Source of the DNA: a virus
DNA length: 64,000 nt
IMG/VR virus record: IMGVR_UViG_3300044568_002423
Reading direction: 5' to 3' (one strand)
In this document: positions 1 through 64,000 of the stretch, piece by piece
Position numbering within the stretch: position 1 is the stretch's first letter
How the letters are laid out: each line of letters starts with the position of its first letter
Translations under genes and position numbers: made by a program
The notes under the pieces: model-generated
The model's database searches: none
Seen by the model: the letters and a program-made list of their open reading frames with translations, nothing else
What the model was told of the DNA's origin: nothing

Positions 1-1033
1 AAGGATCTAAAACAACACCACTTGACATCAATGGAATGTAAGGGCAGTAGAAAGCAGCTGCGTCAGATTCTGAACCACCTTTGTATCCAATTAGGACAGC
101 AGTTGAATCATTAGCATAACTGTTTACATATACTTTCATTGCGTTGTTCAAAGTACCAACGAATTTAGTATTTGTAGGTGCTTCAAAAGTACCTTCTGTA
201 GTACGAGCAAAAGCTGAAGTAGTAGCAGATTGTAGAATTGTTAAAGCAAAAGGACTAACAACAGCCCAGTTACCAGCTCCACGACGAGTACGTTGTGCAA
301 TCAAGTTAGAAACACGGTTGATTTGGATAGCCAAAGCAGCATGTTCGTCACCAACGAATGTAGCAGTACCAGAAACGTTAGCTTGGTCATAAGTTTGAGT
401 AGCTGTACCAGCTAATGAACCTAAAGAAGCCAAGATTTCTTGGTCGATTTCAGCAGTGATTTCTTGAGCCAGAGCAGCCATAATTTCTGCTTCAACGTCA
501 ATACCTTGTTGTGCTTGAGCATCTTGTGCAGATTCAAAAGTCCAACGAGCTGACAATTTACGAGTTTTTGCTTCAACAGTTTGTTTCAAGATTTGAATTG
601 ACATTCTGTTACCAGATTGACCTTCCAAAGTTGCAGTTGATGCAGCTTTTCCTGTTGAAGTGTTACCTGAGTAAGCTTCAGCAATTTTGAATGGGCTCAA
701 CGCTTCTTCACCAGCTACAACACCAGCACTTGCTGATGAATCTGAATAACGAACACGTAAAGTGTGGATTTGGCCAACAGGACCAGTCATTGGTTGTACA
801 CCAACTAATTCATTAGCGATAACCGTAGGCATCACACGACGAATTACTGGCAAAATAACACGGTTCAAAGTTGCAACGTTGCCTGCAGATGTAGCACCAG
901 CTGTTGGTGATTCCATCAAATATTTACGAGTGTTTTCTAATGTTACACCCATTACTGATTTTTTAGTGCCTTGTAGACCTTCTAATAGGGCTTCTTTAGT
1001 TTCCGCCCAACGGCCATTAAGTAGTTCTGACAT
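1..1033 (-). CDS. gp23: Major capsid protein, T4 gp23-like (3' end runs off the window)
   Basis: Not in the ORF track; translated by hand from ATG 1033: MSELLNGRWAETKEALLEGL...VILPVIRRVMPTVIANELVGVQPMTGPVGQIHTLRVRY...VEAKTRKLSARWTFESAQDAQAQQGIDVEAEIMAALAQEITAEIDQEIL...AFYCPYIPL. These are hallmark gp23 motifs. SD AAGGAG at 1041-1046. Confidence 0.97.
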   Translation of the reverse strand, partial: MSELLNGRWAETKEALLEGLQGTKKSVMGVTLENTRKYLMESPTAGATSAGNVATLNRVILPVIRRVMPTVIANELVGVQPMTGPVGQIHTLRVRYSDSSASAGVVAGEEALSPFKIAEAYSGNTSTGKAASTATLEGQSGNRMSIQILKQTVEAKTRKLSARWTFESAQDAQAQQGIDVEAEIMAALAQEITAEIDQEILASLGSLAGTATQTYDQANVSGTATFVGDEHAALAIQINRVSNLIAQRTRRGAGNWAVVSPFALTILQSATTSAFARTTEGTFEAPTNTKFVGTLNNAMKVYVNSYANDSTAVLIGYKGGSESDAAAFYCPYIPLMSSGVVLDP

Positions 1034-1050
1034 TTAATTTCTCCTTAAAT

Positions 1051-2139
1051 TTAAAGCCCAGCGAGTCTACGAATATCAAAAATATTTGATTCCGCTTCGC
1101 TGCTACGAGTAGTTTTGGAAATTTTGTTTCCAGTTATTTCTTTAGCTTCGACAAGTGTTTGCCTCTTTTGAGGGGCTTTTCCAGCAACCACTGCTGGTAG
1201 ATACTTTTCGAAACTTTCATTGAGTTTTGAGGTCTTTACGCTCTCCATCAATTCACCCATAATTGAACGTTGCTCTGCGTTTAACGGAGATAATAGTTCG
1301 CCCATGATTTCTTTTCTTTCTTGTACTGCTTTCAAAGAACGGATTTCTGCTTGTTTACTTTCTAATATTTGTTCTGCCTTAACAACTGCTTGAGCTGCTT
1401 CTTGCATGGCCAAATCTTTCATGTCTATGACTCTGAGTAATTTAGCAGTTTCCGATTTTTCGTTTAAGTAACTAGCTTGGAATTCTGAAGCAAATGCTTC
1501 AAATAACTTACGTCCAAACTCAGAACGACGAGCAGCTTCGATGTCTTCTTTAAGAGCTGTAATTTCAGACCGTAGTCCTTTATTAACAACACTTTCAACC
1601 ATTGCAGCAGCACGCTGTACAAATTGTTCTTTTACTTTATTGATTTCCTTTCGACCTTCACGAATTAGACGAACTTTAGTTTCGGCTAAGTCTTCTTTGT
1701 CTTTGTAAAACTCTGTAATTTCTTGAGCGAGAGCTTCAACTACGAAATTTTCCAGTGTGCCAAATTTACCTGCCATTTGAACTTGATCTTCATGCAATTC
1801 TTTTACTTCAGCAGCTAACTGACGTGTTACGAATGATTTCATAACTTCAGCACTTTCTGAAATTTTTCTAGCATATTTAACTTTCATTTCTGCTAATTGC
1901 TTACGATCGTCGGCAAACTCGCCAATTTCACTAGCTAGTTGCTCAGAGATCATGCGATCTACTGCTTCAACCATAGTGTTTTTGTCGTGTTCGTATTTTT
2001 GAGCAAACTCTTCACGTAATTGTGTCGCAACTTGTTGACGGTTCTCGTTTACACGAGTGTCCCATGCTGCTTCAATTGACTCCTTGATCTCTCCTGAAAT
2101 CACATTGTTTTCAAATAACTTATTTAATGCTTCCAACAT
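1051..2139 (-). CDS. gp22: Prohead core scaffolding protein, gp22-like
   Basis: 362 aa, E/K-rich coiled coil, lying between the prohead protease and the major capsid gene (T4 order 21-22-23). Confidence 0.8.
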   Translation of the reverse strand: MLEALNKLFENNVISGEIKESIEAAWDTRVNENRQQVATQLREEFAQKYEHDKNTMVEAVDRMISEQLASEIGEFADDRKQLAEMKVKYARKISESAEVMKSFVTRQLAAEVKELHEDQVQMAGKFGTLENFVVEALAQEITEFYKDKEDLAETKVRLIREGRKEINKVKEQFVQRAAAMVESVVNKGLRSEITALKEDIEAARRSEFGRKLFEAFASEFQASYLNEKSETAKLLRVIDMKDLAMQEAAQAVVKAEQILESKQAEIRSLKAVQERKEIMGELLSPLNAEQRSIMGELMESVKTSKLNESFEKYLPAVVAGKAPQKRQTLVEAKEITGNKISKTTRSSEAESNIFDIRRLAGL

Positions 2140-2154
2140 GTGTGATTCTCCTTA

Positions 2155-2781
2155 TTATTGGAGGTTACTTATTATTCCTAATAAGTTCTCTTTGAGATAT
2201 TTTTGTGCCTTTGGATCACCCTTGACCTCTTCCGCTATGCGTAAAGTATTATGTCCACCACGAGTATTCATTAGGTGTTCATAAATCGGTGTTGGATATG
2301 CTCCGGGCGCACTTGGTTGAGCTACCATATCTACTGTGATAATCTCAAAATCTGATACTTCATTAGAACCGTCACTACTGACGTTTCCAGATCCTCTAGA
2401 GGAGACACCTAATTTAACTCCGCTTTCCAACATTGTTTTAATTAGTTGTCCCATAGGGGTTGGTAAAATTTTCAATTTACCATAACCATTAGGCCCATCC
2501 ATCCACATATTTGTGATCATATGTGACACACGGTCCAGGTTAATTTTTAGATCATCGGGATGATCCACTTCTCCGAGAACTGAATAACCGTTTTGAATCT
2601 GATCGTTAAGGGTCTTAACAGCCTTGCCAATCTCATTAACAGGGTAAACACGCTGATTAGCGTTGCGGATACCACCCTGTATACAAATACCACTCATATA
2701 CAGGCTCTTCCCATCTTTGTCATCAGATTCAACGATCATGTTTGCTTCGTTAAAACTGAGATGTTCGCGGAGATATAGCAT
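2155..2781 (-). CDS. gp21: Prohead core protease, gp21-like
   Basis: Motifs NANQRVYP, LGEVDHP, INLDRVSH, TPMG, LGVSSRGSG, DMVAQPSAPGAY. Confidence 0.95.
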   Translation of the reverse strand: MLYLREHLSFNEANMIVESDDKDGKSLYMSGICIQGGIRNANQRVYPVNEIGKAVKTLNDQIQNGYSVLGEVDHPDDLKINLDRVSHMITNMWMDGPNGYGKLKILPTPMGQLIKTMLESGVKLGVSSRGSGNVSSDGSNEVSDFEIITVDMVAQPSAPGAYPTPIYEHLMNTRGGHNTLRIAEEVKGDPKAQKYLKENLLGIISNLQ

Positions 2782-2784
2782 TTC

Positions 2785-3627
2785 TTATTTGCTACCTATT
2801 GTACTTTTTTTGTTTTGTGCAGAATCAGCGCCCGCTTTTTTCATTGGTTGTTGTGAAGTATTTGATAATTTAGTTGCTGATTTAGCACCAGGAACATTCA
2901 CATTACCACCAGTTTGTGGTTGAGTACTTGGAGCAGCTAAGCCACCTTGTGTACCACCAGTTTGTGTTGAAAAGCTTTTTGCGATATTTGCTGTTGTGCC
3001 GCCCATATCATTTTTACCAGCAATAGAACTTCTAGTGTTTACGCCATTGTCACCATGCTTTGGTAAAGCAACTTTGTTTACATATTCCATGAATTGGTCA
3101 AATTCGTCGTCAGCTTTGTCGCCATCATGATGATAGTGATGAATAGCTTTTTCTTTAACTTCTTCTTCATCGTCACCAAGTTCAGCACCAAATTCATCTT
3201 CTTCTTCGCCGCCAAATTCGTCTTCTTCGCCGCCAAACATATCAGCATGCTCTGGTTCATTTTCTTCACCAGCCATCAATTCTTCAAATTCTTGTTTCAA
3301 TTCTTCTAACGCATCTTCTAAATCAAGAACGCGGTCTTCTAAATCACCTTCGTCTTCTTCATCTTCTTCTTCGTCATCGCCTTCTTCGTCAGAAGCAAAA
3401 GGATTATCAGAAGTTTCTTCTTCATCTTCTTCATCTTCGTCTTCTTCTCCAGCAGGGAACGCTTCTTCTTCCTCCTCTTCAGGAGCTCCAAAGTCTTCTG
3501 CTAATAATTCTTCGTATATTTCACGTGATTTCCCAACAACGATGTTGTGGAAAATTTCTTTTGCTGCTTCTTGATCTTCATTGATCAAAGCTTCAAGCAT
3601 AGCTTCAAATTGTGCTCTATCAGTCAT
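2785..3627 (-). CDS. Extremely acidic putative prohead core/internal head protein
   Basis: 280 aa with long D/E tracts; sits between portal and protease, where T4 has gp67/gp68; SD AGGAG upstream. Confidence 0.6.
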   Translation of the reverse strand: MTDRAQFEAMLEALINEDQEAAKEIFHNIVVGKSREIYEELLAEDFGAPEEEEEEAFPAGEEDEDEEDEEETSDNPFASDEEGDDEEEDEEDEGDLEDRVLDLEDALEELKQEFEELMAGEENEPEHADMFGGEEDEFGGEEEDEFGAELGDDEEEVKEKAIHHYHHDGDKADDEFDQFMEYVNKVALPKHGDNGVNTRSSIAGKNDMGGTTANIAKSFSTQTGGTQGGLAAPSTQPQTGGNVNVPGAKSATKLSNTSQQPMKKAGADSAQNKKSTIGSK

Positions 3628-3711
3628 GTTAATCTCCTATGATATATTGTAAGGCTGTACTATATTTACACTACTTATCAGAAATAGTGCTCATATAGTG
3701 TAAAAATGCCA

Positions 3712-3753
3712 GTTTTTTACTCAAACGTGTTTTTTACTCAAACGTGTTTTTTA
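3712..3753. repeat. 17-bp tandem repeat GTTTTTTACTCAAACGT, about 2.5 copies
   Basis: Copies at 3712-3728 and 3729-3745, partial copy at 3746-3753. Confidence 0.9.
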
Positions 3754-3758
3754 TTTAG

Positions 3759-3995
3759 TTATGCAGGTGCAGCTGGGGTCGCATACATGGAATGAATAAA
3801 TTCCAATTCGCTCTCCTGCTCTAGAATATGTGCTTCACTACTCTTTCTAAGTTCATTAAGTTGCCCTAATGTCAATCTAGTTTTTCTAGTGTCACCCCTA
3901 TGCATGGTGGTAATATCGCGTTCTGGACTATACCGCAAATCATTTGCCACGTTCCTAGTATCTGGATCAATATAAAATAATTCTCTTAAAATCAT
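3759..3995 (-). CDS. Small head-module protein (78 aa, MILRELFYIDP...)
   Basis: 3' part of ORF 3759..4127. ATG 3995 avoids overlap with the portal gene and follows a late-promoter-like CATAAATA (4007-4000). Confidence 0.7.
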   Translation of the reverse strand: MILRELFYIDPDTRNVANDLRYSPERDITTMHRGDTRKTRLTLGQLNELRKSSEAHILEQESELEFIHSMYATPAAPA

Positions 3996-4002
3996 AATGT
4001 AT

Positions 4003-5745
4003 TTATGCCGTTGGTGGAATTGCCGGCGAAGCAGCACCAGGCATCGCACCAGCAGCGCCTTCCATTCCAGTAATGTCACCTTCCATATCATCTGGAGCTG
4101 ACATATCACCAGCCATGCCAAGATCACCTTCTATGCCGGCAGCTGATAATCCAGCACTACGTAATTCACCGGCGGCATCAGTATGGGTTGCTTGTCCTTG
4201 TCCATTCTCTTCAGCCCATAATTGTTCATTCTCTGCTAATTCATCATCCGTTAATCCTAAAAATCTCTTTAACGCAAACCTATTGCTCATGAATGGAACT
4301 GCCTGAATGGTACTGAATGTGTTAATACGCTCACTGTCCAATGTACTTTGACGAGTACTAGCAAAGTTCATCGGTGGATTAAAGTTAATTTCAAATAAGT
4401 TGGCATCAATATTAACGCCACGTGAATTCATGAATAATTTAAATTCTGAATCGAATACTTCGGTCATTAACCATTGTAATCTCTCACAATACTTATTAAA
4501 TCTTAATTCCTGTATATATGCTGTGCCAACTCGCCCATCGTTAAAACTTGCTTGACTATCATCAGCACCAGTTGGCAAATAAGAACTAGGTATACGTAAT
4601 CCACGAAATAATTTATTGGTAAAGTATTTTAAATCATCAATCTCACCAAGATTAGTTCCACCTGGCAACACATCAACTTTACTACCACGTCCATCAGCAG
4701 TCATAGGAAAGAAGTAATCTTCATTAATAGATAGAGGATTGTAGGCAGAGTCGATAACATTTTGTCCGCCACCAGATTGACTTGGTATCCTTCGTTGATG
4801 TATCTCATTCTTTACACGTTCAACAAACGCCATAGCCATATGACTTGGCATATTACCGACATCAATATGAAATACACGACGCTCGGGAGCTCTTTGTATA
4901 CGATATATCAATATAGCATCTTCTAGTAATTCTTTCTGTTTATAAACTTTAAAAACATTTTCCAATAAGCTGTTACCAAATGGATAATTGTTATCCAATC
5001 CTTCCGATAATGATAAGTGAACCACATGTTCAGCATCTATGGCATGTTCTGTTTCAGATAATCCAAAACGACTGCCAGAGCTACTACTTGGATATGGTCC
5101 AGATGCTCCACTTTGTGAACTTTGTGAACCCATAGCGCCAGCACCTGATGTCATTCCACCACGAGATTGTCTAGGATTAATGTTAGGAGTAATTTGTGTA
5201 ACTACTAAATTTTCAAAGTTAGGAGCAAGATCTTTTATAATATATTGTTCAGGTTTCTTTCCATCACTTTCATTTACTATAATTTTCACAATCTTACTTG
5301 GGTCAACCCAACTTAGTTTTTGTGTTTCCGGATCTCTTACAAAAAAAGCATCACCATATTTGTATACATTCCTGACAATTCTAAAAATTCTTGTATCAAA
5401 TTGCTGTAATTTATTCCATTGTTGTAGATATTCACCTAGTATTCTTACTTCTGAATTAGTAGCTTTACTTCTCCATTTAACAGTAAATGGACTTTTACCA
5501 TCTTTTAATTTCTGTGTACAAAATTCTGCCAAAATATCCAATGCTGCGTTTACTTCTGGATCACTATCCATAACTTCATATTGTTGATATCTTTCAATTC
5601 GATTTGGACTGCCGGTATATACATCAGGCAAATAGCTGGAGTAATTTGTTCTCGCAGGACCTGCTTTTGAAACATTGTTATTGCCAGATATAGGACTAGA
5701 ATCATTACCTGTTTGAACAGGTGTGAAATATTTACGCCATGTCAT
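4003..5745 (-). CDS. gp20: Portal vertex protein, gp20-like
   Basis: Motifs LLEDAILIYRIQRAPERRVFHIDVGNMP, EDYFFP, LPGGTNLGEIDDLKYF, LRIPSSYL, ELRFNKY. Confidence 0.97.
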   Translation of the reverse strand: MTWRKYFTPVQTGNDSSPISGNNNVSKAGPARTNYSSYLPDVYTGSPNRIERYQQYEVMDSDPEVNAALDILAEFCTQKLKDGKSPFTVKWRSKATNSEVRILGEYLQQWNKLQQFDTRIFRIVRNVYKYGDAFFVRDPETQKLSWVDPSKIVKIIVNESDGKKPEQYIIKDLAPNFENLVVTQITPNINPRQSRGGMTSGAGAMGSQSSQSGASGPYPSSSSGSRFGLSETEHAIDAEHVVHLSLSEGLDNNYPFGNSLLENVFKVYKQKELLEDAILIYRIQRAPERRVFHIDVGNMPSHMAMAFVERVKNEIHQRRIPSQSGGGQNVIDSAYNPLSINEDYFFPMTADGRGSKVDVLPGGTNLGEIDDLKYFTNKLFRGLRIPSSYLPTGADDSQASFNDGRVGTAYIQELRFNKYCERLQWLMTEVFDSEFKLFMNSRGVNIDANLFEINFNPPMNFASTRQSTLDSERINTFSTIQAVPFMSNRFALKRFLGLTDDELAENEQLWAEENGQGQATHTDAAGELRSAGLSAAGIEGDLGMAGDMSAPDDMEGDITGMEGAAGAMPGAASPAIPPTA

Positions 5746-5813
5746 ATAGATTCTCCCGCATTTTGCTTTGTTGATTTAAATAAAAGTGTATGTTAAGCAT
5801 TATATGTAGATCC

Positions 5814-7940
5814 TTATCTAGTATTCATGTTTGGTGACAATTGTTTAGTAGCTCTAACTTGTTTAGATGTCATGTGCATTGTCTCTGTTGTATTACTTAT
5901 CAATTGAGACATTTGTTTATTCAACTTTTCTAATTGATCGTTTAAATCATCCATTGTCATCTTTGCCTTTGGAAATTCATCATTGGGTGCTTCTTTAGGA
6001 GCCAATTCCTGGTCATTTCTAGGAGATTGTGGGGGAGGTGGCGGCGGAACCATCACACTTGAATTAACCTTTAATGTATCCGCAATACCACTCATGTGTT
6101 TTGTCAATCCACTATCCACAGATGGCTCTGGCGTCATTTGATCAGTGAGATTTAAGCTACCAAATAATTTACTTATTATGTCAGTTGGTTCAGGACTTTC
6201 GGTTGGTGGCATCATATCATTGATAAATTCCCCCATCTTATTAAATGGAACAATGGCTTCATTTGGGTCAACCATCACTTTTTCACGTGGCTTAAAATCA
6301 CCAAACCAACTTCCTAAAACATCCTTGGTGCCGTTAGCAAATGGTCCTCTTATTTTTTCTGCTTCTTCTGTACCAGTTGATGGCCCAGACTTTAAGTAAT
6401 CAACTGCAGCAGTGCCGATTTTGATAACATCAACTGCCATTTCTCCTACTTTTGCTTTTGCTACTGCGGAGAACTTTTCTGGATCCGAAAAACCAAGTCT
6501 TATTGCATCACCGACTTGTGTGGCAATTGATCTATCAAGTTGTGAGGTAATCTCTCCTGTCTTTTCATCTGTCTTTACATTTGCTGTGGCCTCAATGCCA
6601 GTTTTAACTATCGCTTGGGCGCCGACAAAATCATTAAGTCTCCCAAGTTCCCTATAAATACCAGCTTCTTGGTCGGCTATTCTATTTGCAGCTTGTGTCA
6701 TAAGTTGAGTAGTTTTCGCTCCAGCAACATCCTCCCCTTTTATGTTTTTTGATTCTTGTTCCTGCTTAACTCGTTTAGCTAAAATCTCAGCAGCCTCGGC
6801 TTCATTTATGATCTTGCCATTCTTCTTGCCTTCTTCCTGTATTGCTGCCATATCAGCTTGTTGTTTCTTCAATCCCTCGGCATAATTGAGAGTTTTATTT
6901 GCAATTTGTCCGGCCGCATCAGAAACTGGACCCAATCCAGTTTTTACAAGGTTTCTAAAACTTTCTTCAGTTGTACGAGCGGCAACAGCTGCTTGTGCAT
7001 CTGCTAACATTTTTTTAGCAGCGGCGCGTTCTCCCTCTGTAGTGGCGTTCTTGGTTGCTTTCACGGCAGCTTCCAATTGCGTCCCGGCGGGTCCTAACGC
7101 ATTTTGTATTTCTATCGCTTCTTTAGTTTTAGCCTGTCCGGAATATAACACATCAGTAAATTCATTTAATCCCAACCCAGTCATTTGAGCATTCATTTCA
7201 TTATATGCGTCACGTTGTTTCTCACCACCAGCAGCAACAGCATCTTCAATGGCCAATCGAACTCTGGCATTGGTTTTAGATTTTTCCAACGCATCCATTT
7301 GTTCTTTACGACTAACTCCAGTAAGTTTGGCAACTTTATCCATCTCCTGTGCCAAATCACTAGTAGCTTGAAATGCCTGCGTTCTTGATTGGACATCATT
7401 TATGTCAAATTTACGTCTGCCCTGCATACTAAGAGCTAATACTTCATTATATTCAGCAGTAGTGTATCCCATATTACGAAGTTGATCGGCAGCTTTGGTA
7501 TTAGAAAAATCAGTCGATGCCGCAGCAAACACTTTAGCACTGTCAGACATCGTGCCACCCAATGCTGTAAAGCCAGTACTAGTTCTCGATATGGCTTGAC
7601 CAAATTGCTCGGTCCCCATTCTGGTTTGTGCTATTGCGGTCCTATATCCAATCGCATCATTATTAAAACTGATGCCAATCTTTCCAGCATTTTGCCAAGG
7701 TTCAAGATTTTGATTAATGGCAGACGAAATACCAGTTACCCCATTACTAATAAGGCTAGCGGCATTTGAAAGAACTGATTTGGTAGATGAAAGTCCCTCT
7801 GACATTACACTACCACCGGAAGTAGAACCCCCGCCAGTCATTGGATTAATATTTTTTCCAAAACCAGAAATAGCACCCGACAACGTACTTGCTTGTTCTC
7901 GCAATAAATCCCTCATTACCTCTGCTGTTAAGTCTGACAT
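5814..7940 (-). CDS. Probable tail tape measure protein
   Basis: 708 aa, Ala/Gln/Lys-rich helical sequence with LAKLTG-like (VAKLTGVSRKE) motif and a C-terminal FANGT...NEAIVP motif; adjacent to baseplate hub/chaperone genes. Confidence 0.7.
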   Translation of the reverse strand: MSDLTAEVMRDLLREQASTLSGAISGFGKNINPMTGGGSTSGGSVMSEGLSSTKSVLSNAASLISNGVTGISSAINQNLEPWQNAGKIGISFNNDAIGYRTAIAQTRMGTEQFGQAISRTSTGFTALGGTMSDSAKVFAAASTDFSNTKAADQLRNMGYTTAEYNEVLALSMQGRRKFDINDVQSRTQAFQATSDLAQEMDKVAKLTGVSRKEQMDALEKSKTNARVRLAIEDAVAAGGEKQRDAYNEMNAQMTGLGLNEFTDVLYSGQAKTKEAIEIQNALGPAGTQLEAAVKATKNATTEGERAAAKKMLADAQAAVAARTTEESFRNLVKTGLGPVSDAAGQIANKTLNYAEGLKKQQADMAAIQEEGKKNGKIINEAEAAEILAKRVKQEQESKNIKGEDVAGAKTTQLMTQAANRIADQEAGIYRELGRLNDFVGAQAIVKTGIEATANVKTDEKTGEITSQLDRSIATQVGDAIRLGFSDPEKFSAVAKAKVGEMAVDVIKIGTAAVDYLKSGPSTGTEEAEKIRGPFANGTKDVLGSWFGDFKPREKVMVDPNEAIVPFNKMGEFINDMMPPTESPEPTDIISKLFGSLNLTDQMTPEPSVDSGLTKHMSGIADTLKVNSSVMVPPPPPPQSPRNDQELAPKEAPNDEFPKAKMTMDDLNDQLEKLNKQMSQLISNTTETMHMTSKQVRATKQLSPNMNTR

Positions 7941-7963
7941 AAAAAAACTCCAAAAATGTATGG

Positions 7964-7988
7964 TATAAATACTCTTACTATATTTATA
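7964..7988. promoter_or_regulatory. Pair of oppositely oriented T4-type late promoters (TATAAATA)
   Basis: TATAAATA on + at 7964-7971 and on - at 7988-7981, between the divergent tape measure and gp26-like genes; a gp55-like sigma is encoded in the window. Confidence 0.8.
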
Positions 7989-7999
7989 CGGAGTTAACT

Positions 8000-8827
8000 A
8001 TGGGAAACAACCCTTTACAACAATATTTTAGACAACCGAAGATCTTTTTGAAATTACCATCACTGGGGATGTACAATGACCCAGCTACTATTCAGGGAAA
8101 CGTGGAGAGTTTGCCAATATTTGGTATGACTGGTATGGATCAGGTTATCGTAAAAACACCAGATGCCCTTATTAGTGGGGAAAGTACAGTAAAGGTCATC
8201 GAAAGCTGCTGCCCTAGTGTTAAAGATGCGTGGAAGATAACAAGTATTGACATAGATAGTATTTTAGTTGCGATTAGAATAGCAACATATGGAAATAATT
8301 ATGGAATACAACACACTTGTACAGAATGTGGTAGTCAACATGAATATGATATCGATTTGGGAAGATTTATAACTCACTTTAGTAATTGCGTATATGATTC
8401 AAAAATAATGATAGGAGATTTGATCATTAGAATTAGACCATTGGAGTATAAACAAGCAACTGAATTCAATCTAGCAAACTTTGGTTTACAAAAACAACTC
8501 ATGCAATTAAATGATCTCGAAGATGCTGAATTGAAGAAGTCTATCATATCGACTATATTCAATGATTTGGGTATTTTACAGAATAAAATATTTCTAGCTG
8601 GTATTGAGAGCATTGAAACACCAACCGCACAAGTAACTGAGTGGACATTTATAAAAGAATGGTTGGAAAATTGCGGAAGTGAAATAGCCGATGCGTTAAA
8701 ATTACAATTTGAAAAGAATACTAAAGCCTGGATGGTTCCGCCATCTACAATCAAGTGCACTGATTGTGGACATACAGAAGAGGTACATGTAGAATTAGAT
8801 CAATCAAATTTTTTCGTAAAAGCCTAA
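8000..8827 (+). CDS. Baseplate hub assembly/tail chaperone protein, T4 gp26/gp51-like
   Basis: NPLQQYFRQPKIFLKLPS, DIDSILVAIRIATYG, two CxxC pairs (CTEC, CTDC), ends LDQSNFF. Confidence 0.8.
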   Translation: MGNNPLQQYFRQPKIFLKLPSLGMYNDPATIQGNVESLPIFGMTGMDQVIVKTPDALISGESTVKVIESCCPSVKDAWKITSIDIDSILVAIRIATYGNNYGIQHTCTECGSQHEYDIDLGRFITHFSNCVYDSKIMIGDLIIRIRPLEYKQATEFNLANFGLQKQLMQLNDLEDAELKKSIISTIFNDLGILQNKIFLAGIESIETPTAQVTEWTFIKEWLENCGSEIADALKLQFEKNTKAWMVPPSTIKCTDCGHTEEVHVELDQSNFFVKA

Positions 8828-8870
8828 TAAGAATGACAGAATTAGAGATAGAAGAATATCTTATTAGGCT
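8806..8870 (+). promoter_or_regulatory. Putative -1 programmed ribosomal frameshift element
   Basis: In-frame A_AAT_TTT (8806-8812) and T_TTT_TTC (8809-8815), followed by a perfect 12-bp stem AGCCTAATAAGA (8821-8832)/TCTTATTAGGCT (8859-8870). The -1 frame is open to 9048. Confidence 0.75.
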
Positions 8871-9048
8871 AGATGATGAAGTTTCTCAGTTTAAAGAAGA
8901 GCTGTTTAGAATAAGCTGGTATATGAGAGGTGGGGTAAACATAAATGATCTGTTTCACACCTACACGTATGATGATATTACCATAATGTCAAAAATAATT
9001 AAAGAAAATATAGAATTAACACAAGAAACTAGAATACCATTACTTTAA
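8833..9048 (+). CDS. Small conserved-looking ORF, probably the frameshift ('T') extension of the upstream gene
   Basis: Lies in the -1 frame relative to 8000..8827 and is open from 8764. Sequence ELFRISWYMRGGV..DLF...DDITIMSKIIKENIE; no convincing SD before ATG 8833. Confidence 0.7.
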   Translation: MTELEIEEYLIRLDDEVSQFKEELFRISWYMRGGVNINDLFHTYTYDDITIMSKIIKENIELTQETRIPLL

Positions 9049-16399: not shown

Positions 16400-18748
16400 A
16401 TGGCGGATATTTTAGGGGCAACCACTGCTGGGATAGCCACCGCTAGACAACTGGCGGATATGGTACCAGCGTCTGGTCTTTCTGGGATTAAGGATGCGAT
16501 ATCTGATGCGTATAATGATACCATAAAAGCAGTCAATGATAATATCGGACATATATTTTCATCAACTGGTACCGGATTGGTTGACGTGGATTATGAACTT
16601 CCAATGTCAAATGTCCTCCATGAATATGCCACTTATAATTATATATTTTCACTAACGTGCTTAGATCCGGATAGTTACAATTATCCTGGTTCTTCATATA
16701 TGGTAGGCAAGATCCCTCCATTAATTCTAAAGAGTGGTAGTGCTGATCCCGATAATCGTATAACACTAGATGGAAGGAAATTTGAATTTTATCTGGATGA
16801 CTTGACGCTAACTGGTCAATATGGTTTTGAAAAAGGAACAGGCAATGTCAATTCTACCAATATAGAGTTTAAAGTAACTGAACCATATAGTATGGGGATG
16901 TTCATGATAGCATGCCAGACTGCAGCATATAATCAGGGTTATAAAAATTATAATGAAGCGCATTTTCTTCTAATAATTGAATTCAAGGGCAATACTGAAA
17001 TGGGACTTTTGAAACACATACCAAATACTACAAAGTTTATCCCCTTTAATCTAAACAATGTGGAGATGACAGTCACTGAGGCGGGAAGCGTATACAATAT
17101 CATTGGTGTTATTTCAAATTCTGCCGCGTTAAATGATAGTTATAAGCAATTAAAAAGTGATACCACAATTACTGGTAGGACCGTTCAGGAAATTTTACAG
17201 ACTGGTCCAAAAAGCTTACAGAACGTAGTTAATGCTAGATATCGAGAAGCAGTTGATGATAAAACGCTAAGTGTTCCAGATGAAATCGTCATATTATTTC
17301 CAACCGATACCTCGACGGACAAAACAGGAGCGGCGTTATCTGGCGGTAAAAGCGATACTGAAACCAAATCTTCCGCTACGATTGATCCAAGTAAACGGGT
17401 CAGTGATCCTAAATTATTTAAGCAACTAGGAGTATCTAGAAGTGCTACAAACCACACACTCGTACAAAAAGATGGCGAATGTAATGCGCTTGGAAGAGCA
17501 TCACTTGGGTTTGATACGACACGGGCAGGAACTGCACCATTCTCTAATGATAATGATGTATATGACGAAAAGTCAAAAGGAAATATCAGGGCAAATAACG
17601 TTGCTGCTCCTGGGTTGAATGACTTTAAATTTCAACAGGGCTCTGACATCATTAATGCTATTAATCAGGTCATGTTAAAGAGTGAACTAGCAGTGGCTGC
17701 GTTGAAGCCTGATCAAATGGATGAACAAGGAATGCGTCCTTGGTGGAAAGTCGATGTACAAACTTATACAATTGCCACTGACGAGAACTTAAAAATTACT
17801 GGCACGATGCCAAAAATATTGGTATATAGAGTAATACCCTACAAGGTACACTCAAGTAGAATGCTAGCACCGAACGCACCAGCGCCAAAGATTGCTGAAC
17901 TTAAAAAACAAGCTGCCAAGGAATACAATTACATCTATACTGGGAAGAATGTCGATATTATAAAATTTGATATTACTATTAATAGTACATTCTATCAAGT
18001 AATGATGGCCGATAATGGAAAGCGAAGTCGTGATGTTCAAATGGCGGCGCAGACAGCCACTGGGGCAACAGGTGATAAAGGCGATATTCAAACACCAATC
18101 AGTCCATCGAAAGCATACCCAGGGGCGATGCCTACTATTATGAAAGCAGTTGGGCTGACTACTTCTACGGACAATAAAGGTGGATCACGTGGTGAAACTA
18201 CTGATACCCGTGCTGCCAGATTATTTCATGATTCTATGCTTAATGGAATGGATATGATGAATATCACATTTGATATAGTGGGTGACCCTTATTATATCGC
18301 AAATAGTGGAGCTGGTAATTATACAGCAACATCAACCAATCTAATAAATGTCACTAAAGATGGGGAAATTAATTATCAAAATGGAGAGGTCGATATAGTG
18401 GTAAACTTCAGAACTCCTACTGACATTATACAAGTAACTGGTATGTATGATATGGATAAAACCATATTATGTCAACAATTCAGTGGCTTGTATAAAATTA
18501 CAACCATTGTTAGTACTTTCAGAGGTGGTCAATTTACCCAATCACTAACTTGTAATAGACGACAAGGCCAGGATAGCATCGATGAACCAACTGCAGAATC
18601 ATTCTTGACAACTACAAAAATACTAGATCCAAATAAAGGAAAATCAATAGAAGACACGGTAACGAAAGCACTTGAAAGTGTGGAAAAGACCGCTAATGAA
18701 ATATTGAAAAAAACCTCTAAGTGGGTTGACACGAACTTAGGCATATAA
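16400..18748 (+). CDS. Baseplate hub protein, gp27/gpD-like
   Basis: Lies between gp53 and gp5; C-terminal ITFDIVGDPYYI and FSGLYKITTIVSTFRGGQFTQSL motifs typical of hub proteins. Confidence 0.65.
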   Translation: MADILGATTAGIATARQLADMVPASGLSGIKDAISDAYNDTIKAVNDNIGHIFSSTGTGLVDVDYELPMSNVLHEYATYNYIFSLTCLDPDSYNYPGSSYMVGKIPPLILKSGSADPDNRITLDGRKFEFYLDDLTLTGQYGFEKGTGNVNSTNIEFKVTEPYSMGMFMIACQTAAYNQGYKNYNEAHFLLIIEFKGNTEMGLLKHIPNTTKFIPFNLNNVEMTVTEAGSVYNIIGVISNSAALNDSYKQLKSDTTITGRTVQEILQTGPKSLQNVVNARYREAVDDKTLSVPDEIVILFPTDTSTDKTGAALSGGKSDTETKSSATIDPSKRVSDPKLFKQLGVSRSATNHTLVQKDGECNALGRASLGFDTTRAGTAPFSNDNDVYDEKSKGNIRANNVAAPGLNDFKFQQGSDIINAINQVMLKSELAVAALKPDQMDEQGMRPWWKVDVQTYTIATDENLKITGTMPKILVYRVIPYKVHSSRMLAPNAPAPKIAELKKQAAKEYNYIYTGKNVDIIKFDITINSTFYQVMMADNGKRSRDVQMAAQTATGATGDKGDIQTPISPSKAYPGAMPTIMKAVGLTTSTDNKGGSRGETTDTRAARLFHDSMLNGMDMMNITFDIVGDPYYIANSGAGNYTATSTNLINVTKDGEINYQNGEVDIVVNFRTPTDIIQVTGMYDMDKTILCQQFSGLYKITTIVSTFRGGQFTQSLTCNRRQGQDSIDEPTAESFLTTTKILDPNKGKSIEDTVTKALESVEKTANEILKKTSKWVDTNLGI

Positions 18749-18752
18749 CAAA

Positions 18753-20216
18753 ATGAGTACAGAAGATAAAAATAGTGGTACACAAACTCAACCATCTCCA
18801 GAATCATCTGGACCTTGTATAGCCAAAGTTGTAAGCCATTTGGATACCCAATATATGGGTGGGTTAGAGGTTGAATTATTAAGAACTGGTTCGGGAAACT
18901 CAGAACGGTCTGGGGAAGTCGTTCCAGTTAAGATGATTAGCCCGTTCTTTGGGTCTACCAGCAGGGCATTTGTTGGCTCCGACGATGACTATAACAATAC
19001 ACAAAAAAGTTATGGAATGTGGTTTGTTCCCCCGGATGTTGGTTCACTGGTCGTTGTTATTTTTATTAATGGTACTGATGGCTATTGGATAGGTGGTGTG
19101 CCAGACGATAATATGAATTTTATGGTTCCTGGAATAGCTGCAACCCAACACGCAACTACTTCAACCAACAATGCTAGACTTCCAGTTGCTGAGTATAATA
19201 AACAGCTTCATGCAACTCCAAGCGATCCATCACAATTTAAAAAACCCGTCCATCCTATTGCCGCTCGAATGAGCACACAGGGATTATTGGGTGATGACAT
19301 TCGTGGTATCACCACTAGTAGTGCTAGACGGGAAACTCCCAGTATGGTATTTGGCATTAGTACGCCTGGCCCGGTGGATAAGAGTACTGCTGCCAAAAGA
19401 GGTGCTATAGGGAAAACAGAAAGTAAAGTACCAAACGCATTTGTTAGTAGATTGGGCGGTACCACATTTGTAATGGATGATGGAGATGCTGCTTTTCTCC
19501 GTAAAAAACCACCATATATAGAAGATCTGTTACACCCAGAAACTGCTGGCCCACCGGAATATGCTGCCGTTGAGCAAGGCGAAACTGATGGTAACGTGGG
19601 TATTCCACATAATGAATTAGTTAGAATTAGAACCAGAACTGGTCATCAAATTTTATTACATAATAGTGAGGACTTAATTTACATTGGTAATTCTAGAGGA
19701 ACTGCTTGGGTCGAACTTACCAGTAATGGAAAAATAGACATATTTGCCGCCGATAGCATAAGTGTCTATTCAGGGAATGATATCAATTTCACTGCCAATA
19801 GGGATATAAATTTCAATGCCCTCAATGGTAGTATTAATATGTCCTCCCACCAAAATTTTTATTGTACTGCTGGAATGAATTATGAAATAAAAGCTGGGGT
19901 TGATGGGAAATTATCCTGTGGCACAAATAGTAATATAACGGCAGGTGGCAGCCATTTAGAAACTGCTAATGAGATACACATGAATGGCCCAGTTGCATCA
20001 CCGGCAATTGCCGCATTGATACCCGGCAGAGTGCCGCAACATGAGCCATGGAAATATCATGAGAATTTAGATCCGACTATGTTTACTCCAGATAAGACCG
20101 GCGCGGTAATTCGTCCAACGACTAACAGTATACCAACCCCGCTGGTACCAGCGATGTTTGGAAAATACACCACAGTAACGGATACATTTAGTAAAATCAA
20201 AGGATCAGGAACATGA
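18753..20216 (+). CDS. gp5: Baseplate central spike, gp5/VgrG-like (no lysozyme domain apparent)
   Basis: OB-fold GMWFVPPDVGSLVVVIFING..GYWIG; RTRTGHQILLHNSE; short beta-helix repeats; IHMNGP. Confidence 0.8.
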   Translation: MSTEDKNSGTQTQPSPESSGPCIAKVVSHLDTQYMGGLEVELLRTGSGNSERSGEVVPVKMISPFFGSTSRAFVGSDDDYNNTQKSYGMWFVPPDVGSLVVVIFINGTDGYWIGGVPDDNMNFMVPGIAATQHATTSTNNARLPVAEYNKQLHATPSDPSQFKKPVHPIAARMSTQGLLGDDIRGITTSSARRETPSMVFGISTPGPVDKSTAAKRGAIGKTESKVPNAFVSRLGGTTFVMDDGDAAFLRKKPPYIEDLLHPETAGPPEYAAVEQGETDGNVGIPHNELVRIRTRTGHQILLHNSEDLIYIGNSRGTAWVELTSNGKIDIFAADSISVYSGNDINFTANRDINFNALNGSINMSSHQNFYCTAGMNYEIKAGVDGKLSCGTNSNITAGGSHLETANEIHMNGPVASPAIAALIPGRVPQHEPWKYHENLDPTMFTPDKTGAVIRPTTNSIPTPLVPAMFGKYTTVTDTFSKIKGSGT

Positions 20217-20656
20217 GTGCTAATAGCAATTTATATAATAAGATAACATTACCGGCTGTTCATACTGCCGAGGATATCTCTGCCAAAATGTACAAAGGGT
20301 TTAGTACCATTAATAGTAATACTGAAAACTTTAGTTTATATGATTACGAATTGATAAAGCAAGATTTATTGAATCATTTTTATACCAGACAGGGCGAGAG
20401 ATTGATGAATCCATCTTTTGGTACGATAATATGGGATTTATTATTTGAGCCTCTCACTGAACAGGTCAAGGAGTTGATACTTCAAAATGTTAATGAAATC
20501 ATAAATTATGATCCTAGAATACGTGCCGAAGATGTAACTATAACCACTTATGAGAGTGGTATTCAAATACAATGCTTGTTGACGTATATGCCTTATAATA
20601 TGACACAAACATTACAATTGCGATTTGACCAAGCAAATGGCCTGTTAATGCAATAA
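20213..20656 (+). CDS. gp25: Baseplate wedge subunit, gp25-like
   Basis: LIKQDLLNHFYTRQGERLMNPSFGTIIWDLLFEP...YDPRI. Confidence 0.92.
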   Translation: MSANSNLYNKITLPAVHTAEDISAKMYKGFSTINSNTENFSLYDYELIKQDLLNHFYTRQGERLMNPSFGTIIWDLLFEPLTEQVKELILQNVNEIINYDPRIRAEDVTITTYESGIQIQCLLTYMPYNMTQTLQLRFDQANGLLMQ

Positions 20657-20702
20657 TATACATAGTTAATTTATTCAATAAATATAACTATTAGGATTAA
20701 TT

Positions 20703-23700
20703 ATGAGCGCAACAGATAGACAGAATAGACTCTTACTAGCAGAGGATTGGAAAAAGATTTATCAATCATTCCGTAATGCGGATTTTCAAAGTTACGATTT
20801 TGAAAATTTGCGCAGAGTTATGATTGATTACTTACGGCAAAACTACCCAGAGGACTTTAATGATTACATCGAGAGTTCTGAATATTTGGCGTTAATTGAC
20901 CTAATTGCATTTTTAGGACAAAGTGTTGCTTTCCGGGTTGATTTGAATGCTCGTGAAAACTTTTTAGAATTAGCTGAGCGTAGAGACAGTGTGTTGCGTT
21001 TGGCTAGATTGATTAGCTATAATCCAAAAAGAAATATCCCCTCTAACGGATTATTGAAGTTTACCACTATACAGACTACACAATCTGTTCTTGATAGTAA
21101 TGGAAGAAATTTATCCAATCAAGTGATTACATGGAATGACCCCTCAAATCCTAACTGGTATGAGCAATTTATAAAAGTTATAAATTCAGCAATGCCAACT
21201 ACTCAACAATTTGGCAATCCTTCCGATAAAGCTACCATTCAAGATATACCAAGTGAGCAATATAGATTTGAAGCAGCAAATACTGATGTTCCCGTTTATG
21301 CCTTTACTAAATTGGTTGCTGGTCGCACTATGACATTTGAAGTTACAAGTACTACTTTCAGTAAGGAAAATTATATCTATGAAGAGGCTCCCCGAATAGG
21401 AAATAAAATTGCCTGTGTGTATAGAGATGATGGCCGAGGTTCAGCTAGTGCTGGAACTGGTTTCTTTTTTAATTTTACACAAGGAACACTGAACACTGGT
21501 ACTTTTACAATCAGTCAGCCTAGCAACAGTGAATCAGTTGATATTAATTCGCAAGGTATAAACAATACTGATGTTTGGTTATATCGGTTGAATAGCAACG
21601 GTGTCGAATCAGAATTATGGACACCAGTTCCTAGTTTTGAAGGAAATAATGTTATCTACAATAGTCTTGCTAAAAGTATCAGGAACATATATGGAGTTAC
21701 TACCAGAGCAGGAGATGCGATCAGTTTAACTTTTAGTGATGGTACGTTCGGCAACATACCAATTGGTACGTTTAGAACATATTATCGTGTGAGTAATGGA
21801 TTATCTTATACCATCAATACTCCTGACATAAGAAGCGTTTCTATTTCGATCCCATATATTTCTAGTACCGGGCAGGTTGAAACATTATCTATATCATTGG
21901 GATTATCATACACGATTGCTAATTCTGATGCTTCTGAATCTAATACTAGTATCAAGACGAACGCTCCTGCTACCTACTATACACAAAATAGAATGATTAC
22001 CGGTGAGGATTATAATATTAGTCCACTTAGTGTCAATCAACAAGTAGCAAAAGTAAAGGCCGTTAATAGAACTTCCAGTGGTATCAGTCGTTATTTTGAT
22101 TTGGTAGACCCGACTGGAAAATACAGTTCTACAAATTTGTTCGCCGATGATGGAGTGTTGTATTCTGAAGAATATACATCTGATACAAGATTTTCCTATA
22201 CGACCAGAACGGACATAGAAGGGATAATATACAACACCATATTTGATATTATCAGTAGTACTGGTGTGAAGAATTACTATTATTCAAAATTTATTAATTA
22301 TGTAACTACCAGTTTAGATGTCGCATGGAATTCAGTAACTGTTGATTCGAACTCGTCAACTGGGTATATTGGAAATATGCTAGATGGTACGATTTATGCA
22401 GTTGGATCGTATACCACTACTGATTTGAAGTATATAACACCAGGAGCATTGGTAAAATTTACCGCGCCTGCTGGGTATTATTTCGATACATTTAATTCAA
22501 ACAAAATATCAACTGGTTCTGCTAACACGCTTGGGTATAAATCTTCAATATGGGCTGAAGTTATTTCAGTTGTGGACGATGGGCGTGCTGTTGGAACCGG
22601 TGTACTGTCATCTGGCGACGGTCCTATTGTTCTAAATTCAGTAATTCCGTCAGGATCGGTGATCACACAGCTTATACCTAAATGGCGAACTGTCATTGAT
22701 GCCAGTGTTATAACAACGATGATAGATTTAATATTTGCCAACAAACCATTTGGTCTGCGATATGATGCGACTACTCAAACTTGGCAGATTATATTTGAAA
22801 CAAACTTGGATGCCGTGTCTAGTTTTACCCTAGGGAAACAGGGTATTACTACTAACACACAACAGGATTCTAGTTGGTTGTTGTTGTTCACTACCGATAA
22901 TGAATTTTATACGGTAACAAGTCGTGAGACAAGATTTATATTTGAAAGTGATAAACAAATCAGGTTCTATTTTGATAACAATACAAAAGTGTATGACAGT
23001 AGAAATAATTCCGTGGTCACTGATGTTATCAATATATTAAATGTCAACACACAACCAGATAGCACACTGCCTTTCACTACTGACCTTAAGTGGGATATTG
23101 TTTCTGATTTTCTAGGATTAGATGGTTATATCGACAATAAAAAAATCGTTATAGCGTTTGCCGATACTGATGCCGATGGCGTGGTTGATGATCCAGAGTT
23201 ATTTTTAAATATCGTTTCTCCTTCAACCAACCCATTAACCAAGTATATAATTTTACAAAAGTATACTATTTCATCCGGGCAGGAAGATTACAGATACGTG
23301 AGTAACTCCGATGATACGGTTATTATTTTAAACTCACAAAGTGAAATTGGTTCGTTGGTACAATATGTGTCAGGACAATATTTCTACTTTGTTGATACGA
23401 ATGTTGTTAAGCAATTAACGTTACCATCTGGTAAATTGACCCCCACTTTAGATTACAAGGTGTATATAGGTAGAGATAAATTAAAATTTCAATATACACA
23501 CAGTGCCGACTATGAATCAAGAATTGATCCCGGCGTCAGTAATATCATTGACGTGTATGTACTATCTAAAAATTATGACATTGTGTATAGACAATGGATA
23601 AGTGGTGCTATATCAACACAACCACTAGCTCCTAGCTCTACTGAATTGTACAACACACTGTCTCCAAGTTTGAATTTAATTAAATCAATATCAGACGAGG

Positions 23701-24161
23701 TTATCTATCATCCAGTGAGTTATAAGGTATTATTTGGTGAGACTGCTTCTCCGGAATTGCAGGCAATATTTAAAATAACAAAAACTCCCGGACAAGTGCT
23801 GTCAGATAACGATATTAAGGCGCAGGTTATTACTGCGATAAACAAGTTTTTCAGTTTAGAAAATTGGGATTTTGGTGATACCTTTTACTTTACCGAATTA
23901 GCAACTTATGTAATGAATAATTTGGCACCAAATATTTCATCATTCGTAATAGTTCCTCGTAAAGGTGATCTTAATTTCGGCAGTCTTTTTGAAATTTCTT
24001 GTTCAAGTAGCCAAATTATTATTAGTGGGGCGACGGTTAATGATATTGAGATTATATCTGGTATAACTTCTAGTAACATTAAATCGGTAAGCGGGACATC
24101 AGTTGATTCCACTGTACTGACACAACAAACAATATCCAGTTCAACCTATGGGAGTAACTAA
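20703..24161 (+). CDS. gp6: Baseplate wedge subunit, gp6-like
   Basis: DFENLR, ENFLELAERRDSVLRLARLISYNPKR, FSDGTFGNIP, TQNRMITGEDY, WDFGDTFYFTEL; late-promoter-like AATAAATA at 20677-20684. Confidence 0.9.
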   Translation: MSATDRQNRLLLAEDWKKIYQSFRNADFQSYDFENLRRVMIDYLRQNYPEDFNDYIESSEYLALIDLIAFLGQSVAFRVDLNARENFLELAERRDSVLRLARLISYNPKRNIPSNGLLKFTTIQTTQSVLDSNGRNLSNQVITWNDPSNPNWYEQFIKVINSAMPTTQQFGNPSDKATIQDIPSEQYRFEAANTDVPVYAFTKLVAGRTMTFEVTSTTFSKENYIYEEAPRIGNKIACVYRDDGRGSASAGTGFFFNFTQGTLNTGTFTISQPSNSESVDINSQGINNTDVWLYRLNSNGVESELWTPVPSFEGNNVIYNSLAKSIRNIYGVTTRAGDAISLTFSDGTFGNIPIGTFRTYYRVSNGLSYTINTPDIRSVSISIPYISSTGQVETLSISLGLSYTIANSDASESNTSIKTNAPATYYTQNRMITGEDYNISPLSVNQQVAKVKAVNRTSSGISRYFDLVDPTGKYSSTNLFADDGVLYSEEYTSDTRFSYTTRTDIEGIIYNTIFDIISSTGVKNYYYSKFINYVTTSLDVAWNSVTVDSNSSTGYIGNMLDGTIYAVGSYTTTDLKYITPGALVKFTAPAGYYFDTFNSNKISTGSANTLGYKSSIWAEVISVVDDGRAVGTGVLSSGDGPIVLNSVIPSGSVITQLIPKWRTVIDASVITTMIDLIFANKPFGLRYDATTQTWQIIFETNLDAVSSFTLGKQGITTNTQQDSSWLLLFTTDNEFYTVTSRETRFIFESDKQIRFYFDNNTKVYDSRNNSVVTDVINILNVNTQPDSTLPFTTDLKWDIVSDFLGLDGYIDNKKIVIAFADTDADGVVDDPELFLNIVSPSTNPLTKYIILQKYTISSGQEDYRYVSNSDDTVIILNSQSEIGSLVQYVSGQYFYFVDTNVVKQLTLPSGKLTPTLDYKVYIGRDKLKFQYTHSADYESRIDPGVSNIIDVYVLSKNYDIVYRQWISGAISTQPLAPSSTELYNTLSPSLNLIKSISDEVIYHPVSYKVLFGETASPELQAIFKITKTPGQVLSDNDIKAQVITAINKFFSLENWDFGDTFYFTELATYVMNNLAPNISSFVIVPRKGDLNFGSLFEISCSSSQIIISGATVNDIEIISGITSSNIKSVSGTSVDSTVLTQQTISSSTYGSN

Positions 24162-27100
24162 TGGCTGATAGCACAAATCCTAACGCAAGTAATAACACTG
24201 CTTCAAATTTTTTACCTAGAATTTATAGAACAGATGCAAATAAGAAGTTTTTACAAGCTACCTTGGAACAATTAATACAGCCTGGTACTGTACAGAAAAT
24301 AAATGGATACATAGGCAGAAGAAATGCTAAAGCGGCTACAGGTGATGATATTTTCATAGCCGCTGTTGATGCCGCTAGGCAGAATTATCAATTAGAACCA
24401 GGATTGATAGTTCAAGACACGTTGAATAATACTACTTTTTTCAAAGATTATATAGATTACATTAACCAAACTGAAGTATTTGGTGGAGACGTATCAAATC
24501 ACGCTCGGCTAAACAAGCAGGAATTTTATAGTTGGGACCCACATATTGATTGGGATAAATTTGTAAATTTTCAAAACTACTATTGGTTACCATATGGTCC
24601 TGACACCATTACCATATATGGGCAAAGAGATAAAATAGAGAGCACGTATACGGTAGTTGTTGAAACAGAAGGCGATAGCAATCAATATCTTTTAACCCCA
24701 AACGGGCTTACTAGAAACCCGACTCTTACATTATATAAAGGACATACTTATAAATTTGAAATTACTAGTTTGGGAAATCCATTTAGTATTAAGACTCATC
24801 GTAGTTCTGGTAGTAATGATCGATATAGTAATTATGGATTAGACGGCGTAGCTGTTGAACAGGGTACAATAACATTTACTGTGCCGCATGATGCCCCATC
24901 TGTTCTTTATTATCAAAGTGAAAATGATACTGACTTGGGGGGTGTCATACATGTATTGTCAATTAACGACAATTCTCATATTGATGTAACGGTTGAAATT
25001 CTTGGAAAGAAGACCTATAAACTGGCCGATGGAACACAATTAAGTAACGGTATGAAAGTAGAGTTTGGCGGGAACGTAGTTCCTGTTGAATACGCAACTG
25101 GGAAATATTATGTAGAAGGCGTTGGAACTGCGATAAAATTGATCAACACTAATGTGTTGGAGTTGGTTGGTGCTTACACGACTTCTGAATCTATATTGTT
25201 TGATTCAACACCATTTGACAAATCGCCATTCAGTGATGCCACTGCATTTGCTGGTACCCCAGACTATCTTCTTATTAACCGAGCTAGTAGGGATCATAAT
25301 CCATGGTCACGTTATAATAGATGGTTTCATAAAGATACCATTGAGGTAAGTGCGACACTAAATGGAAATGTTCCTACATTGGATCAATCTGCCAGGGCTA
25401 CTCGTGCCATAATAGAATTTGAAGCAGATTTGAAATTGTATAATTTTGGAAACACTGCTATTGCTGACGTCGATTTAATTGACACATTTACCACTGATGT
25501 ATTTTCCACTATCGAAGGGTCAATTGGTTATAATATTGATGGGATAAATTTAATTCAAGGGCAGAGAATTTTATTCACTGCTGACACTGACATATTTGTG
25601 AAAAACAAAATATACCAAGTTGAATTTATAGATGTCACACATACATCCATAAATGGGCAAATAAGTCCTCGTCAAATTCATTTGACCGAGGTGTCTGAGC
25701 CGGTTATGAATCAATGCGTTTTGATCCACCAAGGAGTTAAAAACCAAGGAGAAATGTTTTGGTATACTGGCAGCACTTGGCAATTATCCCAACAAAAGAC
25801 TGCGTTGAATCAAGCACCGTTATTTGATGTTGTCGATTCATCTGGTATTAGTTTTGGTAACACTGACTATTATTATGGGTCGACGTTTAATGGTACGAAA
25901 ATATTTTCATATAAGATTGGGAATGGCGGCAATGATTCCGCATTAGGTTTACCATTAACTTATAAAAACATTAACAACGTCGGGGATATTGTTTTTAATT
26001 TTAACTTGATAACTGATATTTTTAGATACAAGGATTTAACGACTGTTATTGATAAAGTTATTGATGTTGGCTATTTGATAAAATATGATTATGCTGGAAA
26101 TACCACTTATGTTAACGGATGGCAGACAAATACCTTACCGCAATCTCAGGCAGCCATACGCATTTACAAATCATCTGGTAAAACAAATAATTTTGATATT
26201 GACATTTTTGATAACGTTCATGAGTTAGATGACCTTATTGTGAAAGTGTATATCAATGGGATAAGACTAGCCAGCACTAAGTGGGATGTGGTTGATGGAC
26301 CAATATATAAAAAAGTTGTTCTTTTAACTGATATTTCCTCAACGGATATATTGACTATCCGCGCATTTTCCGCACAAACAATTAATAGCAATGGCTTTTA
26401 TGAAATACCTATTAATTTACAAAATAACCCATTGAATAACTCAATGGGAGATTTTACACTTGGGGAAGTTCTCGACCATGTAACTACCATAGTTGATAAC
26501 ATTGAAACTCTTGTTGGTGAATTTCCAGGATCGAGCAACTTACGAGACCTTGGGAATGTAACACAATATGGAACTCGATTTGTTCAACATAGCGGACCAG
26601 CAAGTTTGTCAATCTATCATATGACGTCTGATACCAACAATGTTATTAGGGCTGTTGAAAAAAGTCGTGATGATTATAATAATTTCAAACGCAGGTTTAC
26701 CTCAGTTTCATCAACGTTGGGTATTGATACTGATGTTGCAACCCATGTAAATTTAGTATTACAGGAAATGAACAAAGATAAGCCAAATAATGCTCCTTAT
26801 TATTTTAGTGATATGGTTCCGTGTGGGGCAAACATAAAGACTGTATTGACTGTAGTGGATTATAGAATAAAAACATATCCATTGACATCGGTGTTTAATT
26901 TAGATGAATTATCCAACCAGGCAGTGATCGTGTATGTAAATGACACACAGTTGATGTATGGGCGTGATTATACATTTAGTAGTCAGGGGTTTATTGTTGT
27001 TTCCGCCACATTGCAGAATGATGATACTATAACTATTTTTGAATATGAAAATACTGATGGGTGTTTTGTACCAGAAACTCCTACTAAGCTTGGTATTTGG

Positions 27101-30100
27101 CCAAAGTATGAACCAAAAATATATATCGATACTAGCTTAATTACACCTCGTACCATGATTCAAGGGCATGATGGCAGCCAAGTTTTGGCGTATGGCGATT
27201 ATCGAGATGATTTGATATTAGAATTAGAAAAACGAATTTACAACAACATAAAGGTAAAATATGATGATAGTATTTTTGATATTCATTCATTAATACCAAG
27301 TTACAACAGAAGCACTGATTATAGTTTAGCTGAATTCAATACCGTACTAGCTCCTAGCTTTTATAAATGGACGACTTTGATCGAGCAAGACTTTACCAAA
27401 CCGATGAGTTATGATAGTGCCAATTCATTTACCTTCAACTATCGTGGACATTCTGCGCCTGATGGTAGAGAAACTCCAGGATATTGGCGTGGGGTATATC
27501 GTTGGATATTGGATACAGATCGACCAAATATATGTCCATGGGAAATGTTGGGATTGAGCGAAGCACCATTTTGGTGGGAATCCGTATATGGGCCAGCTCC
27601 TTATACTAGTAATAATTTAATTTTGTGGAAGGATATCAGTGAAGGTGTATTGAAAGAACCTGGAAAACCTGTCGTATATTTGCCAAAATTTGCCAAGCCG
27701 TTTTTGATGCAACATATTCCAGTTGATGAAAATGGAAATATAAAAAGTCCACTTATGACTGATTTGGCCAATGGCATTATAACAGTTTCTACTACTGGTG
27801 ATTTTGTATTTGGTGATGTAAGCCCTATTGAGAATGCGTGGCGCCGTAGTTCACACTACCCATTCAGTGTATTACTTACTTCATTATTATTGACGCCCGC
27901 TAATACATTTGGATTGTTATTAGATAGATCACGTATAGTCAGGAATGTAACTGGGCAGTTAATATACAAGGATACTGGGTTACGAGTAACGCCATCATCA
28001 ATTAAACTACCTAATAGTCATGTCAGTACTGAAAGGATACAGACAGCTGGGATTATCAATTACATTACCAATTATATAATGAGTGATAATTTAACAACTT
28101 ATTCCTCTTACCAAACTGATTTATCTATGCTGACAATTCGACTGAGTCATCGGTTAGGATCCTTTACCAGTAAGGAGAAATTTAATTTAATATTGGATTC
28201 AAAAACTCCGTTATCATCCGGTAGTGTATTTGTCCCACCAGAAAATTACGATATAATTTTAAACAGTTCCAGTCCGGTTAAGAAAATTACCTATAGTGGC
28301 GTTATCATTACTAAATTGGCAGATGGATTTGAAGTTAAGGGGTATAGCAGAACTCATCCATATTTCAACTATTATTCCTGGGAACAATCTGGAATTAATA
28401 TTAACGTGGGTGGCATATCGGAGAGTTATATTAATTGGACTAATAACCAATATTATCCTTCTGGAAAAATAGTTAATTATAACAACAGATATTATAGAGT
28501 AAAAACTTCTCATACTAGTACGACAGAGTTCAATGAACAATACCATACAGTTTTATCTTCACTACCGGTGATTGGTGGGAAAGAAGCTATATTTAGAAAG
28601 CGTTGGGATAGAACTGCTGCGATAACCGTTCCATATAATACAAAATTTACCACAATACAGGACGTTGTTGATTTTCTTTTAGGATATGGGGAGTATTTAA
28701 AAGATCAGGGATTTGTTTTTGATGACTTTAACACAACTATGTCTCAAGTAACTAACTGGGAAACTTCAGCAAAAGAATTTTTATTTTGGACGACGCAGAA
28801 CTGGTCGTCTGGCGAAGATAAGTGGAATGAATGGATTCCTAACACCTTGGTGGTATTTGAAACAATTGTTCGATACAACGGTGATTATTATAAAGCAATT
28901 AGAAATTCTATGACGACCGACATCTTTAATGATGATGATTTCGTTAAATTAGATGGTCTTAGTTCGGTAGGAAGTTCTGTCATATCATTAAGTCCTGCTG
29001 CTAGTAAATTAACATTTAGTGCGCCATATAGTGTAGTGGATGATGTTACAAATCAGTTTAACGGATATGAAATCTATCGAGTAGATGGGCAGCCTATTGA
29101 ATATGATTTTTTGAATTCGTATCGTGAAGACAATAAGGTTAGTTATGCATCTGAAGGGAATGATGGAATATATGGTGCTAGTTTTTATCTAGTACAAAAA
29201 GAACAAATTGTCATTATTGATAATACTACTTTGTTTAACGATACTATATATCATCCAGAAAGTGGTTATAAACAGGACCGAATTAAAGTAGCGGGATATG
29301 TAAGTACAAATTGGTATGGTGCGTTTGATGTGCCGGGCTTTATTTTTGATCAAGCACACATCAGCCGTTGGAGTTCATGGGTTGGGTATGACCTTGGAGA
29401 CATTGTGCAGTATAAGGAATTTTATTACAGCGCAAGTAAAGTCCTACCAGGGGCGGAATCGTTTGTTTCAACTGATTGGATAAGGTTATCTAAAAAACCA
29501 ACCGCTCAGCTCTTACCAAACTGGAATTATAAAGCGGGACAATTTGAAGATTTTTATAGTTTAGATAGTGATAACTTTGATGTCAATCAACAGAAGATGG
29601 CACAGCATTTAATCGGCTATCAAAAACGACAATATTTGGAAAATATCATACAAGATGATGTTAGTGAGTTTAAGTTCTATCAAGGAATGATAATCGAAAA
29701 AGGAACGCAGAATGTTTTCAATAAACTATTTGATGTCCTGAGTGCTGAAAATGAAGAGAGTTTAACATTTTATGAAGAATGGGCATTGCGAGTTGGACAA
29801 TATGGTGCAAATGCCGCATATGAAAACATCGAGTTTATCTTGGACGAGAGTGAGTTTAAAAATAATCCACAGGGATTTGAACTAGTAAGCTCTATAGACA
29901 GATCTAAAGTTGATTTCATATCTAGACAAACATCAAATGACGTGTACTTGAAACCAATCGGGTATGATTCTAATCCTTGGCCGCTTTTAAAAAATGATGT
30001 TTCATATTTAAGATCAGCCGGGTATGTTAGATCCGATGAAGTTCTAATGAGTTTGAAATCAATGAGTGATATTTTAACACAGGATATTTCTCAGTTTTCC

Positions 30101-33100
30101 ACTGGTGATTATGTATGGTGTACATTTGATGCTGCTGGGTGGAATGTGTATAGGTACACGGATGCCAATATCGTTGTTACTGATATAACTTACGATAACA
30201 TTAATTTGACTATAACTACCGATAGCTCGATATTTCTAGAAGTTGGTTCATATATTGGTATAACCCAGGTCACTGGTTTTTCTGGATTTTATGAAATAAT
30301 TTCTGTATCGATGAATATCATGGTAGTTGCTGCATCTGGTATAACTGTGCCAAATCCATTTATTGAGCAAGATGTAGTTATAATTCATACTTTTACTAGT
30401 CAGCGTGCTGCGACCATGGATATAATTGATTCAGTATTGCCAAATAGATTAAAAGAAAATGAAATGTTATGGACCGATGACAATGGTAGTGGACAATGGG
30501 CATCATGGGTCTATTCTCCTGTTTATATTAACAGTACAGTTATTAATCCTGTTCCTGAAGTCTCATTAAATTTTGGAAAATACGTTCAACTTAACAATAC
30601 TGGGAATTTATTAGCTGTATCTACGTCGTTAGGTCAGGTAGTCATTTATGATAAAGCAGGTACTATTAATCCTTGGATCAAACGCCAAACAATAGATGCT
30701 CCTATTATTAAATTAGCTGATAGTTATAATTTACCGAACAATCTGGCAACATCTATCGCGCTATCATTGGATAATCGCTGGCTAGCCACAGGATCTCCGA
30801 TAACTGGACGAGCATCGTATAGTACCAATGGACAGTTAAACGTAGTTGATATTGCCGAGGTGGCATCAACAATCGTAAATCACGGAGTAATATCCATATA
30901 TGAAAAAGATGTTAATAACGTCTACACATTAGTTAATACTATACTGAGTCCAGTACCAGTTCAAGATGAGCTATTTGGTTCTAGTTTGGCATTTGGTAAT
31001 GATGCGTTGTATGTTGGGTCAACCGGCGGTAATGGTAAGATTTATAAGTTGTTATATTCACCAACCGTTTATGCATCGGCTAATTACAATCCAGTTGGAA
31101 GTACTGGTACGACTGTACATTTAAGCAGCATTACTGATATTATTGCTGGAATGACGATATCGGGAATTGGATTTACCCTAGGTCAAGTAGTAACATACGT
31201 TAACAGTGTTGCTAAAACCATTCTGGTAAGTGCTGAACCTGACTCTATTCCCAGTGGAGTTTTAACATTTAGTACTACAGAGTGGAAATATGATTTAACT
31301 AGTACTAAAACTGGGGTTACCACGAATAGCGGATATGGTAGTAAGTTGGATATCAGCAAGGACGGAAATGTTTTGATGTCGGCTGCTCCTGGCTCGGTTT
31401 CATTAGTTGGAAAAGTATTTGTTTATAAAGCTGATAGTTTGGTACAAACTATTACTGGAGGTAATTCATTTTTTGGTAAGAGTATTACTATTTCGGACAC
31501 TGGTTCTTATATTGCTATTTCTGACATATTAGCCGATGGTATTAGGAATAATCAGGGGAATGTCTCTGTTTATATCAACAACGGAACACAGTATGAAATT
31601 TTTCAATCACTGGTAATTAAAAATCCAGAAGTATCTCAATATTTTGGTAGCAATATATCTTTCACTAATGATTACAAAACGTTAGTGGTTTATAGTCCAT
31701 TGGCAGACACTGAGAATTACTGGGTGGTTGACGATGAAACTACCTTTGATGAAAGTACAACAAAATTCTTACTACAAGAAAACATCGACAGTGGTCGTAT
31801 TGATGTCTATAACCAATATGCATCTAAATGGGTGTTTAGTGAAAGCTTGTCGACTAGTAATACCGCTAATGATGGGTATGGATATAGCATGGCAGTTGGT
31901 TCAAATAGCATCATAATAAGTGCCCCATATGCCACAAATGTGTCATCACAATCCGGCTTAGTTTATGAATATAACAAGACTTCTAACACATACAGTTGGA
32001 TGATAAAACATGTTGGTATTATCAAGCCAGATACTAGTAAAATTAAGCAGGCGTTCTTATACAATAGAGTATCTAATAAGTTGATAACATATTTGGATGT
32101 CCTCGACCCACTACATGGAAAGATCCCAGGCATTGCCGATGAAGAAATACGATACAAGGTATTCTATGATCCGGCGATATATTCAATAGGGGGTTCTGGA
32201 ACAACGGTGGACGATGGTTCAGCTTGGAAAAAAGAAAAAGTGGGTTTATTGTGGTGGGATTTGAGAACATCAAAATTTGTCACAAGCAATGATGACGATG
32301 TTGTTTATCGAAATAATACATGGAGTACATTAGCAACTGGTGCCAGTGTTGATATTTACGAGTGGGTTGAATCTAAATATCTTCCTGCTGATTGGGATTT
32401 ACAGGCAGATACCGAATCTGGATTAGCTCTTAATATAAGTGGTACAACTTTATATGGTAACACCGCATACAGCATTGGTCGACGATATGACAATATCAGT
32501 CAAACTTTTAAGAATACCTATTATTTTTGGGTTAAAAATAAAAAGACAACCCCAGCTGTCGTTGGAAGAACTATTTCTGCCAGTTCAGTATCTAACCTAG
32601 TAGGAAATGCTAGAGGTGATGGATATCAGTACTTGGCGCTAACTGGTTCGAACTCATTTAGTTTAGCAAATGTAAAATCCTTATTGAAGGATCGTGATGT
32701 AGTATTATCAGTTGAATATTGGGTAGTTGACAAAATAGATCAAAATATCCATTCTCAATGGAAATTAATAAGTTCTGAAATAAACACTCAACTTCCGTAT
32801 AAAATTGAGAAAAAATGGTTTGATAGTTTATGTGGTAAGGATGAAAAGGACAGGTTGGTGCCAGATATCTCATTGCCGATAAAACTACAATATGGTATTG
32901 AATTTAGACCACGACAATCTATGTTTATTAATAGATTTGAGGCTTTGAAGCAATATGTCGAACAGGCAAACTTAGTCTTACAGGAAAACTTGATATCTGA
33001 GTCTAGAGACCTTTCAAATTTAGAAAGTTACGAGGCAGAACCAAATGTAATTAGAGGATTGTATGATAGTGTTCTTGATACAGACGCGGAATTGAGGTTT

Positions 33101-36100
33101 GCAGCAGTTTCAACTTACACCAGGCCATCATTAATTCCTATAATAACCGATGGGAGAATAACCGGTGTAGAAATAACATCATCCGGTAGTGGGTATTTAA
33201 ATCCTCCGTATATTGAAGTTGTTGGTTCTGGAGTTGATGCTGTCGTTAAGGCAACTATAAATTCATCTGGAAAGATTACAGGAGCGACTATAATCAATAG
33301 TGGAGAAGGTTACACCGATTACACCGTGATGGTAGTTAGGGATTATTCCGTATTAGTTCACAGTGATTCAGAGTCTTCTGGAAATTGGAGCATATATTCA
33401 TATGATCCGACCACATATGTGTGGTCTAGAACTCATTCGCAAACATATGACACTACTAACTATTGGAGTTTTGTTGATTGGTATGCTACTGGATACAACA
33501 AATTTAGTTCAGTAGTAAATTCAGTTGACACCTATTCTGAATTGTTCAATATTGAAGTCAATATAGGCGAGTTAGTTAAGGTAAGAACTACTAATGTCGG
33601 CAATTGGGTAATATTAGAAAAATACGCAGATAGTCAGTCAGTGGACTGGACTTCCTCGTATAAAATAGTAGGAAGTCAAAACGGCACCATTCAATTAAGT
33701 TCATCCTTGTATAAATTTGTCGATACTGGAGTTGGCTATGATAACGTGTTATATGATGGTGGTAATTTTGATAATAATGCGTCGGTCGAACTTCGTAATA
33801 TATTGAATGCAATGAAGAATGATATTTTTATTGATGAGTTAAAATCCTCCTACTTGAATTTATTTTTCACAACAGTCAGGTATGCGTTAAGTGAACAAAC
33901 ATATGTTGATTGGATTTTTAAGACCAGTTTTATAAAAGCAAGGCATACAGTAGGGGCATTAAGTCAGCCAGTTACTTATAAAAATGATAACTTGTCAAAT
34001 TTTGAAGATTATGTCGCAGAGGTAAAACCATATAGGACAAAAATTAGAGAATATATCAGCGCGTACAATAGGCTTGAAGTTGGTGAAATGTCTATAACTG
34101 ATTTTGATTTACCTGCCATATATGAAAATGGACAATTGGGAATAATTGACACACGTGTGACCGATGATGTGATTAGTGTAGATAATTCTATAATTCAAAC
34201 CTATCCTTGGAAACATTGGTTGGATAACGTTGGGTTCACTATAACTGAATTGAATTTAGTTAACTCTGGTTCTGGTTATGTATCAGAGCCAGTTGTTAGA
34301 ATAGTTAGTAATTCAGGGTCGGGCGCCGTTGCTAGAGCTTTTATTGCCAATGGTAGAGTTAATAGAATAACTCTTTTATCCACTGGTAGTGGATATCTAT
34401 CAGCTCCTTCTGTGTATATTGAGGGTGGTTTGGAAACTAGCGGAACAGCAGCTAGAGCAATTGCGGTTATTGGTGATAGTGTGGTTCGTTCAACTCTCGT
34501 TAAAATGAAATTTGATAGAATAACACAAACTTATTTTATAACTAAACTTCAGGAAACAGAAACATTGATTGGGACTGGTTCGAGATTACAATTCCCATTA
34601 ACCTGGGCTCCTGATGTTAGAATAGGAACTGTTACGGTAACGATTAATGGTATCGGTGCGTTAAGAGACAATTATAAATTGAAAATAGTTAAGTCGACCG
34701 CCAAAGGATACACATCGTATTCTGGTTCTATAACGTTTGATTCCGCACCTGCAACTGGAGATGTGGTAGTTGTTACATATTTGAAGGATTGGTCATTATT
34801 AAATGCTGCAGATAGAATTCAATTTTACTACAACCCACAAACGGGTGATTTAGGTAAAGATTTGTCACAATTAATGACTGGTATAGATTATGGTGGGGTT
34901 ATTGTAAGTGGTATTGGATTTGATATCAGTAGAGGATGGGATAGTACTCCATTCTTCTCTGACAAATGGGACACTTCTGATCCAACATTTGATGATTATA
35001 TAGTAGTAGTTGCCGAAGGTACTCATACCTTCACTTTGCCGTATATTCCATCAGTGGGAACCTTAATAAATGTATATCATAATGAAGTACGAATTGATGA
35101 CGAGCAATATGGAACGCCGCAGCAAACTAACGACAATGCGGTAATGTTATCATGGGAGGCTGATGGAGTTTCACAGACTATTGTTATACCAAACACCGTA
35201 GTGGTTTTAGAAACTGATCAGTTTATTTTCCGCAAAACTACAAGTGATGGTTCAATTAAACCACAAGAATCAGACTATGATACTGCGTTGAGCGGAGGAG
35301 ATTTGGCATATAGTACAGCAACTGGATTATCAGCTTCGGATCTTATTATTGATGGTGATGGATTTGTAACACCAACATCAAGTTCAGCTCCTGAAGAAGT
35401 AGTCCCTGGACAGATAGTTGATGCCGTTGCCATTAAGGTTTATGATAGACCTTCTAGTGGTTCTGCCAGTATTAATGTAGACAACTATGTGGCAGACGGT
35501 GAACAAACTGTATTTTCTTTAACGAAGCCTATAAACAGTCCTCGCGCAATTATAGTAAAAGTTTCAAACGGGGTAGATTCTGAAATAAAAACTATCGATA
35601 TTGATTATGAGGTTGATTATCAACATAATTTAGTTATATTTGAACAAGCACCGGAAAACAAGGCTGTCGTGTCTATTTTTGGCATTGGTATAAATGGCAA
35701 TAATATACTGGATGTTGGCTACGTGGTTGGAGATGGACAGGCTACTGAGTTTGTTACAAAAGCACCATGGGTAACACCAGTTACGTCGAATGTATGTATA
35801 AATGGAGTAGTATTCCCATATGAATTATTTCAAATAGATGATTTTATAGGTGTTAGGTTTGCTACGGCTCCTGAAAATGGTGATATAATAAATTATATTA
35901 TCGTCAGTGGTCTAGAGCAATCATTTGCTGTTACCAAAATAGAAAAAATAGCAGTCGATGGTAGGTCTTCCGAACTCCCTTATGATTTATTATATTCCGC
36001 AGGTGATTCATTGCCGATAGAATCAAACATAATAGTTAGAGTTGACAACTTGATTTTATCTAGTCCAAACAATAGTTATTTTACTATAAAGAGTAATAGA

Positions 36101-37636
36101 TTAACTTATGTGATTGATTCGACCAAATTTCTTCCATATTCGGTAGATGTTTACAATATCTCTGTCTTTGCTGGTGGTAACTTACTATCTATTGGCAGTG
36201 ACTATTCAGTTGATTTTAGTGTAATTAGTATTAAATTATCTAGAGTTGCATATGCGACTTATTCTGGACAAACGCTAGTCGTAAGTGTGAATAGAGACAA
36301 TGGGTATTTCTACATACCGCAAAACGGAATAGCTAAAGCCAAAATACTATTTACGGAAACGTATAATAGTCCACAGCAGGTCGAGGTTATAAGTTCTTAT
36401 AAACATGAAGTATTAGATATTCAAAGAACCACTGTTCGTGCTATGACGGACAGTGAGATAATCACGGACACTCCGGCGTATTACTACTACAAAGATATAA
36501 TGGGCGGGATATTACAACTCGAACGAGCGGTGATAAACGATGATTATGTATGGATAGTTAAAAATGGTAATTTGTTAATACCTAGTGTTGACTATAAGTT
36601 GAATGTAAATAAAACATCAGTGACTTTGTCGGTGGATTCTGTTGAAACTGATGAATACACAATAATTACATACGGTAGCAATATTGTTTTACCTAATGTT
36701 GCTTATATGCAGTTCAAAGATATGCTTAATAGAACACATTTTAAACGATTAAGTGCTAACAAACAAACAAAATTGGCTACTGATTTACATTGGAATGATA
36801 TCAAGATATCTGTGGAAGATGCTAGTAATTTTGATATACCAAATCCTGCTGCTAATCGACCAGGGATAATTGAAATTCGCGGTGAACGTATTGAATATTT
36901 CAGTTTAGTAAATACTGGTGGAGTTTGGGAATTAGGACAAATTCGCAGAGGAACGCTTGGTACAGGAACCCCAAGTATTCACCTGGTTGGTGCGTATGTG
37001 CAGGATATCGGATCAAGTGAAACAATACCGTATAGTGAAACATCTGTAATAGAACAAGTTATAGCAGAGGGCACACACAACGTATCATTGACGTTTGTTC
37101 CAACCTTATCAACTGAAGATTGGAGTTCACAATATGCTAGTGGTTTTATATCAGCGATTCCATCTGGGTATGGCCAAGCAAATGATATTGAAGTATTCGT
37201 AGGTGGGTATAGTAACGAGGTTGAATGGGCGGCAAATGTCTCATATGTAGTTGACGCAATTGTTATTGTCGGAAGTTATACCTATAGATGTACTATATCA
37301 CATACTAGTAGTTCAGATTTTAGCCTGGATAGTGCTAACTGGATGTTCTTTATTGGCAATATTAGATTGAAAAAGCACCCATATAGGGTCCACAATGTAA
37401 ATATAAATCCAGACAGTCCAGATGGAGATATTCAATTTGATGCTGATTTCTCGGTTGATGGGATTGACAATAATATATATTTAACGAATGTATTATCAAC
37501 CGGCACGATAGTAACAGTGGTGAAACGTACAGGAAATAAATGGAATAATGAAGGTGATATACAACGTGGTACTGGCAAGATTGAAAAATTTTTGAAAGCA
37601 ACACCGGGAATCTGGTATACACAAATGAATCAATAA
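24161..37636 (+). CDS. Giant (4491 aa) multidomain baseplate/virion protein at the gp7 position
   Basis: Uninterrupted 13.5-kb ORF directly after gp6; contains CBM5/12-like aromatic motifs, FG-GAP-like repeats and SGSGY repeats. Confidence 0.75.
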   Translation: MADSTNPNASNNTASNFLPRIYRTDANKKFLQATLEQLIQPGTVQKINGYIGRRNAKAATGDDIFIAAVDAARQNYQLEPGLIVQDTLNNTTFFKDYIDYINQTEVFGGDVSNHARLNKQEFYSWDPHIDWDKFVNFQNYYWLPYGPDTITIYGQRDKIESTYTVVVETEGDSNQYLLTPNGLTRNPTLTLYKGHTYKFEITSLGNPFSIKTHRSSGSNDRYSNYGLDGVAVEQGTITFTVPHDAPSVLYYQSENDTDLGGVIHVLSINDNSHIDVTVEILGKKTYKLADGTQLSNGMKVEFGGNVVPVEYATGKYYVEGVGTAIKLINTNVLELVGAYTTSESILFDSTPFDKSPFSDATAFAGTPDYLLINRASRDHNPWSRYNRWFHKDTIEVSATLNGNVPTLDQSARATRAIIEFEADLKLYNFGNTAIADVDLIDTFTTDVFSTIEGSIGYNIDGINLIQGQRILFTADTDIFVKNKIYQVEFIDVTHTSINGQISPRQIHLTEVSEPVMNQCVLIHQGVKNQGEMFWYTGSTWQLSQQKTALNQAPLFDVVDSSGISFGNTDYYYGSTFNGTKIFSYKIGNGGNDSALGLPLTYKNINNVGDIVFNFNLITDIFRYKDLTTVIDKVIDVGYLIKYDYAGNTTYVNGWQTNTLPQSQAAIRIYKSSGKTNNFDIDIFDNVHELDDLIVKVYINGIRLASTKWDVVDGPIYKKVVLLTDISSTDILTIRAFSAQTINSNGFYEIPINLQNNPLNNSMGDFTLGEVLDHVTTIVDNIETLVGEFPGSSNLRDLGNVTQYGTRFVQHSGPASLSIYHMTSDTNNVIRAVEKSRDDYNNFKRRFTSVSSTLGIDTDVATHVNLVLQEMNKDKPNNAPYYFSDMVPCGANIKTVLTVVDYRIKTYPLTSVFNLDELSNQAVIVYVNDTQLMYGRDYTFSSQGFIVVSATLQNDDTITIFEYENTDGCFVPETPTKLGIWPKYEPKIYIDTSLITPRTMIQGHDGSQVLAYGDYRDDLILELEKRIYNNIKVKYDDSIFDIHSLIPSYNRSTDYSLAEFNTVLAPSFYKWTTLIEQDFTKPMSYDSANSFTFNYRGHSAPDGRETPGYWRGVYRWILDTDRPNICPWEMLGLSEAPFWWESVYGPAPYTSNNLILWKDISEGVLKEPGKPVVYLPKFAKPFLMQHIPVDENGNIKSPLMTDLANGIITVSTTGDFVFGDVSPIENAWRRSSHYPFSVLLTSLLLTPANTFGLLLDRSRIVRNVTGQLIYKDTGLRVTPSSIKLPNSHVSTERIQTAGIINYITNYIMSDNLTTYSSYQTDLSMLTIRLSHRLGSFTSKEKFNLILDSKTPLSSGSVFVPPENYDIILNSSSPVKKITYSGVIITKLADGFEVKGYSRTHPYFNYYSWEQSGININVGGISESYINWTNNQYYPSGKIVNYNNRYYRVKTSHTSTTEFNEQYHTVLSSLPVIGGKEAIFRKRWDRTAAITVPYNTKFTTIQDVVDFLLGYGEYLKDQGFVFDDFNTTMSQVTNWETSAKEFLFWTTQNWSSGEDKWNEWIPNTLVVFETIVRYNGDYYKAIRNSMTTDIFNDDDFVKLDGLSSVGSSVISLSPAASKLTFSAPYSVVDDVTNQFNGYEIYRVDGQPIEYDFLNSYREDNKVSYASEGNDGIYGASFYLVQKEQIVIIDNTTLFNDTIYHPESGYKQDRIKVAGYVSTNWYGAFDVPGFIFDQAHISRWSSWVGYDLGDIVQYKEFYYSASKVLPGAESFVSTDWIRLSKKPTAQLLPNWNYKAGQFEDFYSLDSDNFDVNQQKMAQHLIGYQKRQYLENIIQDDVSEFKFYQGMIIEKGTQNVFNKLFDVLSAENEESLTFYEEWALRVGQYGANAAYENIEFILDESEFKNNPQGFELVSSIDRSKVDFISRQTSNDVYLKPIGYDSNPWPLLKNDVSYLRSAGYVRSDEVLMSLKSMSDILTQDISQFSTGDYVWCTFDAAGWNVYRYTDANIVVTDITYDNINLTITTDSSIFLEVGSYIGITQVTGFSGFYEIISVSMNIMVVAASGITVPNPFIEQDVVIIHTFTSQRAATMDIIDSVLPNRLKENEMLWTDDNGSGQWASWVYSPVYINSTVINPVPEVSLNFGKYVQLNNTGNLLAVSTSLGQVVIYDKAGTINPWIKRQTIDAPIIKLADSYNLPNNLATSIALSLDNRWLATGSPITGRASYSTNGQLNVVDIAEVASTIVNHGVISIYEKDVNNVYTLVNTILSPVPVQDELFGSSLAFGNDALYVGSTGGNGKIYKLLYSPTVYASANYNPVGSTGTTVHLSSITDIIAGMTISGIGFTLGQVVTYVNSVAKTILVSAEPDSIPSGVLTFSTTEWKYDLTSTKTGVTTNSGYGSKLDISKDGNVLMSAAPGSVSLVGKVFVYKADSLVQTITGGNSFFGKSITISDTGSYIAISDILADGIRNNQGNVSVYINNGTQYEIFQSLVIKNPEVSQYFGSNISFTNDYKTLVVYSPLADTENYWVVDDETTFDESTTKFLLQENIDSGRIDVYNQYASKWVFSESLSTSNTANDGYGYSMAVGSNSIIISAPYATNVSSQSGLVYEYNKTSNTYSWMIKHVGIIKPDTSKIKQAFLYNRVSNKLITYLDVLDPLHGKIPGIADEEIRYKVFYDPAIYSIGGSGTTVDDGSAWKKEKVGLLWWDLRTSKFVTSNDDDVVYRNNTWSTLATGASVDIYEWVESKYLPADWDLQADTESGLALNISGTTLYGNTAYSIGRRYDNISQTFKNTYYFWVKNKKTTPAVVGRTISASSVSNLVGNARGDGYQYLALTGSNSFSLANVKSLLKDRDVVLSVEYWVVDKIDQNIHSQWKLISSEINTQLPYKIEKKWFDSLCGKDEKDRLVPDISLPIKLQYGIEFRPRQSMFINRFEALKQYVEQANLVLQENLISESRDLSNLESYEAEPNVIRGLYDSVLDTDAELRFAAVSTYTRPSLIPIITDGRITGVEITSSGSGYLNPPYIEVVGSGVDAVVKATINSSGKITGATIINSGEGYTDYTVMVVRDYSVLVHSDSESSGNWSIYSYDPTTYVWSRTHSQTYDTTNYWSFVDWYATGYNKFSSVVNSVDTYSELFNIEVNIGELVKVRTTNVGNWVILEKYADSQSVDWTSSYKIVGSQNGTIQLSSSLYKFVDTGVGYDNVLYDGGNFDNNASVELRNILNAMKNDIFIDELKSSYLNLFFTTVRYALSEQTYVDWIFKTSFIKARHTVGALSQPVTYKNDNLSNFEDYVAEVKPYRTKIREYISAYNRLEVGEMSITDFDLPAIYENGQLGIIDTRVTDDVISVDNSIIQTYPWKHWLDNVGFTITELNLVNSGSGYVSEPVVRIVSNSGSGAVARAFIANGRVNRITLLSTGSGYLSAPSVYIEGGLETSGTAARAIAVIGDSVVRSTLVKMKFDRITQTYFITKLQETETLIGTGSRLQFPLTWAPDVRIGTVTVTINGIGALRDNYKLKIVKSTAKGYTSYSGSITFDSAPATGDVVVVTYLKDWSLLNAADRIQFYYNPQTGDLGKDLSQLMTGIDYGGVIVSGIGFDISRGWDSTPFFSDKWDTSDPTFDDYIVVVAEGTHTFTLPYIPSVGTLINVYHNEVRIDDEQYGTPQQTNDNAVMLSWEADGVSQTIVIPNTVVVLETDQFIFRKTTSDGSIKPQESDYDTALSGGDLAYSTATGLSASDLIIDGDGFVTPTSSSAPEEVVPGQIVDAVAIKVYDRPSSGSASINVDNYVADGEQTVFSLTKPINSPRAIIVKVSNGVDSEIKTIDIDYEVDYQHNLVIFEQAPENKAVVSIFGIGINGNNILDVGYVVGDGQATEFVTKAPWVTPVTSNVCINGVVFPYELFQIDDFIGVRFATAPENGDIINYIIVSGLEQSFAVTKIEKIAVDGRSSELPYDLLYSAGDSLPIESNIIVRVDNLILSSPNNSYFTIKSNRLTYVIDSTKFLPYSVDVYNISVFAGGNLLSIGSDYSVDFSVISIKLSRVAYATYSGQTLVVSVNRDNGYFYIPQNGIAKAKILFTETYNSPQQVEVISSYKHEVLDIQRTTVRAMTDSEIITDTPAYYYYKDIMGGILQLERAVINDDYVWIVKNGNLLIPSVDYKLNVNKTSVTLSVDSVETDEYTIITYGSNIVLPNVAYMQFKDMLNRTHFKRLSANKQTKLATDLHWNDIKISVEDASNFDIPNPAANRPGIIEIRGERIEYFSLVNTGGVWELGQIRRGTLGTGTPSIHLVGAYVQDIGSSETIPYSETSVIEQVIAEGTHNVSLTFVPTLSTEDWSSQYASGFISAIPSGYGQANDIEVFVGGYSNEVEWAANVSYVVDAIVIVGSYTYRCTISHTSSSDFSLDSANWMFFIGNIRLKKHPYRVHNVNINPDSPDGDIQFDADFSVDGIDNNIYLTNVLSTGTIVTVVKRTGNKWNNEGDIQRGTGKIEKFLKATPGIWYTQMNQ

Positions 37637-37685
37637 ACACCACAGATAATATTACTTGATAAATATAAAGATAAGAGAGATTACT

Positions 37686-38282
37686 ATGCAGTCTAAAGAC
37701 ATGACAGGAATACATATACGAGGTCACATTAAAATATTTGACCCGATAACTAACGAAATATTTCAGGATAAGAGCAATGCGATACACTATGAAAATATGA
37801 GTATCGCATTAGCGGAGAGTATAGCCAACAATAGTCAGGGTGTAATACATTCCATGGCATTTGGTAATGGCGGAACCGCGATTGACCCAACTGGAATCAT
37901 CACCTATTTGACACCAAATAGTTCTGGCACTAACGCAAGTTTGTACAATCAAACGTATACGAAGGTCGTGGATGCTAATTCCACAACAAACGTAGATCCA
38001 ACTAGAAACTTTATAGAAACTAGGCACGTGACTGGTACCAATTACACAGATGTATTTGTTACATGTTTATTAGATTATGGCGAACCGAGTGGACAAAGTG
38101 CTTATGACGTAACCGCCAATAATGAAAGTGCGTACGTATTTGATGAATTAGGACTAGTGTCTTCAAGTGGTTTGTTACTCACTCATGTAATGTTTCATTC
38201 CGTTCAAAAATCATTGAATAGATTGATACAAATTGATTATACCGTGCGTATACAAAGTTTAACTGGCTTAGCGGGAGTTTAA
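37686..38282 (+). CDS. Baseplate/tail-fibre attachment protein (tail-collar fibre-like)
   Basis: MAFGNGG, FDELGL, LLTHVMFHSVQKSLNRLIQIDY; late-promoter-like GATAAATA at 37658-37665 favours ATG 37686. Confidence 0.6.
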   Translation: MQSKDMTGIHIRGHIKIFDPITNEIFQDKSNAIHYENMSIALAESIANNSQGVIHSMAFGNGGTAIDPTGIITYLTPNSSGTNASLYNQTYTKVVDANSTTNVDPTRNFIETRHVTGTNYTDVFVTCLLDYGEPSGQSAYDVTANNESAYVFDELGLVSSSGLLLTHVMFHSVQKSLNRLIQIDYTVRIQSLTGLAGV

Positions 38283-38285
38283 TAA

Positions 38286-40415
38286 ATGACTTATCAAGTT
38301 AATTTTACAGAAACGACCAACCCAGCAAAACCGGCGATTATTGTTGAAGATCAATCATTAAATATCGAAACAGATATCACATTTGTTGGTAAGAATTATT
38401 CCTCATACGGACCAGTATTGGCGGAAAATTTCTTACATCTATTAGAAAATTTTGCCAAAAACACCGCACCTCTACAACCTGTACAGGGACAATTATGGTA
38501 TGATAATAGCACTGGTGTGAATTTATTAAAAGTATACGATGGGACTACTTGGACCGCCGCTGGATCTGTTAAAAAAGCAAATTACGCCCCGTTAGTACAA
38601 AATAGTACAGTTGGTGATTTATGGGTTGATAATACCAATAATCAATTATACCTATTTTCAGGATCTACCTGGTTATTAGTTGGACCACAATACAGTGCTG
38701 GATTAAAGACTGGTCCAGTTATTGAAACTATAATAGACACCGAAAACACTACACATGGGGTAATTTCCTTATATTCTGATAATTATCGTATAGCTATTGT
38801 TAGCTCATCTTCATTTGTACCAAAGGCTTCTATTACTGGATTTACAAATATCAACAAAGGAATCAGTTTAAGTTCAGCTGATTCTGATATAAAATTTCAA
38901 GGAACCTCGACGAAAGCTGATGCACTAGTGGTAAATGGCTCCACCGTAAGTTCTTCCAATTTTTTACGTTCGGATGCGACTGTTCCGTCTGACGTACAAC
39001 TAAGTATTCGTTCAGATAATGGTATTAATATCGGTAGTGATTTGAGTTTTAGTATACGTACTGATTCTTCTTCTACTATTTTGACATCAAAAACTAATGG
39101 AAAAAGTATTGATTTTAAGTTAAATGATTCAACTACTGTTGTTCATTTGGACTCTAGTTTAAATGTTGGCATTGGTGTTAATAATATTAATCCATCTGAG
39201 ACATTGGATGTACTAGGTAGCATAACGGTTAGTGATAAGATAAAAGTTACCGGAACACAGGATTCTACTTCGGTTGGTACTGGAAGCATTATAACTAGCG
39301 GTGGGCTTTCTGTTGCTAAGAAGACTAATTTTGGTGATTCCGTATCTTTCTATGGAGATGTATATGTTAATAACCTAGATATCAATGGTTCGCCAACTGC
39401 CGGTGCAATTTTACTACCAGGGTATGCTACCACTTCTCCTAACCAACCGTTGTATGACATTGGTTCGACGACTCATTCATTTAGAAATATATATGCTCAA
39501 CAATTTGTTGGTGATTTTACTGGGTCGTTTACCGGCACGTTAAATGGATCTATAAGTGGTTCTGCTGCATTATTGGCTAGTCCGACCGCATTTAGTTTAG
39601 CCGGAGAGGTCACCAGTGATGTTATATCATTCAATGGACAGACTCAAAACGGTACAGCGATATTCAACACATCCATCAGTTCAAGTATCATCGGGTCTAA
39701 AACGCAAGTATATGATTCATTCTTAACCGATGAATTATTAATAAATCGCACCGTCGGCATAGACGCTGGTCTTAAGAAAGTAACTAAGCAAACATTTATA
39801 TCAAATATACCAACTGTTCCAGTTGGTGCGATATTTCCGTTTGCTGGATTAATTCCTCCGACAGGATATCTGTTATGTGATGGCGGGGAAGTAAGAATAG
39901 CTGACTATACTGATTTGTATAATGTGATTGGATATAATTACAAGGTTTATACCTCATTAGTCGGCTATGGCACATTTGGATTGCCGGATTTTAGGGGTAG
40001 ATTTGCTCTTGGTCGTGATAATATGGATAACAATACTACTGTTCCTAGTTTCAGCAATCCTGCGTTGGATATCGATGCTGGCGGCGGGTCTGCTGATAGA
40101 GTCACTGATGTGTCTGCAGATAATATTGGTAATCATGCTGGTAGTGAATCAAGAACATTGACTATTCTAAACATTCCAGAGCACAAACACAATATGCGTA
40201 CAAATACTGGACAGTATTACGCAGCTGGGTTACCTGGTGGTGCGTCAGATCCTGAGGCAGAACCAAATTTGGGTATGCCATCATCAAGTACCGGGTATGG
40301 ATTGAGAAATAGTGGCAACGTGGATGTTCCTATAAACACAAATTTAGGGCAGGCATTTTCTGTGATGAACCCGTACTTAACTATTAATTACATAATTTTC
40401 ACTGGTAAAATATAA
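38286..40415 (+). CDS. Tail fibre protein with tail-collar domain (gp12-like C-terminus)
   Basis: VPVGAIFPFAG..PPTGYLLCDG...FGLPDFRGRFALG; IPEHKH; MNPYLTINYII. Confidence 0.85.
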   Translation: MTYQVNFTETTNPAKPAIIVEDQSLNIETDITFVGKNYSSYGPVLAENFLHLLENFAKNTAPLQPVQGQLWYDNSTGVNLLKVYDGTTWTAAGSVKKANYAPLVQNSTVGDLWVDNTNNQLYLFSGSTWLLVGPQYSAGLKTGPVIETIIDTENTTHGVISLYSDNYRIAIVSSSSFVPKASITGFTNINKGISLSSADSDIKFQGTSTKADALVVNGSTVSSSNFLRSDATVPSDVQLSIRSDNGINIGSDLSFSIRTDSSSTILTSKTNGKSIDFKLNDSTTVVHLDSSLNVGIGVNNINPSETLDVLGSITVSDKIKVTGTQDSTSVGTGSIITSGGLSVAKKTNFGDSVSFYGDVYVNNLDINGSPTAGAILLPGYATTSPNQPLYDIGSTTHSFRNIYAQQFVGDFTGSFTGTLNGSISGSAALLASPTAFSLAGEVTSDVISFNGQTQNGTAIFNTSISSSIIGSKTQVYDSFLTDELLINRTVGIDAGLKKVTKQTFISNIPTVPVGAIFPFAGLIPPTGYLLCDGGEVRIADYTDLYNVIGYNYKVYTSLVGYGTFGLPDFRGRFALGRDNMDNNTTVPSFSNPALDIDAGGGSADRVTDVSADNIGNHAGSESRTLTILNIPEHKHNMRTNTGQYYAAGLPGGASDPEAEPNLGMPSSSTGYGLRNSGNVDVPINTNLGQAFSVMNPYLTINYIIFTGKI

Positions 40416-42073
40416 TGAGCTATACTATAAATAAAACTGACGGATCTGTATTGACAGAAATAGTTGATGGGTCTATTGATCAAACCGCTTCTGATTTAAC
40501 TTTAATTGGTAAAAATTCTAGTTCATATGGGGAATTTCTCAATGAAAATTTAATACATATGTTGGAAAATTTTGCCAATACCTCTTCTCCAAATTACCCG
40601 ATAGCAGGCCAGTTATGGTTTGATACATCTGAGGGTAGATTAAAAGTTTATGATGGAAATATATTCAAGGTCAGCGGTGGCACTATTGTGGCGGCAACTG
40701 TACCAAGTTCTATAATCGAGGGTGATATTTGGATTGACTCGTATAGACAACAACTTTTTTTCAATGATGGGGTGTCAACGATACTTTCCGGCCCTGGTTA
40801 TTCAAAACAACAGGGTATTTCTGGATTGCAAACTGTTGATGTTACAGATATAAATGGTAATACTCATACGATTGTGTATCTATATGTAGCTCAAGTTTTA
40901 ATTGGGATTTTTAGCAAGGATGTGTTTATCCCCGACCCAGCTATTCCTGGGTTTACCGGCGAGGTATTAGTTGGTTTTAATACTAGTAATTACTCTGGAG
41001 TTAAGTTCCACGCACAAGCAACTATGGCGGATGCTCTGGTAGATCCAGTTGACGGTACCCTAAAAACAGCTAGCGATTTTATAGGTGCAAATCAAGACTC
41101 GGCGGTGGTCGGTACGTTAAGTATAGTAGATAGTACTCCGCTAATTCTCGGTCCTGCTAGTAACAATGAAATACAGGTTAATAGCGACGAGTTTAAGCTC
41201 ACCTCAAATACTACGGATCAAAAATTTAAAATAAGATTAAAAAATTCTAATGGATTATTACCGGCATTAACAATTGTGGCGGCAACTGAGAGGATTGGTC
41301 TATATACAGATACCCCTACAGCAACATTGGATGTCAATGGTGATGCCATCATACAAGGTAGTTTAACCGTCAATGGCAATTTAACTGCTATTAATACAAC
41401 TAATTTGGAAATTCAAGATAAATTAATTGAATTGGGAAAAACAACACTTCCAACCAATGCTACCGCAAATGGCGGTGGATTTAGTGTTGTTGCCGGTACT
41501 GACGTGGATAAAACATTCGTGTGGAATTCTTCTACTGCTAGTTGGTTATCATCCGAAAACATCAATATGCCATCTGGAAAGACTTATCAGATAAGTGGTT
41601 TTTCTGTGTTGAGTGACAGTACGCTTGGTGCAGGAGTGACAAACTCTAGTTTGACTAATGTTGGCATATTAACTGCGTTACAGGTAGACAGTATTAATAT
41701 CAATGATTCTACGATTAGTTATGTCAATGTCGCCCAGACAAATGGGGATATCACGTTGGTTCCAAAAGGTACTGGTTCTGTTGATGTCAGTAACGCACCC
41801 ATAATAAATGTAGCAGATCCAATATCAGACAATGATGCGGTAAATTTAATAACGCTTAGTACTTATATTGAATCAACGGCGTTAGCGTTGTCATTAGACA
41901 CGACTGGTTTGACAAATCCACAGATTGCTAGTAATTATCTCTCAAAGGTATTTCCTGCTGGTGAACATCAGGAATCTACGATATGTCGAGTAGTATGTAT
42001 GGATACCGGGGTGGCAACTATTCGGTTATTTGTGTTAAATGTCGGCGTATGGACATACCAAACCAATTTATAA
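40415..42073 (+). CDS. Tail fibre/baseplate protein
   Basis: Shares the N-terminal module LIGKN..YGE..NEN...LENFAN...P...GQLWFD with both neighbours. Confidence 0.75.
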   Translation: MSYTINKTDGSVLTEIVDGSIDQTASDLTLIGKNSSSYGEFLNENLIHMLENFANTSSPNYPIAGQLWFDTSEGRLKVYDGNIFKVSGGTIVAATVPSSIIEGDIWIDSYRQQLFFNDGVSTILSGPGYSKQQGISGLQTVDVTDINGNTHTIVYLYVAQVLIGIFSKDVFIPDPAIPGFTGEVLVGFNTSNYSGVKFHAQATMADALVDPVDGTLKTASDFIGANQDSAVVGTLSIVDSTPLILGPASNNEIQVNSDEFKLTSNTTDQKFKIRLKNSNGLLPALTIVAATERIGLYTDTPTATLDVNGDAIIQGSLTVNGNLTAINTTNLEIQDKLIELGKTTLPTNATANGGGFSVVAGTDVDKTFVWNSSTASWLSSENINMPSGKTYQISGFSVLSDSTLGAGVTNSSLTNVGILTALQVDSININDSTISYVNVAQTNGDITLVPKGTGSVDVSNAPIINVADPISDNDAVNLITLSTYIESTALALSLDTTGLTNPQIASNYLSKVFPAGEHQESTICRVVCMDTGVATIRLFVLNVGVWTYQTNL

Positions 42074-42105
42074 TACTAAATACACTATCATAAGGAATTC
42101 AAAAG

Positions 42106-43626
42106 ATGTCATATATCATCAACAAATACAACGGGGATCAATTAGCAGTAGTAGCAGACGGTACCATAGATACTACCATTGATGTCAAATTAATAGGTAA
42201 AAATTACGCTGGGTATGGTGAAGCACAGAATGAAAATTTAGTGTTTTTACTTGAAAATTTTGCTAATGTATCGGCTCCGCCAAAACCTATGAAGGGTCAA
42301 ATATGGTTTGATAGTGGAACAAATAAATTAAAATTTTATGATAGTTCAAAATGGAGAACAACAGGCGGTGCTGAAGTTGGAAATAGCGCACCTACTGGAT
42401 TAACCGTTGGTGACTTCTGGTTCGATACTCTCAACAATCAATTAAATGCCTGGGATGGTTCCGCATATGTATTGGTTGGACCGCAAGCCGCTGGTACAGA
42501 TACTACTGAGATGCGGTCTAAAAATGTTCAGGCAACCGTTGCCACTGGCGGCGCTAGCCATGCAATAATTGAGGCGATAATTAATGGCGAGACAGTATTC
42601 ATAATCAGTCATGATGCCGAATTTGAGTTAGATGATACGGTAAATGCTATTGCTGGATATAGTAAAATAGAAAAGGGAATTACCTTACGAAATACTCCGG
42701 GTAAGAATGAAGCTAACGAAGGTGTTACTTCTACTGATCATAGATTTTGGGGAACTGCTACTAATTCAGAACGATTAGGTGGATATGTGGCGGCTGACTA
42801 CATCAGAACTAACAGTGCTAGTTTTAGCACTGTTGTAAATTTTTCTGATAGCGGGTATACAGTTGGATATCCAAACACTAGATTACGAGTATTTAATGAT
42901 GGTCAATTAATACCAACTATCTTTAACCAAATAAATGAACAAATTGTATTTAAAACAACAACTACCGGAAATGTAATCAACACTCCACTTGTACTTAATG
43001 GACCTAACATACTACCAGGTAGTAATCTAACTTCTAATATTGGTACGTCTGCTCTAAAATTTAGTACAGTGTATGCTAATTCATTTGTCGGTACCGCAAC
43101 GCAGGCAGACACACTGAATGTCGGCGGTTCTTATAGAACTGCTAGTATTGCAGCAAGTACTAGCACCATTGTTGCTAGAACAAGTGTAGATGAGACTATA
43201 AATGGTATTAACGTTACTGCTGGCTCTGTAAAGGCAAATTATTTTGTCGGTACTGCTACTACGGCACTTTATGCGGATTTAGCTGAAAAATATCTAGCGG
43301 ATGAAGAGTATGAAGTTGGTACAGTTATTATGGTAGGCGGTGATAAAGAAGTAACTGCTGCCACTGTTGGATCTCGACCAATTGGTGTAGTTTCTGAAAA
43401 TCCAGCTTATATGATGAATAGCGACCTAGTAGGTGGTACATATATCGCATTAAAAGGAAGAGTACCAGTTAAAGTAGTTGGTGCTGTTGAGAAGGGCGAT
43501 AGATTAATTGCTTCCGAAAATGGAACTGCCGTAAAAGTTTTAGATCATCATATTGGTGTATTTGCCATTGCGCTCGAAACTAACTATGATGAATCTATTA
43601 AATTGATCGAAGCAGTTATACTATAA
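42106..43626 (+). CDS. Tail fibre protein with C-terminal intramolecular chaperone-like (peptidase G2/IMC-type) domain
   Basis: Same N-terminal module; C-terminal YADLAEKY..DEEYEVGTV...GVVSENPAY.MN...IALKGRVPVKVVG...KGDRL. Confidence 0.75.
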   Translation: MSYIINKYNGDQLAVVADGTIDTTIDVKLIGKNYAGYGEAQNENLVFLLENFANVSAPPKPMKGQIWFDSGTNKLKFYDSSKWRTTGGAEVGNSAPTGLTVGDFWFDTLNNQLNAWDGSAYVLVGPQAAGTDTTEMRSKNVQATVATGGASHAIIEAIINGETVFIISHDAEFELDDTVNAIAGYSKIEKGITLRNTPGKNEANEGVTSTDHRFWGTATNSERLGGYVAADYIRTNSASFSTVVNFSDSGYTVGYPNTRLRVFNDGQLIPTIFNQINEQIVFKTTTTGNVINTPLVLNGPNILPGSNLTSNIGTSALKFSTVYANSFVGTATQADTLNVGGSYRTASIAASTSTIVARTSVDETINGINVTAGSVKANYFVGTATTALYADLAEKYLADEEYEVGTVIMVGGDKEVTAATVGSRPIGVVSENPAYMMNSDLVGGTYIALKGRVPVKVVGAVEKGDRLIASENGTAVKVLDHHIGVFAIALETNYDESIKLIEAVIL

Positions 43627-43648
43627 TAAATATCGTAAAGGGAAAGAT

Positions 43649-46174
43649 ATGGCAGGTCAACGTACCGCAATAATTGCAAATGATTACAACGTAATTCAAT
43701 CAAAACTATCACAAGTGCTGGGCACTGGGTCTGGAGATTTTGGATACGGACAGACAGTGACTAGTTCTCAGTCGATTCCACAAATACCTATCACGGCGGC
43801 GAAATGGAATTTATTAAGAGATGATTTATTAAAAGCACGCCAACACCAATCTGGCGCAGATGAAAGTGGCAATATACCAATTTTAACGCATGCAAGTGTG
43901 ATAGCTGAGGCGTATCGTTCATCAATTAATTCGATGGCAGATTTGGTAACAACTAATCGATTGGTCATTCCGCCAAGTAATCAAGCAACTAGGGATACTA
44001 TTTTAACTAGTGTGCGAACAACTCCGTGGAATAATACATTGACGCATACCGTTACTGTTAATTTTTCTAGCACGGCCGCAGCTAGGTATTTTTTTAATAC
44101 TGGCAGTTCATTAGATATTTCTGCTTCTAGAACAGGTGGTACGGTTGGTCTTAAGAATAGCTCATGGACTACCATGTTGACAAATATGGGTAGGATTAGT
44201 TTACGACATAGTAATTCTGCTGTATCTGGGACAGGCACAGTTTCATCATCTATTGGATGGACTGATTTAACCACCGTCGATCAACTATTATTTGTAAAAT
44301 ATACAGAAACTCCAACGTATACACCTAATCAATATGATATATATGTTAAAAGTGGGGTTGATACCGCGCAAATAATATTCACAATAACATTTGCAGATTT
44401 GTCCGGATATATTCCAGATCCACCGGAAGGTATTGATGAGAATATCAATGGTACTTTAACTTCGATCATTGAAGTTTATCGCGCATCTGGAAATAACGTT
44501 TCAGTCACATCTCCGTCTGCCCTTGGTGCGTTAAGTGGCGGTGCGGTGGTTCCGGTGTATCATGTATCTCCTAATGTTACAACGGTTAATGAAGGTGGAA
44601 GTGTTGTATTCACGGTATCGACGTCTGATGTACCTGACAACACCACATTATATTGGACAACGTCTAATACAATGACAACGTCTGATTTTGCCGATAACGT
44701 GCTAACTGGTACCGTCATAATAGTTAATGATATTGGGACAATTACCAGAACTGTGCGTAATGATTATACAACAGAAGGTGGTGAGACATTTATTCTTTCT
44801 ATCCGTACCGGGTCGACATCAGGAACAATTGTCGCGAATAGTGCAGCAGTGGTAATTAATGACACCTCAATTGAAACATACCAAGTTACTGCTAGTACTT
44901 CGGCTGTTAATGAAGGTTCTAGTGTAGTATTCACTGTCACCACACAAGGCGTGCCTAATGGAACAACCTTATATTGGTCAAATAGTGGCAACACCAGTGC
45001 TGCGGATTTTACCGATAGTGCAATAAGTGGGTCATTTGTCATTAATTCCAATAGTGGCAGTATAACTAGAACATTAACAAATGACTATCTAACTGATCCG
45101 GGACAAACTGTCCAACTACAAATAAGAACTGGATCAACATCTGGGCCAGTTAAAGTGACTAGCTCATCTGTCGCCGTTAATGACACCTCAGTTGAAACAT
45201 ACCAAATAACACCTGACGTATCATCTGTCAGTGAAGGTGGTAGTGTCAACTTCACTATAAGCACGGTAGGGGTTCCAAATAATACAACCCTTTACTGGGA
45301 TACCTCTGGATCTTCTTCTGCTTATGACTTTACTTCAGGAACTTTATACGGCACAGTGCTTATAAATGCCAATACAGGCAGTATCACTAGAACTTTAGTA
45401 AATGATGGTTTGTCAGAGCCGGCAGAACCATTTACAATAAATTTAAGGACTGGGTCAACAGCTGGTCCAATTAAGGCAACAAGCTCAGTTGTTACAATAA
45501 CAGCTAACGGAAGTTTAACTTTCTTAAGTACTTCACAATGGACTGCACCAGCTGGTACTTATCAAATACAATTTAGTGTAACAGGTGGTAGAGGTGGTCA
45601 AGGTGGTTCTGATGTAGTCGCTGGACACGTAGGGTTCAACGGGTCTACCGTTACTGGAACTGCATCCGTGATACCGGGAACTGTTTATGACATGATTGTC
45701 GGTGCTATTGGAGGAAATGGAGCCAATGGTACAGGTTCTGGCGGCGGCGCCGGAGCTGCCGCTGGATTAGCTGGATATGCTGGTGGTAGAGGTGGAAATG
45801 CGGGATCATATTATAAATCAAATTCAGGCGGTGGAGGCGGTGGTGGTGCTCCATCATGGATCAGATCTACTGGTGGTTCTGTACTTGTAGTTGCTGGTGG
45901 TGGCGGCGGAGGCGGTGGAGCCGGTAGACAAGGCGGAGCCGGAACACAAACTGGTGGAACTTCAGGTTCTGGGACTGGCGGTCAAGGCGGCACTGGTGGT
46001 TTTGATGGAGGCGGCGGAGGAGGCGGCGGCGGCGGTTATCCACTTGGTGGTGCCGGCGGACCGATTACTGCCCAGGATTATACAGGTTATTCGGGTGCGA
46101 ATGGGCAATCAACCGGTGGATCTGTAGCAGCACCTGGAAATAATTCAACAGCTAATATCGTTATTTCATGGTAA
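43649..46174 (+). CDS. Virion adhesin-like protein A: N-terminal anchor, 3 Calx-beta-like repeats, Gly-rich tip
   Basis: Three VNEG.SV.FTV.T..VP..TTLYW...DF...G...I.RT..ND..EG.E.F repeats; poly-Gly C-terminus; AATAAATA at 43625-43632. Confidence 0.75.
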   Translation: MAGQRTAIIANDYNVIQSKLSQVLGTGSGDFGYGQTVTSSQSIPQIPITAAKWNLLRDDLLKARQHQSGADESGNIPILTHASVIAEAYRSSINSMADLVTTNRLVIPPSNQATRDTILTSVRTTPWNNTLTHTVTVNFSSTAAARYFFNTGSSLDISASRTGGTVGLKNSSWTTMLTNMGRISLRHSNSAVSGTGTVSSSIGWTDLTTVDQLLFVKYTETPTYTPNQYDIYVKSGVDTAQIIFTITFADLSGYIPDPPEGIDENINGTLTSIIEVYRASGNNVSVTSPSALGALSGGAVVPVYHVSPNVTTVNEGGSVVFTVSTSDVPDNTTLYWTTSNTMTTSDFADNVLTGTVIIVNDIGTITRTVRNDYTTEGGETFILSIRTGSTSGTIVANSAAVVINDTSIETYQVTASTSAVNEGSSVVFTVTTQGVPNGTTLYWSNSGNTSAADFTDSAISGSFVINSNSGSITRTLTNDYLTDPGQTVQLQIRTGSTSGPVKVTSSSVAVNDTSVETYQITPDVSSVSEGGSVNFTISTVGVPNNTTLYWDTSGSSSAYDFTSGTLYGTVLINANTGSITRTLVNDGLSEPAEPFTINLRTGSTAGPIKATSSVVTITANGSLTFLSTSQWTAPAGTYQIQFSVTGGRGGQGGSDVVAGHVGFNGSTVTGTASVIPGTVYDMIVGAIGGNGANGTGSGGGAGAAAGLAGYAGGRGGNAGSYYKSNSGGGGGGGAPSWIRSTGGSVLVVAGGGGGGGGAGRQGGAGTQTGGTSGSGTGGQGGTGGFDGGGGGGGGGGYPLGGAGGPITAQDYTGYSGANGQSTGGSVAAPGNNSTANIVISW
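45956..46087 (+). repeat. 132-bp exact direct repeat, copy 1 (copy 2 at 48521-48652)
   Basis: Base-by-base comparison GGAACTTCAGG...TATACAGGT; offset 2565 bp. Confidence 0.9.
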
Positions 46175-46195
46175 TAAAAGGAATTTTAAATATAG

Positions 46196-48739
46196 ATGGC
46201 TGGTAAAAATACAAAACCAATAATAAGTGATTATAATACCATACAGAAGAATATAGCGGCGGTATTAGGTTCAGGTGGGACTAATCCCGCTACGGATATC
46301 GCCGACAATACATTTGGGTATGGCTTATCTGTGTTGAGTAGCCAGGTATCGGCGTATGCTAAAATTTCAACTAGCCGATGGTCTAATTTGCGGACTGACA
46401 TATTAAAATCTCGACAGCACCAAACTGGTGCTACTGAAGTATTAACGGTCCCAACCCAAGATGTTACAATCGCAGAAACTGACAGGGCAGCATATTCTGC
46501 TATGGCCGACTTAGTTGTAGCTAATAGATTAGTTATGCCTCCAAGCGGTCAAGCAACCAAAACCTCTACACAACATGTACGATCAACAGCGTGGAATAAC
46601 GATCTGTATGTGTATTTTACTGCCACATTTGCCGCAGCTGCTGACCCTATGTATTTTTTTAATACTGGTGGGTATTTTGATGTAATTGCTTCTAGAGCAG
46701 GTGGTACAGTTGGTCTAAAGAATACTTCTTGGACTACTATGTTGACAAATATGGGAACACTGAGATTTAATCGTTATAATACAACTAGGATTGATACCGG
46801 GGGTACAACAACAGTCGTGTCCTCAATAGGATGGACATCGTTAAGCTCATCACCTCAATTGATATATCAAAAATTAACAGAAGCACCAACCTATTCTCCA
46901 AATAAATTTGAAATTTATGTACAAGCAGGGGGCGGTCCATCTACACAAATTATATTTACCTTATTATATTACGATGCGTCGGGGAACCTAAATCCACCGA
47001 CCGATATGGATCAGAATGTCGATGGTACATTAACTTCTACCTTTGGTATTTACAGAGCAACTGGTGTCAACGTTTCAGTTTTGGCTCCTTCTGTTGCTGC
47101 TACTATGGCTGGTGGTGCGCTTGCTCCTGTATATAGCTTATCTCCAAATGTTACATCTGTTAACGAAGCTGCAAGTGTTGTATTCACAGTATCGACATCT
47201 AATGTAACTGATAACACCACATTATATTGGTCCACATCTGGCTCGACAGCTGCGGCTGATTTTACTGATAGTTCGACAACTGGTACTGTCGTCATAGTTA
47301 GTAATACTGGGACGATTACCAGAACATTAAGCGGCGAACATGTAACAGAAGGAAGTGAAACATTTTCTCTTTCTCTCCGTACCGGATCGACAGCAGGCCC
47401 TATCGTTGCGAATAGTACAGCATCAGTGACAGTTAACGATACATCTATTGAAACATATCAAGTTACTGCGCCGGCCTCAGTTGATGAAGGTTCTAACGCA
47501 GTATTCACTGTAACCACACAAGGCGTACCAAATGGAACAACCTTATATTGGGTAAATGTTGGTGACACCAGTGCTGCGGACTTTACCGATAGTGCAATGA
47601 GTGGGTCATTTACCATTAATTCCAATAGTGGCAGCATAACTAGAACATTAACAAATGACACTACAAGTGATCCTGGCGAGTCGATACAACTACAAATAAG
47701 AACTGCATCGACGTCTGGTCCACTTAAAGTAACCAGCTCATCGGTCACAGTCAATGATACGTCAGTCGAGGAATACTACATAACAGAGAACGTATCTTCT
47801 GTCGGTGAAGGTGGCAGTGTTACCTTCACTGTAAGCACTGTAGGGATTCCTAATGGGACAACTCTTTACTGGAATACCTCTGGGTCTGTTACTGCGGCTG
47901 ACTTTACTTCAGGAACTTTATCCGGGACTGTGGTTAATACAGGCACTATTACCAGGACTTTGTCAAATGATGGCGTTGAAGAAGGTGCTGAATCATTCAC
48001 GCTCAATTTAAGGACTGGGTCAACAGCTGGTCCAATTAAGGCAACGAGCGGAACTGTAAATGTTCGGGCTAATGGAAGTTTATCCACGACATCTACTACA
48101 CAATGGACTGCACCAACCGGAATTACGCAAATACAATTTAGTGTAACAGGTGGTAGAGGTGGTAATGGTGGTTCTGATGTAGTCGCTGGACACGTAGGGT
48201 TCAACGGGTCTACCGTTACTGGAACTGCGACTGTAGTACCAGGTACTACATATAACCTGATTGTCGGTGCTATTGGTGGCAATGGAGCCAATGGCACAGG
48301 TTCTGGCGGCGGCGCCGGAGCTGCCGCTGGAGTAGCGGGATATGCTGGCGGTAACGGTGGAGCTGCGGGATCATATTATAAATCGAATTCAGGAGGCGGA
48401 GGCGGTGGTGGTGCTCCATCATGGATCAGATCTACTGGTGGTACTGTACTTGTAGTTGCTGGAGGAGGCGGCGGAGGCGGCGGAGCCGGTAAACAAGGCG
48501 GGGCTGGATCACAAATTGGCGGAACTTCAGGTTCTGGGACTGGCGGTCAAGGCGGCACTGGTGGTTTTGATGGAGGCGGCGGAGGAGGCGGCGGCGGCGG
48601 TTATCCACTTGGTGGTGCCGGCGGACCGATTACTGCCCAGGATTATACAGGTCGTTCAGGTGCGAATGGGCAATCAACTGGTGGATCTGTAGCAGCACCT
48701 GGGAGTAATGCAACCGCTAATATTGCTATTTCATGGTAA
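46196..48739 (+). CDS. Virion adhesin-like protein B, tandem paralog of 43649..46174
   Basis: Same architecture; C-terminal domain nearly identical to protein A. Confidence 0.75.
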   Translation: MAGKNTKPIISDYNTIQKNIAAVLGSGGTNPATDIADNTFGYGLSVLSSQVSAYAKISTSRWSNLRTDILKSRQHQTGATEVLTVPTQDVTIAETDRAAYSAMADLVVANRLVMPPSGQATKTSTQHVRSTAWNNDLYVYFTATFAAAADPMYFFNTGGYFDVIASRAGGTVGLKNTSWTTMLTNMGTLRFNRYNTTRIDTGGTTTVVSSIGWTSLSSSPQLIYQKLTEAPTYSPNKFEIYVQAGGGPSTQIIFTLLYYDASGNLNPPTDMDQNVDGTLTSTFGIYRATGVNVSVLAPSVAATMAGGALAPVYSLSPNVTSVNEAASVVFTVSTSNVTDNTTLYWSTSGSTAAADFTDSSTTGTVVIVSNTGTITRTLSGEHVTEGSETFSLSLRTGSTAGPIVANSTASVTVNDTSIETYQVTAPASVDEGSNAVFTVTTQGVPNGTTLYWVNVGDTSAADFTDSAMSGSFTINSNSGSITRTLTNDTTSDPGESIQLQIRTASTSGPLKVTSSSVTVNDTSVEEYYITENVSSVGEGGSVTFTVSTVGIPNGTTLYWNTSGSVTAADFTSGTLSGTVVNTGTITRTLSNDGVEEGAESFTLNLRTGSTAGPIKATSGTVNVRANGSLSTTSTTQWTAPTGITQIQFSVTGGRGGNGGSDVVAGHVGFNGSTVTGTATVVPGTTYNLIVGAIGGNGANGTGSGGGAGAAAGVAGYAGGNGGAAGSYYKSNSGGGGGGGAPSWIRSTGGTVLVVAGGGGGGGGAGKQGGAGSQIGGTSGSGTGGQGGTGGFDGGGGGGGGGGYPLGGAGGPITAQDYTGRSGANGQSTGGSVAAPGSNATANIAISW
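48521..48652 (+). repeat. 132-bp exact direct repeat, copy 2
   Basis: Identical to 45956-46087. Confidence 0.9.
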
Positions 48740-48808
48740 TAAAAGGAATTTTAAATAATGCCAATGGAAGTGATTTAACTACTTTCTGGTAGGAAGTATG
48801 GATATGAA

Positions 48809-48831
48809 AATGCCGGCAATAAACCGGCATT
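48809..48831. terminator. Probable terminator between convergent structural and early blocks
   Basis: AATGCCGG-CAATAAA-CCGGCATT; short T run on the minus strand. Confidence 0.6.
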
Positions 48832-48877
48832 GTCTAAAATTAATGATTTTGATTGGTTAACAAACAAATTTAATAAT

Positions 48878-49198
48878 TTATAATTTAAGTTTTTTTGACA
48901 TTTTTTTGATAGCTTTTTCAACATCCTTTTTGATTTTATCAGTATCAATTTTGATATCTACCTTGTAGATGTACTGCTCATAAGATTTTATTAGTTCATC
49001 TATATTATCTTCAAATTCCACTAATGTAGCACGTCTAGTTTTTGCTGGGATTGGTATTTCCCAGCATTCACCGTCGTTAAATCTTAATAATACTGCATCG
49101 ACATAATTTAGAGGAACTACATTAAGTTCAATCTCTCTAAATAATACCGACCATTCATCTACAGTTGTTTCTATCAGCCCTTCATTATGCTGTCGCAT
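48878..49198 (-). CDS. Hypothetical protein
   Basis: 106-aa ORF coupled to the upstream gene. Confidence 0.7.
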   Translation of the reverse strand: MRQHNEGLIETTVDEWSVLFREIELNVVPLNYVDAVLLRFNDGECWEIPIPAKTRRATLVEFEDNIDELIKSYEQYIYKVDIKIDTDKIKKDVEKAIKKMSKKLKL

Positions 49199-49799
49199 TC
49201 TGTTTTTTACTAATAGTAGGTACCAATTCCTCGGCTAATCTGCGAAATTTCGCAGCTTCCTTAGCTAGACGATCGGCATCCGACCTATACTTTTTGGCTT
49301 GTAGTTCAGGTGATAAAACTTCAACTACTGTGTCTAAAACTTCTGGTTCATTTACAGACGCCGATGTTGTTTTTATTGGATCTGATTTAACTTCTGTTTT
49401 TTCAACTTCTTTACTAGATTTAATAGATAACTCATCAACCGCAATACCTTGTTGATCAGCTATTATTTGATTAAGTTCAGATAATATAATAGAGGTAGAA
49501 TTTGTTGGCAATACTTCAACTTGATTTGTTGGAACTTTCACCAATCTACCCTGAGCATGTAATGCAGGTAACATTCTACTACCATCTGGAAACTGTGTGC
49601 GATCTAGTGCTTCAGCAAATTCATCAGCAGATTGGCCAGCATTACTTTCAACTAGGTTGATTAAAGCATCATGATAGCTATCTGGCAGATTTTCAGTTGG
49701 TACAACTAAACAACTATACGCATCTCCTGGTAAAGTACGATATGCTATTAGGCATTTTTTACCAGTAGCAATTACTCTACCGACATGTTTAAGTTCCAT
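49185..49799 (-). CDS. Hypothetical protein
   Basis: 204-aa ORF (MELKHVGR...); start overlaps the upstream stop (TAATG). Confidence 0.8.
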   Translation of the reverse strand: MELKHVGRVIATGKKCLIAYRTLPGDAYSCLVVPTENLPDSYHDALINLVESNAGQSADEFAEALDRTQFPDGSRMLPALHAQGRLVKVPTNQVEVLPTNSTSIILSELNQIIADQQGIAVDELSIKSSKEVEKTEVKSDPIKTTSASVNEPEVLDTVVEVLSPELQAKKYRSDADRLAKEAAKFRRLAEELVPTISKKQNATA

Positions 49800-50038
49800 T
49801 ATGCGGTACCAGACGCTTCTGCTTGTTTAGCAATAGCTTCCAAAAATGTAGTTAATTTTGTATATGTTTGACCAACTGCTACCATTTCATTTGGTTTGAA
49901 TGCACCACGTGAACTAGCAATATCAATTATTGACTTCATAGAATTTAAATCATTGATAGTAAGATCTGATGATTGTTGCTCAGGTTGTGGTTGTTCAGTA
50001 GGTGTTGCGTCTTGTTGTGGTTCTTTAATATCAGTCAT
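49799..50038 (-). CDS. Hypothetical protein
   Basis: 79 aa, strong SD AAGGAG; GATAAGTA late-like element at 50078-50071. Confidence 0.8.
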   Translation of the reverse strand: MTDIKEPQQDATPTEQPQPEQQSSDLTINDLNSMKSIIDIASSRGAFKPNEMVAVGQTYTKLTTFLEAIAKQAEASGTA

Positions 50039-50073
50039 GTTATCTCCTTATATATAACTTTTGTTTTGTATAC

Positions 50074-50361
50074 TTATCTTGTGTGAATATGAGGACATGC
50101 AATTGTGAAAAAAGTAATTTCTTTTTCACTTTCAAATCCTATGTTAGTATTATACACTATTGTATTGGTATTGTCAAGTGTTATTCCTTGTCCAATATAA
50201 TATCTACTATTTAAGTTTTGCATTATCCATCCATTGATAATTTTGATTAAATATGGATTGTATTTATTAAGAGTAAAATATTTGAAATGAGGACAAGCAT
50301 ATTTTACTCTCCTCAAATCGTAATAATTAAGTGAATTAGGAATGCCGTTTTTCAATGACAT
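50074..50361 (-). CDS. Hypothetical protein
   Basis: 95 aa, translationally coupled to the vWA gene. Confidence 0.75.
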   Translation of the reverse strand: MSLKNGIPNSLNYYDLRRVKYACPHFKYFTLNKYNPYLIKIINGWIMQNLNSRYYIGQGITLDNTNTIVYNTNIGFESEKEITFFTIACPHIHTR

Positions 50362-51572
50362 TATGCTAATTCACCAGCACGTTCATAATATGCGTATTCA
50401 CCAAATGGCGGGACAGTTGTATCATTTCCGTGAATAATAAATACAGTATCGCAATAATCTTCATCGCCCCATGAACCACATGGATATCCATCTGTAAACA
50501 TTATAAACTTTTTTGGAGTGATATCATGGTCATTCATATATTTCCAGTTAACTGAAAAATCAGTACCGCCACCACCCATTGGTTCATAATTATCAAAGTC
50601 ATCCATACTATACCCATCAAAATCTTGTTCATTATAAACTTCAGTATCGAAACACCATAGCTTAATTTTGAAATCTTGATATTCTTGCATGATGCCTTTA
50701 ATTTCACTTAGAAAATCAGTAGCTTGTGTATCAGTTATAGAACCAGACATATCTATCGCAACGCAAATATCTATAGCTTCTTGTACATTGCTTCCGGGTA
50801 ATACTGCACACATATGCCATGCTTTTCGACTAGGACGCATCCATGTATAATCACTTTTAATTATGCTTTGAATTTGTTGGCGTAAAATTTCTCGCCAATT
50901 CATTTTTGGTTCAACTAACTCTTTGATCATTCTTTGAATCATAGCTGGTGTATTACCAGCACCAGATGCTTGTGCTGCAGCCATAACTGCTTCCGTTACT
51001 TCACTTCGAATTTGGCGCAATTCTTCTTTGGTATATACTGGTCTGCCATTTGGATCATTTTTATCACCAGCGCCATCACCATCTTCCCAGTCGATATGTT
51101 GATCCAGCAATTCTCCCAATTTATCCAACATCTCATCATTATGATCTTTTAATATATCATATATTTCTTCGGCACCCATTCCATAATATTTGGTATCATG
51201 CAGGATAGTAATACCATCAATAACAGAATTACCTATATTATCACGCACAATCTGTCCATTTACACAATAATCAGTCGCAAAGTTAAAGATTTTAGGATGC
51301 CTATCATCTCGTCGACTAAAGTGATCAAACGCATTATGTAAGATTTCATGTGCCAATACAAATTGAATTTGTGGTATGGACAATGGGGCGAAGAATTCTC
51401 TATTAAAAAAGATATGTCTTCCATCAGTAGCTGCAGTAGTACACCAATCACCACTTTCTTTAATAGTTAATCGAGTTGCTAAATTACCAAAGAATGGGTG
51501 TTTTAATAACAAACCAACTCTAGCAGTGATTATTTTATCAATAATATTATTTAATACTACATCGTTTGACAT
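50361..51572 (-). CDS. Metallopeptidase (HExxH) plus vWA domain protein, DUF2201-like
   Basis: TAATDG, LAHEILH; MIDAS DMSGS, GGGGTDF, FTDGY. Confidence 0.9.
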   Translation of the reverse strand: MSNDVVLNNIIDKIITARVGLLLKHPFFGNLATRLTIKESGDWCTTAATDGRHIFFNREFFAPLSIPQIQFVLAHEILHNAFDHFSRRDDRHPKIFNFATDYCVNGQIVRDNIGNSVIDGITILHDTKYYGMGAEEIYDILKDHNDEMLDKLGELLDQHIDWEDGDGAGDKNDPNGRPVYTKEELRQIRSEVTEAVMAAAQASGAGNTPAMIQRMIKELVEPKMNWREILRQQIQSIIKSDYTWMRPSRKAWHMCAVLPGSNVQEAIDICVAIDMSGSITDTQATDFLSEIKGIMQEYQDFKIKLWCFDTEVYNEQDFDGYSMDDFDNYEPMGGGGTDFSVNWKYMNDHDITPKKFIMFTDGYPCGSWGDEDYCDTVFIIHGNDTTVPPFGEYAYYERAGELA

Positions 51573-51584
51573 ATCTATTCCTAA

Positions 51585-52667
51585 TTAGTTAGTAATTGCA
51601 GCTGATATATACTTTCCGTATTTTTTATGAAATTCTGAAAAACATTTAATTTCATCTACATCTAATGGCAACTTATATGTATTTAAAGCAAGTTTGGTCC
51701 CCATGATGACTAATTCGGTTTCAAAATTTGCCATCATAAATTCAAAGAAATTATCTACCTGCTTATTCCAATCCGCATCCTTACGTGATGCTGCATCTTT
51801 TAGTTCGTAGCATAATCCAACTGTCAATGAATACATTGCTGAAATTTCTTTATAATCAAGAGTTTTAACTTTGCCTTTCAATATATCAGATGGATTAGGT
51901 AGCTTGCCAGCTAATTTTTGATAAGCACCAAATTTAATAGCAGTACCCTCACCAACAGAACCAGCAATTAATGTCATCAATGTATCTTCATCGGTGTCAT
52001 CTTCTGTTAATAATTCACTAACGAAGCTCCATGAACGAGGAGTTGAAAATGCTCGTGAACTAGATTTTGGATCAAAATCATATAAGTTCCCCTTTGACCA
52101 ATTTAAAAATCCAACAATATTTTTATGTATTTTATTTTCAGTAGCCCATTCAAACCAATCATCAAATGAATGTGTCATTTCTAAATGAATGAAACGATTT
52201 GATAAAGGTGCTGGCATTCTATAAGTGACGCCTTTATCTGATTCACGATTACCAGCTGCAACAATAACAACATTGTCAGGTAAGACATATGTTCCAACTT
52301 TGCGATTTAACACTAGTTGATATGCCGCTGATTGTACACTTGGTGCTGCAGAATTCATTTCATCTAAAAATAAAATGACCCGTTCAAATTGTGAAGCAAG
52401 TAGCAAGCTTGGCAATTCTTCTGGTGGTGCCCACTTCATAGTTCCTGTTTTATCATCAAAATATGGAACACCCTTAATATCGGTCGGGTCCCATAAAGAC
52501 AAACGAACGTCAATTACTAATGAATTAGATTCAACTCCAATTTGTTTAATAAGATCCGATTTACCAATTCCTGGAGGTCCCCAAATAAAAATAGGACGTT
52601 TAACTTTTAACGCTTTATTTAATGCTTTTTTGGCTGATTTAGGTCCTACTGAACGATTTTCACTCAT
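51585..52667 (-). CDS. MoxR-type AAA+ ATPase
   Basis: Walker A GPPGIGKS, Walker B LFLDEMN, AAGN, LSNRF, TPRSW. Confidence 0.92.
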   Translation of the reverse strand: MSENRSVGPKSAKKALNKALKVKRPIFIWGPPGIGKSDLIKQIGVESNSLVIDVRLSLWDPTDIKGVPYFDDKTGTMKWAPPEELPSLLLASQFERVILFLDEMNSAAPSVQSAAYQLVLNRKVGTYVLPDNVVIVAAGNRESDKGVTYRMPAPLSNRFIHLEMTHSFDDWFEWATENKIHKNIVGFLNWSKGNLYDFDPKSSSRAFSTPRSWSFVSELLTEDDTDEDTLMTLIAGSVGEGTAIKFGAYQKLAGKLPNPSDILKGKVKTLDYKEISAMYSLTVGLCYELKDAASRKDADWNKQVDNFFEFMMANFETELVIMGTKLALNTYKLPLDVDEIKCFSEFHKKYGKYISAAITN

Positions 52668-52704
52668 TTGTATATCTCATATGGTTGTTAAAAAGTAAGA
52701 TTAA

Positions 52705-52733
52705 ATTATACTTAATGATAATATAATTGTCAA
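52705..52733 (-). promoter_or_regulatory. Sigma70-type early promoter P1 for MoxR-vWA
   Basis: TTGACA (52733-52728), 17-nt spacer, TATAAT (52710-52705). Confidence 0.85.
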
Positions 52734-52784
52734 GTATATTTTAGTTTTTATTTTTTACTGTGTTGTGTTAAGAAGTAAAATTGA

Positions 52785-52813
52785 ATTATACATAAGATTG
52801 ACATGGGTGTCAA
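52785..52813 (-). promoter_or_regulatory. Sigma70-type early promoter P2 for MoxR-vWA
   Basis: TTGACA (52813-52808), 17-nt spacer, TATAAT (52790-52785). Confidence 0.85.
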
Positions 52814-53212
52814 CTAATAATTATTTTCTATATGCTGACGGTCTTTCAATGACTTTATAATACCATATTTTCTAATATCGTCAGAGAATAAATGTAATTC
52901 AAAACTCTTCAATTCAGAAAAAACAACAATGCGTTGATTGGTTAGGTAAAATGGGCAATTGATATACCGTGCTAAAAATATAAGAGTTTGTGGACTAGCA
53001 TGTATTTCTTCTGTAAAAGGTACATCATATGATTTTAGATCAAGTGTACCAATTAAAAAATCCAATCCTTCTTCGGTCAATCTATAATTTGATTTGTCCG
53101 ATACTCTATTTGATTTCCACCATCTACGTGAATAAAATAATACGTTGGCCTCATCAGTACTTTTTTCCCACTGGGTTAAAAAAATTTTAGTGAGAGCATC
53201 ACGGTTGATCAT
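52814..53212 (-). CDS. Hypothetical protein
   Basis: 132-aa ORF; ATGA overlap with the upstream gene. Confidence 0.75.
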   Translation of the reverse strand: MINRDALTKIFLTQWEKSTDEANVLFYSRRWWKSNRVSDKSNYRLTEEGLDFLIGTLDLKSYDVPFTEEIHASPQTLIFLARYINCPFYLTNQRIVVFSELKSFELHLFSDDIRKYGIIKSLKDRQHIENNY

Positions 53213-53493
53213 TTTACAACAATTCCATTTGTTAATTTGACTACTTGAAAATCTTTACAATTAAATTGTTCATTTAATTTGTGTGATAAATTATGGGCAT
53301 GCCCTGGATTCGAAAAACTAGTTTTCTTATATTTTGGTCCAGGATAACTAGTAATAGTATTAAAACTCTTTAAATTAAACGCAGCATCTTTATAGAACAC
53401 AGCCCATACTGCTTCTGCTTCTAAAATCTGCTCAGTCTTATATGATATCTTATCAAATTTTTCTATTAATACTGTTGGTTTGGGTCTAGCCAT
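53209..53493 (-). CDS. Hypothetical protein (MARPKP...)
   Basis: 94-aa ORF; GATAAATA late-like element at 53529-53522. Confidence 0.8.
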   Translation of the reverse strand: MARPKPTVLIEKFDKISYKTEQILEAEAVWAVFYKDAAFNLKSFNTITSYPGPKYKKTSFSNPGHAHNLSHKLNEQFNCKDFQVVKLTNGIVVK

Positions 53494-53529
53494 TATTATA
53501 CGTTCCTATTAACTACGTATATATTTATC

Positions 53530-53778
53530 TTATTTTTCGATGCCGAATCCACCGCCGTCCATTGTAACAGAGACCACTTCATTGTCAACTGATTTTTTAA
53601 GAGAATTATACATACTTTCATAATCGGTATTTATTTTATCCATTATTTCAGCCAGTGCTAAATTCAACAGTCTCGCTTGTTGAATTTGCATTTTAATTTC
53701 TCTTTGTTGACCTAACTCAGCTGCGCGTAACAGCTGAATAAATTGAGTGATTGGGGTTAAGTTTATTTGAGATTGCAT
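53530..53778 (-). CDS. Hypothetical protein
   Basis: 82-aa ORF within the operon. Confidence 0.7.
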   Translation of the reverse strand: MQSQINLTPITQFIQLLRAAELGQQREIKMQIQQARLLNLALAEIMDKINTDYESMYNSLKKSVDNEVVSVTMDGGGFGIEK

Positions 53779-54233
53779 TTAACCTTACTCGCTTCGTGTT
53801 TTGACTTAAACGGACCACGGTAATCATATCTCTCCACGGTTATCAGTTTTGGACAATACGCCAATACCCAATTTTTAAATTTAACCGCATACCATCCGGC
53901 ACAATGGAAACTTTTACTATGTGGGCTTTTTGTATATAATGGTAACGTACGTCTTACATCATACATCGCGTTGTATGGTATTGACCTAGTTGGAAATCCA
54001 TGACAATCAGTACTGTCATCAACTGTGCTGTTAAGTTCATTATTGTTAATAAAAAAGTTTTCACCAAAGTAAGTAGTCAATTCCTCTTTTTTACTAAACC
54101 ACCAATCACCATCATGATTGGTTAAAATAAATTTATTATTTTCTTGGTGATGTAACGTAGCAACTTTTTCACCAGCTTTCTCAACAACCCAAAATTTTCC
54201 ATCTATTATTGGCTTTGCGTGTATTTCATCCAT
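53763..54233 (-). CDS. Hypothetical protein (MDEIHAKPII...)
   Basis: SD AGGAG at 54244-54240 supports ATG 54233. Confidence 0.75.
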   Translation of the reverse strand: MDEIHAKPIIDGKFWVVEKAGEKVATLHHQENNKFILTNHDGDWWFSKKEELTTYFGENFFINNNELNSTVDDSTDCHGFPTRSIPYNAMYDVRRTLPLYTKSPHSKSFHCAGWYAVKFKNWVLAYCPKLITVERYDYRGPFKSKHEASKVKCNLK

Positions 54234-54252
54234 CCCATTCTCCTGTCTGTTT

Positions 54253-54480
54253 TTAACTGACATCTTTGTATAACAAGGTTGCTGCTTCTTCAATGGTTAA
54301 TGGTATAGCATCTGCGTACCCATGAAAATAGTCATCTTTTGTTTTAAATCTATAATCAGATACCAATCTGTCATTATAACGAGTAATTATATCAATTTTA
54401 TAGTTACGACCACTTTTACTAGTTTTACATTTACACAATATACCGGAAGGTGGTATATTTTTAAACCATTCGTTATTCAT
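54253..54480 (-). CDS. Hypothetical protein
   Basis: 75 aa, SD AAGGA. Confidence 0.65.
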   Translation of the reverse strand: MNNEWFKNIPPSGILCKCKTSKSGRNYKIDIITRYNDRLVSDYRFKTKDDYFHGYADAIPLTIEEAATLLYKDVS

Positions 54481-54492
54481 AATAATCCTTTA

Positions 54493-54966
54493 TTATTTTT
54501 TGGTAAGTACATTAATTGCTGAAATAAAAACTGCAAATCCGGAAACTCCATCGACCGTATTTTCTACAATTTTGTATGCTGTTTCAATCGCAACTTTATG
54601 TTGTGATTGATATAAACTAATTGCGATATTGTTTTTCTTATCATATAAGACATTGATAAAATCTTTAAAAACTTCTTCGTCTGGATATCCAGTTAGCTCT
54701 TCAAAACCAATACGTTTTAGTTTTAGTATAAGTTCTTTGTTAGCTTCAACGAAGATATTTTGCTGAAATACTACACAATCAAGTTCTAATGCTGTGGCAA
54801 ATATTCTGCCATGGTCGGTATTTCTAAAAGCCCACGCTCGTCCCAATTTGTGTTTGGCTACCCGTTGTTTAATTTTAAATCTATCGATCAATGGAGCAAA
54901 TGGTTGATATGTTGCTACTGAACGGTTAGTTTTATTTTTTGGTGGTTGTTCAATTATATTTGACAT
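54493..54966 (-). CDS. Hypothetical protein
   Basis: 157-aa ORF. Confidence 0.7.
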   Translation of the reverse strand: MSNIIEQPPKNKTNRSVATYQPFAPLIDRFKIKQRVAKHKLGRAWAFRNTDHGRIFATALELDCVVFQQNIFVEANKELILKLKRIGFEELTGYPDEEVFKDFINVLYDKKNNIAISLYQSQHKVAIETAYKIVENTVDGVSGFAVFISAINVLTKK

Positions 54967-54995
54967 ATATTATCTCAGTATAGTTAAAATAAAAA

Positions 54996-55652
54996 TTAAT
55001 GTTTGTCTACTAGTGTCAGGCTAAAATCTATACTTTTACCAGTGGTACTTCCTCCAATATTGTCGATATCCTCACCATCATACCTTACAGTTGAGCATAA
55101 AAGTGATCCTTCAATGTCATCGTATACGAATGATAATTTAGTTGGATCGAACACGGATGTTAATTCTATATCACCTTCAAATAGGGTGCCTTTTTCTCCG
55201 GCCTGTCCATAAAATACAACCGTGCCATCTGGTTGATCGTTGATATAATACTCTTTACTTTCTTCTACTAAAATATCACTCTCTTCTAATACGATAGGAT
55301 CTAAATTATGTGACCATACTTCATTCTCCTCATTATCAAATACAGTAATGTTATTATAGTCAGACATTTCAATGCCACATTCATGAACGATATCACAACA
55401 TTCATACCATTCGCCTGGGGGAAATGGCATCATATCTTCGGGAACCTCAAATGTATTTTCATCATCGGTTGCATACTCCTCCAAATCGATATCATTTTCT
55501 TCAAAGTAATCATATATTTCTCGACTAACTGTCCCCAATACTGATTCACTACCATAACCCCATAATTCAATACGATAGGTGCATGGTGTAAATTTAAGTA
55601 TTTCAAGAAGTTCCCGTTGTTCTTCGATGGATGGTTCTGTATCAATTGTCAT
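54996..55652 (-). CDS. Highly acidic hypothetical early protein
   Basis: 218 aa, strongly D/E-rich; SD GGGAG; own perfect promoter. Confidence 0.8.
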   Translation of the reverse strand: MTIDTEPSIEEQRELLEILKFTPCTYRIELWGYGSESVLGTVSREIYDYFEENDIDLEEYATDDENTFEVPEDMMPFPPGEWYECCDIVHECGIEMSDYNNITVFDNEENEVWSHNLDPIVLEESDILVEESKEYYINDQPDGTVVFYGQAGEKGTLFEGDIELTSVFDPTKLSFVYDDIEGSLLCSTVRYDGEDIDNIGGSTTGKSIDFSLTLVDKH

Positions 55653-55689
55653 ATCTGGTCTCCCAATGTGATTGTAAATTAGTAGAGGT

Positions 55690-55718
55690 ATTATACAATA
55701 CTAATTTACACTTGTCAA
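55690..55718 (-). promoter_or_regulatory. Sigma70-type early promoter
   Basis: TTGACA (55718-55713), 17-nt spacer, TATAAT (55695-55690). Confidence 0.85.
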
Positions 55719-55726
55719 GTAAAATG

Positions 55727-55915
55727 TTATGTTTTTGGTAAGTTGTTTGCTGCTGTAATTAGTTCGAAAACTTCATCCAGTGATGTTGCTAGTATTTTTG
55801 AAGTAATCCAGTCATCTTCACTATCGCGACCACTGATCTCAACCATAAAACCATTATCGTAACGATATACGGTTAATGATTCTTCTACTTTCGTTAATTT
55901 GTTACTTAGTTTCAT
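55727..55915 (-). CDS. Small hypothetical protein (MKLSNKL...YDNGFMVEISGRD)
   Basis: SD AAGGA upstream of ATG 55915. Confidence 0.7.
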   Translation of the reverse strand: MKLSNKLTKVEESLTVYRYDNGFMVEISGRDSEDDWITSKILATSLDEVFELITAANNLPKT

Positions 55916-55934
55916 TATTTTTCCTTTTATTATG

Positions 55935-56915
55935 TTATTTGTATCTTGCTTGGAATGGTTCGGCATATAATTGAATATTATCTACCATCTTTTTCATGTC
56001 AAATGATTGACAAAATTTCATCATACGAATACCTACTTGCGATATTTCTTTTGGTTTGCAATTAAGCTTAACCGTGTCATCTATAATTATTCTAACATCA
56101 GCTGGCTGTGCTGTCAAATCAATTAATTTCCTATTACGTTCATAATCATCCAATACTCGATGGTCCTTACCATTATGATCAGTCCATCGTTGAAGCATTA
56201 GATTATTGTATGAAAATCCCTTATCGTTTCGATCACTAAATGCTTCTTGTAATCCAACTTTATTTTTACTACCTTTTGTTCTAACGCCTGGATATGCAGA
56301 AAATACGTTATCGGATGTATCACCACGCATACATTTTTCAAATAACATCCATGATGGATTAATTGGTGCTTTAATCTCTCCTGTTTTTTTATCCTTAACT
56401 GGCTTTCCCTTAGCATCAAAATAGCCTTCATGTGTTATATGTTGATCAGACACTCCATTATATTGACTAACATTTTCGTTAATCAATTGATAGAAATCAC
56501 TATCGGTACTGATAATAATATGTTTTGAAGTTGGGTGTGCTTGAATAAACCCGGCAATCAAATCATCAGCTTCTAATCGTTCATGTTGTAAAATAGTACA
56601 ATTAGTTTTTTCATTTAGAAATGTCTTGAACTCATCAAAGGCTTCCCAGAATACTTTTTCTTCATCCTGTTCTTTGACAGTCATCGCCGATCTTGTTTCT
56701 GTTCTATTTCTCTTATATGGTTCGTAGAAATCTTTCCTCCATGAACGTCCTTCGAGGCATATAACTACGTGTTTCCCATCAAAATCCTGCCATGCTTTTT
56801 TAATACAGTTAAAAGTTATGTGAAACGCCATGCCTAGTTTTATGTCGGCATTGCCTTGTATGGCATGTCTCGCACGATAAAACGTATTAGCTAGATCAAC
56901 GATAATGTATGTCAT
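55935..56915 (-). CDS. rnh: RNase H / 5'-3' flap exonuclease, T4 rnh-like
   Basis: IIVDLAN, SWRKDFYEPYKRNR, LEADDLIA, IISTDSDFYQL, GDTSDNV. Confidence 0.92.
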   Translation of the reverse strand: MTYIIVDLANTFYRARHAIQGNADIKLGMAFHITFNCIKKAWQDFDGKHVVICLEGRSWRKDFYEPYKRNRTETRSAMTVKEQDEEKVFWEAFDEFKTFLNEKTNCTILQHERLEADDLIAGFIQAHPTSKHIIISTDSDFYQLINENVSQYNGVSDQHITHEGYFDAKGKPVKDKKTGEIKAPINPSWMLFEKCMRGDTSDNVFSAYPGVRTKGSKNKVGLQEAFSDRNDKGFSYNNLMLQRWTDHNGKDHRVLDDYERNRKLIDLTAQPADVRIIIDDTVKLNCKPKEISQVGIRMMKFCQSFDMKKMVDNIQLYAEPFQARYK

Positions 56916-57502
56916 TATATTATTCTCAATTCAGTACTGTTAAATGAAATATCTTTTTTCCAAACACAATGCATGTATTCAATTGAATCAGTGCCACCAG
57001 TATTTAAAAAACGCATTCTTTCAGAATGAACATAACAACACATCGGTAAGTTATGTGTCCAGAATGGTTTTCTACCTTTTGACCCAAAGAAGTTTAATCT
57101 TAATAACATCACAACGTAACCACCAGTTGCCACGTCAGTCAATGCCTTATTGATAATCTCCAACGCAAGATTAAATGGTGGATTGGTAATGATACAATCA
57201 GGCGGAGTTGGCATTATTGTTGGCAACGCTGTAATTAGATAATCATTTCCAGAATGATTTGCTAATGAATCTGTTCTTAAATCAAGAGTTTCAATAGTGG
57301 TATACCCATTATTCATCAATGCAGTTGGATAACTCATTGGGTTTATGCTGTCTCCTCCCGCACATGGATCTAGTAATATATTCCCAAGTGACCCATAATC
57401 TTTATGAAAATTAATAATAAAATCATTAATATTCCTTACAGGCGTGACGTAGTAGTCAGCGACATGTGAATCACGTGCTGCTGAACGATTGGTTGAACTC
57501 AT
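56915..57502 (-). CDS. Orphan amino-DNA methyltransferase (N6-adenine/N4-cytosine type)
   Basis: DYYVTP, motif I LLDPCAGG, motif IV IITNPPF, MLLRLNF. Confidence 0.85.
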   Translation of the reverse strand: MSSTNRSAARDSHVADYYVTPVRNINDFIINFHKDYGSLGNILLDPCAGGDSINPMSYPTALMNNGYTTIETLDLRTDSLANHSGNDYLITALPTIMPTPPDCIITNPPFNLALEIINKALTDVATGGYVVMLLRLNFFGSKGRKPFWTHNLPMCCYVHSERMRFLNTGGTDSIEYMHCVWKKDISFNSTELRII

Positions 57503-58003
57503 TTATTTTACCTCGGCTTTTCCACCGGCTAACTTGGTTACATTAATATATCCAGATGAACGTTCATCAATATCTTCCACCCCGACTTCTGTCGCGGCAT
57601 TAATACAAATATCTCTAAACCATCTGGACACGATTTCTTCATCGGGGTCACCATCATATCCATACCCTTCAGCTTTCAATTGTACTATAAAGTGGTCATT
57701 CCAGTCAAGCTCATAAAATCCATTTCTAATATTTTCTTGATTTACCTTGAAACCAACTACATCCACCCATGCTTCTTTCTTCTTATTAGCAATTTCCTTT
57801 GATGTAAGCTTTGTTACTTCCTCGGCTTCTTTTTTAATTCTACGTGCTTCTGCTTCTTCTTTCTTAAGGCGCTTTTTCTCGGCAGCTTTTTCTTTACGGA
57901 GCCTATCGGCTTCCTCCTTCAGTAGTCGTGCTTCTTCTTCCTGTGCCAACAATGCTTCCTTGGCGGTAATTCCAGTTATATCTTTAAAAAATTTCTTAAT
58001 CAT
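57503..58003 (-). CDS. Hypothetical protein
   Basis: 166 aa; charged coiled coil followed by NGFYELDWND motif. Confidence 0.8.
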   Translation of the reverse strand: MIKKFFKDITGITAKEALLAQEEEARLLKEEADRLRKEKAAEKKRLKKEEAEARRIKKEAEEVTKLTSKEIANKKKEAWVDVVGFKVNQENIRNGFYELDWNDHFIVQLKAEGYGYDGDPDEEIVSRWFRDICINAATEVGVEDIDERSSGYINVTKLAGGKAEVK

Positions 58004-58451
58004 TCTTTTTCCTCTTTAACTCTCGATCTTTTTGAAATTGATGCATATCCTTAATAGCAGTTTTTATCGTCTCGGCATAATTTAACGCTTGTTGTTCAGT
58101 CATAATTGTTGTTTGATGATATTTTAAATAACCAACTGTCCATAATTTATACGTCAATGAAATTCTAGTGTGTATCCCATTAATAAGTTTTCTGATAGAT
58201 GAATCAATACTATATAAAAAAGAATTACGTATATATGGTTGATAATTTTCATTTACCAATAACGACCAGTAATCACTCTTTTGAATAGTCCACGTATTCA
58301 TACCAATAGTCTGTTCATCGACTTCTATTTCAAAATCTATTTCATCATCAGGGTTACCACAAGAGCATACAACGGTATAAAATTTACTGTCGCCGTAATC
58401 GCCTTTTTTTAAAATACCATCTGCTGGCGCTTGTGCTTTTATTTTAGTCAT
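57996..58451 (-). CDS. Hypothetical protein
   Basis: ORF with CSCG motif; start placed at ATG 58451. Confidence 0.7.
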   Translation of the reverse strand: MTKIKAQAPADGILKKGDYGDSKFYTVVCSCGNPDDEIDFEIEVDEQTIGMNTWTIQKSDYWSLLVNENYQPYIRNSFLYSIDSSIRKLINGIHTRISLTYKLWTVGYLKYHQTTIMTEQQALNYAETIKTAIKDMHQFQKDRELKRKKND

Positions 58452-58611
58452 TGTTAGTTTTCTCAAGCATTAACAGTTCATATTTGAGATACTTTAGGTA
58501 TTCACCAAGCATTTCAACACGACGAGCATCACCATTATCTATTCTCATGTTTGTCATGTCAGTTTCAACCATTGCTATTTTGTCTTTTAATTCTGCTATT
58601 GTTAAACTCAT
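58444..58611 (-). CDS. Small hypothetical protein
   Basis: MSLTIAELKDKI...; overlapping start/stop codons with neighbours. Confidence 0.6.
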   Translation of the reverse strand: MSLTIAELKDKIAMVETDMTNMRIDNGDARRVEMLGEYLKYLKYELLMLEKTNND

Positions 58612-58808
58612 AACTTTTCTTCCAAGTAACATATATCTAAAATTTTATCAAATCCATCTGTATCAAATGTCATAGATGAACTGTTGTCCATCAAGGTATT
58701 GCCATTAATCATTTTTTTAATATTGGTAACTATAAGTTCAAGTTCCTGATAGGACCCATTAAATTCATTAATAAATTCTGGTGAGAATGCAATATTGACA
58801 TTTTTCAT
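58608..58808 (-). CDS. Small hypothetical protein
   Basis: 66 aa, SD AAGGAG, ATGA overlap. Confidence 0.6.
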   Translation of the reverse strand: MKNVNIAFSPEFINEFNGSYQELELIVTNIKKMINGNTLMDNSSSMTFDTDGFDKILDICYLEEKL

Positions 58809-59137
58809 TTAGACTCCTTGATAGCATACCAAGTTTTAAGACAGGCCAATCTTTCCATATATTCCTCGTTTAATTGTTTAAGTTTTTTGTCTAGTTTTTC
58901 CATTTTAACATCTCTAATTGGAATATTCAATAATATTTCTATTTTTTCAAGTCTTTCATTTAATGATTGGCCTTTCAATATAATTTCGTCGACATGGACC
59001 TTGGGAGTAGCAGTAGATACAGAAGCCCAACTAGTAGCATTGGCTCCATTGGTTCCATTGGTTCCATAAATTTGTGTGCTGTTTGATCCAATAGGACCAA
59101 CAGTTATAGTACCATTATTAGTTACAGTTGACATCAT
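58805..59137 (-). CDS. Hypothetical protein
   Basis: 110 aa, T/N/G-rich N-terminus, SD AAGGA. Confidence 0.7.
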   Translation of the reverse strand: MMSTVTNNGTITVGPIGSNSTQIYGTNGTNGANATSWASVSTATPKVHVDEIILKGQSLNERLEKIEILLNIPIRDVKMEKLDKKLKQLNEEYMERLACLKTWYAIKESK

Positions 59138-59153
59138 TCAAATCCTTAAAATA

Positions 59154-59184
59154 AAGTTGAGTAGAAGAGGTTTCTACTCAACTT
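59154..59184 (-). terminator. Hairpin / probable terminator
   Basis: 13-bp stem AAGTTGAGTAGAA/TTCTACTCAACTT followed by TATTTT on the minus strand. Confidence 0.7.
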
Positions 59185-59191
59185 GTCATTG

Positions 59192-59473
59192 TTACTTTTT
59201 AACGTAAGCAGGTTTGTTGTTATTCCAAGGTTTATTTCCCTGGTAGGGTTTTTTCTCACCATACGGGGGTTTATTTCCCTGATAGGGTTTACGTGGCCGT
59301 TTACTAGCTAAAAATGCACCGTATGATTGTGAGTCTTTACGGTATAATTCAGCTGGGTCAAATTTTCGCAATTCCAATCTGCAAAAATCATGAAATTCTT
59401 CTAAATCGGCAAATATTCTTACGATATCTGGACGACTTTCAAAGTATGAAAATGTTCGGTAGTTCTTAGCCAT
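59192..59473 (-). CDS. Small basic protein with KPYQGNKP repeats
   Basis: 93 aa, SD AAGGA, flanked by two hairpins. Confidence 0.8.
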   Translation of the reverse strand: MAKNYRTFSYFESRPDIVRIFADLEEFHDFCRLELRKFDPAELYRKDSQSYGAFLASKRPRKPYQGNKPPYGEKKPYQGNKPWNNNKPAYVKK

Positions 59474-59500
59474 AATAGCTTCCTTTCTCTTGTGGTTGTT

Positions 59501-59526
59501 AAAAACTACTACATCATTGTAGTAGT
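59501..59526 (-). terminator. Probable intrinsic terminator
   Basis: ACTACTACA-ATGA-TGTAGTAGT followed by TTTT on the minus strand. Confidence 0.6.
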
Positions 59527-59533
59527 GGTAAAA

Positions 59534-59842
59534 TTATTTTATTTTTGGCCCATAATACGAAGGCGTAGTATTAGATGTATACATAGTTTCATTATATGCT
59601 GGGTGTTGATACAAGGTAGATATGTGAATTTCATCAACTTTCTTCTTCATTGTTTCAACCTCATCTAATAGATTACCAAGTGGTCCTTTATTACGGGTGT
59701 CAGTTTCCTCAGCATGGACCAATGCTGCTATCACTAATAAATTATGAAGACACTTTTTAACAGCAGGATTATTTGAAGTCAATGCTGTGTCAAATAATTC
59801 CGCAAATGTTTTCAAATCTACATCATCTGTTAGTTGTGTCAT
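59534..59842 (-). CDS. Hypothetical protein
   Basis: 102-aa ORF. Confidence 0.7.
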   Translation of the reverse strand: MTQLTDDVDLKTFAELFDTALTSNNPAVKKCLHNLLVIAALVHAEETDTRNKGPLGNLLDEVETMKKKVDEIHISTLYQHPAYNETMYTSNTTPSYYGPKIK

Positions 59843-59852
59843 ATTTATATCT

Positions 59853-60203
59853 TTATAATATGTGTTGAGATATAACCATACAGCTTATCCAAACCCATAC
59901 TAAATTAAATGCCACTAGAGTGGGTAATAATTTTTTATTACTAGCCCATATCAATGACAAACTGGTCAAAAGAGTGAAGCAATATAACCACCATATCTGT
60001 ATTCCAAATATCAATCCTGGAATAATAATTATAGCTTTAGCTGCCCAACTTAAAAATTCAACAGTGTTATAATCAGTCCAATATGATCTGTTAAACCACA
60101 TTTTAAAACATTCACCTATTCTTTTCCAATTCGAATGTGTAAAAACTATTATAACTAATACGATCCAAGTGCCAGTAGCTAAAATTACTTGTTCGATATT
60201 CAT
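59853..60203 (-). CDS. Small integral membrane protein
   Basis: 116 aa, about 4 hydrophobic segments, Trp-rich; coupled to the clamp gene. Confidence 0.75.
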   Translation of the reverse strand: MNIEQVILATGTWIVLVIIVFTHSNWKRIGECFKMWFNRSYWTDYNTVEFLSWAAKAIIIIPGLIFGIQIWWLYCFTLLTSLSLIWASNKKLLPTLVAFNLVWVWISCMVISQHIL

Positions 60204-60934
60204 TATTTTACCTGTGCCCTAAATGTATAGTTATACTTTGCAATACCGCTATCAACCGTTATCTGTAACGCACCCCCATCATTTATTTTGACAGTTTTGT
60301 CACCAAACAGGTTTAATACACTGATTACTAATGATTTTGGCCATGCCCAATTTGATTTCAATATACCGGAGACATTTGGATGGAATACAAAATTACCAGC
60401 ATGGGTATTCAAATCACCGAAGCTTATAACTAGGTTTCCATCCTGTGTAGTAGTTTGAAATACAGTTTCTTCGGTATGTGCTGATGCTTGGAATTTCAAT
60501 CGTTGAATATTTGTTTGGGTTGGTTCAAACTGAACTTGCCAAGTTGTTCCTGAAAAATTAGGATTGCCAACTTGTTTATCAATAATAAATCTATTAATAA
60601 ATCGATAATCATTTTGAAAGTCACCAGAGGCATTTTCAAAATGTAATCCAGTAGGTATTACTTCACCATCACGAGTTTCGGTAAGTAATTTAATAGTTGC
60701 GTTATCTTGATATTCTGGGCATTTTAGATGTAAATCTAACTTATTTAAGTATGTCATGCCAAATACGCCAGATAACTTTGTTAATGGAACATGTGTAATT
60801 CCATTCAACATCATTATTTTATCTTCAGATATAGCATCAATGATGGTAGATTCTGGAGTAGCGGTAATTCTAATAGCTGGAACTACTCCTAGACTGTGGG
60901 TATGTGAGACGACATCTTGTAGAAAATCTTTCAT
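60203..60934 (-). CDS. gp45: Probable DNA polymerase sliding clamp, gp45/PCNA-like
   Basis: 243 aa two-domain beta-rich pattern ending GALQITVDSGIAKYNYTFRAQ; directly downstream of the PolB gene. Confidence 0.7.
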   Translation of the reverse strand: MKDFLQDVVSHTHSLGVVPAIRITATPESTIIDAISEDKIMMLNGITHVPLTKLSGVFGMTYLNKLDLHLKCPEYQDNATIKLLTETRDGEVIPTGLHFENASGDFQNDYRFINRFIIDKQVGNPNFSGTTWQVQFEPTQTNIQRLKFQASAHTEETVFQTTTQDGNLVISFGDLNTHAGNFVFHPNVSGILKSNWAWPKSLVISVLNLFGDKTVKINDGGALQITVDSGIAKYNYTFRAQVK

Positions 60935-60961
60935 TATTTAATGTTCCTTTAATTAGTGGGT

Positions 60962-60990
60962 ATTATACTATTATTTTATGAGTTTGTCAA
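60962..60990 (-). promoter_or_regulatory. Sigma70-type early promoter
   Basis: TTGACA (60990-60985), 17-nt spacer, TATAAT (60967-60962). Confidence 0.85.
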
Positions 60991-60998
60991 GTAGTTTT

Positions 60999-63671
60999 TT
61001 AATAACTGAATAAACTATCAATTGATGTTTTTTCATAAGTATTATGCAAATTCCAATCAAGTACCCCAATCAAATTTGATACTTTCTTGTCAATGATAAC
61101 TGCTTCCATTTCAGCATGTTCAAATGGTAAATCTTTAAACCATTGGGGCAATCTAAATTCATCAACTGGATATGCCACGCTGGTAAATCCAAGTGGATTA
61201 TTTTTAAGTTTACAAACAATTACTTTGGCGCCATCAATAATATTCATTGAATACTTGTCACCATACATTTGTTTTAATACATTCCAGTTAATACTAGCTC
61301 GTACATGCCCGGGCATATTTATTTTACCCTTGACAGATTCTTTAAGTTGGTATTTGGTAATATTATTGGCTCGTTTTGGTGAACCTTTTTCCCATCCCGG
61401 CATTGCTTTAAACTTTGCTCGAAACTCAGTGATATGCTGTAAGACTTGTTCTTCTGGGATACCAGTGAGCACTTGTTCTAATACTTCACTTAAAAAGTTT
61501 TGTACGAACTCCGGGGTATCACTTCTTTTAAGATCCAATCCCATTGCTTTAATTTCACCAGCTTTGCCATTCGTATCTTTACGCTTTCCTTCTTTATCGT
61601 ATACCAATACTGAATATCGTTTTTTGGTAATGAATAGTGCCTTACTACCTACAATTTCTCGACCGGCTTTGATAACATCCCCTCTAGAAGGTGGACAATG
61701 AAATGAGTTTAACATGAACTGTGAAAACGTAGTATTAACTTCTTCACCAATTTCATCATATAAATTAGCTATAGATTCTCTCGTCCATTCAACATTGCCA
61801 GCAATTATTTCATTTTTTAAAGTAGGATAAGCGGAGAAATAAACAGAATCGGTATCACAGTAAATGATTGCATCGCCAGTATGATTATATTGTCCAGTTA
61901 TAATCTCGTTAACTTTTGCCGCCATATGTTTATCAATTTGCTTGCCGGTCAGGGTAACGGATTGTCCTATTCTCTTATCATAAAATCGACAGCCTTGGTT
62001 AAGTATAGCACCATATAATGAATTTAGAACAATCTTTTTAACTAACTGACGTTTATCCCAATATTCTTCCTGTTCCTTATCACCACTGGCGATTGCTTCT
62101 TTGAGTTTTTTCTGCATATCCTTACGTTCAGCATACCATCGCTTTAACAGTCCTGGGATAATAGCTTCACGATCATAAGCAAATATAGTACCGTTGGCAC
62201 TTAACATCCATGGTTGATTATTATCAAATATAAGTTGATATACTCTATCGGCACTAGCTACATCATTACCGCCATCTTCCCAATCAATTGTTATCTCTGT
62301 TTCAATTTCTCGATTCATTACTGCTTCATATTCTAATGACCCGAATAGTTTTTCCCAAGCAGAAGTTATTGACTTACCCTTGGCTTTTTCACCTTGAAGG
62401 TAAGCATCGGTCATTGTTTGTCTTAATTGTCCAACGATTGTTTCTGGACCCATGTTTAATGCACGAATAACTGATGGATAGAGAGAGTTTATATCTAATG
62501 ACCCAAGCCAATCATGCATTCCTTTTTTAGGATAAGCCACGTAAGCACCAGCAGCGCCATCATCTTCCGCAGATTTTCTTTCAGTCCTAACACGATTAGG
62601 AACTTGAAATCCCCTACGATGTGCTTCATTGATAATAGACTGTTCCGTTACTGCTACTGCTCCCATTGTAGTTGGCAATAGGACGGTACTTTCATGTGCT
62701 AGAACATTTGCAATATCCATGAACTTAAGTTTTTTATCTAGTCTTTCCAACAGCATGGTATCTTGTCTATTATATTCAATAAACTTTTTGAAGTCATTAT
62801 TGTATAATTGGTCAAGTGTGCCTTCGTACTGTGTTTTTCTTTCACCTAATTCATATTCAGCAATGGCATCTAACCGATAACTATGTCGTTCCTCATATGT
62901 ATATTTTCGATATAATTCCAAACTATCTAAGTGAACTCGTCCAACTAAATCATAAGTGACAGCCGCCTTGCCATACTTTTCATATTCACGACGTTTTGGT
63001 AACTGATCCCATAAGCACATGCGTCTAGTATCATTTTTACTTAACGCCTTTGTAATTCTATTAACGGTATATGGTATATCAAATCCTTCTGAATTCCACC
63101 CGCTAAGTACATCAGAATCTTTAATTAAGTCTAAGAACGTGTCAAGCATTTCAGCTTCTGTTGTGAACAATAACGTATTGGGAAACTCTGCTACTAGTTC
63201 AGTTGCTTCCTCCATGGATAATGTTTTTGGCGGCACCGCCAAGCAGACTAGTGTGTTTAGCCACTGTAAATATACAGCAATTGCTGTGATTGGCATAAAT
63301 GCATCATCTGGCGAAGCATATCCACGTTCAGGGTCAAAATCGACCTCGATATCGTACCACGCTACGTTTAGTTTAGGCGCATCTTTGTTTAGATAATTAT
63401 CACTTAAACAAACATAAACCGGATTGATGTCAGATTCAAATATTTGTTTATTGTTATTGATAGATAATTCTTTTCGAAATTCTTTTGAATTTTTACAAAC
63501 AATCTTGGAAACAGGTTTTCCATATATTGATTGATATTTACCACGTGGGTCATCCACGTAGAAAGTTCGTTTGACTGGGTATTCTTTAAATATTCTTTCG
63601 CCTGATAGGCTTCGTTCAACAAGGTTAACAATATCTGTATCCTTGTCATAATATGCATCGACGTAACTCAT
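60999..63671 (-). CDS. gp43: Family B DNA polymerase, gp43-like
   Basis: Exonuclease motifs DIE, GWNSEGFDIPY, YNRQD; polymerase motifs DINSLYPS, KIVLNSLYG, YCDTDS, KKRY. Confidence 0.97.
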   Translation of the reverse strand: MSYVDAYYDKDTDIVNLVERSLSGERIFKEYPVKRTFYVDDPRGKYQSIYGKPVSKIVCKNSKEFRKELSINNNKQIFESDINPVYVCLSDNYLNKDAPKLNVAWYDIEVDFDPERGYASPDDAFMPITAIAVYLQWLNTLVCLAVPPKTLSMEEATELVAEFPNTLLFTTEAEMLDTFLDLIKDSDVLSGWNSEGFDIPYTVNRITKALSKNDTRRMCLWDQLPKRREYEKYGKAAVTYDLVGRVHLDSLELYRKYTYEERHSYRLDAIAEYELGERKTQYEGTLDQLYNNDFKKFIEYNRQDTMLLERLDKKLKFMDIANVLAHESTVLLPTTMGAVAVTEQSIINEAHRRGFQVPNRVRTERKSAEDDGAAGAYVAYPKKGMHDWLGSLDINSLYPSVIRALNMGPETIVGQLRQTMTDAYLQGEKAKGKSITSAWEKLFGSLEYEAVMNREIETEITIDWEDGGNDVASADRVYQLIFDNNQPWMLSANGTIFAYDREAIIPGLLKRWYAERKDMQKKLKEAIASGDKEQEEYWDKRQLVKKIVLNSLYGAILNQGCRFYDKRIGQSVTLTGKQIDKHMAAKVNEIITGQYNHTGDAIIYCDTDSVYFSAYPTLKNEIIAGNVEWTRESIANLYDEIGEEVNTTFSQFMLNSFHCPPSRGDVIKAGREIVGSKALFITKKRYSVLVYDKEGKRKDTNGKAGEIKAMGLDLKRSDTPEFVQNFLSEVLEQVLTGIPEEQVLQHITEFRAKFKAMPGWEKGSPKRANNITKYQLKESVKGKINMPGHVRASINWNVLKQMYGDKYSMNIIDGAKVIVCKLKNNPLGFTSVAYPVDEFRLPQWFKDLPFEHAEMEAVIIDKKVSNLIGVLDWNLHNTYEKTSIDSLFSY

Positions 63672-63689
63672 TATATAATCCTTTATATT

Positions 63690-63711
63690 TTTGTGATTTC
63701 CGGCTCACAAA
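63690..63711 (-). promoter_or_regulatory. Stem-loop just 5' of the DNA polymerase SD (candidate translational operator)
   Basis: TTTGTGA-GCCGGAAA-TCACAAA ending 6 nt before SD AAGGA (63683-63679). Confidence 0.5.
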
Positions 63712-63731
63712 TACCAATATTGATAGCACAA

Positions 63732-63759
63732 GGTTGAGAGAAGATCATTTCTCTCAACC
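63732..63759 (-). terminator. Hairpin (terminator or processing site)
   Basis: 11-bp stem GGTTGAGAGAA/TTCTCTCAACC right after the upstream gene's stop; U tail is weak. Confidence 0.55.
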
Positions 63760-63768
63760 GATTATTTA

Positions 63769-64000
63769 TTAGATATTTTTAGTAATATCTAAGATTGCTT
63801 CTACTTCTTCCCATTCTTCATTATGCGTAGTCCAATTGCCCTTATGAGCAATTTTAATAGCACGGTTGATTACGGATGGTTTTAACATTAATTCTTCCGC
63901 TACTGCTTTCACGGTTTCTTTCAATCCTTCTTGTAAATCTTCTATTTCACGAAGAACAGTGCCGCCTTCGGCGATTAGTCTTTCTAATTTAGATTTTTCT
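63769..64000 (-). CDS. Double-stranded DNA-binding protein, T4 DsbA/GapR-like (5' end outside the window)
   Basis: Hand translation: ...EKSKLERLIAEGGTVLREIEDLQEGLKETVKAVAEELMLKPSVINRAIKIAHKGNW...ITKNI*. Confidence 0.65.
   Translation of the reverse strand, partial: EKSKLERLIAEGGTVLREIEDLQEGLKETVKAVAEELMLKPSVINRAIKIAHKGNWTTHNEEWEEVEAILDITKNI

Follow-up and report, generated by a model that had tools for sequence, protein, structure and literature searches.

A tail-assembly gene of an uncultured giant phage related to T4 very probably gives rise to a short and a long protein through a −1 slip of the ribosome near its 3′ end. The gene lies on the plus strand of the window, by which we mean the whole stretch of DNA analysed (64,000 nucleotides; IMG/VR record IMGVR_UViG_3300044568_002423), and its 3′ end reads TCA AAT TTT TTC GTA AAA GCC TAA, with the stop codon at 8825–8827. 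A preliminary description, made from the letters of the window alone, had reported here two overlapping X_XXY_YYZ heptamers in phase, a 12-bp stem without mismatches that encloses a loop of 26 nt and contains the zero-frame stop, and a −1 frame that stays open for 77 codons. Each of these elements is present as described (Table 1). The first codon of the −1 frame is CGT, in which base 8815 is read again, and the long form (8000–8815 joined to 8815–9048) would have 272 + 77 = 349 residues, as against 275 in the short form. Considering all the lines of evidence given below, which come from sequence comparison and prediction, we hold with high confidence that a programmed −1 frameshift producing these two forms of a chaperone best explains the locus. 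The frameshift signal and its conservation, the coding character of the −1 frame and the occurrence of homologs fused in frame are direct observations.

Table 1. Coordinates of the features at the putative frameshift locus, numbered from the first nucleotide of the window
Feature	Position	Strand	Evidence or status
Zero-frame gene, short form of 275 aa, T4 gp26/gp51 family	8000–8827	+	PF12322, phrog_150, AF2/BFVD
Slippery heptamer T_TTT_TTC (Phe271-Phe272), conserved shift site	8809–8815	+	In phase; 118/118 loci
Second in-phase heptamer A_AAT_TTT, unconserved	8806–8812	+	47/118 distinct loci
Stem-loop: 12-bp stem (8821–8832/8859–8870), 26-nt loop	8821–8870	+	Fold and covariation
−1 frame extension, 77 codons and stop (stop 9046–9048)	8815–9048	+	Length, entropy, AF2, fused homologs
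ATG used by gene callers for a 71-aa ORF	8833–8835	+	Start codon not conserved
Divergent neighbour of 708 aa, candidate tape measure protein	5814–7940	−	Weak similarity

The short-form product matches the Pfam family PF12322 (T4_baseplate) with 54.7 bits, the gathering cut-off being 24.5 (E 1.4e-14), and the match places residues 60–272 on profile positions 42–218. It also matches phrog_150, a baseplate hub family, and no other PHROGs category. The AF2 model of the short form (pLDDT 86, with the last 13 residues disordered) has as its best match in BFVD a 'baseplate hub assembly protein, T4-like' (TM 0.87, E 3.5e-22), and gp26 of Aeromonas phage 25 is also among the BFVD matches; a sequence search of the PDB found nothing. 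Four cysteines of the body are conserved (C107, C110, C253 and C256). Elsewhere the window encodes a gp20-type portal, a gp21-type protease, a gp46/47-type nuclease and a gp55-type late sigma factor, as well as baseplate wedge and hub genes and an ORF of 4491 aa. These are the surroundings of a T4-related jumbo phage, and the gene is predicted to encode its tail or baseplate-hub assembly chaperone. The hub assembly chaperones listed for T4 include both gp26 and gp51, and the phage particle lacks gp51 (PMC3004832).

The conservation of the signal was studied in 160 related loci taken from metagenomes and IMG/VR, mostly from lake samples and with 47–57% protein identity. A scan of IMG/VR with the single protein gave nothing, and the loci were obtained by an alignment-based scan; a blastn search of positions 5800–9900 against phages gave no match. 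After removal of duplicates, 118 distinct loci were retained, including the window and three cultured phages, and 114 of them are complete for the extension. The in-phase heptamer T_TTT_TTC is found in all 118. The Phe-Phe pair that it encodes is invariant in the protein, and the codons used for it are fixed as well: elsewhere in these genes Phe is encoded by TTT 977 times and by TTC 176 times (15% TTC). Moreover, the codon that precedes the heptamer always has T as its third base, although seven codons for six amino acids occur at this position, and such a T is required solely so that the P-site tRNA can re-pair. The naive log10 P for the fixed preceding T is −27, a value overstated by the relatedness of the sequences. 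The second heptamer, A_AAT_TTT, occurs in only 47 of the 118 loci, and we therefore take T_TTT_TTC to be the working shift site. Thus, of the two heptamers noted at the outset, and of the proposal that the motif NFF should be conserved as AAT TTT TTC, the part concerning TTT TTC is borne out by all loci and the part concerning A_AAT_TTT is not. Neither a random phase between the two frames nor a synonymous loss of the slippery site, both considered in the preliminary description as arguments against a frameshift, was encountered: the phase is −1 in every relative, and the synonymous positions are kept.

The −1 frame downstream of the heptamer has the properties of coding sequence. It is 77 codons long in 110 of the 114 complete loci, the remaining four having 70, 71, 73 and 81 codons. 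Conservation of its peptide sets in with the first codon past the heptamer, Arg1 and Leu4 being invariant, and the entropies at the three codon positions (0.88, 0.51 and 1.33, respectively) follow a coding pattern in which third positions vary most. The AF2 model of the extension consists of three helices and has a pLDDT of 90.9. No Pfam match was obtained for the extension, and Foldseek comparisons of the extension and of the body with the PDB gave no match at E ≤ 0.001. A profile built from 96 extensions gave 269 matches among 1.84 billion representative proteins. Some of these matches are small ORFs with ragged starts (41, 58, 70–75 and 89–98 aa), which is what gene callers yield where there is no real start. 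Another 17 are proteins of 319–351 aa that carry the extension domain in frame at their C-terminus. Their junction, LDFSEMFRAKLI, aligns without gaps to the transframe sequence LDQSNFF|RKSLI (also ..LDFSEMFRAKLIRLSDEEI.. in the fused proteins against ..LDQSNFF|RKSLIRMTELEI.. in the transframe product). The position of the shift is fixed by this alignment, which also accounts for the invariant CG after the heptamer as part of the Arg codon. In the two neighbourhoods inspected, the fused gene directly follows a paralog of the PF12322 family that is short (294 aa in one case, 300 aa in the other) and terminates 2–4 residues past an SFF/NFL motif. At the level of sequence, a short form and a C-terminally extended form with a common body are both predicted for the window.

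The stem-loop begins 5 nt after the end of T_TTT_TTC, and its two arms are complementary at 12 of 12 positions. The zero-frame stop lies within the 5′ arm, which ends one base before ATG 8833. An 85-nt fold has a free energy of −19.4 kcal/mol (z = −3.1), a value equalled by none of 200 shuffled sequences. When the 12 pairs were examined in 100 distinct relatives, 91.7% of the cells were standard pairs, compared with 17–52% when the partners were slid; double-sided changes were counted in 70 cells against 22.8 ± 3.8 after shuffling, and none of 500 shuffles reached 70. RNAalifold independently retained a 9-bp core of the stem. Both arms lie within conserved coding sequence, which inflates the apparent pairing and conservation; however, the changes are compensatory (A-U to G-C; U-A to A-U or C-G; G-C to A-U), and this argues for pairing in the RNA. 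A search of Rfam with positions 8600–9200 gave no match. A conserved stem-loop was also sought in eight cultured Rak2-like phages and was not found there, so that the stem, whose covariation had been suggested as a check, is a feature of the freshwater clade and would be a clade-specific stimulator at most.

Three other explanations of the locus can be compared with a programmed frameshift. If the two frames were independent genes, the small ORF would be translated from ATG 8833 by coupling or re-initiation and no fusion would be made. The position of this ATG in the window, 5 nt past the zero-frame stop, suits such an arrangement, as does the fact that gene callers predict a 71-aa ORF and that small ORFs are annotated at this place in GAP32, 121Q, XbC2 and others. 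However, an independent start at 8833 is at odds with the comparative data, since at the homologous position 9 of the 118 loci have ATG, 10 have TTG and 80 have a Leu codon unable to start translation (TTA or CTN), and 76 of the 114 complete loci have no ATG, GTG or TTG ahead of extension codon 36 and yet are conserved as protein over these codons. The called starts are ragged, natural in-frame fusions exist, the ATG site is buried in the stem, and inspection of positions 8818–8832, within the stem, revealed no visible Shine-Dalgarno sequence. We consider independent genes to be very unlikely; ATG 8833 is probably an internal Met codon of the long form, even if the 71-aa product may to some extent also be made by independent or re-initiated translation in the phage of the window.

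A fusion protein would also be obtained if RNA polymerase slipped on the T6 run and a fraction of the mRNAs, having lost one base or gained two, encoded the fusion directly. The site is homopolymeric and the protein outcome would be nearly identical, so comparative data cannot fully separate this mechanism from ribosomal slippage. Efficient transcriptional slippage in bacteria usually needs runs of about 8–9 bases, and six T are shorter than that. A T7 run occurs in none of the 118 loci. Because the run is short, the X_XXY_YYZ heptamer is perfectly phased and a covarying stem stands at the canonical 5-nt spacing of ribosomal frameshift sites, polymerase slippage is the less likely mechanism, and we regard it as quite improbable. 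Finally, TTTTTTC could be kept for the sake of Phe-Phe alone, with no recoding, the open −1 frame being either accidental or a remnant in decay. Phe-Phe is indeed invariant, and T4 gp26 ends in ..FFELL without a slippery site. Against this, the synonymous sites are fixed, in both the TTT-TTC choice and the preceding third base, and the −1 frame has a constant length, coding substitutions, a confident predicted fold and counterparts in frame in other phages, which makes an absence of recoding scarcely credible.

With a programmed frameshift, most ribosomes would stop at TAA 8825 and release the 275-aa short form. Some would slip back by one base while tRNA-Phe occupies UUU in the P site (8810–8812) and UUC in the A site (8813–8815); both tRNAs would re-pair with UUU in the −1 frame, and full pairing would be kept (UUU-UUC to UUU-UUU). 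Translation would then continue with CGU (Arg, from 8815) through 77 codons to 9048 and give the 349-aa form, in which the junction reads ..SNFF-RKSLIRMTE... Slippage is probably enhanced by the 12-bp stem located 5 nt downstream, at which ribosomes would pause. By analogy with lambda G/GT, the part common to both forms would have the tape measure or the hub as its target, and the helical extension would bring in another tail component. The two forms would match T4 gp26 and gp51 in architecture. The slippage itself, its efficiency and the binding partners of the proteins are what we infer. The U_UU.C tetramer ranks second in efficiency in E. coli, where heptamers of the H_HH.U_UU.Y type belong to the most efficient class (PMC4066793).

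Long-tailed phages generally require their tail assembly chaperone as a short and a frameshift-extended form, a rule to which T4 was for a long time cited as the exception (PMC5009743). The locus resembles lambda gpG/gpGT in that a short and a C-terminally extended form of a chaperone would result from −1 slippage close to the 3′ end of its gene, and in that the gene adjoins a tape measure gene, here a candidate. The lambda heptamer is G_GGA_AAG, unlike the T_TTT_TTC of the window, and the body of the window protein, with its four conserved cysteines, has about twice the length. Searches for the Phage_TAC families, i.e. for sequence similarity to lambda-type chaperones, were negative, Pfam returning only PF12322 and PHROGs only baseplate hub. 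Comparison of the predicted structure with tail assembly chaperone families, a check that had also been suggested, did not detect a lambda-type fold with Foldseek against the PDB, with VIA-align wide or with BFVD; VIA-align wide returned only generic helical hairpins (Z about 8). The window protein would thus be a functional analogue of lambda G/GT that lacks kinship in sequence or detectable fold. From the initial interpretation of the gene and the small downstream ORF as a G/GT pair, a short and long frameshift pair is retained, as far as the sequence can tell.

The preliminary description had also placed the gene next to the tape measure gene. The adjacency is real, the neighbour being transcribed divergently, and similarity weakly supports its identity as the tape measure protein. 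The 708-aa neighbour falls into no Pfam or PHROG family, and Pfam searches with 35 homologs found no tape measure family. It shares 23% identity over 214 aa with GAP32_244, which itself has a faint match to the tape measure family phrog_167 (E 0.028). A resemblance to a tape measure protein is mentioned in the RaK2 record, and Atlas feature matches of the neighbour to tape measure clusters reach 0.91–0.92. Its length among relatives ranges from 596 to 958 aa.

A conserved −1 frameshift of the lambda type in tail assembly chaperone genes was reportedly described by Xu, Hendrix and Duda in 2004 and is reviewed in PMC5009743. The genes of gp26 and gp51 are said to have been identified as those of T4-like tail assembly chaperones by Vladimirov, Gautam and Davidson (Virology 2022;566:9-15). 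According to a 2016 review, long-tailed phages conserve G-T frameshifting 'except T4' (PMC5009743). In two later papers that cite the 2022 study, some T4-like phages are described as having a short and a longer fused gene and no frameshifting (PMC10885494), and polyT is given as a known −1 signal in 'TAC-N genes of T4-like phages' (PMC12846349). Moreover, one GenBank record names gp26 'tape measure protein assembly chaperone'. Judging from this record name and from these two papers, this kind of system is therefore already known, the window being a new member of it, and the opinion in the preliminary description that it had not been established for T4-like hub-assembly genes is out of date. 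No mention of a frameshift was found in the jumbo-phage literature searched. The 2022 paper may, though this is less likely than not, be confined to T4 and phages close to it, or to cyanophages; the frameshift of the jumbo lineages (Rak2-like phages, Atu_ph07 and the large freshwater clade of the window) would then form a branch of the system that is neither reported nor annotated. If so, this branch would have its own ISWYMRGG-type extension of 70–77 aa and, within the freshwater clade, a stem-loop that covaries; considered alongside phages with tandem short and in-frame long paralogs, it would point to repeated switching between one frameshifted gene and two paralogs as the means of setting the short:long ratio.

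The closest cultured relatives of the gene are the Rak2-like jumbo phages (about 28–30% identity), in which it is likewise found with the portal and a structural protein of 700–800 aa and is transcribed divergently. The in-phase heptamer followed by an extension of 69–73 aa is present in all eight cultured Rak2-like genera examined (RaK2, GAP32, CBB, 121Q, PA5oct, XbC2, fHe-Yen9-04 and Hallingskeid). The Agrobacterium jumbo phage Atu_ph07 has the same heptamer, and its extension, annotated merely as a 40-aa ORF, matches the profile of the window clade with E 1.5e-21; the locus does not have the synteny seen in the Rak2-like phages. The Rak2-like phages and Atu_ph07 thus share with the window the heptamer and the extension family (HMM E 2e-14 to 2e-4). 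They differ from it by an extension of 69–76 aa and a zero-frame stop 1–9 codons past Phe-Phe, and the Rak2-like phages also by the lack of a conserved stem-loop. The PA5oct extension contains no start codon at all, and the downstream ORF is unannotated in PA5oct and RaK2. None of the records of the nine phages carries a frameshift annotation. As the jumbo GenBank records inspected show ragged small ORFs or nothing downstream of the gene, these annotations could be corrected. For PA5oct gp336, the record lacks the ESI-MS/MS note that both adjoining genes have, which is the only hint that the chaperone is absent from the virion.

The domain organization of the T4 proteins helps to interpret the two forms. 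In T4 gp26 (208 aa), PF12322 covers the whole length, and the protein ends three residues past a Phe-Phe pair, which is encoded by TTC TTT and is not slippery. T4 gp51 (249 aa) has PF12322 over residues 1–201, followed by a tail of 48 aa that precomputed annotation assigns to PF28602. From this layout, the shift site of the window is located exactly where gp26 ends and gp51 continues. As in T4, the protein belongs to the PF12322 family, the short form ends 2–3 residues past Phe-Phe and the C-terminal extension of the long form begins at the same domain boundary. However, T4 has two divergent paralogous genes and no slippery site, whereas the window has one gene with a putative −1 frameshift. 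In whole-record searches, two PF12322 genes were found in T4 and a single one in each of four complete Rak2-like jumbo genomes (GAP32, PA5oct, 121Q and RaK2); five partial freshwater contigs also have one each. The locus would thus be a very clean natural example of how the T4 exception is resolved, the gp26/gp51 family using either a −1 slip or two paralogs.

The extensions themselves differ: that of the window has 77 aa and an ISWYMRGG motif, and it has no significant sequence match to the 48-aa tail of gp51. Comparison of the extension profile and of the transframe profile with T4 gp51 by hhalign was not significant, and the extension profile aligned collinearly to a profile of the gp51 tail with a P of only 0.006. 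Cross-searches with HMMs between the jumbo-type extension and the tails of gp51 and cyanophages gave marginal scores (E 7e-4 to 0.03 per sequence); against the T4 gp51 tail the values were E 0.005 to 0.03. For this reason, positional equivalence of the two extension types is all that we claim, and not their homology.

A related arrangement exists in the cyanophages S-SM2 and P-SSM2, in which gp26 ends with GGT or AGT TTT TTC followed by one codon and the stop. As in the window, gp26 thus terminates in xxT TTT TTC and an ORF in the −1 frame directly follows. In contrast to that of the window, the cyanophage extension is of the gp51-tail type (BLASTP E 1.8e-6 and HMM E 7e-12 against the T4 gp51 tail), and the small −1 ORF of P-SSM2 is annotated as 'gp51'. 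Sullivan et al. 2010 (PMC3037559) remarked that gp51 of cyanophages reaches about 20% of the length of its T4 counterpart. In S-SM2, the gene order is a tube-like gene (PF23849), gp26, the −1 ORF and a long 'transmembrane' protein, which is the V-G-T-H order of lambda. The cyanophage chaperone gene is therefore in a lambda-like order with a membrane or tape measure-like gene, whereas the tape measure candidate of the window is divergent.

The 708-aa neighbour, transcribed divergently from the chaperone gene, has diverged much more than the chaperone gene itself in the related loci (L021-L147), with identities of 17-37% among relatives whose chaperones are ∼50% identical, and the length of its homologs ranges from 596 to 958 aa. 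From sequence comparison, this divergence and variable length would fit a tail-length ruler. In Pfam, the neighbour and 35 of its homologs gave no match to any tape measure family. A single 4491-aa ORF was also noted after the gp6-like baseplate wedge gene. The sequence TATAAATA, which is the consensus of T4-type late promoters, is found 29 nt upstream of the chaperone-gene ATG (window 8000), and the window encodes a gp55-type late sigma factor.

In the phage of locus L172, the short and long paralogs are present as separate genes. The short gene ends TCT TTT TTC AAT GAC TAA, with the heptamer in phase, and the −1 frame closes immediately after it; this heptamer may be a relic of an earlier frameshift. 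In T4, gene 26 has a second annotated product, 26', arising from an internal start, and thus more than one protein is made from this gene too.

The public annotations of the fHe-Yen9-04, Atu_ph07, PA5oct and RaK2 loci look wrong or incomplete. The hub gene of Yersinia phage fHe-Yen9-04 is labelled 'Lead, cadmium, zinc and mercury transporting ATPase', the Atu_ph07 annotation covers only the final 40 codons of the extension, and nothing is annotated downstream of the chaperone gene in PA5oct and RaK2 (L002, L168). Finally, five stretches of P0338, a 1435-aa protein found in the protein database search, match the extension profile, the best being residues 1234-1284 (E 8.6e-9).

Coordinates of the features in the window and in the fetched loci (L-numbers)
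Feature	Sequence	Position	Strand
708-aa neighbour	window	5814-7940	−
TATAAATA, late promoter consensus	window	7964-7971	
gp55-type late sigma factor	window	14152-14982	
4491-aa ORF	window	24161-37636	+
T4 gene 26, second product 26'	L164	7803-8090	−
fHe-Yen9-04 hub gene	L170	689-1564	
Short-gene end	L172	1680-1704	
Atu_ph07 annotation	L175	3412-3534
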